Below, piece after piece: positions 1 through 64,000 of a stretch of DNA of 64,000 bases. The notes under the pieces were generated by a model. The model was not told where the DNA came from. It made no database searches and saw only the letters and a program-made list of their open reading frames with translations. The stretch comes from Moniliella sp. 'wahieum'. Its lineage: Eukaryota. The position numbers were made by a program, and so were the translations under genes. Every line of letters starts with the position of its first letter. The stretch's first letter is position 1. The stretch lies in contig RSEE01000102.1 of the NCBI GenBank assembly GCA_003971905.1, forward strand, positions 62,001-126,000, given 5' to 3'.

Positions 1-209
1 AGCTGGTGGATAGATGTGGATGTTAGTCGTTGCAGGCCCGCCCTCGTCGAAGGCGGAGGATCAGAGAGCGGCGCCCACCGAGGGAAAGGCTCAAATCGTG
101 GCAAAGAGAGATGGGGTGGACATGTACGCCGCTGGTACCAACAAAAATGCCCATATCGCAGCTGTCTCACGTCCGGTTGGGACGCGGCCAGAGGTAAGCG
201 CTAAGCGTG

Positions 210-770
210 TACTGCTGGGGAGAGGCGACAGGTCTATGGTCTTTACTTGGTCATTCTGTAGCCGAACGGGACTGCAGCCTTGGGCCCTCGTCGGATCTGA
301 CACTGCACAGGTACCACTGGCCCTGTCAGTTCGTCATTCTATAGGCGAGCCTTACTGCCGCCTCTCGTGCCCTCGGCCTAATAGACAACTGGGCCCTGCC
401 TTCCCCACTTGGTGAGTACTAGTCATTCTTCATCCCAGCCGCGCTGCAGCCTTGTGCCCTCGAGCTGACAGTGATCAGGTGTCACTAGGTAGGCTTCTGT
501 CGCCGAACGGGACTGCAGTGTCGGGCCCTCAATCTGACAATGACCAGGTCCCACTGGCCGCTTAAGTAGGTATTCTATATAGGCGAGAGTTACGCTCACA
601 ATGCTCACTTAGTCAATGTACTTCCGAGCTGGTCTGCTCTCTGGCGCTTCGCACTGAGAGAGCCACTTGTGCGCACACTAGAGACACTGGCGCCCACGCT
701 TAGTTAGTGGATGTAGTATTGCAGAGCTGGCCTGCCCTGAGGTACCTCTCTCCGAGAGCATTTCCTCCAT
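210..770. repeat. Degenerate ~80-bp tandem repeat array
   Basis: Units start near GTCATTCT/GTCAATGTA (about 250, 333, 422, 570, 610) and continue with a GCCGAx-CxGGxCTG core. GCCGAACGGGACTGCAG is identical at ~261 and ~502, both followed by GGGCCCTC..ATCTGACA..CAGGT.CCACTGGCC..ATTCT..TATAGGCGAG. Confidence 0.65.
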
Positions 771-1116
771 GTCCGTTAACACAGTTTCGGCAGTCGTATA
801 CTTTTGATCTGTCGAAAGATCTCCCACGGATGCCCTGCTCTGATCGATTATCCATGATCCATGTGATCAATGCTAAGCGCTAAGCCGTAAGGCCTAAGCG
901 CTAACTGGCAACGACCGATGACCACCCCGCCCCACATTCAGTCCCCGTGTTGGGCCGAGACAGCGGTTGCGGTTGTGTGTGCGGGGGGGTGAGATACGGG
1001 TGAATCATCTTTCTGCCGCTCGCGTCCCCCGAACAAGCAATGCAACCGCAATGCACGGGCACTGGCGAACCGACGGCAGCGGATGGCTTGAAGCTTAATC
1101 GGACTGCATGAATGGG

Positions 1117-1260
1117 TTAGCCGGCCTGCCCTCTGGTGACTCCAACAGAGAGAGTCTCTTCATTGTGCTCACGCTTAGTTAGTCAATGTACAGCCGAGCC
1201 GGCCTGTCCTCTGATGCCTCCCTCAGAGAGAGGCCTGGACCTATCAGCTCACCCTTAGTT
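1117..1260. repeat. Two more copies of the ~80-bp repeat
   Basis: GCCGGCCTGCCCTCTGGTGACTCCAACAGAGAGAG..TTGTGCTCACGCTTAGTTAGTCAATGTA is followed by GCCGAGCCGGCCTGTCCTCTGATGCCTCCCTCAGAGAGAG; both resemble 604-680. Confidence 0.7.
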
Positions 1261-2002
1261 ATATACCTAACCCATTGCCTACCCCCGCCGCTTGGATCCC
1301 AAGAAGTTCGGCGGCAAGGGTGCCCGCGCTTGCCGGCAGAAGTCGTACCGCTATAAGCTTGAAGCAGTTTTGTCCGAAGAGCGAGTAGGGATTTGCCTCG
1401 CATTATGCAATCTCATTTGAATCACTGCTTCCTGAGGCTGTTGCTGGTTCATACCGTTGTGCATTGTGGTTTTTGGTGGACCTCTTTTGAAGTTTGCATC
1501 GTACTGTAGAACAATCCAAGCACAGAACAGTGTCTGATCTTGCCCTCCTTGTCAGGGACCGCAACACAGAAACGACTGTCATCGCTCCCTGACCCCAAAG
1601 TTTAGACCCCCCGATTACATGTGCTTCAGCTCAAAAACACACTGGGATGCGCATGCTGAGGTGGTACCTGGCCTGCTGTATATGATAGGATATCCAACGT
1701 CCAATCGTACTAGCATCGAGTGCCCATATTCGCACCCACTTTCCCAACTGTGAACCCTATGCCGTGTGCGAATCGGCCAATGTTTTTTTAGAACCGCTTA
1801 GTATCATCTCTATCGCAATCTAGCGATGAGGGCTGAGACGTATCAACCATCAATTGTGGAGGGGCTCAGGGCCTGACAGAACAAAAGCGCCGGCACTGCA
1901 GCAACATTGGTGCTGTATATTTCACGAAACGAAAAGGTACTAACGAAAGCGTAGTGGAACCGGAAAAGAGAGAAAAACAGCAGGCTCATGTGAACACTGT
2001 CC

Positions 2003-4743
2003 TTACATGTTAGACCTCATACCCAGGGCCTGGGCCTGGGCCCACGCAGTATCAACCCGCTCTTGAATGTTTAGAATCTCCTTGATGACATTCTTGCGTT
2101 TCAAACGGTTGTCGTAGTCCTCAACCGGAAGAATATCAAGTGAAAGGAGAGCTTGGTTAAGAGTTCGTTCAACTTGTGGTGAGACAAAACAATCTGGTGC
2201 AAGTTGAAGTAGCCATCCGTTTTCGCATTGGCTTCGACCAAGTTGAAGTCCGAATCAGGGACACCTGGATGCTGAGAGTAAAAAAGGGCGACTGATCCGG
2301 CCTCCTTAACGCTCCAGCTGCAGAACCTCGGGACCTATAGTTGTTCCGTGACAGCATGATTGGCCATGCTAGTCAATTCGTTCTGCCACACCTTCTTTGG
2401 TTTGGTCCGACTCGAGCGCTTTGCGAGCAGCGGCAGCCTTTTGCTGTGCTTTAGATAGATCAGTGGGCCGGCTGTGGAACTTGGCACGCTGAGCAAGTGA
2501 AGGGACTGAATGTTGTGCTGGTTGCAATAACGGCGCATCATCATGAGTGCCGGGGGAATCAGTCGGTCCAGGGGTTGCGCCATGGTGTCGCTCTACAGTC
2601 GGGACAATGTTGTGCCTGGCTTCTTGACACGGGACAGCATCACGAGGATCATGCTGCCGCACACCCGCGACGGGGTGTGCAGGGAGCCAGATGCCGCAGT
2701 CGTTGCCGAACAGAAGTGGTCTTTATGGTGTGAGGAGTGGCACTTTGGGCATCAGTCATTTTGCTCTTCCACGCGGCACTCTTTTGCTTCGCGTCGGTCA
2801 ATGGCCCGTGCCCATTTTTATGCACTTCCTCAATGCCTTCATCAGTAGAAGTATTAGGCAAGGGAGGCATGGAAGCCTGCGCATTGGCCAACGATACAGC
2901 AGCCGGTTGCTGCTCAGATCGAACCTTCGCAGAGGCAATGACACGCTTATTGAAAGGGCGTTGTTGCATTTCTGATGCCTCCGCATGACTCCAGTTTGTG
3001 AATGTCCCGATCGGCATTGCTCGGGGTAGTCGGTTTCTGTTGCACTTGTTCCTCATAGGGGGTCGAAAATTGTTTTGCCTTGCGATTGGTAGGAATGTTG
3101 CGCGGCACCACTTCATTCCTCCAGGAGAAGTGGCAAAGGTATCTGACGGGACCAACATTTTTTGTGACTCGCCCATAACCGGGACTTGCTCCTGTTGTTC
3201 ATGGAGAGTTGGCGCCATAGGCTGGGAAGCGGCGGGATGGAGTGCTTCGCCACTGGATGTAACTGCACCGCCGGTGATAGCTTGCTCCTGGATTGTACTG
3301 GAGCTCGGGGTAGCTCCGTTGACGGCCCTGGCCACAACAATTCCTTGATTTCAGACGTGATAGCTGCCCAACGAAGCTTCGTCGTCCACCATGGGTGTAT
3401 TCCCGGTCCACAGATCGAGGTTGCGAAGGTTGTTCAACATATAGGAGTAAATAACATCTTTGGTGTCCCGCACCGTTGTTGCTTCCCCATTTGGGGGTGT
3501 GATCCGTGGTACAGGGAATTGCCTGGGAGCGTTCAATAGGGCTGTTAGTTATATCAACTTGGTCTTGGTCATTTATGACATCCAAAGTATATGGGACATA
3601 CAGTACGACTTGAATATCGAAGGGGCCAGAGGGTTGTGTGGCTGGTGAATTGGGTTGTTGTTTGCTAGGAGTGGCTGCCATGATGTCATGCGTAGGCTGT
3701 TTCTGGGTGGATGAGATGGCTGCCGCGGCGCCCTCCGTAACCTTCTGCTTCGCCAGGGAAGCAGTTGCGGTGGGTACCTGTACAGGAGAACCCCCTCCCC
3801 TGCGAACACTGCCAATGTCGTCGTCGCGAACGTTGCCAGGGGTGACTGCCATGATGTCATCCGTAGGGGGTTGCCGGGACGATAAGATGGCTGCCGTGGC
3901 GCCCTCCGTAACCTTCTGCTTCGCCAGGGAAGCAGTTGCGGTGGGTACCTGTACAGGAGAACCCCCTCCCCTGCGAACACTGCCAATGTCGTCGTCGCGA
4001 ACGTTGCCAGGGGTGACTGCCATGATGTCATCCGTAGGGGGTTGCCGGGACGATAAGATGGCTGCCGTGGCGCCCTCCGTAGCCTTCTGCTTCGCCAGGG
4101 AAGCAGTTGCGGTGGGTACCTGTACAGGAGAACCCCCTCCCCTGCGAACACTGCCAATGTCGTCGTCGCGAACGTTGCCAGGGGTGACTGCCATGATGTC
4201 ATCCGTAGGGGGTTGCCGGGACGATAAGATGGCTGCCGTGGCGCCCTCCGTAACCTTCTGCTTCGCCAGGGAAGCAGTTGCGGTGGGTACCTGTACAGGA
4301 GAACCCCCTCCCCTGCGAACACTGCCAATGTCGTCGTCGCGAACGTTGCCAGGGGTGACTGCCATGATGTCATCCGTAGGGGGTTGCCGGGACGATAAGA
4401 TGGCTGCCGTGGCGCCCTCCGTAGCCTTCTGCTTCGCCAGGGAAGCAGTTGCGGTGGGTACCTGTACAGGAGAACCCCTTCCCCTGTGAACACTGCCAAT
4501 GTCGTCGTCGCGAGCGTTGGCAACCACGCCAATTTTTTTCTTTGCCAATGCTCCCATCTGCGTAGTAAGATCACTGGGAGATAGAGAGGTGTAAGCCAAG
4601 GGGGCGAAGCGGGTCGGGTGACTAGCGGGTGGGATGAAGAGCGGGGGGTTGGAGTGGTGGGTGTGACCGGTCGATTTGGTCCTGCTGAACAGAGGCTTAA
4701 ATACGCCTGTGTCTCGGCGATATATCATGGTATCACCATCCAC
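2003..4743 (-). CDS. BAG1-like Hsp70 co-chaperone: N-terminal 57-aa repeats, ubiquitin-like domain, long linker, C-terminal BAG domain (split by several indels)
   Basis: Hand translation of ~2280-2003 with one 1-nt indel near 2155 gives HHKLNELLTQALLSLDILPVEDYDNRLKRKNVIKEILNIQERVDTAWAQAQALGMRSNM*, matching the BAG pattern L.ELL.Q.LL.LD...R..RK..V..I....D. ORF 3351-3536 (TTVRDTKDVIYSYMLNNLRNLDLWTGNTPMVDDEASLGSYHV) resembles the UBL of fungal BAG proteins. Start codon uncertain. Confidence 0.75.
3670..4520. repeat. 171-bp (57-codon) coding tandem repeat, ~5 copies
   Basis: GGTGACTGCC recurs at 3841, 4012, 4183 and 4354 (period 171). Unit on the minus strand: RDDDIGSVRRGGGSPVQVPTATASLAKQK(A/V)TEGATAAILSSRQPPTDDIMAVTPGNV. 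Confidence 0.98.
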
Positions 4744-5016
4744 TTAGCCATCAGCACATGTATGGCTCAAGAGCGATGTTCACCTGCTAATACAAAACCT
4801 GGAAAGAACCAACAACTCCCCTGAGACAGCTGAGAACGGCGTAAGCAGAGCGTGATATATGAGGGGCGAGGGACATGAGATCTGAGACGGAGACAAAAAG
4901 CCAGGGTAACAGGAGTCGATATGGCCTTTGAAAAGCTTGAAACGCCTCACGTGTGGGCTGCGTAGAGAGGGATAATCGATAAGCGCTTAGGCGCTATGCA
5001 GCACTATAATGCAATT

Positions 5017-5075
5017 GCCGAGCCGGCCTGTCCTCTGGTGCCTCCCTCAGAGAGAGACACTTGTGCTCACGCTTA
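5017..5075. repeat. Solo copy of the ~80-bp repeat upstream of the BAG gene
   Basis: 5017-5056 matches 1193-1232 at 39/40 nt, and is followed by TTGTGCTCACGCTTA as at ~1163. Confidence 0.9.
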
Positions 5076-5929
5076 ACAGCAAGTCGAAACAGGCAAAGGG
5101 CCGGCGCAGCCGGCGCAAGGGTCGAATCACCTGAACCAGCGAGCGCCACCGATCCATTGGAGAGTGCAGGTGAACCCTAGCACTACCCTCTGACATGTAT
5201 CAGTTACGGCCTTGCTCTGGCGGGGTTAATACTGAGAAACTCTTGAGTGGTGAGTTGGGTGCGTGGTTGTGCCAGATCTTGCCATCTTCTCCCCATCTCC
5301 CATCTCCCATCGATCTTCTTTCCTCTCGCCTCTCCTCTCGCCTCTCTCTTCTCTCCTCCCTCCTCCCTCCTCATGATCTCTCTTCGCTCTCATCATAATC
5401 TTTCAAGGGTACCCCTCCTGTGTTCCCCCTTGCTCAAACCCTGATTCCGTCGCGGCTACTACCCCACTTTGGGCCCCTTGTCCTGCATTCGATATATCCC
5501 CCAAGATTAACCCATGAGCACTTACGCGTTACGAGGACTGAGTATTGAGTGATGAGTGGGGATTAGTAGGTAGTAGCGGTCAGCTTGTTCGTGTTTCCTG
5601 GAAGAAGGAACGGGGATTCGCCCTTGACCGGATGGGATCTTACCGTGTCCTGACAGGCAGATGGAGAAGAGCAGAGGGTGAGGGTGAGGCACTTGGGCCT
5701 TCGAGGTTGGCTACATTACTGGGCCGCACAGCGCCCCCTGTGGATCAGTATCAAGCCCCACTCAAGCCTGAAACCATACATGGACACCTACTCGCGCCGG
5801 CCATGGCAGGGCCGCTTGAATCCCACCCCATCCCATCCCATCCAATCCAATCCAGGTTTCAATCCAATCCAATTCGATGCAATTCGATGCAATGCAATGC
5901 AATGCGATCCGATCCAGCGTTGCTTTGGC

Positions 5930-7478
5930 TCAGACCTTGGCCGCGCCAGAGGGAGGCATTGTGCCAAACATGTTCCAACCCATGGGGCCTTCTTGCAGGC
6001 TCATGGTACTGTACAGCCGTTCCGTCGGCAACGTCGCGCCGACCGCGACGGGGATGGGCAAAAAGTGCTCGGCAGTAGGATGCGCACCACGGTACTTGGG
6101 CGAATGGGTAAGACGCACAATAGCTTGCCACCGTTCGTCCGTCACCTCCGACGCGGACCCACGTCGGACGCAGCTGAGGTAGGCCCGTTGGCAGCGGGGT
6201 CGGTAGCGTTGATCGAAATGGCCTGGACAATGTCCTTGGTGAAACGAAGAAGCTACGGTACCTTTTGCGGTCCCGACGCAGCTCCAAAGCGGAACGACAT
6301 CACATCATAACTCGCGTAGGTTGTGCACGCCCATGCCGCCAGCGAAGATGCCCACGCCCTGGGCGCGAAGCGAGCGCAGCGCCTGGCCCAAGCGCAACGA
6401 AGCAAGTGGATCGTCGCTGGCCGGAAGCGTGATTTGGATCAAGGGCAGCGTAGCTGGCAGGACACTTGGCGGACCAGCCTGACCCTCGGCTGGCAACGGA
6501 CGGTCCGTGGGATAAAATGCTACTTTGGCAGGAACGAATACGCCGTGGTCCAAGCCGCGCCGGGTGGGCTGCGCACGCACCAAGTCCTTGCTTCCCAACG
6601 TGGTGAATGATTTGTTCAGCTCGTCCAGTACCAGCTTGCTCAAGCTAGCGGGGTTGTGCGAATCGAGTTGGACTTTGTACTGCATCCGGGCGAGGCGGGG
6701 AGGCAATACGTTGGTTGGTTAGCATGCAGTCTCGGGATCGCATCGCGGACAGAGAGGGAAAAAGACGGCCAAAACAGCAATCGGGGCCACGCAGAGGTAG
6801 ACAGGGGAGAGGAGGGGAAAGGTACACATAGTGGGAAGGGAAGCCGTAGTAGTCGTACACAAGGGGATTCTTCTCGTCGGTATTGACTTGAATCGTACCA
6901 GGGGATTGGGATTGCCAATGGGCCGAGATGGCTAGGAGCGCTTTGAGGGGTCCCTTGCCATTGTCATGAGCAAGACGGATTTGCTTTCCAAAGTCCGACC
7001 AGGCCTTGTACGCCGGATGGCTGTACTCAAACATGGCTTCCCGTCACAAGCAGACAAGCAAACCATCACCCAACACAACACCACACAGCACAACATAAAC
7101 AAGTTAGCCATGGGGTCCGTTCGCACCACTGCTGGGCACCAGAGAAAGCGAAAGCCAAAAGAGAGAGGGGAAGCAGACCACGTAACGTACTCGGCGGGCC
7201 GCCGTGGGAGATAAACCACACGGGGGCGATGGGGCCAGTGGGGGTGGCCATGGGGGTGAAGGTAGAGATGGAGCGGGAGGGGGGCAGGACGGCGAGGACA
7301 GCCTGGAGGAGCTCAAGAGGCGAGGAAAGCGCGCAATGACGAGGGCCAGAATGGCAGCGAGGCAGGCAGTGGCAGCCCACAGCGCGGCACGCGAGAGAGA
7401 GGGGGTGGAGGTGGAGGAGGTGGTGGTGGTGGTGGTGGAGGAGGTGGTGGTGTGGTCTGGGCGTGGGCTGCCAGCCAT
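5930..7478 (-). CDS. Extradiol ring-cleavage dioxygenase, LigB/DODA (4,5-DOPA dioxygenase-like) family; two introns, indels
   Basis: Motifs PVWFISHGGP, ISAHW, LVYDYYGFP, RGLDHGVFVP, GGMGVHNLR and AHPTAEHFLP occur in order. Start is either 7251 (MATPTG) or 7478 with a hydrophobic N-terminal extension. Confidence 0.9.
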
Positions 7479-8117
7479 GGACAGGTGCGGTGGGGATGGG
7501 CGAGCCGGCGGCCACGGCTGGGAGTGGGCGTTTAAGTACGACCCGCCAAATTCCGAGCGAGATCGTCCGTCCGGCTGTCCGTTCCGGTCGGCGCGTCGGG
7601 TCGGACGTAAGGCACACGCATGTCACATGTCAATGTCACGTGTGATGCGCCCATCCCACATCACATGGCCGAGCCGTGGGGACGGTGCGAGGGCGCTATG
7701 GATGGGTGTGCTGTGATGGGGCCATGGGGCAGGTGGGTCAGGCGACATGGAGGCTACCGAGTACTTCTGTACTGAGGTAGTAGGATGCATACGCAGTATC
7801 TATACACTCACTACCAATGAAGCCAGAGCCAACAGCTGAGCCTCAGCAGAGTGGGCAGGCTGGTAGCCATCATTACGACTACTGTGGCAATCTGACTGCT
7901 CCTCTGGCCTAAACAACCCCACGCTCGAAGAGCCTACAAGTAGCCACGCCGCCAACCAACCAACGCTGGGCCAGGGCAGTAGGGCAGCGCAGCCAGTTGG
8001 TGGCATTAGCACGAGTTACTAGTTAGCTCCGAGTCCCAGCCGCGCACCGCGTGATCTGGTCCGAACCCATGCCATGCAATGATGCCATGCAATCCCACCC
8101 CACTCGCCTCGTTCAGT

Positions 8118-10001
<1,884 letters not shown>

Positions 10002-10072
10002 GCCGCGTCGCGTCGCGTGCTGGCGTTCGTTCTTGGCCGCGCGCCGCTCCGCTGGCTGCAGCCAAGCGCAAG

Positions 10073-10082
10073 ATCACGTGAT
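10073..10082. promoter_or_regulatory. Palindromic E-box ATCACGTGAT in the RBBP4/TIM50 divergent promoter
   Basis: Perfect 10-bp palindrome between two head-to-head genes; matches the Cbf1/USF-type RTCACGTG site. Confidence 0.55.
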
Positions 10083-10107
10083 GGGGTTGGGTCGGAATTG
10101 GGCGGGA

Positions 10108-11557
10108 ATGTTCCGAGGCGGATACAGGATGGCCGCAGCGGCTCGCCGGCTACCGCCGCCGCCGCCTAACCACCTGCCTCGATCCGACAGGCGACGCGGG
10201 GACAAGCGGGGCTGCTGCGGGCTGAGCACCGCCACTGCGCCGGATGCTGCCGCCTTCCACGCGCACCGCCGCTGCTGTGTGGCCCTGCGCCCGCCTGCTC
10301 CACACTTGCCCCGGCGTGCGCCCCATCCCCGTCCCCATCCCAACCGCCCCCCCCCGCTAGACCCCGGACGGCCCCCGTCGCGCTCGCTGTGCACCCGCAA
10401 AGCCCGCATCCCGCCCCCGCGCCTGCTTCCGCCGCGTCTACCCCGCCCCCTGCTTCGTCCCCCGCTCCAGGACGGCGGCGGCGGACGAGGGCAAGGTGCC
10501 GACCAAAGCGAGCTGCGGCACAGGGCGCGCGTGCGCTTTTTCCTCTGCTGTCCTCGGTGGGCATGCTGGGTATTTCGCGTATGGATTGGCCGTGCCGTAC
10601 GACGAGCAGGAGCCACGCGGTTGGTGCGGCGCGCCGTGCCTACGTGCAGAAGGAGTGGTGGTACGGTCGGCTGTACAACGCGCGCTGACCTGATGCGGGA
10701 GACGCACACGCGCCGCTGTGGGAGCAATTGCTTCCCGATCCGCTGCCGTGCCGTACGGTCGGCCGTACACCCTGGTTGTCGAGCTTGATGGCTTGCTCAC
10801 TGGAGCTGGTGGACACGCCAACACGGTTGGCGTACCGCCAAACGGCCTGGCGTCGAGTACTTTTTGCGCTACCTGAGCCAGTTTTATGAAATTGTCCTCT
10901 ACACCCACCCGCCTTCCTTGGCCGTTGCCCCGTCCTCGATGCCCTCGATCCCGACCGCCGCTTCGTGACCTACACATTGTTCAGGGAATCTTTCGCACAC
11001 TAGACGATGGACGGGTGGTCAACCTCCAAGCGCTCAACCGCGATCCTGCAAAGTCATCTTCCTCGATACCAATCCCGAGTCCATCTCGCACGTGGAGGAC
11101 ACCATGCCTTTTACTCCCCCCGTGGAAGGGGGAGCGAGAGGACCGGACTTGGTTGGGTACCTGCCCTTCTTGAGGCAGTAGCATCACACGTCCCTGACGT
11201 TTCGCCCCTTGCTCCAGGCGTACCACACGGCACCCACATCCCCACTGCCAATCTCGCTCGACCAGCATCGCCTACCAATCCTGGTGTAACGACACGAAGG
11301 AGAAGACACGGTGGCCGTGACCTTGCTACGCCCGTCGGCTCAAAGGACAACACGATCCTGTTCACTACGTGTACGATACCGAGCGCGCACGATACCCAGC
11401 CGCGTACGATGCCGACGCACAAGGCGACCGCCCAAACGGATTCCATCCGCCCCCACGCCACCGCTGTGCACTTCCTGCTGTAGGTGAGGGATCGTCCAAA
11501 CCGGCCGAACTGGCGCCAGAGGACCACCCTCACCAGGCTCCACCGGCCCCCGTGTAA
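10108..11557 (+). CDS. TIM50: Mitochondrial import inner membrane translocase Tim50 (NIF/FCP1-like domain), heavily frameshifted
   Basis: Stitched segments [58 protein letters not shown] and LPPWKG. Arg/Ala-rich presequence-like N-terminus. End approximate. Confidence 0.88.
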
Positions 11558-12000
11558 CCTAACCGTGGGACTGGCTTACTCGTCTGTCTAGTGGTTGGTA
11601 GCATGCAACCCCTGCACGTGGGAATCCCTCCTCATGGGGGCGAGCCGTTTGCTACGTTCGTCGGCCCACCCCGCTTTTCCTAGTGTCAAGTGGTCGTATT
11701 CAATTGACATGGGGTAAGGAGGGGTGGCAAGACGGGTATGGATACACTGGGCTGGCGAGGTTCGAAGCTCATATAAAAGGCCACCTGACAAGGTGGATAA
11801 AGAAAGACAAAGCACGAGCTTATTGCAATCAATGAGAGGACGGCAGCGACGCACTTACTTGCTCCCTGCCCTGCTCTTGCCTCTCTGCCATGGCCAGAGA
11901 TCCCTTGTCGGCGCGAGCTCCAATAGAAAGAACCAACACCGCTAGGTGCAGCACGCCCTCAACCGGAACCCGAGAAGACAACAAGCCCACGAAAAAGGAG

Positions 12001-12104
12001 TGCACTCGCCGGGATTCGAACCCGGGCAACAACTTGCTGTAGCTCCTCGTGATGGAACCCCGGTACATGGGAAAGTTGCATCTTAACCACTTGATCACGA
12101 GTGC
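12001..12104 (-). tRNA. tRNA-Gly(CCC) with a 32-nt intron (12067-12036)
   Basis: Acceptor stem GCACTCG/CGAGTGC, anticodon stem CAACT/AGTTG with loop TT-CCC-A|A, T-arm CCGGG-TTCGAAT-CCCGG; 72 nt after splicing. T5 Pol III terminator just downstream (~11992-11996). Confidence 0.93.
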
Positions 12105-12300
12105 TTATACGAAGAAACGACATTTTCGTAGCCAGCCTTGGTCGTCTGGATCTGGTTCAGAACACCAAGTGGGGGTGTTGAACGTTGAACGTTCAAGTTG
12201 AACGGTGACTGTGACGGGTGAGCGGTGCCACCGGTTCTTCCTGCCTTGCCGGCGACCTTTTTTTCCCTCGTGCGGCCGTCGCTGCGAAGACCAAGAGCGA

Positions 12301-13900
12301 TGATGCTGGGGCCGACGATGCGCATGCGCGTGGCCGGTCTGGCCGCGTCGACGGCATCGGCGTCGGCGTCGGCGTCGGTGTTGCACGTACCAGTGTCTGG
12401 CTCTGGGTTGTACCGCCACCGCCGTCCGCCGCGACCTGCGCTTGGTGGCGGTGGCGCGCGTGGCCTTTGCTGTTCGGCAGGAGATGGTCAGCGCATGCGG
12501 CTGAGCCGCCCGACCTGTACGCAGTGCTGGGCGTGGCGCGGGCCGCGTCGCCACGGCAGATCAAAGCGGCGTACTACGCCTTGGCCAAACGCTTCCATCC
12601 CGACTCGAACCCCACCGCCGCGGCGCAGGATCAGTTCATCGATATCCAGCTCGCGTACGAGGTACGTGTCCCCCCCCCCTCCTTTGCTTGGCTTGGCTTG
12701 GTGCGGTGCGGTGCGGTGCGGTGGGTGGTGGTGCGCTGTGCCGTTCCGCGCTGTGTAGCACATGTGTACTGACACACTCCTCCGCCTCGCGTCCCGGATG
12801 GGCAGACGTTGTCCGACACCGAGAAGCGTGCGGCGTACGATGGTGCGGCTCCGATGGCCGGGTGGGCCATGGGGCAGCGACGACGCCGACGCCGACGCAC
12901 GCCGACGCTGATGCTTGTGACGGCGAACGGAGCGGGTTTACCCAGGGCGGGTCGGATTCGATTTTTGGGCACTGTTCGGCACATTTGGGCCTCGATCTGG
13001 TTCTGGTTCTGGGTCTCGTTCTCAGTCGGGTCTGGTGCGCGGGGAGGACATTGAGACGAGCGTAACGCTGACGTTTGAAGAAGCGGCGATGGGCACGACG
13101 AAGCGAGTGGCGGTGACGCGGCTGTTGCGGTGCGAGCCGTGTGGGGGGTCCGGGGTGCGCAAGGGCGGCAAGAAGAGATCGTGTACCAAGTGCGGCGGAA
13201 CAGGAAGCCAAATGGCCGCGCTGCCTAGTGGTCGCCACTCGCTGCCACTTGTCGCCAGTGCCGTGGACGGGCGAGATGGTCCGGCCAGACGAAGAGTGTG
13301 AGAGATGCGCGGGATTGGGCACCGTGCACAAACGTGTTGTGGACCACGTCCATCTCGATCCCGGGGTGGAGGATGGGACACGGATACGGCTGGTTGGCCT
13401 TGGCCATGCTCCGCCTCACCACCCTGGTCCTGGTCCTGGAAGTGGTAGAAGTGGTGGTGGGAGCAGGTTCAGCGGCATCGAGGGCGACCTGCACGTGCGC
13501 GTGCATGTGCTGCCTTCCCGCACCTGGCGGCGCCAAGGAAGCCATCTGTTCTACACGGCCTTGCTGCCGTTTTACAAGGCTTTGCTAGGTGGGCATTAGC
13601 ATTCCCACGCTCGAGGGTATGGTGGACATACGCGTGCCCGCCTTGACAGAACAGGCGGACGAGTTGCTGGTCAAGGGCAAGGGTATGCCCATCACGGCCG
13701 GTTCGGCTGCTACGCCCCCCGAGCGCGGCGACTTGACCGTCCAGTTTCGCGTCCGATTGCCCACGTCCTTGTCGCCGCGCCAACGACAACTGTTGCAAGA
13801 GCTTGCGGACGATATGGAGAACACCCCGTATCTCCACACGAGGATCCCACCTCCCCTCTCCTTCTCCTCCCCTCCCCCTCTCCCTCTTACCCCGACCCTA
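12301..13900 (+). CDS. MDJ1: Type I DnaJ/Hsp40, mitochondrial Mdj1-like; intron after the J domain
   Basis: Presequence-like start; J domain DLYAVLGV..IKAAYYALAKRFHPD; RGEDIE; zinc fingers CEPCGGSG, CTKCGGTG, CERCAGLG; PGVEDGTRIR, GDLHVRVHV, ALLGG..IPTLEG, GDLTVQF..LSPRQRQLL. Confidence 0.88.
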
Positions 13901-14175
13901 GCCCGACCGAACGTGCATGAGGCACGTGTCTGCATCGTCTGTGCTGCAGCTACACGCTTCCCCCTTTGCGCTCATCTGTACAGTACCTATGGCGTTCTAA
14001 GCCCGCCCACATACGATGCCCCCATTCATATAACGTTCCCATGCATGAACGTAGCGAGAACCGACGCGGCCTCTTCGTGTCGGCAGGTGGGGAAAAATCG
14101 GTCGAGTCCGTGCAGTACACATCGAGTGTGACCAAACGAGATGGTCAGTGATATTCGAGGCCAGGCAATGCCGAA

Positions 14176-16507
14176 TCAGCGTCGGCGCCTGGGAGGAAGG
14201 GGCTCAGCCAAGCCGACGGCTTCCGCCTCGGCGGCCAACTCGGCTAGTTCATCTTGCATTTCCTCCTCGAGGGTGGGACGGGCAGGTGGGGGGAAGGAAG
14301 AAGCGAGGGGTGCGGGTGCGCGGCCGCCGTGCTTTCCATCGCATCCATGGCTTCTTCCCGCACCTTGGTAGCCTGTACTTGGGCGCGCAGCGTGTCCCGC
14401 AGCCGACAGAGACGAAGTACATGTTGGTCCGCGGCGCGTTGGGCGATCGACTGGGCAGCAATCACGTTCGTATTTGCCTTGTGCTGTTCCTCCAGAGCCG
14501 CACGGAGCTCGTCACGTTCCTGCTCCAGGTGGAGTGTATCGGACTGGATGGTACGCAAGGCGTGTCGTACCTTCCTGCTCTCTGCCAGTACGTCGCGTTC
14601 GGCGGCAGTCAGGGTATGAAGGCGTTCTGACAAACGCGTACGCCGCGCCGCCAATCGTTTCTCGTCCAACAGCGCCGTCTGCTTTTCAATCAACATATCT
14701 GCCGTTTGCGTAGCAGAATGCGGGTTTGCCATCGTACCTTCTCGCCAGGCTCGATGAAGGGGCCAGTAGCCAAAAAGGGATGGGAGCGACCGTCTTTGCG
14801 CGACTCGTCTCCTTCCCTCCGAGCCCACATTCACACCCGTTCGCACCGCTTCTGACGCCGCATCTTCCTCGGCCGCCTGGGCGTGCGCCAGCTCAATAGC
14901 CGTCATGGGCTGCCCCAACTGCGGGGCCAACTTGACATCGATCGCAGCCATGGCCGATTGACTTGCGCCGACGCCCAAGCCGTCATAGGAGGAAGCAATG
15001 GCCGTAGCTGGCGGGCACGTCTTGGTGTCCGAGGTCAACACGTTGCCCAACACATCAATGTGAGGGCTGTACGTAGCGCTGCGGACCAACATAGCAATCA
15101 CCTGGTACGGCAATGCGAGTAAATTCCATTGTGGAATCCGCGGCTCCACCACCACCACGGGGCCTACATGGGTCTTTTGCACAATGTCCGCATCGGTATC
15201 GTCCACAGACACCACGCTCGGGAGCGGGCACGACAACGGAACGAACCATACCGCTTTGGCAAGGAGGATGGAGGTGTCGCTGAGCGACTGCGGACCGTCT
15301 TGGACCAAGTTGGCCAGCGCTGTACGCGCATGCAAGGGTACGTGCGAGCTGGCGCGGATCTGGTCCGCAATAAACAGCCGATGGGACGCTGGCCAGCTCG
15401 TTGGCGGCGGCACGTCACCAGCATCGCCCACGCCAGGCAGAAGGGAGAAACATCGCGCATCGGCTCGGGGTCGCAGACGATCCAATGCATCCCCCGACTC
15501 GATGCCCCGCCGGTCCAGGGTAGGCGACCAGCGGATGGGCGCGGCGGTCGCGCGCCACGCATGGTCTCGCAGGTCCAGCGCGACCGTGCGCTGGCCGGGC
15601 AAGACCAGCTCGGTGGAGCCGTGCGGCGGCGGGGCGGAGACCGAGTGGGGAGACGAACGCGGGCTGGGAGAGGTAAGGGTGGAAGAGCTGTGCGGGGACA
15701 GCTGGACCACACCGGCCAGTTCGGTGCTGGCCAAAGGGGATGCGAGCCGGGGCGTTTGGCGGGCGGGGAGGGGCTGCTGTCCTGGCCGCTGGCAAGAGGA
15801 GGGAGTGAGGACGAAGAGCGCGAATGGAGGCTGCGATAGAGAGGCTGGGTCTGGAAGGTGGCGGGCGAGTGGGCTTTGGTGCTCGGCGTCCGCGGCGAGA
15901 GAGGCGAGGCGGCGGAGGGAAGGGGGTGCCGATGGCGGCCCCTGGAAGGGACGGGCGGGAGAGGGGGCGTCGCGAAACAGGGGTGTTGAGGGGCCGGGAG
16001 CAGACGCAGGGGGGGTCCTGGGGGGGGGCGTGCGGGGGAGGCGGAGCGGGAGGCAGAGCGGGGAGCAGAGCTGGGGGGCGAGACGGAGGTGGACTTGTGA
16101 TGGAGATGGGGTTGGAGTTGGGGTTGGATGGGGGATGGTGTTGGAGTTGGAGGTGGGCGGGCGTGGGCGTGGCGGCGGGCGCAGAGTCGGAGCTGGAGAT
16201 GGAGATGATGTTGGAGCGGCCGCTGGAGCTGGACTGGGAGCTGGACTGGGAGCTGGACTGGGAGCTCGAATGGGCGCTGGAGTGGGCGCTGGAACTGAAG
16301 CTGGAACCGAAGCTGGAGCCCGAGGCAGAGCCCGAAGCGGAGCCCGAAGCGGAGCCCGAAGCGGAGCCCGAGCAGAGCCCGAAGCGGAGCCCGAAGCGGA
16401 GCCCGAAGCGGAGCCCGAGGCGAGCCCGAGCTGGACGGCGAGCTGGAGCTGGTGGTGCTCGCAGAGCCAGAGCTGCGGCGGGAGCGAGCGGGAGTCGTGC
16501 GGCCCAT
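14176..16507 (-). CDS. Hypothetical protein: Ser/Pro low-complexity N-terminus, C-terminal coiled coil
   Basis: Long open frame within ORF 14244-17501; heptad-rich C-terminus (LIEKQTALLDEKRL..LEQERDELRAALEEQ); probable intron ~15251-15174; head-to-head with SPP2 across an E-box. Family not recognised. Confidence 0.6.
16195..16450. repeat. 12-bp and 6-bp coding minisatellites (GCCCGAAGCGGA)n and (GGAGCTGGACTG)n
   Basis: Tandem copies directly visible. Confidence 0.9.
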
Positions 16508-16627
16508 GTCCGGCGTCGTGCTCGTCGTGCTCGCCGTGCTGCTCGCCGTGTCCCAGGGCCGGGGCGAGGGAGGTGGTGGTGGTGAGGCTGGCGTGTCGCG
16601 CGCAACGCAATGCCGTGCTGTGCCTGG

Positions 16628-16641
16628 GCGTCACGTGACGC
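16628..16641. promoter_or_regulatory. 14-bp palindrome GCGTCACGTGACGC (E-box) in a divergent promoter
   Basis: Perfect palindrome in the ~160-220 bp gap between head-to-head genes. Confidence 0.6.
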
Positions 16642-16667
16642 GCCCTTGACACGCAGAACACCAATCG

Positions 16668-18147
16668 ATGGGCCCAAGATTTTCTTTCCAAGTGCCGCCG
16701 CCAACGCCGCCATCGCGCCCCACCGCCATGAGCGTCCAGCGCGCCGCGGCCTTTGCCGCCGACCAAGACGACGGCGAGGGCAGTGGAAACGCCGCCGCCG
16801 CTTCGTCCCACACCCTCACCACCTTCCACCACGGCCAACGCCCTGCTGCTGAGCGCGCCGCCGAGCGTGCCGCCGCGCGTGCCGCCCATGCTGCCCGCCA
16901 CCGCGTCATCCCTGCTCTCCCTGACGACGACCTGCGTGCCCGTGCCCGCGCCCGCGCCCAAGCCCAAGCCCAGCCTCCTTCCCACCCGGATCCGTCCCCA
17001 GAGACGGTCGGCGGCGCTCCTGACCGTGTTGGTCTCTTCCTGCCCACCGCGCGCCGCGCGCCGCACCCCAGCGTAGCCTAAGCTCCACCCCCCACCCGAC
17101 CGCCAAGACGGGTCCCGCGCAGGCACGCCCCCTTCTCCCGAGGCGGAATTGGAAGCTGCGGCCCGCGCTGCCGTTCTATCCGGTCGCTCTGCTATGGATG
17201 CCAGGCCGGACCAGGCCGCGATCCCACTGAGCGCGGCCAACGAGCTGTACCAACTGCGGCAAGATGTGCACGATCGGCCGGATGCGCCGACAGAGGCGGC
17301 GTACGCTGCCACGCCTGTCGAGGGATTCGGAGCGGCGATGTTACGTGGGATGGGGTGGAAGCCTGGGCAGGGTGCAGGTAGGAGGCGCGACGGGCCAGAA
17401 CACGCTCCGGAGCACAAACGCCGTCCTGCACTTCTTGGCTTGGGCGCTGCGCCTAAGCTGACGGAATTGCTCGACAAGCGCTCTGGCGCTTCGCATGCCA
17501 AGCCTGCTGCTGTTCGTCAACAGGCTCGTGACTATCGCCCCATTTCTCGCCGCGAACGTGCGAAAGAGGAAGGCGCGGGAGATGGCCCGTCAAAGCAAGC
17601 CCCAGCCTCGGACAAAGATGTGAATCGGCAGTCCGAGCCAAGGAGCAGTCGTCGGCACGATGAGGACCGCCGATCTCACCAGAGGGACGAGGGGAGCCGT
17701 TCTCACCAAAGGGACGAGAGCAACCGTTCTCGTCGTAAAGACGAGGACACCCGTTCTCACCGTGCGGATGAGGACCGCCGTTCCCAACATCGCTCCAGCC
17801 AGCACTCGTCGCATCGGGACGACCGGCCTCGCTCCGATTCTCACCGTTCCGATCGTTCCCGGTACCGATCGCATTCCTCTCGGTATGATTCCTCACGAGC
17901 TGAGCGCCCCCGCCATGAGCGTTCCCATCGTCCGAGGGACAGGGATGCGCGCGAGCACGAGCGCGAGCGCGAACGCGAACGCGAACGCTCCCTTTCCCCG
18001 AGGGGAGCCCAAGAAGATAGTGCGCCCTCCCACCGCCCACACTACATATTTGAATCGAGAAACCCGCCCATGTCATGCATCATGTCGCTTCTACGAATGC
18101 CCATTTACTCGCTCGGTTTTTGGACGAAATCGACCGAGAACAGATAA
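16668..18147 (+). CDS. SPP2: Pre-mRNA splicing factor Spp2/Cwf28 (G-patch_2) with R/D/S/H-rich tail
   Basis: RPDAPTEAAYAATPVEGFGAAMLRGMGWKPGQG..KRRPALLGLGA is the Spp2/MOS2-type G-patch. Confidence 0.88.
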
Positions 18148-18571
18148 TGTGGCTCTCAGAGAAAGCCAGGGGGCTGGTGCTCGTTGGTGAAATAGGGTGT
18201 GCGCTTCCCGCAACGCCATCGATACTCTCTCTTTTCAATTCGTTCGGGTAAAGACGCAAAGACTCCGGAAGCACTGCGAACCAACCACACTGATATCCCC
18301 GCGCCGAGACGTTGGTCCAGGCGCGGATCGGAAGCCGCAGAAAGGCACCACAACAACTCAAGCGTTCACCATATGGACTTTGACCGCACAGAAGGACCTA
18401 GGCCACATTCTCCCTCGCAGCTTCTGGTGTCCTTCTGGTGTCCTGAACATGTTCAGTCCGCTTGGGAAGACCATCTTGCACCGCCAGCGATCAAGGATCA
18501 TCGATCAAGCTTCAAGGCACCGCTTCGGACAACCTTTACGTATTCCAAGCATGTTTTTGTTTGAGCAAGTG

Positions 18572-18656
18572 TCTCCGATAGTTTAGTGGCTATGACACGT
18601 CCCTGTCATGTTGACGGACGTTCGGACGAGACCGGGTTCGATTCCCGGTCGGAGAG
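18572..18656 (+). tRNA. tRNA-Asp(GTC) with a ~14-nt intron (18609-18622)
   Basis: Acceptor stem TCTCCGA/TCGGAGA, anticodon stem CGTCC/GGACG with CT-GTC-A|C, T-arm CCGGG-TTCGATT-CCCGG, discriminator G, T5 terminator at 18660-18664. Confidence 0.92.
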
Positions 18657-21600
18657 AACTTTTTGTCATGCTCTACCCGAAGCAGCGTGACTCGAGACGG
18701 CAGTCTCCTACACACACATTACCACCATTTCTCATCACTATACGTGGGAGAGATTGTTCTCTCTTGGGTATTCAACGAGGGAAAGCCAAGAGCTCTGCGG
18801 AGGGCGTGGTGATTTCACTTGGCTCACACGCCAAAAACGAGTCGTTAGAACTGTTCACCCACACGTACGAGAACAGATACAGTAGTGGGAAGTGTCTCTC
18901 TCTTATAGTTGGTCTGCCAGCGAACCCTCTCTACCCATCGGGAACGTCTGCACGTTGCTCTCTACTAACCTCCGGCGAGGGATCAGACGAACACCATCAC
19001 ACAACTTTTTCTTTGTCTCTCCCCCTTCAGTTCTGGCATATATGTGTGGGAAATACATGCAGCTAACTACGACATCCGCCACCACAGTGAGGGACATATA
19101 TACCAACAATGAAATCGCCCTTCTCTGTGCACCTCCTCATATGGTAACTCTATACTCTCAGTGACTAGCTCTGGACGGCAGACGGTCTGTGAATGTGGAC
19201 AGAGCAGTAAGTGGGGTATCCTCTTGGACGTGTTCCCTTCTGAGTACCCCGCGTGCTGACCACTCAGGCTACTGAGGCCGCTACATGTATACTGAGAGTA
19301 ACATGCGGCTCTCACATTGGCTGCTGCGCTGGGCAATCAAGCGAGCAAAAAAAGCAGTGACATGGGGGGGAGCCGTTGCCAGTACAGGCGAACGAAGGGA
19401 ATCGATAAGCTGAAAACTAGTAGAGGCATCTTTTTCTTATATCATTGTCAAAGGTGAAGGAAATCTTAGAGGGACTGGGATGAGATATCAGGGTTCATAC
19501 CTAAAACGGTCGTCAGAAAGAGAGGATACTATAGAATAGAGATTATTGTCGCACCGAGAAAAGCGAAGAGATCACACAGTCTGTGGATCCTCATGAGAGA
19601 CCCACAGTTTTCGTCCCCCACAGCTTACATTTCTTCCAATGGAATCCACATGAGATCGTTCAGAGTTTACCGTCGACCTGACTGTATGTTTCCTTACAAA
19701 ACGGTCTATGACATTGAGTCTGCATATATAGTAGATGTGCTTGCGAAAACTGAACGGTAAACGTCCCGTGTGTGGACACCAGTGAGTACGAGTAGTACTA
19801 CTCTCTGACGGGTCACACACCCATTCCCGCCAGCTATGTGGGTATGACCATGTTCTAGATCTTCCTTGATTCCTTTACGTCTCTTTCCCCTCATCACGCG
19901 CGTGGTTTACCGTCTGATTCTTCTTCTCCTCCGGTTATAAGGCACCATTCCATACAGCCTGAATGAATACCATCGGCATCCAAAGCAATCTCCTTCCTAC
20001 TACACTCTCACCGTTGGTATTGAGACCTGAACTGTGACGGGGTTGCTGGCGTCCCAGGGGAGACCTTCCCTGCCCATCGGGACAAGACTCACGGAGGACG
20101 GAACGCGATTCAGATCCAAAGCCCAAGGAGCACTGGCATGAACGTTGGAGTGTCGTGAGCAGTGCTTTACTGTGGTCGTCGGACACAAAACCAGGCATAG
20201 TCCCCTGGAATTTGCTGGTTAAGGGTCGGAGGATCAAGCGGGGAGTCCTGATGAGAGGAGGGAGGGTATAAGCGAGCTGATGGGAAAGGTGGCTCTTCTA
20301 GAGTGGAGTTGGCCTAGAGAAAGGATGAAGGGGAAAGGAAGGAATCAGAATGGTGGGCGGCTTGGGTCATCACAACTGGATCTAAGAACATGCAGGTTTT
20401 ATAGAAGAGAAAGGGATCCAAGGGAAGACCAACAGGTTTACAGAAAAAGGGGGGACGAGTCAAAAGGAAGCAGTGAGGACCAAGCGCGAGAGGCACGAGG
20501 TGAGATACGAGGCGAGGGTCAAGGGCGAAGTGGACCCGAGACGAGAAACGAGGCGGGAGAGCGGGTCGAGATCATGTGTAGCGTTTTGGATTTTTAGTCG
20601 AGTGCGAGCGGAGAAGAGACCAATTGATATGGATTTGTAGATGTGCTGAGAATCCGAGTCACGAGAGCGAAGGATAGCAAACTTGAGTAGTGATAGGTAG
20701 AGAATCCGAGACGCGAGAGCGACGATGAGAGGAAGTGGCGGTGGCGCGACTTAATCGTCGCTCCGTGACATGAGCAAGCCCTGAGTCTAGGACGTTGAAC
20801 GCCATATTGGACCCAGAGCCTCTGCCGCTCGTCCAGAGGAAACTGCTGGTATGTAACAGGACGGTGTACCCACACATCTTGAAGTCTTCCGTACAAGTAC
20901 TCTGTAGACTCCGCCTCATCGAACGAATTTAGGGAACACACGATATAGTATTTTGTTGATATGCAACGTCGACAGTAGTGTGATTCACAAGCCCTCGACG
21001 CAGTGGTGAACGTCTATCCTTTTGACCCCTCTCGCGTTTCCCGAAACGAAGCTACCATCCGACCCTCCTATATCTTCTCTCTCTCTTCAAGCTTCACATT
21101 ATATCTTCTTCCCTTCCTCGCACGCACCGTCTATCCCTAAAGGAAAGACCAACTCACACGTTCCTACAAAATATGACTTTTGATTAGCTTGTGATGATAA
21201 ATTTGGTCACTCGCTGGCCGACATGATGCCGGCCACACGTTATCGGTATACCTTGTGTGTATGTCCATCCACCACCTTTTGTCTTATCGAGTATTTATCA
21301 TTCCGGATGTGGCCATGATGCTATCCACGACTGAGCCCCAACGGCCTAACGCGCTGATGCGCTGCTGATGTTACATCATGGTCAATTCATACTACTAAGG
21401 GAACTCTCAGGGTACTCCCGTATCATTTGCGAAACTGGTGCAACAAGGAGAGGAGAAACGCTTCCCTCCTCGACACCAGTCTTTCGCTAATACTCTTGCG
21501 TTTTTGGTGCCGACAGCGCTTTCCAACGTCGTCTCTTGTGACATGAGAGCGCTATCGTTGTTGTTTTCACGCGAAGACGAGATAAAGATTAAGCGACCGA

Positions 21601-24600
21601 CGGGCGCGCTATCTCCAGAGTGTAACATGCGTGTGAGAGCATATGAGCTCTTTTCCCCGGCGAGTTTGTGCAACAGGATCGCCGCTTTGGGTGTGGCGCA
21701 AACCTCTGTGGGACATGTGACACACGTGAGGTGAAATGGGACAGTCACATCTGAGATCTGACCGCGGGAGCGCATGGAGATCGGAGAGGACTAGGTGTAT
21801 TGGTGTATTGTCACATGCATCACATGCCATGTCACATGTCATGCATCATGGGGTGGCCGGTAGGTATACGTTCCAAGGTCTCTAAGGCCTGAAGCGAGTG
21901 AGTAACGGGTATACTATAAAGACGGCAGAGTGCAAGCTACAGTGCATGTAGAAGGTCAGGACCAACCTGAGGATAAGGAAGTTAATATGCAGATCACTGA
22001 GCTATGAAGTGCCGATATGAGCTCTTGAGAGATGGTCGAGGTGATTGGAGTGATGCAACGATCGACATACGTGCATGCTGAACTTCAGCGGTAAGCGATA
22101 CCATGCGCCAACAACATGAGGATACGCTGCAGCTTCATAATGCATAACCTAACCCAAGCATCAATAAGCTTCAAGCTTCAAGCAACTTGAAGCTCGTGTC
22201 CATCTGGGCAAACTTAAGAGAGAGATAGCCAATGTAAGCGGAAAAGGGTCGTTAATGGATGTTGGCATGGCCGCGTGGTAGATGCCAGCACACGCGACGA
22301 AACTACTATACCATCCCGGCCATCACATCCCCTCTCACCGACGACAACGGAGCCGAGTTTATTCGGGCGTACCACTGAGTGACTGGAGTGACCCGCGAAG
22401 ACGTAGTTACTGGTTACCGGTTACCGGTTACACCGTTTATCGATTATCCTCTCTGTTTGAGCTTTAAGCTGTCACTCTTTAGACTGTGCCGCCTCAGCCT
22501 GAGGCCTGAGGTACACATAAACGTGAAAAAGACCGGAGCTGACGGGTGTGATACAGCAGCTGGCAGGCAATCCAATATCCAACGATGCCACCTTTCCGTC
22601 ACCATTCGCTTCGTGTCCAAACGATGGTGCCGAAGACGACAAACGCGTCTTCCGTCCCCCCTTGGGATTTTGCCAGGATGTGATTTTGAGTGGAGAGGTA
22701 AGCAGTATATAATGGGAGAAGATGTTGGACATGATAGAAGACGTCGGACGAGTGACCCACACTCATGTATAATGTCGGTAGCGCCGTGCGCGTGAAGCTC
22801 GACAGGAATACATCTCTGACAGAGTGACAAGTGACCGGTTACCGGTTACCGGTTACCAGGGACTAGTGATTAATGATTGGTACGATTAGTGACTCTGGTC
22901 ACCCGGTCACAGTCACTTGACATACGTGTCTTCCACCCACGCACATGGCCCAGAAAATAACATGCGCGAGAGCCTGCGTGTCGGAACTCTCTGATCTGAT
23001 GGGGTCGAGACGGGCAACATATAGGAACGAGGTTTGTTGGAGATGATCGATGACACGGACACGAAAATGCCCTGACACCCGGGGGGCTCAGAAGCCAGTC
23101 ATGTGCATGAGCGATAGTCATGGCCAGGTCCAGAACCCAGTTCCTAGATACATGCGGGCCCATCAAACGCCCCAAGGTATATTTTCTTCCAGCACATGGT
23201 CGTGCGCAGTGACTAGTGACTAGTGAATGTCATATTCTGCGAAGATAGTGGTGGGTTGGCTGGATGGCAGGGGATGCCGGTACAGGGCGGATTATGAAAA
23301 GAGTTTAGAGTGAGATGTAGCATGCTTCTGTTCCTTGTTGCGCATCTCCACGTGTCCTGATGACGGGGACAGGTGACGCGACGTGCCATACATGGCGTGG
23401 CCAACATACAGGCCATGCACATTGGCCGAAATTGCGAGCACAGCACAGAGAAGAGTGGACGCCGGGACGGGAGAAACGGTGGGAATGGACTTATCGGTTA
23501 CCGGTTGCGCGTTACGCGTTACGGTGCATGGACAAGTGTCCATGTGGATGTGCGACTGCAACAGAAGGCAAAAGGTACGTGAAGATACGAGGGTACATAT
23601 GTGTTGCGTCTCCCTCCTATATCCACACTGCGTGCACTACTACTGTGCCGAACTATCGACCACCAGCTAGGATGCAGGAACTCTTCGCCGAAACATTGTG
23701 AAACGGAGGAACGCACGGATGGCTCGGTGCTCATGCGTCGTGGATTGCCTGACTGCGCCCCCCTGCTACCGTATCTGCTGTTTTGAGCGATGGTGATGAT
23801 CGGCGGCTGTCCGAGCTGGCGTTAAGCTTTAAATGGGGGGCAGAGCCTTCCAACGCCGAGGCGCCGGTGGGAGCAGTCGAGCAGTCTAACTAGCAGTGCT
23901 CGTAGCCAGCAGCCACATGCTTCCCAGCACTCTGCGCCCCTGCGCCCACCCATCCACACTGCCCGCCTGCGGCTGCCCTGCCACAAGAGACGTGTCTGTG
24001 CTGCTGCAGTACCTCAGTACTCAGTACTCGCATGCCACACCCACTCACCCTATCACGTGTCCCTCGCGTGTCCATGTCGGTGTCTGCGCTGCCGTGCGCC
24101 GCTGCCCCCTGTGCGCCCCCACTGATCAAGTTGGCTAACGACCGGCCACCGTGGCTGCGGCACACGGCGGCCGCGCGCACCAGCTCAACGTTTAGTATGT
24201 TCAACACGGCGTGGCCACTCGATCACTTCGGTCACCAGCAGCAGCCTGCACTCTCAGATCTCATGCCTCCCTCCCTGCCTCTCTGTCGCCCATTCGAGCT
24301 GCAAACTAGCTTCAAGAGGCTACCACCGATACCAGGCCGAACCGCCAGGTGACTAGTGATCGATGATCGCCGCGATCGACATGCCCAGCAAAGCAGCAGT
24401 GTGTGGAGCAGCGCTCAGATGGGATTCGTGCTAAGCGCTAAGCGAGCCTTCCTCTCCAGATCACAGCATGCGCACAGTCACTAGTCGATGTTGTTCGTTC
24501 CACTTGAACCTCCGCCCCACAGCGCCCTATTCCTCCGAGGGGTTATTACCGGTTATCGATTATCTCGGTGTACATATAACCCCTGCTGCCGCACCCACAA

Positions 24601-24725
24601 CACTGTCTTTTCCTCCACCAGCACCTCCCCCTCTATCCTCCCCTCCTCCTCCTCCCCCCCTCCACGTTCTTTCTTCCCGCCTTACCCCCCCCCCCCCCAC
24701 GTTCTCTATCCCCTCTCGCGTCGCC

Positions 24726-26759
24726 ATGTTCGCCGCGGCGTCCTCCTCCTCGCCGCCTCCTCCGCCGCCCTTGGCGCGCGTGTGCTCAGCGGCGCCAAGA
24801 TTAACACCGAAGCCTAAATACGTCTCGGCTGCCACCGCCGCCCACCACGGCCAGGGGCTCGAGTTCACCATTTACCTCCCCTCGGCCGACGATGCCGGTC
24901 TGGACAAGCGCATGGAGGAGATTTCCCTCAACCGGGACCTGCCCTGGCTGTCGGAGGAAGAACTGGGCAAGTACGTACGGCCGCAGGCACACCACATTGC
25001 TGCTGTCCAGAAGCACCTGCAGGACCATGGCATTGGTGCGGATGACTTGGTCTGGTCGCCGCACCAGGACCAGGTGCGGGTCAAGGCGACGGCCAAGACG
25101 GTCAAGGACATGTTCCCTGGTACGGAGCTGCACGTGTAAACTACCGCGCTACCTCGCCTACGCTCAAGTCGCACGCATCTACCTCCCTGATCACCTGGAC
25201 GATGCCATCACCCACATCTCCCACCTCGCCGACTTCCCCGTCACCCACGGCTCGGCGGTCCGTGCTCCGGAGGAGCTGCAGACCAAGAAGCGGCCAATGT
25301 TGCCGCGCCTTCTCGTCCGAGCAAGCACAACAAGCGCTTTGGTCACGTCCATGGCTCTCCCATCCACGCGCCCATTCAACAAGGGCCCAATGGAGCTGCC
25401 GCGACCGGTACCGACACGCCGACGAAGCTTACTGGTCATCTGACCGACTGTGACCAGGAGCTCATCCCGGCCTCGTGCTTGCGTCATTACTATGGCACCT
25501 ACGACTACACCCAGCAGCTCAAGGACGACCCGGCTACCGCTCCGGACACGACCATCTTTGGCTACATTGGCGAGAACGCTAACCAGGACGACTTGACCAC
25601 CTACCTGAAAAGTACCGTCCCGAAGCGGCTGGGTACAAGATTGACATTGAAGACATATGGTGCTTACACCAACGCCTCGGCGCCCACTTCCGAGGCACAG
25701 CTGGACATTCAGTTGGGTACGTTGTTCATCCTACCATCCTATATCTTCTAACTGCACAGTGGAGGGTGAGACTGACTCTGCCTGCCCCTCTTCGTCTGCC
25801 AAACTCTCAGTGGTCGGTCAGTCGTGGCCGCTGCAGACCAAGTACGTGAACCTCGGTGCGCCTGACGACCCGCAGGACATTTTCCTCCAGACGTTTGACT
25901 GGCTCTTGTACCATGGGGCAAGAAGCAGCGCCCTGGTGTGGTGTCCATCTCGTACACGTCCGAGGAAGATGGCATGACGGTTTCGGGTGCGCAGGCCATG
26001 TGCAACTCGGCTAAGAAACTGTCTGCGTTGGGCACGACGATTGCCGTGTCATCGGGTGACTATGGTGTGACGGGCTTTGGGGCGCAAGAGAAAGAGTGGT
26101 GCGCGGCGGATGGCGGTAAGCACCCGTTTATCCCCCTCTACCCGGTTACCTGCCCTTACATTTTGGCCGTCGGGGCGAACCGCGGGTTCAACGGATTGCG
26201 GATGGCGAAGCGATGGTCAACATTAGTGCCGGTGTTGGCGGTCTGTCTTCTGGCTTTTACTCGGGGCGCCGCTCGCTCCAACATCTTCCCCCTTTCTAGC
26301 GCCAAGTACCAGGAAAAGGATGTCAAGCACCTGAATAAGCGCATCGCTCACTCGCCCACCGAACTCCTACATGTACAACCACACTGGTCGTCTGTACCCG
26401 GATCTGACTATGAACGGGTGGTGGGCTGATGTGGTGGTGGGTGGCCAAGTGACCGGGATCGGGGGCACGTCCGCCTCCACGCCCACCACGGCTGCGCTCT
26501 TGTCGCTGGTCAACGATGCGTTGGTGCGCCAGGGCAAGTCGCGTCTCGGCTGGGCCCACCCGATGCTCTACTCGAAAAAGATCCGCGAGGAGGCGTTCAA
26601 GGACATTTACCTGGGCGGCTCCTTTGGCTGCAACCCCATCACCACCGGCAACGATTATGGTGTGGAGTACGTCGGTGCCAAGGGCGCGCTGGGTACGATA
26701 GCTCCTCGGGCCTCGGCTCGTTCCGCTTCAAGCAGCTCACCCGCGCCCTGGGAGTGTAA
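24726..26759 (+). CDS. Sedolisin/tripeptidyl-peptidase (peptidase S53) with pro-kumamolisin-type propeptide
   Basis: Propeptide (WLSEEELGKYVRP, VRVKATAKTVKDMF); catalytic EAQLD, VSISY, SSGDYGV, PLYPVTCPYILAVG, GRLYPD, GGTSASTP..LVNDA..LGW.HP.LY, FKDI..G. Intron near 25717-25810. Confidence 0.93.
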
Positions 26760-28129
26760 TTGTACTTGCCCCCCTCCCCTCCCTACTGGACTGCAAGAGG
26801 CACCAGGCCACCTTGCCTACTCCTCATCCTTTGTTCTTTTCGTCCCTTGAATAATGCTGGCCCTGCACCATTCAACCTTTTCTCCGTACTGGCCTTCTTG
26901 GAGGGGCGGTCAAGGCGGGGTTAGGTAGAGGTACGCAGTGCGATTCTCGGTGGTGGCAGTTTTGTCGATTGGTATATTTGATTCTTTGGTGGTGCACGGC
27001 ACCCCTGTTTTGAGGCTGGTCTGATGGGAGCCTGGAACTCCTAAGGAACTTGGGATCCTGGTAGTAGGAGGTCGTAGAGTGGTCCACACGGTCACGAGCC
27101 GAGTTGGCGTCGCACTACACCCTCACAGGCCTCACACCGACATATGATGCACGCATGCGAGGACACTTTGGTCACGGTTTGTATGTGACAGTCGTTATAC
27201 TAGTCTCTTGAGGAGGACTGAGTATAGTACTGCTGGATATGGCCCTGTTTCTCCCTTTGATACTTTTTCCCATCGAAAAAAGCCAGAGAGAGGTATCAAA
27301 GCTCGCTGTTCTTTCCGTCACAGTCGGGTCTCCATATTCCATCAAGATGCATCATGATCGAATTGCCACCGGCAGGTGATCAGCGCGACGCGTGCCATCG
27401 GAAAGATCCTATGCAGATAATGTTTAGTCTGGCATGCCCATGCTGCAGTTAAGCTCTCTGCCCCGGATGGAAGAAATAATATTGGGTTCCCCCATCCTTG
27501 GCATCTCGGTATCTGTGTGGTCTTTTGACCGTTTGGCTGGGTATATACCTGTGAATTGGTGCCATCTTCCCGTCCTCCCTTCCGATCCCGAGCATCCATT
27601 TCATCCTTTGACCGACCACTGGAGAGGCAGCAGTGCGTAGTGAATTACATGATACTGCACAGCAGAGAGGCGGGCGAACATCCGTGTCTCCTGCGGAGTG
27701 CAGTGCTATCCTGCGGGAGACGATGTACCGCAGGAATCTGGTCCCTGGTTGGGCAACTGACTCTGACGAGACACTAGTATTGGCACCGCGCGACAAGAAG
27801 CGCCCTCCTGTCTGTGCCGCCTAGCCAACACCGAAGAGAAGCGTGGGTTACGTCAGCGGCTGGGCAGTGTCACGTGCCATGAAAGCGGCGGCGGCAAGGG
27901 GGCAGGGCGGCCGGGGGCGGCGCCGCGTCTGGCGCGGCCGAGCAAGCGGGCGGACGCATGGGGGGGATGCATGATGGGGGCGATGGTGGGTGAGCGTCGC
28001 CGTCCCCTCGTTTCTCCTCGCCGCGTTTCTAGCCTCACTGCGCCGCCCTAAGCGCCCGTCGTCCGGCTGGCCCCATCTATATACATCCGCTCTCTCCTCT
28101 TCGCCCCCCCCCCCGCCCCCCGCACCTCC

Positions 28130-29967
28130 ATGTCCCCCCACCACCCCCGCTCCTGGACATCCACGCTCAGTCCGTGCTTGCCTGCTCGCCCGCGCCGCGC
28201 GCCAAGCCCGCGGACCTTGTGCTGCTCAACGGCCGCATCCTCACCGAGACCGCCGAGGGCGGGTACGTGTATGGCGCAGAAGCCCTGGCGGTGCGGCACG
28301 AACGGATTGTGTATGTGGGCTCGTGTGCCGGTGCGCGCGCCTTGGTCGGTCCTGCGACGCGGGTGGTGGATGCGCAGCACAAACCCGTCTGGCCCGGGTT
28401 GATTGACGTGCACACTCATCTGGGCAACATGGCCACGTTCCGTTCGGAAGAGCTGGATGTGCGTCGTCCGCCGCTGCCCGATTTGGACGCCGTGCTGGCC
28501 AAGATTGGTGCGGCGGCGCGCGAGAAGGAGAAGACGCCAGGAAAGTGGGTGGTGGCCATCGCAGGTACCGGCACTGACATGCCCACCCGCGCGCAGCTCG
28601 ACCACGTCGCACCCACCGTCCCGGTCGTGGTCAGTGAGAGCATCCACGTCCAGTACCTCAACTCGCTCGCGCTTAGGCTCAGTGGAATCGGTACCGAGGC
28701 AGGCTCTGACCCGCACGACCTCCCGCCCGGCGGGACGATTGAGCGGGACGAGCACGGGGTGCCGACGGGCCGTATCCAAGAGGCCAGTTTCCTCTGGTCG
28801 CGCCGCGTGCCGGCAGTGACGATGGAGGAGCGTAAACGGGCGGTGCATGCGCAGTTGCTCGAGATGGCGTCCTATGGTCTGACTACGATTGGCGATTTCC
28901 CCCAGCCGAGGGACATCAAGGTGTACCAAGAGTTGGCCGACGAAGGCAGGCTGCCGGTGCGGTTGCGTATGAATTTGTTTTGCTCGGGCCACCAGGCGGA
29001 TCAGTCCGAGTCGGGCCACGATCGCGACGACCATCTGGTGCCTATCGTCGACTCGTACGACCACTTTCTCTTGACGGGCATGGGTCTCCGCACCAACTTT
29101 GGTAACGACTGGCTTCGGATCGGCGCACTGAAACTGTTTCTCGATGGCGAGGGATTGCAGCGGTGCGGTACACTGATCCGTATGGCGACCGTACCCACTG
29201 GACTGGCTCGCCCAAAGTATCGGCAGACGAACTGAACGCGTTTGTGGCGCAAGCGCACGTGCAAGGCTGGCAAGTACTGATCCATGCCGTCGGGGACAAG
29301 GGCCAGGAAATGTGCTTGGATGCATTTGAACGCGCGCAGAAGCTGCACCCGCGCACGGCGTCCAAGGCGCTGCGTCACCGCGTCGAGCACATGGGCAACT
29401 GCGAAGGCGGACCAACAACGGTGGGCATGTTGGAGCGTGCCAAGCGGATCGGGGTCACGCCGCTCGTCACACCAGCCTGGGTGTACCTAGACGAATTCTT
29501 GCCCGAGCCGCCTGGGCCGGACGCGAAGCCCGTGCCGGTGGGCGAGACGCCGCTGGACGCTCGGCTGCTGCAACGCACGCTGGTCCAGCACGGCTTCCCC
29601 ATTCCGGGCAACTCGGACGACGAGGGCAGCATGGCCGAGTCGTGGCGGCCCTTCTTCTCGATTGCGCGGCAGGTGCTGCGGCGGACGCGGCTGGGCAAGC
29701 CCAACTCGCCGCAGGAGGCCATCTCGCTCGACCGCGCCATCCAGGCCTGGACGCGCGACTCGGCGTGGTGTGCGAGCACTCGGAGGAGGACAAGGGCTGC
29801 CTGGCCGAGGGCTTCCTGGCGGACTTTATCGTGCTGGACTGCGACCCGCGCGCGCTGGACCCGACGCAGCTGGCCGAGGTGGAGGTGACGACGACGGTGG
29901 TGGGGGGCAAGGTGGTGTTTGAGCGCGACGCGGCGTGTGCGGGCGAGAAGGCGGCGGGGGTCTCTAG
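28130..29967 (+). CDS. Amidohydrolase family 3, YtcJ-like metal-dependent hydrolase
   Basis: ADLVLLNGRILT, PGLIDVHTH (HxH), GGTIERDEHGVPTG, IGALKLFLDG, HAVGD, RHRVEH, KGCLAEGFLADFIVLD, TVVGGKVVF. No intron evident; TATA-like CTATATA at ~28077. Confidence 0.93.
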
Positions 29968-30270
29968 GCGATGGCAATGGCAATGGCAATGGACTGGCTG
30001 GGAGGGCAGCGTGTGTGGAGTATCTTATAGACAGCTGGGAATGTGGGAAAACAGCGGGAAAGTCAATGCACGCCGTGGCGCATCACGTGACATGACCTGA
30101 CATAAGCAGATCGGCCCATCTCGGAGGGTTGGTCGTGCGGCGGGGGGCTGGGCAACCCTAGTGCCCGCGGCGCACCACAGCCGCAGTGCCTGCCTGCTGC
30201 GTTCCGCCCGCCCCGGCTTTTTCCCGCGCGGCTTCCTTTTGCCCACCACCTGTCCTTCAGCCCATCCACC

Positions 30271-30817
30271 ATGGTACGCCCTCTGCCTTTTCTGCTGCGG
30301 CGCACGTGCTGACCCCACTTTGTTCTCCCCCCCCCCAGTCCGACGACGAGAAGCACAATGTCGAGTTCGAGTCGGCCAACGCCGGCGCGTCGCTGACGTT
30401 CCCGATGCAGTGCTCGGCGCTGCGCAAGAACGGCCACGTGGTCATCAAGGGCCGCCCGTGCAAGATTGTGGACATGTCCACCTCCAAGACGGGCAAGCAC
30501 GGCCACGCCAAGGTGCACCTCGTCGCCGTCGACATCTTTACCGGCAAGAAGCTCGAGGACATCTCGCCCTCGACGCACAACATGGAGGTGCCCAACGTGT
30601 CGCGTACCGAGTACCAGTGGTCAACATTGACGATGGCTTCCTCAGCCTGCTTACCCCCGACGGCGACTCGAAGGACGACGTTCGTGTGCCCGAGGGCGAG
30701 CTGGGCGAGCAGCTCCAGGCCGAATTTGACGATGGCAAGGACCTCATGGTCACCATTGTCTCGGCCATGGGCGAGGAGTCGGCGCTGGCGTTCAAGGAGG
30801 CGCCCCAGGGCAAGTAA
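30271..30817 (+). CDS. TIF51: Translation factor eIF5A
   Basis: ATG-only first exon, intron 30274-30338, then [38 protein letters not shown] (hypusine site); 1-nt deletion near 30617; ends ..[18 protein letters not shown]. Confidence 0.97.
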
Positions 30818-31308
30818 GTCTCTCGTTTGTTCCATCCCGACGCTTGCGCTGCTCTGCTGCTCCTGCTTCGGTTTGCACCAAGTACATACATATGTCCCTC
30901 CACCTATGCATGCCTTGGTCTCCCTACCCTTATATCTCCCGCTTTGACCATCCCGTAGCTCTCACAGTCATCAATGGTTCTCTCATGCAATCGTCCTCGG
31001 GCTGTCAGCTCCCCGTCGGGCGCTTCCTACCTCTCAGGCCGAGCAGCCTGTGGCAAAGAAAGGTGGGGGCGTACCCGATCCTGCTGCATCGTGGCCCAGC
31101 GTCAGAAGCAGAAGCAAGTCAGCGATGCAGGGGGAGTGCAGAGCATCCCGTCTCCGCCTCGGGAGCCGCACGGAAGAAGAAGGACAGTGCTCAAGAAGGA
31201 GCGCGCTGGACAACGACAGGGAAAGGAAGCAAGTTGTGCCAGTGCCTGTACCTAGGCAGGCGAGACCAGGCGAGGCGCGGCAGGGGAAGCAATGGGTCTG
31301 TCTGCGCT

Positions 31309-32379
31309 TCAGGGGGCAGGCACGAGGACGTCGTAGTGACCCGGGCGGAACAGAAGCGCGCCCATGCCCAACAACGCCGTCGGGGCTTCCGCCGGCTCCG
31401 TCGGCTCCGTCGGCAAATCAAACCGAACAATCTCTGGTTGCTGCACGGGCACGTGGGTCGTCGCACTGCCCACGTCCACATCGGGCGTCGCGGCTGCCGT
31501 GGCTGCGATCGCATGGTCTTCCGCCGAAGGCACAAGGTACCCACGTCCAGGCTAACCCGCAGTGCACGTGCCAGAGCCGTCACGGCCAAATGGTCCGCCT
31601 CGACGCTCAAGGCCTCAACTTGAGACCGGACAAACTCGTCCATGGTAGGTGCCTCGCCGGTCCCTGCTGTGCCCTCGTAGGCAAATAAAACGGCGCATAC
31701 TCGTCCTGATGCGCCTTGAGAAAGGCGGCGGTGACCAGACGCAAGTACACGACAATGGAGTTGGAGATGACTGGGTCATTGAATGCGGCTACCAACGATG
31801 ACGCGTCAGTGGCTCGGCGGAAGCACTCTGAGCTAGCAAGGTCTCCAACGGCTCGTAAAAGTCGAGGTACACGTCCCGCTCAAACCCAGCTTGGTCCAGC
31901 AGCTGCTGTGTGGCGTGGAGGTGCTGTAGGACAGCGTGGTGCACGCTTGGTCGTGCGCCTCGAGCAGTTTGAGCAGAAGCGCAAACCCGAACGAGCGGCT
32001 GTAACAGTAACAGCACAACAGCAACAACAACAACAGCAACAACAACAACAGGGGTTAGGGGGTTGTTTGGAGTGTTCCTGCGATCGCGCCGCACGAGGAG
32101 GAAAGGAGAGGGGGGAGGTACGCACTAGAAGCAGTCGCCATCGCCGCGGGTTTTGTAGTAGGCGGTGTAGTGGGTGGGCTGCGCAAGCCAGGCAAGTTTG
32201 TGGGCGAAGGACTGGTCGGGTTGGACGCATACTCGTCGGCGAGCACGGCGAGGGGATGGGCCCGGCGAGCATGGCCTGGCCCGCCGCCGACTCGAGGGTG
32301 GCCGACTGGTTGAGCTCGTGCTTCTGCAGCTCGCTCAGCGCCTGCGGTCGTGCAGCTCCGATGCGGATGCGTCGGCCAT
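31309..32379 (-). CDS. Otubain-type ubiquitin thioesterase (peptidase C65, OTUB1-like)
   Basis: LADEY, KTRGDGDCF, RSFGFA, FNDPVISNSIVVYLRLVTAAFLK, VEADHLAVTALARAL, LLFRPGHYDVL. Confidence 0.92.
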
Positions 32380-34582
32380 GGTGCGGCAGGGAGCGAGGGG
32401 TGGGCGAGGAGGAGCGCAGCGGGAGACCAAATACTGAAGCGAACGATGCGCGGGATAGCGAGGAGGCGGGCTTAGTTAATTGTGGCGTTGAAATCGCGGA
32501 TCGCAGCCTCTGTCCAACAGGGCGCGCAGCCGGTTTACCCCGCACTCGGTGTAGAGCAGACGCCAGTGTGGCTGCACATTTGCTTCTCCTCCATCCTCCT
32601 CTCCCAACTTGGTACGCTATATATGAAAGAACGCAACAAATAGACCAGAGGGGGGTAGGGACGACGGATGAACGCAAGGGGTGGACCTTACCTCTCAACC
32701 ACCGAGAACGACGGCATGAGAGATGGCTTGTGATGGAGCAAACGCTGAAGCGAGGTTTACTTGTGTGAAGATCGTTGTTTGGATGGCTGGGATGACGCAA
32801 GCGCGCCACTCCGACGGTCAGGTGGGATGTTGGCACGGAATTTTGTTGCTTGCGACTCGGATTGATCAAGCACTGTGGCACTTGGTACAGCGTCTCGGGT
32901 ATACCTTGCGCAAAAGCACTTGACTTCAACCATTTGGCAAAACATACTTGCTACGGGCTACGGGCCTCCTGGTTGCGGTCTCACATGCCAAAACTCATGC
33001 AAGTCCTGCCTGGCCTCGATTAGCTTGAGATGCCCAAGCAGAGGTACTATATTTAGACGCAAGTAGCAAGTAATCGAGCAAAAGGAGCGAGGACAACAGG
33101 GTACGTATGGTGACAGTGTAGGCGCGTAGTGCCCATACTAACGCCGAAGAGCGGATCATTCGCGTCGGCCCCGTCACAGTCACATTGGTCAGCATCGTGC
33201 GTTAGATCAACTCTGCGTCGCTCATAAACGTAAACACTGACGGGACCGCATCGGTGGCGCTGGAACAAGCCAACGGGTCTGTGCACTCTGCGTCAAAGGC
33301 GTTCAACAGGGAGAAGATTGTGCCAAATAGTGAAGTGAGGCTGGCTTGGAGTTGGGTGTTGGGTGCAAAGCTCTGTGGCTCATTTATGCCGTAGAGCTAC
33401 TTACCGCATGGCGGCTCTTCTTCCGCCTTTGGAAAACGATGTGGTGCACCTGCTTGTGCGTATAGTTGGCTTAATTTGTTTTCCTTTCGCACATCCAACA
33501 CCCCACTTGCTGCCCCCCTGTTCGACCCCCGCATCTTCTCGTTCCGCTGACGGTGATGATCTCCTGCATCTCCTTCAGCCTCCAGCACGTCTCCCACCCC
33601 GCGCGCACGCATAGCGGGGTCCGTACCCACCGCCTCGGGCTCAGCCATCGGGAATCATGGATCGATGATGGGGTGGCGGTGCGGAGGTAGGGCGGGCGAA
33701 AACGTGGGGTCCGTGCGGGGTGGGCGCCGAGTGGGCAGTGCGGCGTGTGTGTGGCAATGTGATATTGACAGGTGTCTCCGTGCCAAGTGGGGTGGGGCCG
33801 GTGGGTCCCCACCGGCCACCGGCGATAAAAAAACTTGCATTATGCATGATGCATGACGGAACGGTGCTGTATGTTGCAGGTTCAAGCTTCAAGGAGGCGC
33901 GGACTTGCTTATTGGGCGAAAAGAGTGGTCTTGGAGAAGAAAGAAGGGACGACCGTGGCGGATGCAACCAAGATTGAGTCCAGTGGGGACTATAGTAGGC
34001 TGTGTATTAGCTGCTCACTCACAGAGACCGGGACTCGGCTGCCACAACAAACCCGAAGTTGATGCTGTAAAAGGCGAAGTCAGTTAAGATAATGGATGTA
34101 CAGTTTCGTCTAGCTTGCTACTGGATCCGTGTAGACTAGCTATTGTTGGCATGACCGCGTGCGTCTGCGACGTTCCATAGCAAAAGCATATATGGAGCCC
34201 CGCGGCATCTGAGCGATTTCTTTGAGGAAGAGCAGACAAAAAGACCTGCTAAACAAGTGGCAAAGGTCCTGGGAAGCTCTCGCGCCTGCCCTCTGCTAAC
34301 CCTCACTGTGTCGACCACTTTAGGTACCCTTATATGTGCGCGTGAGGCCCAAGGTTACTAACCCCGGTAGGACCTAAGATCCCCCGTTCGCCCCACACGG
34401 CGCTAGTGCAGGCGGAACGATGCAATCGGACCCAGTCACGGGAAGCTAATCCTCATCATCAAAGTCACTCTGTGGAACAGCCGCTGCAAAGCAGATCTGG
34501 ACCGCTTTTGCGGTTTATTAACGCCACGGGCAAGGCGGCCGTTTTATCGGGCATCGATTATCTCGCCCTCTTGGCCACCACC

Positions 34583-36969
34583 ATGTCAGCGCCACGCCCC
34601 CCCGAGCACAGCGGGCCCAGCGCCTTCGCACGCACCTCGTCCGATGGGCTCGATATGTTCCCAGCAGGGCAAACGCACACGCTGCCGTACGAGCGGCGGG
34701 CCACCGGCGCCGCCACCGCCCGAGGACACCTGGAAGACGCCCGACATCAGTCGTCGGCCTTCCTTTTCCAAAGTGTCCGAGCCCAGCACGCCCTACGCCG
34801 AGTTGTCCGTCTTGGGCATCGCCGCTCAGCGGGCCTCGCATCAAACCGACCGAACTGAGGCCAAGGACGCCGGTGCAGAGGGCGCCACGTCGCTTCCATC
34901 GCCAAGCACAGCTGGTGCCCCGGCTCTCTCCCACGACCGAGGGGCCAGTGCACACGACGCTGGCCCGCGCGGTGCGCTGGGTGGCGAAACAGATGACCCC
35001 TGAGGAACCCAGCGAGACGGACCTGCAAGATGTTGGCATTGCTCTCCGCGCTCTGCGGCAGCACCAACCGGGTCTTCAGGCCGACACGTACGCCGAAAAA
35101 ATTCGCGCGAGGGCAATATGCTCCAACAGCGTCCGGTCATCTTGCCCACTGCCACGGCCGAAGTGGCGTTTGTTGCGATCAGTTGTGTGGGCCAGGGCCT
35201 GTTTGCGCATTACCTAGGCAACGCCATGGTGCTGCAAAAGCAGCTGCTCGAACGGTTCCCACATGCCCAACTCGCAGCGCGCGTGGTTGTCCGGCGCCTA
35301 CTCCCTCTCCAACGGCGTCATGGTCGTCGTCGCCGGGGGCTGCAGATATGTTCGGGGCGAGAATCATGATTCTTAGCTCGCTTCTCTGGCTCACATTTAG
35401 TTCCATCTTGGGTGCCGCGATCGGGAACAACAGCGGGATCGTCTACCTGATTATTCGTGCTTTCCTCGGTCTTGGTGTGGCAGGAATGACATCCGCTAGT
35501 ATCAGGTACGCCTTCCCCCCCCCCTCCTCGTCCTACCTACCCATGCACACACATCCTTGCAAATCGCTAACACCTTCTCGCGGACCCCTCCCCTTGGATA
35601 CAATAGCTACCTGGGCCGAATCTACAAGCCCGGGCGGCGCAAAACCGTTGTGTTTTCCGTCATGGGGGGGATGGGTCCGACGGGGTACTTGACGGGGGGC
35701 ATTCTTGCCGGTGCCTTCCAACATCATCTACCTTGGATCTCGGGTGTCAACGCAATCATTACCGGGGTCCTGTTCCTTTTGGCGGCGCGGTACGCACCGA
35801 CCGAGCGGACCGTGCGGCGCTTTGAACTGCTGAGCGGCGCCAAGCCCCACCCAGCACGCAAGTTTGACTTTCCTGTGCCATCCTCGCCGTCTCGTCGGTA
35901 GGATTGATCGTGTTTGGTCTGACGCAGGGGAGCAGTGCGCATTGGGCGCCGTATACCTATGTGACGGTGATTGTGGGACTGATCTTACTTCGTACGTGTT
36001 TTGGTTCGTGTCTTGTGTTGGCGTGCACGTGGTCTGACGTGGGGCGATGATGGGTGTGGTATGGTGTGGCGGCTTTTGTTTGCGCAGCTGTGTTTGTCTA
36101 TGTCGAGTCCAAGGTCGAGGACCCCATCGTGCCCAACGGCCTGTGGCGCGTCAAGGGCTTTTCCAGCCTCAGTGCCGTGTTTTTCATGTCGATTGGCTCG
36201 TTTACTTCGTTCCAATTCTATGCCATCCAATTCTGGCTGCGCTTCCAAGGTGCCGACGGCATGACGGCGGCACTCTACCTGATCCCCAACTTTGTCGCTG
36301 GCCTCTTGGCCACGTTTTCCGTCGGCCGCCTCTTCCACTTGCTCCCGGGCCACGTGATCTTTAGCGTGGGCTGTCTGGCCTCGGCCACGGGCTCGGCATT
36401 TTTCCTGTGCACAATCCCAACACGAGCTACTACGCCTTATCCATGCCGGGCATCTTTCTCTCCACTGTACGTACGAGGTCATATGATGGCAGCTTGTGTG
36501 GGGCCACCCCACCTATGACAACCAACTCACCTTTTGTTTGCTCTGATTCTGCCTCGCACCCTCGGTTCAGTTCACCCCGGACCTCACCTTTGCTGCAGCC
36601 TCCATCTTCATCACCAGCAACGTGTCGCGGCGGTACCAAGGCGTTGCCGGTTCGGCGCTTGTTACGCTCCAAAACATTTCCCAAGCCATTATGACTTCCC
36701 TATCCGAAACGGTGGGCTCGAGCGTGGGCGAGAAAGGGTACCCCGTCTTGTCCCTCACCCTCAAGCCCGAGTACCGCCACGTGGGGCTCAATGGGACGTC
36801 GTGGATTGGTCCAGGTGGACATCGGGAGTACGGGTCGGCGCAGGGAACGACGATGGAGACGTTACAAGCGATCTGGTGGTTTGATCTGGGCGGTGCCTTG
36901 TTGGCGTTGATTTTGGCCGTGACCTTGCTGCGCATCCCCAAGCAAGAGGAACGGGAACACCTTGAGTAA
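34583..36969 (+). CDS. MFS drug/H+ antiporter, DHA2/ATR1-like; ~3 introns
   Basis: GAYSL..GG.ADMFG, RAFLGLG, LGRIYKPGRRK, GGMGPTG..GG, RKFDF.GA, VESKVEDPIVP, PDLTFAAASIFITSNVSRRYQGVAGS; many hydrophobic segments. Confidence 0.88.
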
Positions 36970-37676
36970 CCGCAAGAACAACCGTTGCGTCACTTGGTAC
37001 GCAAGCCTAGTTGTGGCTTGGCTTGCCACAACACGCTTTATCACCCTGTGACCCCTTTTCCCTCTGACAAATTGTAGCTTCGTCCGCCGCGAGTTCTACG
37101 TCCCCCCGGTTATCCCTCTCGCCCCTCGTCAATGCATCTTGGATGGATCTATCTCCCTTGAGGTTGGGCGGCGTTTCCCACGTTTCTTTCTATCTTTTTT
37201 GCATCCCTCTGCCTCATTTATCTTCTACCCTCATCCCCGCCTCGCCTGTCTTTTCGCGATGGGTTGATATTGATAGGGCAGTGGTGCGAGCAGAACAGGC
37301 GGGGTGGGATGGAGCGGCCGTTACCGTCATTCATCATTCATCGACATGGGCAAGCGCAGATCAGCTGCCCACCCCACAGCGGGCGCTTGCACCGAGCGTC
37401 GCAGTGCTGCACATGGGATGCGCATCGGACTTGGGCGGCGGCAGGGCACAGGAGCAGTGTGCTGCGCTGCGCTTAACGGGGGGTTATATAGAGTGGGCGC
37501 TGATGGGCGGCGTCGGATGGATGGTGCTGCTAACGTTTAACGTTTAACGTTCAACGGTGTGTATATGTCCTCGAGCACCCTCTGGCACCTCGCCCTTGCT
37601 CTGCCCCGCCCCCACCACCACCTCCACTACCTCCACCTCCACCACCTCCACCACCACCACCACCCGTACACTCGCC

Positions 37677-40600
37677 ATGGCCGCATACGCCCCGCGCGCA
37701 TCCGAGCGCCTGTCGGAGCTGCCCAGCATCCGCAGCGACACGGTCGCCGCCAGCCTGCGCGACGCTTCCTCTCTGGCTTTGTCTACACCGACCTCAGCGA
37801 CAGTGTCCTGGTCGCCCTCAACCCCTTTGCACCGCCGCCGCCACCGCCACCGCCGCCGCCCCAGCCACCCCCGCTGCCGCCATGGCCTCCGTCAACGCCC
37901 TCGAGACCTTGCGCGAATACATTGCGGATGCCCGCGAGCCCCACAAGCAGCGCCGCACCGGCGTCTTGCCTCCCATCTCTTCCAGCTCATCGGGCGCGCG
38001 TACTACTACATGCTGCGCACGGCCAGGACCAATCGATTCTTATCGAGTACGTTCGTCTTCCTTCTTGTCTCTCTCTCTTCATATTTCCCCATCTATCTTC
38101 GTATATTTTCCACATCTTTTCCCCCCTCTTTCCCCATGACACGAATACCCGCATTCTTTTTTGTACATTATTATGCCCATACATATACTCTGTGGTTTCC
38201 GTTAAGAATGCTAGGCACCCTTCCTCCCAATATCTTTTGCTGACTCTTCTTCTCACCGTAACTCCCGCAGCGGTGAAACAGCGTCGGGCAAGTCGGAGAT
38301 CCGTCGCTTGGGTGTCAAGGCACTCGTCGAACTGGGCGTCCCGCCCCCAGGCAAAAAAGGGAGCAAGCTAGCATACCAAGTCCCTGCCGCCGAGTTTATC
38401 CTTGACAGTTTCAGCAAACACTTTGCCTCGGACAATGCCGACGCATCAGCCGCTGTGCGGTACACTGAATTGCAGTACACCGAGGCAGGCAAACTGGTGG
38501 GCTGCAAATGCTCGAGTACTACCTCCAGAAACGGCTGGTTGTCGAACATGCCTCAGGTGACCGCACGTTTCATGTACTCCATTACCTCTTTGCTGGTGCG
38601 TCCGACGAAGAAAAGGAGTTTCTCTCCTTCCCATCCGTGTCCGCAGAGCAGTCAGCCTCCCTTTCGGTACCTTCACGGCGCAGGAAGTCGAGCCCTTCAG
38701 CCTGGATTTCTTCGTGCCGATGCACTCAAGTTGGCCAAACTCAAACATGCATTCAAAAACGTAGGCATGAGCCAACGTCAAGTGGCTAACATTTGCCAAA
38801 TCCTCGCCGCCATCCTCCACCTGGGCAACCTGGACTTTTACCAAGACTCCAACCGTACCGCTGACCCGGCCCAAGTGCGAAATGGGGAAACACTCGCCTT
38901 GGTCGCTCGTTATCTTGGCGTGGCCACCAAAGGGTTGGAAGAAGCGCTTACCTTCCAGACCAAGCTCATCCGCCACGAAGTGTGTACTGTGTTGTGTGAC
39001 ACGCAAGGCGCCGGGGCCAACCGGGATGAGTTGGCCAAGACACTGTACAGCCTCCTTTCCACCTGGATTGGCGAACAAATCAATTCCAAGCTCAGTCGAC
39101 AAGATTTTGATTGCTACGTGGGGTTGGTCGACATGCCCGGATTTGTCGCGACGCCCCTGATGGGCGGACGGTATGGGAGCGCCGGTTTTCGTCGTTGGAC
39201 CAACTGGTTACTAATTTTGCTACCGAGTATCTGCATCGCTGGTGCCTTCACTCGCTTTGAGTCGAAAAAGGACGAGTATGCCGACGAGGGCTTGAGCGCG
39301 ATCCTGCCCGAGGTGAGCTACTTTGACAATTCGGAAAGCTTGCGTCTCTTCCTCAATCGTCCCGGTGGCTTGGTTCACATTATCGATGACCAGTCCCGCC
39401 GGATGCCAAAGAAGACGAATCACACGATGGTCGATGCGTTTGGCAAACGTTGGGGCAACCATCCTGCGTTCAAAGTGGGTCCTATCAGTCGTTCCGGATT
39501 CGCCACATTTACCATCTCGCACTACGCTGGACCGGTTACCTACTCATCGGAAAACCTATTGGAACAGAATAACGAAAAGATCAATTCGGACTTTGTTCGG
39601 CTTTTGGCCGGCGCGCACGGCGGGCACACGTCATGAACGCTCGCCTGGTTCCAGCTCTAGTTTTGTCCGTGGCTTGTTTAGTTCCAAGACGCTCAAAACC
39701 ATCTCGGATCCGCGCAACGACCAAGCGGTCGTTGTGGCGCAGCAGTCGGTTGAGCCCACTCGTACCCCGTCGGTACGGCGAAAGAATGGGGCGACGGGAG
39801 GTTTGACCCGGGCCGGCACGGTGCGCCCTAAAGGGGCCAACAACAAAATGGCGGATGACGACGAGGATAATTACCAGCAAGACAACGAAAAGCTTTCCAA
39901 GGCCACCATCTGTGGTGTGATGGGCGAGTTTCAAGAAGCGCTCGAAGGCCTGTTTGACACGATCAACAATACCAAACCGTGGTTTGTCTTTTGTATCCGT
40001 CCCAATGAGAACCAAATTCCGAACCAAGTGGAGGTCCGGTTGGTCAAGGACCAAGTTGCCCTGCTCGGTTTGGCCGAGATGGCGCGTCGGTTTGTCACCG
40101 AGTTTAGTGTGGGAATGACATACGTTGAATTTTGCCAACGGTATGCCGAGACGGCGTCGTTGGAGAAACTCGATATGGGGTATGCTCAAGGAAGTGAGGC
40201 GATGAAGAAGGTCGCCGACGCAAAGGAGGTGATGGACTGGGACGATTACCATGCTGCCCTAGGACGGTCCAAGGTCTTTCTGGCTTTTGCCTCCTTTCGG
40301 GAGCTGGAGGACGAGCTGCGGATTGGCGATCCGGACGAAATGCGAGCCCACAATCGACGTGTCCTGGCCGACCAACAGGCCTTGGCCCGGCAAGAACACG
40401 TGGACCCTTACTCCTGAGGGGCTGGTGGACGAGACATCGACGGGTCGGCTGCCTGTGGACGAGATGGATACGGTGGCAGATCATGGTACGACCGATATGG
40501 AACACAATCGCACATTTACACTGGGCGACGACGGTAGGGATGCCGACCAGTTTCTTCCTCCTCCGGTAACCATGGGAAGCGGAGGGGGCGGTGGCCCCGA

Positions 40601-43600
40601 TGCACGTAGTTTGGGATCCGAACTGAGCCGTCCCGACGGTTCCGTCGCTGCCGCGTCGGTGGCCTATGCCCCGTCGGAGAATATGTTTGCTGGATTGCCA
40701 GCTGGCGTGCGCAACGGTGCGTCGGGCCAAACCAACGCCGAGGATGGGGACGAGGAGGTGATGCGCAAACTGGGAGATGAAGAGGAAGGAGCAGTGGCGG
40801 TGGAAGAGGAAGCGACGTCGGCGCGTAAGGAATGGGTCGTATTACGTGGGCCTTGACCTTCTGGATCCCCAGCTTGGTTCTCAAGTGGTGCGGGATGAAG
40901 CGTTCGGACATTCGCCAGGCATGGCGGGAAAAGCTGGCCATCAACATGATGATCTGGCTTGTCTGCGGGTGCGCCGTCTTTGTGATCGCCGTCATGGGCC
41001 GCATCATTTGCCCCACCCAGCACGTGTACAACCAGCAAGAGTTTTCCAACCACAAGAACCCAGCCCATGCCTTTACGGCCATCCGGGGCGAAGTGTTCGA
41101 TCTGACCAAGGTAGCCAAGACCCACCTGTCTACGATTCCGTCGTGCCGAGCAAGCAGATTATGCGCTATGCGGGCCAAGATGCCACCCCCCATCTTCCCC
41201 GTGCAAGTCAATGCACTGTGCAACGGAGAGTGACGGGCTCCATCTCGCCCTGGGTTCAGCTCTCCTCGACCAACGAGACCGACACACAACATGCAGTACC
41301 ACGACTTCCGCTCCATTCACACCACGGATGCTCGCCCCGACTGGTACTACGAGCAGATGTGGGTGATGCGGTATACGGCCCGGGTGGGATTTTTGGGGTA
41401 CACCAAGTCGGGGTGAAAACTTTTGTTAGCGACGGCCGCATTGTGGCGATTTACGATGACAAGGTGTACGAGATTACCGATTATGTCAACCAGGGCGACC
41501 AAGGCGTGCTTCAGGCTCCGGACGGGCAGCAGGTACCCGATGGGATCAGCCCTGTGATCCTAGATCCATCGATCGTGCAGCTGTTCAAGTCCGCCCAAGG
41601 CGGCGACATTAGCAAGAAGATGCGCGATCTCAAGATCGACCCGGCTGTGATGGCGCGCCAAAAGGTCTGTCTTCGTAATCTGTATCTCATTGGCGAGGTG
41701 GATCATCGGAGCGATGCGGCTTGCAAGTTTGCCAATTACATCCTTCTTGCCCTGTCGATCTTTATGGTATCGATCATTGGCTTCAAGTTCTTGTCGGCGC
41801 TTCAGTTCTTCGCGCATCAGATGCCGCCCGAACAGGACAAGTTTGTTGTTTGCCAAGTGCCGTGCTACACTGAGGGTGACGAAGAGATCCGCAAGACGGT
41901 CAATTCCCTCGCTAGCCTCAAGTACGACGACAAGCGCAAGCTGCTCCTGATCATCTGCGACGGAATGATCGTCGGCAGCGGCAACGATCGTCCTACGCCG
42001 CGAATCGTGTTGGACGTATTGGGGGCCAATCGCAGGTGGACCCCGAACCGCTCTCCTTCCTCTCCCTAGGCGAGGGCACCAAGCAACACAATATGGCCAA
42101 GGTGTATTCGGGGCGTACGAGCATTTGGGCCACGTGGTTCCTACCTTGTTGTGGTCAAGGTGGGCAAGCCTAGCGAACGGTCCCGGCCAGGCAACCGGGG
42201 CAAACGGGATTCGCAGTTGATCCTCATGCGCTTTTTAACAAGGTCCATTTTGGTTCGCCCATGAACCCGATGGAGTTGGAGATGTATCATCAAATCAAGA
42301 ACGTGATTGGCGTCAATCCATCCTTTTATGAGTATGTGCTGCAAGTGGACGCCGATACCGTGGTGGACACCATGTGTCTTGCCCACTTTATTTCCTTTTT
42401 CTCCAAAGACAAGAAGGTCATTGGCCTTTGTGGCGAAACGGCCTTGAGCAACGCCAAGGAGAGCATCATCACTATGCTGCAAGTATACGAGTACTACATC
42501 TCGCACTACCTGACCAAAGCGTTCGAGTCGCTCTTCTCTTCCGTCACATGTCTTCCCGGCTGCTTTTCCATCTTCCGCCTTCGTACCCCGACCACATCGG
42601 CCCCTGTTTGTGGCCACCTCTGTGGTGGAGGAGTACAGTGAGAATCGGGTGGACACGCTGCACACCAAAACCTGCTCCATCTGGGCGAAGATCGGTACCT
42701 CACCACCCTGGTTCTCAAGCATTTCCTCAGTTCAAGACCCAGTTCTACAGCCCCGCCAAGTGCAAGACGACCGCACCCAATTCATGGCAGGTACTGTTGT
42801 CCCAGCGTCGTCGTTGGATCAATTCGACGGTGCACAATTTGTTTGAGCTGATTTGGACCCCGGGACTGTGTGGGTTTTGCTGTGTACGTCGTCCTCCATG
42901 CTTTGTGTACACTTGATTTGTTTTTGCGGCAAGGGAAGAGAGAACCGATGTATTGACACGTTCAACCTGCAGTTCTCCATGCGATTTATCGTCATGATCG
43001 ATCTTCTGTCTACAGTGATTGCACCTGTTACGGTGGCTTACATTGTGTACTTGATCGTCGTTGTTGCCACGCACGAAGGCAGTATCCCGCTCACCTCGAT
43101 CATCTCTCTGCGCCATCTACGGCCTGCAAGCGGTCATCTTTTCTCTGCATCGCAAGTTTGAGATGATTGGGTGGATGGTTGTCTACATTTGTGGCATCCC
43201 CGTCTGGTCCTCTTTCTCCCGCTCTACTCGTTTTGGCACATGGACGACTTTCCTGGGGCAACACGCGCGTCGTGACCGGCGACACGGGCAAAAAAGTAGT
43301 GATCCACGACGAGGGCACTTTTGATCCCACCGAAATTCCCCTCAAGACGTGGGCCGAGTACGAAAACCGAGTTGTGGGACCAAGGCTCCAACCGATCGGT
43401 CGGCTCCCTGCTCGACGCGCATACCGACTTGGACACCAAATCCGCCCAAGCGGGCTTCGCATCGGACTACGGCTCGGTGGCCAAGTCGTGGGCGTCGGGG
43501 TATGCGGGAAGCAACTTCGTGCCTCCCAAGGGGGAAGGCAGTCTGTTTGGCCACAGCCCCTGGGACGGGGCGGGGTCGGTGTATGGCGCGGCGGGCGTGC

Positions 43601-44056
43601 ATCTAGAGGGTTCGATGATGAGTGGGTACCCGCTGCCTGCGCCCGCCTTTTCGGGACAGGGAACGGTGCACCCAGCTGGCTACCCGTCGGGCGTGCCCAG
43701 CCCGTTGCACTATGGGCCCGGCTCGGTGCACCGTTCTCTTCCCTCGCGCTCGGTGCACAACGGATCGGGCCAAGGGTCCCACCTGGGTCACGGGTACGGC
43801 GGCTATGTCGGTCCGGGCGCGTGGCGGCGCCCGCATCGTTGCGCGAAGGAGGGTACGGTGTCCCGTCCGGCGCGCCGTCCGAGGCGGTTTGGAGGCGGAT
43901 GTGCGCGCGTTGCTTGCCTCGTCCGATTTGTCCGTCTTGACCAAGAAGCAGGTCCGACTGCAGCTGGAGCGCAAGTACGCCACGTCGCTCGCGGACCGCA
44001 AAGTGTGGTTGAACCAGACGGTGGAACGGTTGCTGGCGGAAACAATGGGAGCGTGA
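37677..44056 (+). CDS. Class V chitin synthase with N-terminal myosin motor, cytochrome-b5-like region, GT2 synthase domain and DEK_C (Mcs1/CsmA-type)
   Basis: P-loop [10 protein letters not shown] after an intron (~38270); [106 protein letters not shown]-terminal [15 protein letters not shown]. Confidence 0.96.
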
Positions 44057-44815
44057 TTTGTATCGATGCCCTGTGCATTTCTCTTCTCCTTTCTCTTTCT
44101 CTCGATCTCTCTTGGTCTTTTAACTTGAACAGTTGGGTTTTCTGTCGGCCTTCTCCGTTTTCTTTTGGTGGTGGCCTCTAGGGTGCAGCTGAATGTATAC
44201 ATCGGCATACGGCTGCCCTGGTGGCTCTCTTTTTCATCTTCTTTGGTCGCATGTCACAAAGCTTGCGGACTGAGTACTGTGATCCGTGGTCTTGGCGGTG
44301 AGGGGGGAGAGTTCGTTGATGGTTTGAGGCCTTTCAGACCTAGCCCCAGGCGTCGTATGGATGGATATGGTCCACCCCGGGTCTTTTATCCGCTCGTCGT
44401 ACATATTGCTTTTGAGGGACGCTGGGGGTTTCGTGATGGTTGCTGTGCTGCTGGAAAGGGGCGGGGACAGGCAGCGAGATGGACCTGTTCTCCATGGCTG
44501 GTGGGGCTCACCGACAGTTCTGCACACGTAGAAGAGATGCTCCTGCGAGCGGGCGTGCGAACGAAGTACAAAGAACGAAGAACGAATAGCGCCCCACCGC
44601 TCTTCGCCTCTTCTCGCTTCTCTCCTGGTGCGCAGCGTGTGGAAATGGTCGGTTGGGCGTCTCGAACCTGGCTTTCATTCTTGCTCCGCTGTGCCGCCGC
44701 CACGCGAAGGGGCAGCCGCTGACGTCACGGCACGGCGAGGGCAGCCGCACTCTCCCACCTCTGCTCCACCACCGCCGCGTCCCCCCCCCCACCTGCCTTT
44801 CCCACGGCGCGCAGC

Positions 44816-45722
44816 ATGGCCAAGTCCAAGTCCACGCCCGCCGCCGCCACCACATCCAATGCCAACCCCAAATCCAAATCCAAATCCAAATCCAAAACCA
44901 AGTCTGCACCGTCGCACGCCGAGCAAGGCGGGCGGCCCACGTGCTGGGTCCCGGTCGGGGGCACGCATGGTGTGGCCGCGCTTGGCGCCGCAGCCCGGGT
45001 TGGACCCCAGCTCGATCGACTGGCGCCTAGCAGACCAACTGGGGGTGGTGCACAACTTTTTCACTCGGCAAGAGTGCCATGCGCTGATCGAGGCGTGCGA
45101 TGCCCAGTCGTTCCTCCCCTCGCCGCCGCGCGACGAGGCGAAGCGAGTCGCAGCAACGAGCGCTGGTCATTGAGGACGTGCAGTTTGCCCATACCTTGTG
45201 GCAGCTGCTCGCGCCTGCCTGCCGTACCTGGGTGGGCAGCGAAGGAAAGATCAAAGGCTTGCATGCCACCGGTCTCAACTCCAACATTCGCGTGTACCGG
45301 TACCTGCCAGGCCAGGCGTTTGGCGCGCACTACGATGGTAGTGTGGTGGATACCATCACGGGCAAAAAGAGCGAGTGGACTCTGCTCATTTACCTCACGG
45401 GTGCACAAGATGGCGTGGTAGGCGGTGAGACGGTGTTTTACCAGGACCATACCAAGCGACCCGATAAGCAAATTGTCATGCCGCTCGAACGAGGCGCCGC
45501 ACTGCTCCACCGCCATGGCGATGTACGTCCCCCCCCCTCCCCTCCCCTCCGAGCGGCTGCGACGTGCGAGGATCGGTTGGTTGCTGACCTGGGTGGCGTG
45601 CCGGCGCGGCGGCGGTGGTGGGGGGGCACCGTGTGTGGGGACAGGCATGCATGCTGCACGAAGCACGCCCACCTACGGCCGGAGTCAAGTGGGTGCTCCG
45701 GTCGGACGTTACGTTCGGGTGA
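44816..45722 (+). CDS. 2OG-Fe(II) oxygenase, prolyl-4-hydroxylase-like
   Basis: HNFFTRQEC, R.NER, GLNSNIRVYRY..GQAFGAHYD (HxD), WTLLIYL, GGETVF, ALLHRHG, intron, then MLHEA..GVKWVLRSDV. Confidence 0.9.
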
Positions 45723-46649
45723 AGGGGGGGGAGGTCGGCTGGACCGGAGGGGATGGGATGGATGGGATGGACGGCTACGTAGTCCCAGCCACCGTGTCTG
45801 TCTCGCGGGGCACAGCACAACCCACTGGCCTTTTCTGCTATGCTATGGTCACGCAAATGGGTAGGAAAGGAGATGCGCCATTCCATGGCGGGGAGGACGC
45901 GGAGCCATCCAACGCCCATCTCGTCAACAAGGATAAGGATCGCACTTCTGCTTCATCAGAGGGTACCCCCTCACCGTGCGTTCCACCCCAGTGAACGCAG
46001 ACAGCACGAAGCTCGATAAGAACGCGGCGCTGGTGCCTGCGTTTGCTTCTGCCCCATCCTTGGGTGGGCATCATAAAAAAACAGATGGTACAAATTCTGC
46101 CTAGGCCAATCGCAGCGATCCGAACGCGATGAGCCGCATACAGCGCCCCAGGCTGGCACGGCCATCCCGCAGACCCAATCCAGATTAAGCGGGGCGGAGG
46201 GAACACAGCTACACCGACGTACCGACGTGCCGGGACATTCTGACCTGAGGAAGCGGCATCACCCCTCGATCGATCCCCCCCCCCCGGCCAGGCAAGGGAG
46301 CAGAGCGAGCCCAAAAGGGTCGCAGCGGGACAGGAACTGGGACCGAGAGCGGAGGAGCGAATGGACGCCATGCTATCCAGGCCGCTGCCGGACGGTTATT
46401 GACAGACGTGCGGCTGTGGGTCCGGGGGAGGCTGAATGCGGAGGTAGATCAGGCGGGCAGAGGCAGCGTTCAGAGGGAAGTGGTGGCGGTGCGTGTCGTG
46501 GCGGGAGGAAGAAGAAAGTGCGGTTGGGACCAAACAAGGAGCGCATGCAGGCTAAGAGAACGAAAGGGGGACAGGAACGGGTGCGAGGGGGTCGAGGGTG
46601 GACAGTGTTTTTCCTCCCAGGCGGCCGGCGAGGCGCAGGGGCGACGGTG

Positions 46650-47331
46650 GCCAACAGCGGAGACATGCGTGCAGCGACTTCTGCCTTGGACGTCAGATGC
46701 GCGTTAAGGGCAGCACGTCGGCCTGCTCCTGCTTGGTCTGGCGCACAGCACCAGACACAAAAAGCAGTTCCACACCACCCCGACCAAGTGCAGAACAGCA
46801 GACCGCATAGGGGCGGCACGAGACGCATCGTGATCACCTGCACTGGCACCCACACCGCCCACGATCGCTTGAGCGTCGGCCAAAAGTCGAGGTGGATCTT
46901 ACGTTTGGCGGCGTGGGTGCGGGCGCGGAGCGCATCGGGCCGCCACGCGCGGAAGCGCACGCGAGGCGCACCACGCACCACAGGCAAGGGCTGGAGCCAG
47001 GCAGTGTAAAGAGGAAAAGCAGCAGGCCAAAGGGCGACATGGTCAGCTGGTCCAGCGCGACCTTGGCCGCGGTGCCCCAGGGGACGCGCTCAATGACGGT
47101 GCCGAGCCAGACGTCCTGGAGGGGCGCAAAGACGGCGGCGCCATAGAGCGCGAGGCGGAGCGTGCGGCGGCGTCCCAGCGCGCGGGGGCGGTGGTGGTGA
47201 CGGTGGCGGTGGCGGTGGAGGAGCGGGGCGATGGACTGGGAGGACGTCGCTCAGGGCATAGAGCGCACCGGTGGTGGCGATGGCTGCTGTGCGTGGCGGT
47301 GGCTGCGTCGAGCAGGCGAGAGAAGGTCCAT
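46650..47331 (-). CDS. Mpv17/PMP22 family membrane protein (Sym1-like)
   Basis: TTGALYALSDVL, RTLRLALYG..FAP, KVALDQL.MSP, FWPTLKRSWAVWVPVQVITMRLVP. 3' end approximate. Confidence 0.85.
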
Positions 47332-47425
47332 TGTGGCGTGGGCGACGTTCTGGCGGTGCTGGGGTGGCTGCTGCCCGTCGCTCTCCCAGTCGCTCGCGAG
47401 CAGCTGCGTGCACTCGCGTGGGGTA

Positions 47426-47468
47426 TCACGTGCACCGTCACGTGTGGTGTCACGTGCACTGTCACGTG
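47426..47468. promoter_or_regulatory. Four TCACGTG E-boxes at 12-bp period in the SYM1/RING divergent promoter
   Basis: TCACGTG at 47426, 47438, 47450 and 47462. Confidence 0.65.
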
Positions 47469-47701
47469 TGCGGTCAGTGGGATGTGAAAGTTGCAGTGGC
47501 GCGGCTGAGGGGCGGCGGATGGAGGTTGAGATTGAATTTGATAGCCGCCTCGGCCTTGGCTCAGCCGCCCCGAACCCAATCGAAACCCATTGGCCGCTTT
47601 GCCCCTGGCCTGCTGCCGCCACCACCACCACCACACCACCCCCCATCCCCATCCCCACCACCACCACCTCCTCCACCTCCACCACCACCATCCCCCCCTC
47701 C

Positions 47702-49085
47702 ATGTCCGCCTCCACCCCCCACCCCCACCCCCAGCGCCCCTCAGCCGGGTTGGTGCCACGCATGCCAGCACACCGTCCCCTCGTCCAGCAGCCCCAGGGC
47801 CCCACCTGTCCCCAGTGCGGCAGCGACTTTGTCGAGCTCGTCAGCCCGCCTATGCCCCGCCCCGCCCATCGACCCCGCTTCCCCGGCCGACTCCATCTTC
47901 CCCACCTTCCTCCGCGCCCTCGGCACCACCGACCCCTCCGCCGCCCTGGCCGCCTCCAGCTCGGCCCCGTCACCATGGAATGGGTCGGTCCCTTGGCCTG
48001 CCCCCCGCCCTGCCTCCGCCTCCGCCCCTGCCTCCGCCTCTTCCTCCGCTGCCTTTTCCCCGCCCGCCCGCCCGTCCCCATCGGACACGAAACCTCGTTC
48101 GGGCCGCCAATGGACATTCGAGCCCATGGCAGGTCTGATGGGTTTGAATGGCGGGTCCACTGGGCCTGCCGACCCCGCCCGCGCGTCCCACGCCCCGTCG
48201 CCCGAGACGCCGACGCCGTCGGATGCTAGGATCTTGCTGGTGCGGCCGAGGGGCCCTTCGCGTTTTTCCGCAACCTGTCGGACTTCATGGAAGACATGCA
48301 AGACGGACGAGGGCCGGGTCCGTACCGGTTCACTGCGCCTGGCGGCCGAGCCGGCGGGACGGGGGACGCACCGCCGCCAGCGCGGGAGGACCCGATGGCG
48401 CACATGATGGAGTGGATGATGCCCTTTCGTGACTTGTCTTGCCCCAATCGCTTGAGGAGCTGTTCCGTGGCCAGGGCGGGGGCGAACCACCCGCATCGCA
48501 AGAAGCGATCGCTGCCTTGCCCCGGTTTAGTCGGGCGACAAGGCCCAGTTGGCCCAAGCTAAGAACCCGACCGAATGCCCCATTTGTACCGACGAGTTTG
48601 TCCCGCCGCCGGAGCTTCTTCTTCTGCCCCTGCTGCGCACGGCGGCGAAGAAAAGACGGACTCTGCACCCTCCGCCACCGCCGCGGCCACACCCCCCGAA
48701 GAAGGGTTTGACCCGACCATCCCGACGGACCAGGCGATGCTCTTGCCCTGCCAACACCTTTTCCATGCCACCTGCCTCGTGCCCTGGCTCAAGATGCACA
48801 ATACGGTCCTGTTTGCCGTGCGCAACTGCCCTCGTCGCAGCAGCCTCCGTTGGGCCCACGGTTGCGTTCCTTGTTTTGAGTCCTTCTGGTCCGACGCACA
48901 CGATGCGCACGACGCACACGATGCAACATGCGCCCGCAGCTCCGACAGCTACTGCTGCTTCGCCCACATCCAGTGCGTCTGCGCTCTGCTCCCCCGGCGC
49001 ATGGACCGAGCCGCGGCCGGACGCACAGCGCGGGACCGAGCGTCGGTCGGATTGGCATGCCGAAGGCCAAGATGATTTGGATTGA
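47702..49085 (+). CDS. RING-H2 E3 ubiquitin ligase with N-terminal zinc ribbon (RNF115/RNF126-like)
   Basis: WCHACQ..PTCPQCGSDFVE; PPASQEAIAALP; ECPICTDEF..LPCQHLFHATCLVPWLKMHNT. 3' end approximate. Confidence 0.87.
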
Positions 49086-49131
49086 ATCTTGAATCGCAGC
49101 CCTGAGCCGCCGATCACTGAGCTGCTGACGT

Positions 49132-49166
<35 letters not shown>

Positions 49167-49543
49167 CAGAGTCGACAGGGACTGGGGGGACTGAGTACGG
49201 AGTATGCTGTGCATTGCGTAGAGGCTGCGGGCGAGCGGGGAGCAGGCGTTGGGCATGTCCACTATACCTTTTCTTCGTATCTACGAGCGGGATGAGCCCT
49301 GTGGACCGCCCAGCATGCGTGCATTGTCCATTCCATTTGTACAGCACCTGACCCAGACGCGGACGTAGCGACAGGAGCGCAGATGGGTTCTCAAGTGGCT
49401 AACCCCATAAACGACCCCCCCCAGGTGCTTACCTCAGCACACAGCCGCCCGTGCGCCGCTCGCTGTCGGGCTGGCCGCGGCGCCCTCTCGCCACCACCAC
49501 CACCACCACCACCACCACCACCGTCGCTGCCCGCTCTCCCGCC

Positions 49544-51002
49544 ATGTCCGGTGCGCCCGACCCGTCTGTGCTGGCGCAGGCCGCGTTCGAAATCAGCAAC
49601 AACGTGCTCACGCTCCCGCCCGAGGACCTGGTGCTGGTGTACGACGCCGCGGCGCAGCAACGGCTCAGTGCCGCGCGGCCGTGGCAGGCGGACGCCGAGT
49701 GGTTTGTGCGCGTGCGCGTGTCCGTGGTGGCGCTGATCAAGATGGCGATGCATGCCAAGTCGGGCGGCGAGCTGGAGGTGATGGGCCTGCTGCAGGGCAA
49801 GGTGGATGAGGCGACGCGGACGTTGTATGTGATGGATGTGTTTGCGCTCCCGGTCGAAGGCACCGAGACGCGGGTCAATGCGCATGCCGAGGCGTACGAG
49901 TACATGGTCCAGTTTACCGAGACGTCGCACCAGGTCCAGCGCGGGGAGAACGTCATGGGCTGGTACCACTCCCTCCGGGGTACGGCTGTTGGCTCTCGGG
50001 GATTGACGTGGCGACACAGGCGCTGAACCAGACGTACAACGAGCCCTGGTTGGCCATCGTCGTCGATCCCAAACGCACCATGGCCGCGGGAAAGGTGGAA
50101 ATCGGAGCGTTCCGTACCTTGCCCGAAAACAGCAAGAAGACCGAACCGCGCGCGTACCAGTTCATCCCCTCCGCCAAGCAAGCCGACTTTGGCGTCCATG
50201 CCGATCGATACTATGCACTGCCAATCGAGGTGTTCAAAACCTCAACGGATGCGCATGTGCTCGCGCGGTTGTGGCACAAGTACTGGGTAGCCACCTTGGC
50301 TGATTCCCCCCTGGTCAACAATGCCCCTTTTTATGTGGGCCAACTCGCCCACCTCGCCCGCCGCTTGGACGGCGTCCAGAAAAGTTTGGCCCAGCAAGCT
50401 GCCGCGTCAGCGGCTCGGTTCAAGGAAGGTGAAATGTCCCTCCTTGCTTCCTCCTCAGCCCGCACCGAGGCCGCATCCGACGTTGCAGCTGCACAATGGC
50501 GTCTCCTGCCCCCGGGAACGACCGAACCGACCCCAACGGAGCAACCGACGACCAACTCCACTCCCGTACCGACCCGGTCGCCTCCCGCCCGGGCCCAGGC
50601 GCGGGAGGCGGTGCCGAAGCCACCCAAGAGCCACCAACGGAACCCCACAGTGCAGCTGCCGCCCTCCCGTCCCAATCCCAATCCCAATCCCAATCCCAAT
50701 CCCAGTCCCAATCCCAATCCCAGTCCCAGTCCCAATCCCAATCCCATTCCCAGCCCTCGCAATCCCAATCGCCTTCCCAGACCCAGACCCCGTTCCCGTC
50801 CGCATCGCAAGCCAAGACACAAGAGCAGATCCACACGCTGCTCACGGCGCTGCGGCAGCACCGGGACGAGCCTGGGCTGCAGCAAGTGGCCGGGGAGGCG
50901 CGCAAGGTGGTGGGAGACGCGCACTATGGTCTGCTGGCCCAAGTGGTGAAGGACCAGGTGTTCAACCAGGGTCGAGCAGGTATGCAGTTCCCGTCGCTCT
51001 GA
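49544..51002 (+). CDS. CSN5: COP9 signalosome subunit 5 (JAMM/MPN+ deneddylase)
   Basis: ALIKMAMHAKSGG..EVMGLLQG, FALPVEGTETRVNA..EAYEYM, GWYHS[H]PGYGCWLSGIDV.TQ (1-nt deletion), VVDPKRT.AAGKVEIGAFRT, DFGVHA..YYAL, LWHKYWV.TL, HYGLLAQVVKDQVF. Confidence 0.95.
50670..50770. repeat. (TCCCAA/TCCCAG)n hexamer tract inside CSN5
   Basis: More than a dozen tandem hexamers; reads as (SQ)n in the frame that reaches the conserved C-terminus. Confidence 0.95.
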
Positions 51003-51399
51003 GATTTGAATTCGCACGTCGGACGTCGCAGGTCGCAGGTCGCTGGTCGGAGAGGCTGTCCGACCTGCCGAACGTATCGTGGGCCACGCTCCCAGCAGCG
51101 AATAGGAGCGATGAGTCTATGATTTATGATCGGTTGAAGGACGTGTGACATGTGACGTGGGACCTGTGGAGCTCCCAAGATGTAGAATGAGATCTGACAG
51201 ACGAGGGAGCAGGTGTAACGCGGTAACGTGTACCGCGGTACCGTAGACACCTGCCCGTTCCAGCCCATCAATTTGAGTTGGGGAGGCAAACGCGGGTGGC
51301 GAGGACAAAGGACAAGGGCAAAGGGTAAGGCGGTAAGGAAGGGGCCAAGTAGGCCAAGGAGAAAAATACAGCGCGCGTGACACATCAGTAACATGCCGG

Positions 51400-51475
51400 C
51401 TCCAAGTTCCCAGTTCCAAGTTCCAAGTTCCCAGTTCCAGGTTTCAGGTTCCAAGTTCCAGGTTGTAAGTTCCAA
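51400..51475. repeat. (TTCCAAG)n degenerate heptamer microsatellite
   Basis: About 10 tandem units in the CSN5/cyclin convergent spacer. Confidence 0.9.
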
Positions 51476-51879
51476 GGGCCTTACGGTAGCACTCTAGCAC
51501 GCTACCACTCTGACTAGTGACTGCCTCTGTCCGAACGGACCCCCCCGTGCGCGGTGCGCGGTGCCGCGGCGGGCAGGGAAGGAACAGGAACGTGCAATGA
51601 TGGAGTATTGAATGGGGGCCTCACGGAACGGAAAGAGAAGGAAAGGAAAGGGAAGGGAAGAATATGACATTGGCGACGAACGGCGAACTGCCCGGCGAAC
51701 GGCGAACCAGGGTGGGGTAGATGCGTGGCGAGTATGGGTGAGGGACCAGGACAGCCAGGCCGGCAACGAAAGGGAGGGGAGGGAGGGAGGGATAAACAGA
51801 ATGCAAGGGGGGTGCGGGGGGGGGGAAGATGCGATGCTTCGAAAACTGATGGAAAACAAAGTGACCATTCTGGCCCGGT

Positions 51880-53952
51880 TCTTTCCTGTTCGTACAGCGC
51901 TGTGAGCTCGGGGTTGCGATCTAGTCCAGCTGGGCGTGCGATCGCCCGTCTGCGCAGGCGGCGGGGAGGGCAGTGCCGCTTGTCCCGTTCGCTGTGGGGC
52001 GGGGCGAGAGAGGTGGCGCGGCGGGGGCAAGGAGGTGAGTGGGGATGCAGCAGGAGGAGAGAGGTGCGCTTGGGGTTGAGTTTGGGGTTGGGATTGAGTT
52101 TGGGGTTGGGATTGAGTTTGGGGTTGGGATTGAGTTTGGGGTTGGGATTGAGTTTGGGCTTGGGCTTCTGCTTGGGCTTGGGCTTGGGCTTGGGCGTGAG
52201 CTTGGGCTTGGGCGTGAGCTTGGGCTTGTGTATGGACTTCTTGGCAGAATGCGCGGAAAATACCAAAGGTGGTCCAGAAGAGATCTTTGGGTCGGGTGAG
52301 GATACCAAAGTGGGCAAACAAGTCGACTGGGGGGATTTCGAGGACCCAGTGACCGTAGGTATCGTAAGTGACTGGACGGGGGGTGCGTCGTCCGCGGCGG
52401 AAGCCGAGGCACGGCGTTGGGCGGCCTTGGCCCCGCGTCGGGCAAAGCGGCTGGCAGTCTTGGGCCAGTAACGCGCGACCCAGGTTTGGATGTACGTGGA
52501 GGCCTTCATGAATTTTTTGCTGGCGTACTTGCGGTGGAGGTAAGGGTGGCAAGGGGGACGCAACGTATAGTCCACCATCAACTCGGCTGTTGTCAATAGT
52601 TCCTCTTGTGTGTAGCCCGAGTAGTGGACCAAGGTGGGTCCCCACGGCCCGCGCTGCAGCACCTCGCGCGCAAGGAAGAGCGCAGCAGCGGCAATGACCG
52701 ACGGAGGGTGCCCGATGAACCGGTAGTCGACCGTGCTTATCTCAATCAGGTACTTGGCCAGAGTACGCGTTTGGATATCGTAGTCGTCCGCTTTGGAGAT
52801 GCGACGGAGAAAGTTCATGGGGTTCGGGTAGGACAGGTCAAAGGACAACGTGCGCAACAGGTACCGTTCTGCCTCCAACAGTTCACGTTCCGTCACGGTA
52901 TCCTTGCACACGTACACAAAGTTGGTGATCGACGGTACCAACACCTCCTCGTACTTGGCTGCGATAAAGAGGGCGGTGATGCCGACCAACTGCAGCTTGG
53001 ACAGCGAAACGAAACGAATCGACAACAATCGGTCAATCAGGTTGACCGCCAAAAGAGGGTTTCGGGAATGAGGTGAAAGCGGTTGTGGATGTTGATGAGC
53101 CAGTCGATCAGCACGCCCCGTTCTTCCCACGTAATGTCGTCTTGGAGATCAATGTACTTTGGATTGGGTATCGTCTTGGCCTGATTCGATTGCCATGATC
53201 ACACACGAGCGTCAGCACGCTCTGCCTGCTCCCAGGCCAACCCAACCCAACCACCCCGCAGAAAAGCACACAACGGAGAGCAACGTACCTCGAGCGATTT
53301 CATGTGCTCGAAAACGTCATTGACATATTCGGCGACCATCAACGGGTCATACCCATCCTGCGCGTCCAAGTCCACCCATCCTTCATCGTCGAGACGACGC
53401 GGCTTAAGGACGCGCTTGATCTGCCGGGTTGCATTGCGCGACAGCGGAAAGGCAACGGTAGTATCATAATCGTTAGGGCAATCCGCAGCACGTTCACTAT
53501 CGTTAGGGCAATCCGCAGCACGGACGCGCTTCCGCTTACGTTTCTTGCCGTCTTGTGCCGCGGCAGGGGCGGTGGAGGCGGGTGGGTCGGCGGCGCGTGG
53601 GCGCTTGGTGCCGTGTGCACGAGCGGGACGCACATCGGGGGGGCAGTGGAGGCGAGAGTGGGATGGGACGGGAAGGAGGAGGAGGAAGTGGCATGGCAAG
53701 AAGACGCGGTGGCTGGCTGGGCCCGCGCGGATCGTACCGGCCGGCCCGTGACGGGCCGGGGAGGTTTGGCTTCGGCGGGGGCCGGGGCCGGCGGGGGGTG
53801 GTTGGGATGCTTGGGCGCGAGGCTGCGGGCCACGCGCTGGGGGTTGGGGTTGGGGTTGGAGGCGCGGGCGCGGCGGCGGAACGCGTCGTGGGCTGCGGCG
53901 AGCACGGCGGGGGTGAGCGTGGGGGTGGCGGCGAGGGGGCTGGACGTACCAT
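51880..53952 (-). CDS. B-type (G2/M) cyclin
   Basis: ATG-only exon, intron 53949-53893; WVDLDAQDGYDPLMVAEYVNDVFEHMKSLE, intron, PNPKYI..WEERGVLIDWL..RFHLIPETLF-LAVNLIDR, KLQLVG..AAKYEE, YPNPMNFLRRISKAD, RKYASKKFMKAS. 3' end uncertain. Confidence 0.94.
52070..52230. repeat. 18-bp and 6-bp repeats in the cyclin C-terminal tail
   Basis: (GGGTTGGGATTGAGTTTG)x4 and (GGGCTT)n. Confidence 0.92.
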
Positions 53953-54413
53953 GGGCAGCAGACAGCACACCGGGATGGAGGGGGAGGCAGAAGGAGGAGG
54001 CAGAAGGAGGCGTGTGGTGCGGGGGCGCGCGTGCCAACCCTAGTGCTACCCTAGTGCTGGCCGCGTCGCGCTGGGCGACTGAAATTGCAATACGCACCCT
54101 GCGGTGATCACCCACCGTGTGCCTCGGGCGGCATCACACGCGTCGGGCATGGCGCCGGTCACGTGGCCACCACGCCCCCCCACAAAGCACGTGACCGCTT
54201 GTGCGAGGAGGGCCATAGATGGTCACCGGTCGTCTCGCGTGAATATTGAATCGCTTTCAGGGGCGAGGATGCTGGTCATTGACGTCATCGACGTCATTGC
54301 AGTCATTGCAGTCATTAACATTCCATTCCCAAGCACTCACCAACCATTTAAGGAGGTGGTAAGCGCACCAGCCACCCTCCATCTACTTCATCTACCTGTC
54401 TCCCTTGCCCCAG

Positions 54414-56036
54414 ATGGTGTAAAGGTACGTTCCCTCCCGCCTGTAAGACCGAGTGGATCGTTGCCCAGCTCACCTGTCCAGTCGGGCTCAGCTAACGCGC
54501 TATCCACCAACCCAGCCCGTCTCGGGCGAGGCAGCTCGCTGCGAGCGTTGTCGTTCTCGGTCCGGCGGCGGCGGGCAAGTCGAGCGTGATTTGGCAGCTT
54601 GGGTACCAGTCTGGCGCAGTGGAGCAGCCGACGGGGGACCGAGTGCGCCACGAGGCGGACCCTGTGGATCCAAGCTCCTTCCCCTATGCCCGGTTGCTTG
54701 ACCGGCTTAGGGCGGAGCGAGAGCAGGGACCTGAGCACGTACCTGCGCAGAACAAGCGACGCGAGAGGGAGGATGAGCAAGGGCAGACAGAATACCACGA
54801 ACCGGAGGCGAACCAAGCGATGTTGTACCCGCTCGAGACAGCCAAGTACTATGTGACGCTGCTGGACACGCGAGAAGATGAGCAGGGCGGGATTGGGAGC
54901 ACGTGTGCTGCGCTCTCCCAAGCAGACTGTGCCGTGCTTGTCGTTTCCGCTGCCAACCCCGAGCAAGTCGAGCACGACAGTGCGGAGGACGGGTCGATTG
55001 GCAAGCGCGTAATTCGTATCTTTGTCTTGGGCCTGCGGCAAGTGATCGTGGTGGTGAACAAGATGGATGCCATCTCGCCCGGGACCGATCCCAAGGCTCG
55101 GTTTGCGCAGATCACCCACCGGCTCGCACGCTTATTCGCCCGCGTTGGCTTCCGCCGCGAATCCATCGCCTTTGTCCCGCTCTCTGCGTCGACGGGGAGA
55201 ATGTGGGGGACAAGGGGGTTGGTGGTGGGAGCGGGATGGCGTGGTACGAAGGATGGCAGACCGAAACGCCGGTCGAGTACCGTTCGGGGAGGACACTGGT
55301 GGATGCGTTGGATGCTATGGACCCGCCTCGACGTCGGACCGAACGGCCACTCCGTCTTCCGGTACGGGAGGCGCAAGTGGAGAAGCGCGGAGACGGAGTC
55401 CGCATCCGCGGGCGCGTGGAAACAGGCATGCTCCGCCAGGGCATGGTGGTCACCTTGGCCCCGGGCAATGGGCCGATGCACGTCGAGGCGATCACGGCGG
55501 CGCTGCCACCTTTCCTTCTTCCCGAAGGGTTGCCCGGGGACCATGTGGAGGTGATGCTGCGTCAGCTGGCAGGCCAGAAAAATACGCGGCAGAAGCCACT
55601 ACCTATCCCGATTCCAATCCCAACCCTCACCGCCATCCGTGCGGGCTCGGTCGTTGGCGACCCGGCCACCGACCCGCCAAGGGAAGCACGTAGCTTCCAC
55701 GCCCACCTCCTCCTTCTGCAGCCGCACACGACGTTCAGACGGGGCTCGAGTGCGCTGCTCAGCTGCCACACCGCGCAGGTCTGCTGCACGCTCACGCACA
55801 TCCTGGCCAAGCTCGACCGCAAGACGGGACAGACGATCGCGCTGGCCCCGCCGTGTCTCGAGTCGGGCGAAGCGGCGCTGGTCCAACTTGTGCCGACGCA
55901 CCCCGTGTGCGTCGAGAGGGCGGCAGAGTTCGGGTCGCTGGGGCGGTTCATGATGCATGACGGGCACCAGACAGTGGCGGCGGGATTGATCCAGTCGGTG
56001 GAGACGGTGCACCCGGGCGAGGGCGGGACAGGATGA
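54414..56036 (+). CDS. Highly divergent eEF1A (EF-1alpha) paralogue, probable pseudo-GTPase
   Basis: Colinear with eEF1A end to end: VVVLGPAAAGKSS, SFPYARLLDRLRAEREQG, ETAKYYVTLLD, SQADCAVLVV, VNKMD, FVPLS, WYEGWQTET, PLRLP, GRVETG, PGDHV, DPP..SF.A, CHTA, KLDRKTG, LESGEAALV, VCVE..LGRF..D..QTVAAG. One indel near 55197. Upstream introns (54359-54413, 54425-54515) leave the start uncertain. Confidence 0.88.
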
Positions 56037-56421
56037 GACGTGCATGCAGAAAATCAATTGACCCATCGTGCTGCACACTGCGTCTCCTGCCGGCGTGGAT
56101 GGTAAGAGCGCTCCTCGGCGCAGCGACGACGGACATCAGGATGGCGGTGACGTAGAGCGAGTACGCGTGGGATGGCGTAGACGGATCGGGAGCGAGGGCG
56201 CCTGCGACGGAGCACGCCCGGCGCGTGTGGGGGCCCGGGCGCAGCGTCCCACCCGACGGCCATTATCGATTATCGCCCCCACGGCGGCGGTGTGGGGAAC
56301 CGAGCGTGTTGATAGCCAACCCTACCGCCACGCGCCTCTCACACCGTCTGTGCGTCGCCAGTATATAACGCACCAATCGTGCGCTTGCGCCCGCCACCAC
56401 CACCACCACCACACCACCACC

Positions 56422-58030
56422 ATGCCTGCCTCCGACGCTGGCTCCGACTCGTCCTACCGCTCCAGCGTGGGCCACGCGCCCGAGAACGAGGTGGAACTGC
56501 CGCTGAGCCGACTGCTGCGCGCGACCCGCATCCGCGCCGCCGCTCCCCCATCCGCGCTACGGCGACGACACGCTGGCCAGCTTGCAGCTCACGTCCACCA
56601 TCGCCTACTTCTGGACCAACATGCCTTCCAAGATGGCCCTGATGGCGCGCACCGAAACCGTGAGCAAGGAGGTGCTAGACCAGTTCGGCTCCACTCCCAT
56701 GGACGGTTCATCCCGTTTGCCTACCTGCACAACGACGAGGTCACCTTTGCTTCTTGGGCCAAGGTCCGCGCCGCGCTCGTGCGCGAGTGGGAAATCGATA
56801 CATCCCGCTGGGACGTATGGTTGAAAGGTACCGCCATACCCACTGCAATCACGGTCATTTCCAGCCAAGAGTCCTGGGAACTGTTCATGAAGGACGCGCT
56901 TGTCGGCTCAGCCGATAGCGCATGCACGCTCGAGCCTGGCTTTACTGTTGTTCTTGTGCCCGCAAAGCCGCCCACAAAGGAGCCCACAAAAGAACCCACA
57001 CCGCCCCCCGCGCCCGCTCCCGTGCCTGCAGTTCAAGTGCCACCGTACGTGCCCTTTCCATCCATTTTGCTCCTCGTCCTGCAGCTTCACTGACCCTGTC
57101 CCAGCACCGAACCTGTGTCCCCTCCCGCGCCTTCTGTGCGTGCCCTTGCGCCCCCGGCTCCGCACGCACCTGGCGCATGCACCGATGCGTTGATTGCCGC
57201 CGTGGCGCGTGTGGTGGACTTGCTTCCTACGTTGTACCTGTCCGGGCTGGGGAGCGTAGCTGCACCCGCCGCTGCTCCGATGGCCGGTGCGCCCACCGCT
57301 GCTCACGCTCACCCTACGCCCCGCCCTCCCGTTGCGCCGTCAGAACCCGGCCACCCAGACGACTACATCCCAGCGCGACAGCGCCGCCTCGGCTGGCACC
57401 CACACGGTCGAGGCAGCGGTACCGTCGGATGCGGCTGAGACGTCTTCGGACGCTGAGGTTCCCGTTGCGGAGGTACCTTGCGCGCCGACGGGCCCGACGC
57501 CCCTGCTGGGCGCGGCGGCCAACCTGGTCTCCTTGGTGGAAGGTATGGCCCGGTCGGGCGGGGCGGAACAGGCGACCCGTGCGCTCGGGCTGGTCGAGTC
57601 TTTGGTTTCGGGGTTGGCGGGGACGGGTACAAGTACGAGTACGAGTACGAGTACGGGGACAGGGACGGGGACAGGGCAACGGAACGGAGCCCAAGGTGGA
57701 GTCACACCTGGCCTGGCCCGGGCTGACTCGGACGATACGGACGCAACGAACGGGTTGGGAGGTGGAACGCGACCAGTCGCTCCTTCTGCGCCTGCTTCGG
57801 TCTCTGCGACCGGGGCAGCGTCCGGTCCAGCGTCTACGCCAGTCCCGCCATCTGCCCCGCGTCGGCCGCGTTGGACGGTGAGGCGGCCCCGAGCCCGTCG
57901 CCGCGCTCCGATTGGAGCGAGGACTATGTGGGTGTCGAGCCGGTTGACTGAATCTCCAACCCGGGGGGGTGACCGAAACGGTAAGTGCGGCGTCGGGCAG
58001 GGAGCGCCGCGGGAGGTCCGAGATTGGTGA
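56422..58030 (+). CDS. Hypothetical protein: compact globular-looking N-terminal part, Pro/Ala/Thr-rich tail
   Basis: CACC-ATG after a (CAC)n leader, as seen at other starts in this window; TATA-like GTATATAA at ~56361; protein-like segment AYFWTN..WAKVRAALVREWEIDTSRWDVWL..ISSQESWELFMKD; probable intron at ~57045. Confidence 0.55.
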
Positions 58031-58043
58031 TGCTACTTGGCTG

Positions 58044-58176
58044 TTGGGTTTTGGGTTTTGGATTTTGGGGTTCGTTTGGGTTGGTTTGGTTTTTTGGCCC
58101 AGAAGAGCGCGGTGAGCTGTTCCGCTTCTTGATTGTTGGTTCTTGATTGTTGGTTCTTGGTTCTTGGTCCTTGGTT
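58044..58176. repeat. Heptamer microsatellites (TTTTGGG)n and (TTCTTGG)n
   Basis: Degenerate period-7 tracts directly visible. Confidence 0.8.
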
Positions 58177-59674
58177 CGTGGGACCCATTTCAGTTGTTGG
58201 CTCGGCTCGGCTCGAGCGAGGCTATGGTCTCGCTCCTCTTTCTCCTCCTTTTCCTCCTCCGTTTCCTCCTCCTCTTCCTCCCTCTTTCAGTCCTGTCCAT
58301 TTCGCCTGGAATTCGACTATGCAATGGCACAGTATTGCTGTGGCTAGCGTGCCGCGGGCCTCGTGCAGCCGAGCTTGGTGCGGAGCGAAGGGCGGTGTTC
58401 TGATCAGGGTTTAGGAGAGCGTTGTTCTTTGGTTGAGTTGGTTGGCGCGATCGAGCCTCGGTCCTCGACGTCGGGATATGGAGACAATGCCTTGATCATA
58501 GAGATCGTCCGACCCTCCACCCGGGCCTCATTCGTCCTACACGGAACGTGCACTAGCTGCTCGGCGGCTGAAGCTCGTTGTTTCGTCGAGCCAAACGGGC
58601 GTGAACCGGAGCGGGACTGGCCGCACTAGGTGCGGCCCATGCCAGCCAATGCTCGCTCAATACTCAACGTTCACTGATAGCTCAATGTTCACCCACAGCC
58701 GAAAATAAGTTCACCACCCAACTAACCCTCCAGCCGCCCAACTGTGTGCGACCTGCTGCGTGGGCGCCATCTGGCATGGAATGCTCAGGTGGGCGACCAC
58801 CCCCCGCCCCGGCCCGGCGATCCGCACGAAACAAGTCCTGATCCCTCATGTACACTGTCTCCGCGCTTGCAAACGGGCTCTTGCGGAGAGAGGCAACGAC
58901 GATGACGATGGCGGCGGCGGACGGGAGAGTTCCTTTTTCTTGCTACTGTACACTCGTCTGCAGCACACTGCACCATCCCTCGAGGCAGACACGAACTAGC
59001 CGTTGCGCATGACGACCGTCATACAGGGCCCAGGGGGTTGGGCGTAGTCCCGCTAACATACATACATGATCAGCCAGTTCTACACCTCGGCCGCTCTTCG
59101 CCTAGTACTATTCAATTATTGAATGCCGTACAACGGTGTAACTGACCTGTATCTCATCTGCATCCGTTCCTTGTTGCCCAGGTACGCTCTGTGGGGCAAG
59201 GTATACTACGACAGACATTGTGCTTCGACCGAAATATCCTGCAACGGATACTTTTTTGTGCCAGCAAGCGAGCATGGCGTATGATACAGGTAAGCCCAGG
59301 GGAGGGGGGGGGGGGCGATTGCAGCACCGTTGTGGCCCTATGAACCGTGAGGAAAAGGTCGACTTTCCGGCACGGGGGGAAGGTGCATTTTGGTGCTAAT
59401 CCATGGACGGTGACGCGGGTGGGGGTAAGGGGGGGGCAGCCAAGGTGTCGAGCGTGGCTAGCACGACGGGGAGCACGGTGGGAGCCCAGAAGGAAGAGTA
59501 GTCCCCTACCCAAACAAAGAAAGAGAGAGGGAAGAAGAGCCCATCAAAAACCAGAACCGGGGAACCCAGGAAGATCGAGACAACGAACACGAAAGTGGCA
59601 GAGAAGAGGCCGAAGAAGCAAAGGGAGATGCAGAGGGGTGAGCCGCACGCCAAATGCGAATCGCAATCCGGTGC

Positions 59675-60163
59675 TTAGAGGAAGTGCCAGCCGATGGGGA
59701 AGACGCCCTGGTCCATGTCGCCCTCGTCGAGAGAGAAGAGGGCGGGGACATGTCCAACTGCCCTCGGCGCAGCCAGGGCAGAGGTCGACAATCGTGGCGA
59801 ATTGCCAGATGCCCTTTTGCTGGTTGAGAATGGCAATTTCCTTGCCGCAGGCTTCTTGGGTGTACTGCGGCGCGTTGAGAGCCACAACAAAGTCGGTGTT
59901 GGTGTTGGTCCACCCGCACGCCCCGCGACCAACCTCGAAAAAGGTGGCTTGGCCACTGTCCCACGGAAGGGTAAGTACATATGCGCACGAATGCCAAGAC
60001 CAGCAAGCACGATTGGCAGGGTGACACAGAGCCAAGGGAGGAAACTCAAAACGTACGCAAAGTGGCGCTTTCTCCAGCCGGCAGCGGGCTTGGCAATGGC
60101 GCGGCCGAGGCCGAAGGGCAAGAACGGCGGTGGCAGCAGCAGCAATCTTGGTGAAGCGCACAT
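59675..60163 (-). CDS. Secreted RlpA-like double-psi beta-barrel protein (loosenin/expansin-like)
   Basis: Signal-like RFTKIAAAATAVLAL; SGQATFFEVGRGACGWTN..DFVVALN..CGKEI..ATIVDLCPGC..GVFPIGWHFL*; one intron. Confidence 0.9.
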   Translation of the reverse strand: MCASPRLLLLPPPFLPFGLGRAIAKPAAGWRKRHFAYVLSFLPWLCVTLPIVLAGLGIRAHMYLPFRGTVAKPPFSRLVAGRAGGPTPTPTLLWLSTRRSTPKKPAARKLPFSTSKRASGNSPRLSTSALAAPRAVGHVPALFSLDEGDMDQGVFPIGWHFL

Positions 60164-60280
60164 GATGAAGAGTGGGGAAAAAAAGACAGAAAAGAAGAGG
60201 ACGCGAAGAGAAGGAAGCGAAGAGGACTGCTGGTGGGTTGGTGAGGGGAGAGGATTGCCCAAGCCCCGACCGTCGGGGGG

Positions 60281-60287
60281 TTTTATA
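60281..60287 (-). promoter_or_regulatory. TATA box (TATAAAA) of the loosenin-like gene
   Basis: Canonical TATAAAA on the minus strand ~120 nt upstream of the ATG, followed by a CT-rich leader. Confidence 0.6.
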
Positions 60288-61413
60288 GCAACGAGGGGCT
60301 ATACTGTACAGGCACTACGAGTTGCTTGTGGCACAAGCCTTGCTGCATGGGGAAGGGGGGGAGGGGGAAGAATCGAGGCACAGGGCTACGCCTGTGCACG
60401 GCGTGTCTTGCGCGAGGGGGGGAAGATGGATGAGACAAAAGGCGTTTTACGGCGGTACCCGGTACCTGAGGCTTTCTGAAGGAGGGGGCATCAGCCATCG
60501 ACCATCAGCCATGCGGTCTGAGATCTGAGATCTGAGAGGATGGGAAGAAATACGATTCTGTCGAATGGATGGCACGGCGTGTGGTGTGGTGGAGGTGTGG
60601 GACGGGGCGAGGGAGGCGAGTGCAGATCCAGCGCCTCGCGAGGGGCGGTGCGGCAGAGACACTTGGGAATGCCCGAATCAGGGCATCTCTAACTCCGTCG
60701 ATGGCGCCAGGTCGCAGGCAGGTGGCGGTGGCCGGCCAGGGGACGGCGAATCGGGTGAATCGTGAGTAGAGTCCCATCGGCCACACCCGAGACCAAAACC
60801 GGGGGGCCAGAGTGGGATAGATATACCCCGCCCCACCAAACGAGGGGGCTGCGCGCTGAGTCAGCTGAAATTTCAGGCTGAAATGTACAATGCCTACCCA
60901 CCCCCGATCCATCTGCAACATTTCAGCGCCTCTGCGCCACCGCGCCACTTACAGGCTGGCACTGCCCTTCCCACCCAGCGCGCTAGCCAACTCATCATCG
61001 ATCATCTCATCTCGGTTTGGTGCGTCGCCCGGTTTGGGGCGATAGCAAGCGTCTGGGCCGGGCAGCAGCCCAGTCACAGCCTTTCCGGCACAGTGCGATC
61101 CATCCAACCGCCGCAGCCGCCGCGGGGGCAGCCTCACCGGTCACCAGCCTGCCAGGCAATGAGCAACAGCATGGTGCTGTCCCGAGCGACCTCAGCGCAC
61201 TGGTATCAACCCCACTGCCCCTGTCGCCCTTCACTCGCCCTGAGCCCCCACCAACTCGTGGTTTTCTTTCTCTCCCCTCTCCAACAAGTGAGTCTTTCCT
61301 TCTTCTCTCGCTCGGTGCCCGCTGCCTTGCTCCCCTCGCTGAGCTCGTAGAGGACACTGGTGCTCCCCCCGCGTTCTCCTGTTGACAGCGCTGGCATTGC
61401 TTTGTGCGCAGCA

Positions 61414-61726
<313 letters not shown>

Positions 61727-63032
61727 AGGCGCCAGTGCGTTGCCTACTTGGCACTTCCCTTATTGTATTACTAGGCCCTTGGAAGTCTGCTTCCTCTATG
61801 AAGATGCTTCTGTCATGCGAGCTGTCGTGTCGGGTGCGCCTTCGACAGGCACTCAGTAGGTTGGTAGTGGTAGTGGTAGTGTTGTAGCCAGCGTCGCTTC
61901 GCAAGGCAGTGTGTCTGTTGGGGAGCACGAGCAGAGGTCAGTGTTGGGCCCGCTTGGAGCTCGAAGCTGGCCACCGCCACCTGCGTGTGCGGCGTCCAAC
62001 TGAAGATGGCCTGTTGACGAGATGGGGGTCGGACTCGCCACCCCTTCTCGGCAACAGCGTCCGGCACTGGCCCCCAGCCAGCATCCCCAGGGCAGCACAG
62101 GGGCAGCACAGCGGCCGGCCACGTCGCTGTGTGCTGTTACGTAATACCCCGAGGACAGGCCCGATGCGCTGACTGTGCGTGGTCTGGGTGACCGGTGAGC
62201 GGTGGGCTCCCTGCCGAAGACAGGCGCAGTGCCTGCACGCTCCGTTCGCGCGCCAGCAGTGGCCTAGTGGCCAGGGAGAGCGACCGGTGAGCGCCAGGGC
62301 GGGCGAGGCAAGCAACGCACGGCTGCGGGCCAGCCTGCTCTTCCACCACCACCGCTGTCTGTGCTGTGCGCGTCTCTGCCTCTCCAAGCATCGCAAATGG
62401 TCAGCATCCATCCGTCCATCCATCTGTCCATCCATCCCACCCGCTCCTCCCTTTCTCCTGAGCTCTGCTGCGCGTGGCCCGCGTCCATCGCCCGCTCGGC
62501 GCGTCGCGTGTGGCCTCCTGCGCCCCGCATGCAGCAGCCGTGGCCCCGCATCTGCCGGACGTGTGCTTGTGCTCGTCCGGCAGAGACACAACCCTCGCCC
62601 CCCCTGCTCTCACGCATGGACGTGGCCCAAGCGGTGTGTTGAGGTTGAGCGGCTGTCGGGGTCACAAGCGGTCCGTGTGCAGCCGGCCTTGCCGTCTCTC
62701 TCCTTTGAGTCCCGGCCCCGGGTGCTTGTGCTGCGTTTGGGACGTGAACTGCACGAGACTCCATGCGTGTCTGCTTGGTCGAGGGCAGCGGTCGACCAGG
62801 ACGCTGTCGGTCGACCGAAGCTGGACTGGGAAGCGCTGGTCTCACGCTAGCTAGACTAGGCGTGATAAAGCGGCGTCTCTCTTCTCAGCCTCCCCCTCAC
62901 TCCTCCCTTCCCAACCCTTTTCTCCTCCACTCCCCACCTCGACTTGAACTAACTCATCGTCTTGATGTCTGCTCGCTGTTTCCACTTGCTGTTTGATCCG
63001 CCCTGTCTACCGTTCCACCGCCTCAGTCCTCC

Positions 63033-63828
63033 ATGAACATTGACAAGCGTACGCTATTTTCTCCATTTTCTCCTCACGTGCACTTGGCAGGCAACTGACA
63101 CGGGTATCCCAGCTCTCGACGAGCTGATCAAGGCCAACCCGTCCGCACCCAGGCGTCGCTCGTCCCGTGATGGGGGACGAAAACGGTCGTCGGCCTCACG
63201 TGCGCCTGTACCGGCTAGCCGAAACGCTCTCCCGCCGCGCCGCGCGTGCCGTTCCTCCGCGTGTGCCTATTGGCACCACGAGTGCTCCGGCTCCCCCCCG
63301 CCCCCGCTCCTCGTACGGCTCCTCGATCGGAAGCAAGATCATCCTCTCCAACCTGCCCACCGATGTGACCGAGGCGCAGGTACGGGAACTGTTTACCACG
63401 TCGGTAGGACCAGTGAAGAAAGTGGTGATGAGCTATCAGCAGAACGGAGTGTCGACGGGAACGTGCACGGTGATTTTTGACCAGGCGGCCGATGGCCAAA
63501 AGGCATATGATCAATTCAACAGTCGTCTCATTGACGGTACGCGTCCGCTTCGTGTGGAGGTGGTGGTGGTGGATTTCGCACAGGTACCGGTAACTACACC
63601 GTACGCGCCTCCCATTGTGCTTGGAGGCCCTCCGCGCGGCAGCCGTGGTGGTGCCCCTCGTGGTTCCCGCGGTGGCGCGCGGGAAAGTGGTCGTGACGGA
63701 CCGCGTGGGGGACCGCGCGGCGGACCCCGTGGCGGCTCAGCTCCCCGCCCGCACAAGACGCTCGAAGACCTGGATGCCGAGATGGACGACTACCTCAAAG
63801 CCGGTGCGGATGCATCCCGGAGGCCTAA
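63033..63828 (+). CDS. YRA1: mRNA export adaptor Yra1/Mlo3/ALYREF (REF-N box, RRM, RGG, REF-C box)
   Basis: MNIDK|PLDELIK (intron 63049-63112); RRM SKIILSNLPTDVTEAQVRELFTTSVGPVKK..STG...IDGTRPLRVEVV; RGG repeats; KTLEDLDAEMDDY. Confidence 0.92.
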
Positions 63829-64000
63829 GTCATCGTCGACCAACCGGATCCCCAGGCGACGTACGTTGCCCCCCCTAACCCCCCCCATTGGATCTGATCC
63901 ACGTTGGTCTCCAAACATAATTTGGCGTTGCTGCAGTGGGGGCTGCCTTCGACGTTGAGCCCGTTGTCCGGCCTTGGGCGACGGGACAAATGGTATCGTA

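Follow-up and report, generated by a model that had tools for sequence, protein, structure and literature searches.

Positions 54414-56036 (+ strand) of the 64-kb stretch of DNA analyzed here (the window) code for a three-domain homologue of eEF1A, upstream of which a cyclin B gene (Cyclin_N and Cyclin_C domains) lies on the minus strand. Two reading frames are needed to recover the whole protein. Frame A (codons at 54514+3k) carries the G domain (54516-55190, +; Pfam GTP_EFTU, 4.8e-12; eEF1A chains, 4e-26; 35% identity to the canonical consensus), and frame B (codons at 55191+3k) carries the linker and domains II and III (55191-56033, +; yeast eEF1A 1f60, 6.7e-50; GTP-eEF1A_C, 1e-26; GTP_EFTU_D3, 1.3e-15), ending, by sequence and translation, in a TGA stop codon at 56034-56036 (+). 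Positions and motifs reported by a first-pass annotation of this DNA were recovered when we re-read them from the sequence and its translations.

The 5′ end can be modeled only with a very short first exon. Frame A contains no ATG between an upstream stop (54493-54495) and the P-loop, and reading of the sequence and its frames found no upstream open coding sequence that joins it. The sole ATG-started exon that does so is a putative 5-nt coding exon, consisting of an ATG plus 2 nt (ATGGT, 54414-54418, +) and followed by a putative intron (54419-54515, +) with a weak GTAAAG donor, a CTAAC branch site at 54492-54496 (within which the upstream stop falls), and a CAG acceptor at 54513-54515; the P-loop begins 16 residues into the putative second exon. 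This intron call leans on the splice consensus of fungi. A consensus donor, GTACGT, is present 6 nt further downstream (54425), and its use (ATGGTGTAAAG|GTACGT) yields M-V-stop through an in-frame TAA.

Frameshift-aware alignment places the switch between frames at 55186-55197 (+), where the DNA is one base shorter than eEF1A requires and a GGGG run occupies 55194-55197. When canonical eEF1A P0360 is aligned to the DNA, exactly one shift is introduced at frameshift penalties of both 10 and 15, and reading the GGGG run one G longer gives FVPLSASTGENV, collinear with FVPISGWNGDNM of eEF1A. Introns were also considered as the source of the break and of two large insertions described below, but the sequence offers no GT…AG pair whose length and phase would suit. 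The description of the gene as full-length and free of stops is therefore not literally true, in that an ATG-started model requires both one frame break and the 5-nt exon. The break is nevertheless most likely an indel error of the assembly at the G run, since essential conserved genes in the same window break in the same way: a myosin-chitin synthase gene contains 19 frameshifts and no stops in 1,482 codons, with 82% identity to P0162 once its frames are corrected, and genes for eIF5A, an amidohydrolase (twice), and a DnaJ_C protein switch frames at contiguous Pfam profile positions. The indel noted earlier near 55197 is real in the assembly, although a genuine lesion of the gene is the less likely reading of it. 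The eEF1A copy has 1 detectable break in 1.52 kb, whereas the chitin synthase has approximately 4.3 per kb. Either the error rate differs along the window (the genes that could be checked span 0 to 4.3 per kb), or the poorly aligned stretches conceal short errors that compensate one another. An unpolished assembly of this kind can make intact genes look broken, and claims at this locus hang on its re-sequencing.

Within the G domain, motifs that contact the guanine nucleotide are retained and those associated with switching and catalysis are replaced, as the first-pass annotation had proposed and as both translation and frameshift-aware alignment bear out. The P-loop (G1) reads GPAAAGKSS (54559-54585, +), which fits GxxxxGK[ST], G4 is an intact NKMD (55057-55068, +), and G5 is of the SA type with its Ser kept. 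In switch I (G2; 54721-54813, +), QGPEH replaces RGITI and is followed by a charged insertion, of about 25 amino acids by alignment rather than the 27 or so estimated before. The G3 position reads DTRED instead of DAPGH (54865-54879, +), so that the Asp survives without the Gly or the catalytic His (by alignment column in A3, A92T, P93E, G94D, and H95E). Altogether, 35 of the 76 deeply invariant positions of the domain are retained.

No reading of the other frames restores these motifs: frameshift-aware alignment at penalties of 6, 10, and 15 recovered neither GITI nor PGH. At a penalty of 6, the alignment adds 12 further micro-shifts, which raise the score only slightly (729 versus 709) and bring back no motif. 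The earlier statement that PGH and ITI are missing from the other frames holds, with the caveat that DAAGH occurs in the third frame at 54855-54869. We treat this DAAGH as a chance occurrence and not as the true G3, because it shares bases with the codons for YYVTLLD, a well-conserved strand, and is absent from every optimal path, even at a penalty of 6.

The linker contains WYEGWQTETPVEYRSGRTL (55242-55298, +), which aligns without gaps to WYKGWEKETKAGVVKGKTL of yeast eEF1A and corresponds to the Opisthokonta-specific eEF1A insertion, as had been recognized on first reading. This insertion, which follows WYKGW and is named in the accessible part of PMC3699394, is missing from the archaeal aEF1A P0001 and from P0043 (alignment A1). 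In domain II, the GGIG, EMHH, and PGDN motifs have become RGDG, AALPP, and PGDH, respectively, and 11 replacements (T259V, V260R, P261I, V262R, E291T, M292L, H293P, H294P, N305H, G307E, and F308V) affect residues that do not vary among the 16 eukaryotic sequences compared and that at least 4 of the 5 archaeal ones share, which we take to be the pocket for the aminoacyl end of tRNA; the alignments accordingly uphold the proposal that residues of this pocket have been replaced. Domain II retains 21 of its 41 deeply invariant positions and includes an in-frame insertion of 18 amino acids (…QLAGQKNTRQKPLPIPIPIP…; 55557-55628, +; C-piece residues 131 to 150, pLDDT of 57 to 72). The Pfam D2 model does not match it at an E value of ≤0.01, but the domain still aligns to eEF1A and is modeled as beta strands with high pLDDT. 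Domain III (55692-55994, +; Pfam GTP-eEF1A_C, C-piece residues 168 to 268) is the best conserved, with 24 of 36 deeply invariant positions kept. Deeply invariant residues have been lost in every domain, and no canonical surface is clearly preserved.

The fold was claimed to be intact, and it is predicted to be kept. AlphaFold2 models of the two pieces of the protein have mean pLDDT values of 78.3 (G piece) and 88.4 (C piece), with low scores confined to the insertions; G-piece residues 70 to 100, in the switch I region, score below 50. The best Foldseek match of the G piece is eEF1A 5lzs, with a TM score of 0.71. A confident AlphaFold2 fold is weak evidence in this case, because the input alignment is rich in canonical eEF1A. 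With respect to the features of a Ski7-type protein, the G domain is thus predicted by AlphaFold2 and Foldseek to keep its fold and has lost G2 and G3.

Both pieces are closest to eEF1A among solved structures. Phmmer scores of the C piece are 173 bits against eEF1A, 106 against archaeal aEF1A, 72 against Hbs1, and 53 against eRF3, and the corresponding scores of the G piece are 95, 70, 56, and 44 bits. The PLRLP, GRVETG, CHTA, and LGRF blocks are present alongside the P-loop and NKMD. Identity to 16 canonical eEF1A sequences is nevertheless just 36 to 39%, the typical extreme conservation of the family being absent, and the amino acid composition of the copy is skewed. A careful 29-row tree groups the copy with the eukaryotic eEF1A proteins (100/100 support against archaea), leaves it unplaced within that clade, and gives it a terminal branch of length 10, some 90 times the median of 0.11; the trees took in no labeled EFL, Hbs1, or eRF3 sequences. 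Clade-diagnostic columns are uninformative (matches of the fungal type number 2 and those of the holozoan type 3, and none of the columns is specific to basidiomycetes). Hence, the proposed derivation from eEF1A and not from Hbs1 or eRF3 is sustained by the phmmer scores, but its fungal part is not resolved by the phylogeny. In a 76-row quick tree, P0061 of Oikopleura dioica appears as a weakly paired sister (SH-aLRT of 84), which we read as long-branch attraction because both partners are long-branched and one comes from a tunicate, the other from a fungus.

Orthologues, which the first-pass annotation had proposed to seek, did not emerge from a library of 1.84 billion representatives: the search returned 2,378 matches (maximum identity of 46% over 126 amino acids), and among the best 150 of these, none is closer to the copy than to canonical eEF1A. 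A homologue search with the C piece gave only 10 archaeal aEF1A-like matches (32 to 38% identity), canonical eEF1A sequences overwhelmed a profile search (alignment A2), and protein-cluster look-ups led only to generic EF-Tu/eEF1A clusters. Within the 64-kb window, tblastn with both pieces finds the gene itself and neither a second EF1A-like gene nor a canonical TEF1.

Despite its divergence, the copy evolved as a coding gene, with selection on both reading frame and residue type. There are no in-frame stops in 227 plus 281 codons (508), and each of the 8 other indels that separate the copy from canonical eEF1A preserves the frame (+25, +1, +1, +3, +4, +1, +2, and +18 amino acids). When neutral change was simulated 200 times down to the identity of the copy (0.39), with a simple substitution model and a back-translated ancestor, stops averaged 8.4 with a minimum of 3, and no run was stop-free. 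The mean BLOSUM62 score at mismatches is −0.26, compared with −0.71 ± 0.09 in the simulations, and 78% of positions conserve the hydrophobic class, compared with 62 ± 4%; none of the 200 runs reaches either observed value. GC contents by codon position (0.70/0.47/0.74 and 0.72/0.51/0.78) resemble those of neighboring genes. These results reject neutral decay and count in favor of a history as a coding gene over that of a decaying duplicate.

Few eukaryotic proteins evolve as slowly as eEF1A, for which many side jobs have been proposed. Against this background, the copy appears to be an extra, extremely diverged eEF1A in a basidiomycete fungus, which probably has a job other than elongation. 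It has evolved very fast, yet under selection as a protein, keeping the predicted three-domain eEF1A fold and the motifs for guanine-nucleotide contact (P-loop, NKMD, and the SA-type G5). The loss of switch I, of the DxxG glycine and the catalytic histidine, and of the putative domain II pocket for the aminoacyl end of tRNA would leave it unable to serve as a ribosome-activated GTPase or as a carrier of aminoacyl-tRNA. Most likely, it would be a pseudo-GTPase that binds partners without catalysis and may be fixed in a single nucleotide state; we infer that the protein is produced, that it binds nucleotide, and that it has a partner or role. The scaffold, actin, and decoy roles suggested by the first-pass annotation are speculative, as is nucleotide binding.

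We regard it as fairly probable that the gene is a real paralogue, namely, a lineage-restricted, eEF1A-derived pseudo-GTPase that is maintained by selection, and that its frame break is an assembly error. A more specific version is offered tentatively: the copy may be a new offshoot of the trGTPases, derived from eEF1A and not, like Ski7, from Hbs1, maintained by selection in a basidiomycete that branches deeply and resembles the Ustilaginomycotina, permanently nucleotide-bound or indifferent to nucleotide, and acting as an adaptor or decoy for a partner of eEF1A. If true, a copy without GTP hydrolysis and tRNA carriage that is nonetheless kept by selection would isolate one side job of eEF1A in a single gene, and an eEF1A-derived case would join the short list of translational-GTPase pseudoenzymes.

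The most serious rival to a selection-maintained paralogue is a gene that died recently, that is, a divergent paralogue long under selection that is now a pseudogene, with the break near 55190 and the damage to the 5′ exon both real. The frame break called at the two higher penalties, the M-V-stop produced by the consensus donor, and the lack of an orthologue or annotated copy in protein libraries (among the best 150 of 2,378 matches) all fit such a history, but the one frame break and the doubtful 5′ exon stand beside conserved genes that carry many breaks without stops, including the essential ones already named. Because a single break at a GGGG run is also what assembly error predicts, and the 508 codons lack an in-frame stop, we consider recent death unlikely. 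A classical pseudogene, decaying neutrally throughout its divergence, is highly improbable: the long branch, lost catalytic motifs, skewed composition, and frame break might suggest one, but the simulated duplicates gather several stops, their replacements are less conservative in all 200 runs, and the real copy retains codon-position GC periodicity and indels (8 of 8) in multiples of three. It is scarcely credible that the gene is a normal TEF1 whose degenerate look comes from sequencing errors. Indel errors are indeed frequent in this assembly, and the out-of-frame DAAGH could be taken for a displaced G3, but adopting it would remove the overlapping strand YYVTLLD, frameshift-aware alignment recovers no canonical motif, and cleanly in-frame stretches of the copy are still just 35 to 41% identical to canonical eEF1A, whereas the chitin synthase regains its 82%.

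The remaining rival draws on the "dual-EF" organisms, in which a divergent EF-1alpha coexists with EFL. According to the accessible part of Kamikawa et al. 2013 (PMC3699394), the fungi Spizellomyces and Basidiobolus have a highly divergent, poorly transcribed EF-1alpha alongside EFL, as do diatoms, oomycetes, and others in having a divergent EF-1alpha with EFL, and this EF-1alpha is proposed to have lost elongation and to retain auxiliary roles only. By analogy, the Moniliella gene could be a remodeled sole EF-1alpha, released from constraint since EFL performs elongation, and these precedents, together with the absence of a canonical TEF1 from the window, favor that view. The likeness extends to long branches and, in the portion of PMC3699394 at hand, to the Opisthokonta-specific insertion, which the fungal dual-EF proteins keep as the copy does. 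However, those proteins are presented there as orthologous EF-1alpha co-occurring with EFL and are not shown to be extra paralogues, and the fungi named are a chytrid and Basidiobolus, neither belonging to the Dikarya nor, more narrowly, to the basidiomycetes (PMC3699394). Absence of TEF1 from 64 kb says little, and the joint loss of the G3 Gly and His exceeds mere divergence. To our knowledge, Dikarya have only canonical eEF1A, and we judge a sole, remodeled EF-1alpha to be very unlikely.

Setting the selection-maintained paralogue against known systems, canonical eEF1A (TEF1) shares its three-domain architecture and is its best match in both sequence and fold, but differs in having an unaltered switch I, G3 Gly, catalytic His, and domain II pocket and in lacking the insertions of about 25 and 18 amino acids. 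Ski7 is the precedent for a trGTPase turned noncatalytic adaptor, and it carries a long N-terminal partner-binding extension, which the copy does not have. The entry titles of its structures (PDB 4zkd and 4zke) describe a trGTPase paralogue with a "GTPase-like" G domain, crystallized with GTP or with GDP+Pi. Ski7 belongs, in the available sections of PMC4342817 and PMC2613156, to the Hbs1/eRF3 lineage, whereas the copy scores far higher against eEF1A than against Hbs1 or eRF3; Ski7 ranks 31 in the fold search of the copy. A fungal pseudo-GTPase derived from eEF1A is not described in the open-access literature searched, and the accessible part of the trGTPase survey PMC4342817 includes no such subfamily.

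Degenerate, uncharacterized eEF1A-like proteins do occur in the libraries. Of 75 eEF1A-like representatives, 19 are without the His of DxxGH, and 4 of these also lack the G3 Gly. P0061 of O. dioica, for example, has GHSNSCKST, DASDEH, and DDME, and it shares with the copy the site of an insertion in domain II. Among the best 150 of the 2,378 matches, none of these degenerate proteins is nearer to the copy than to canonical eEF1A. Given that His-less eEF1A-like entries are common and that the copy is known from one genome with no orthologue among those matches, we judge the interest assigned to it by the first-pass annotation to be overstated. Further divergent relatives in the libraries are P0023, P0144, and P0072.

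The gene is arranged head-to-head with cyclin B, as first described, across a common spacer that includes two CACGTG (E-box) sites, at 54160 and 54188 (54160-54193). Pattern counts give 35 CACGTG sites in the window, such that two in the spacer amount to only mild enrichment. Rarer is the CRE/ATF-like palindrome TGACGTCA (54280-54287), which occurs at just 2 sites across the window, one of them in this spacer, where it is followed by short GTCAT-type repeats and may have a role in the promoter.

The plus-strand gene at 54414-56036 encodes an eEF1A homologue split over two reading frames: frame A (54514-55194, +) carries the G domain (Pfam GTP_EFTU, 4.8e-12; eEF1A chains, 4e-26), and frame B (55191-56033, +) carries the linker and domains II and III (GTP-eEF1A_C, 1e-26; yeast eEF1A, 6.7e-50). 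Translation and alignment to eEF1A recovered all of the motifs reported in the first-pass annotation, confirming its observation: a P-loop reading GPAAAGKSS (54559-54585, +); QGPEH followed by an insertion of about 25 aa at the site of RGITI (switch I, G2); DTRED (54865-54879, +) at the site of DAPGH, the G3 motif with the catalytic His; NKMD (G4; 55057-55068, +); and WYEGWQTETPVEYRSGRTL (55242-55298, +), which aligns to the yeast sequence without gaps. Domain II contains a further insertion of 18 aa.

Among solved structures, eEF1A scores highest for both pieces (G domain, 95 bits, versus 70 for archaeal aEF1A, 56 for Hbs1, and 44 for eRF3; linker and domains II and III, 173 bits, versus 106, 72, and 53, respectively), which upholds the proposed derivation from eEF1A rather than from Hbs1 or eRF3. 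In a careful tree that combines the window gene with 23 canonical sequences from eukaryotes and 5 from archaea, the gene lies inside the eukaryotic eEF1A clade (support, 100/100), receives no placement within it, and has a terminal branch of 10, the ceiling of the program, versus a median of 0.11. The protein is 36 to 39% identical to canonical eEF1A. The first-pass interpretation, an eEF1A-derived pseudo-GTPase of fungal origin, is supported in part: because three basidiomycetes head the identity ranking by trivial margins, the diagnostic columns examined are uninformative as to clade, and the tree leaves the gene unplaced, it is parsimony and not the tree that points to a fungal source.

A position counted as invariant when its residue is shared by 16 canonical eukaryotic sequences and by no fewer than 4 of 5 from archaea; of such positions, the window protein keeps 35 of 76 in the G domain, 9 of 11 in the linker, 21 of 41 in domain II, and 24 of 36 in domain III. 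Retained elements include GK[ST], D91, SQAD, NKMD, the G5 Ser, PLRLP, GRVE.G, PGD, CHTA, LGRF, and QTVA.G. The G domain has lost H15/V16/D17, switch I, A92-F98 (G94 and H95 included), and K100-G105, and domain II has lost strand T259-V262, E291-H294, and N305/G307/F308. As translated, the protein has no residue to serve as the switch I Thr, the DxxG Gly, or the catalytic His; the pocket residues of domain II are replaced as well. We infer that it would not act as an elongation factor; the preserved G1, G4, and G5 may still allow binding of guanine nucleotide in the absence of switching, and the protein may serve as a non-catalytic binding protein. AlphaFold2 models, built with an alignment of relatives as input, have mean pLDDT values of 78.3 (G domain) and 88.4 (linker and domains II and III), with low values confined to the two insertions and the termini. 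The top fold match of the G-domain model is eEF1A (TM score, 0.71), with Ski7 at rank 31; since the input alignment was rich in canonical eEF1A, the modeling shows compatibility with the eEF1A fold and nothing beyond it.

Could the altered motifs, or the gene's broken frame, be products of assembly error or decay? Frameshift-aware alignment of P0360, a canonical eEF1A reference, to the DNA places one frameshift at about 55188 under penalties of 10 and 15, coinciding with a GGGG run (55194-55197), where one extra G yields FVPLSASTGENV, collinear with eEF1A. The myosin-chitin synthase (38455-42896, +), aligned by the same frameshift-aware method to the chitin synthase reference P0162 at 82% identity, has 19 frameshifts in 4.4 kb and no stops in 1,482 codons, and homopolymer runs of at least 4 bases adjoin about 11 of the 19 corrections. 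Frame changes across which Pfam profile positions remain contiguous are also present in eIF5A (about 30.58-30.62 kb), an amidohydrolase (two, at about 29.17 and 29.78 kb), and DnaJ_C (about 13.6 kb). Because essential genes of the window are broken yet stop-free, the assembly, judged from its sequence, carries many single-base indel errors, and the break in the eEF1A homologue is therefore weak evidence of decay. Detectable breaks there number 1 in 1.52 kb, below the expectation based on the chitin synthase, and poorly aligned stretches may hide short compensated errors. A normal TEF1 blurred by such errors is nevertheless rejected, as the clean in-frame stretches are themselves only 35 to 41% identical to the canonical consensus, and even a penalty of 6 restored no canonical motif, producing micro-shifts only. 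The third frame reads DAAGH (54855-54869, +) beside the degenerate G3 and, together with off-frame AGRDW (54882-54896, +), faintly resembles DAPGH-RDF; we judged this to be chance, because the DAAGH codons overlap those of in-frame YYVTLLD, a match to the canonical strand that leads into the Walker-B Asp, the AGRDW codons likewise overlap conserved in-frame codons, and neither reading is used by any optimal path aligning P0360 to the DNA.

Apart from the break, all 8 indels relative to canonical eEF1A are multiples of three, and none of 508 codons is a stop. In 200 simulations of neutral drift to the observed identity of 0.39, started from a back-translated canonical sequence, stops averaged 8.4 (minimum, 3), and no run was stop-free. 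The observed mean BLOSUM62 score at mismatches (-0.26, versus -0.71 +/- 0.09 simulated) and retention of hydrophobic class (78% of positions, versus 62 +/- 4%) were each reached by none of the runs; the model is simple, yet the margins are wide. GC content by codon position has a periodicity like that of neighboring genes. Together, the in-frame indels, lack of stops, simulation margins, and codon periodicity argue that the gene evolved as a translated, folded protein over most of its divergence. We consider it reasonably probable that the gene, as read from one error-prone assembly, is a live, fast-evolving, putative eEF1A-derived pseudo-GTPase.

Among the best 150 of 2,378 library matches, no protein is closer to the window protein than to canonical eEF1A. 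A 76-row tree recovers P0061, a library protein, as a weak sister of the window gene (SH-aLRT, 84), but because P0061 is from Oikopleura dioica, we rejected a true sister relationship and read the pairing as long-branch attraction. The G3 His is missing in 19 of 75 eEF1A-like library rows, 4 of which also lack the G3 Gly; degenerate eEF1A-like proteins are thus not rare among the library representatives. Like Ski7, the window protein is a predicted trGTPase-derived pseudoenzyme, but it differs in its descent from eEF1A and in lacking the Ski7 N-terminal extension. On the evidence of the 64-kb window, the gene resembles the divergent EF-1alpha copies found in eukaryotes that also have EFL (PMC3699394). 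The accessible text of a trGTPase survey (PMC4342817) covers eEF1A, EFL, Hbs1, Ski7, eRF3, eRF3-2, and GTPBPs and has no eEF1A-derived pseudo-GTPase among its subfamilies, nor did we find one described in the open-access literature searched.

Two other eEF1A-like library proteins, P0023 and P0144, keep the opisthokont insertion, DVPGH, and NKMD and have a replaced switch I; P0072, which groups with them, is without the insertion in the alignment and reads SGYK at G3 and NKID at G4. These three may be another uncharacterized eEF1A offshoot. The position of P0351, an eEF1A labeled Anthurium (a plant), among fungal and aphelid sequences in a quick tree suggests that the record holds a contaminant.

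The window as a whole is GC-rich fungal DNA. Its myosin-motor (class V-type) chitin synthase (38215-44047, +; Myosin_head, Cyt-b5, and Chitin_synth_2) has Tilletiaria, Ceraceosorus, and Tilletia as its best organism-labeled relatives, at about 50% identity (other contigs, 61 to 72%), which places the host, on this gene's sequence, among basidiomycetes near Ustilaginomycotina, with no annotated organism closely related to it. Cyclin B, head to head with the eEF1A homologue, includes an 18-nt tandem repeat of about 7 to 8 copies (52068-52228, -) inside ORF 51514-53130; in the cyclin B frame it reads (PKLNPN)n past Cyclin_C and is either a coding tail or 3' UTR. At 53130-53200 (-), Cyclin_C shares its frame with just the latter half of Cyclin_N (profile positions 53 to 127). 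The adjoining ORF did not contain the earlier half of the cyclin box, and the interruption is probably an intron or a further frame error. A 1,090-aa open frame (14247-17516, -) without a Pfam match occupies the GC-richest part of the window (0.64 to 0.69), where several long ORFs overlap on both strands, and could represent either a low-complexity protein or an artifact of GC content. The region at 18200-24400 has a lower GC content (0.50 to 0.54) and contains none of the 150 longest stop-to-stop ORFs listed, whose lengths are 110 aa or more. Its one tRNA-like gene at 18572-18656 (Rfam tRNA, 43 bits), to which ARAGORN assigns no anticodon, possibly contains an intron.
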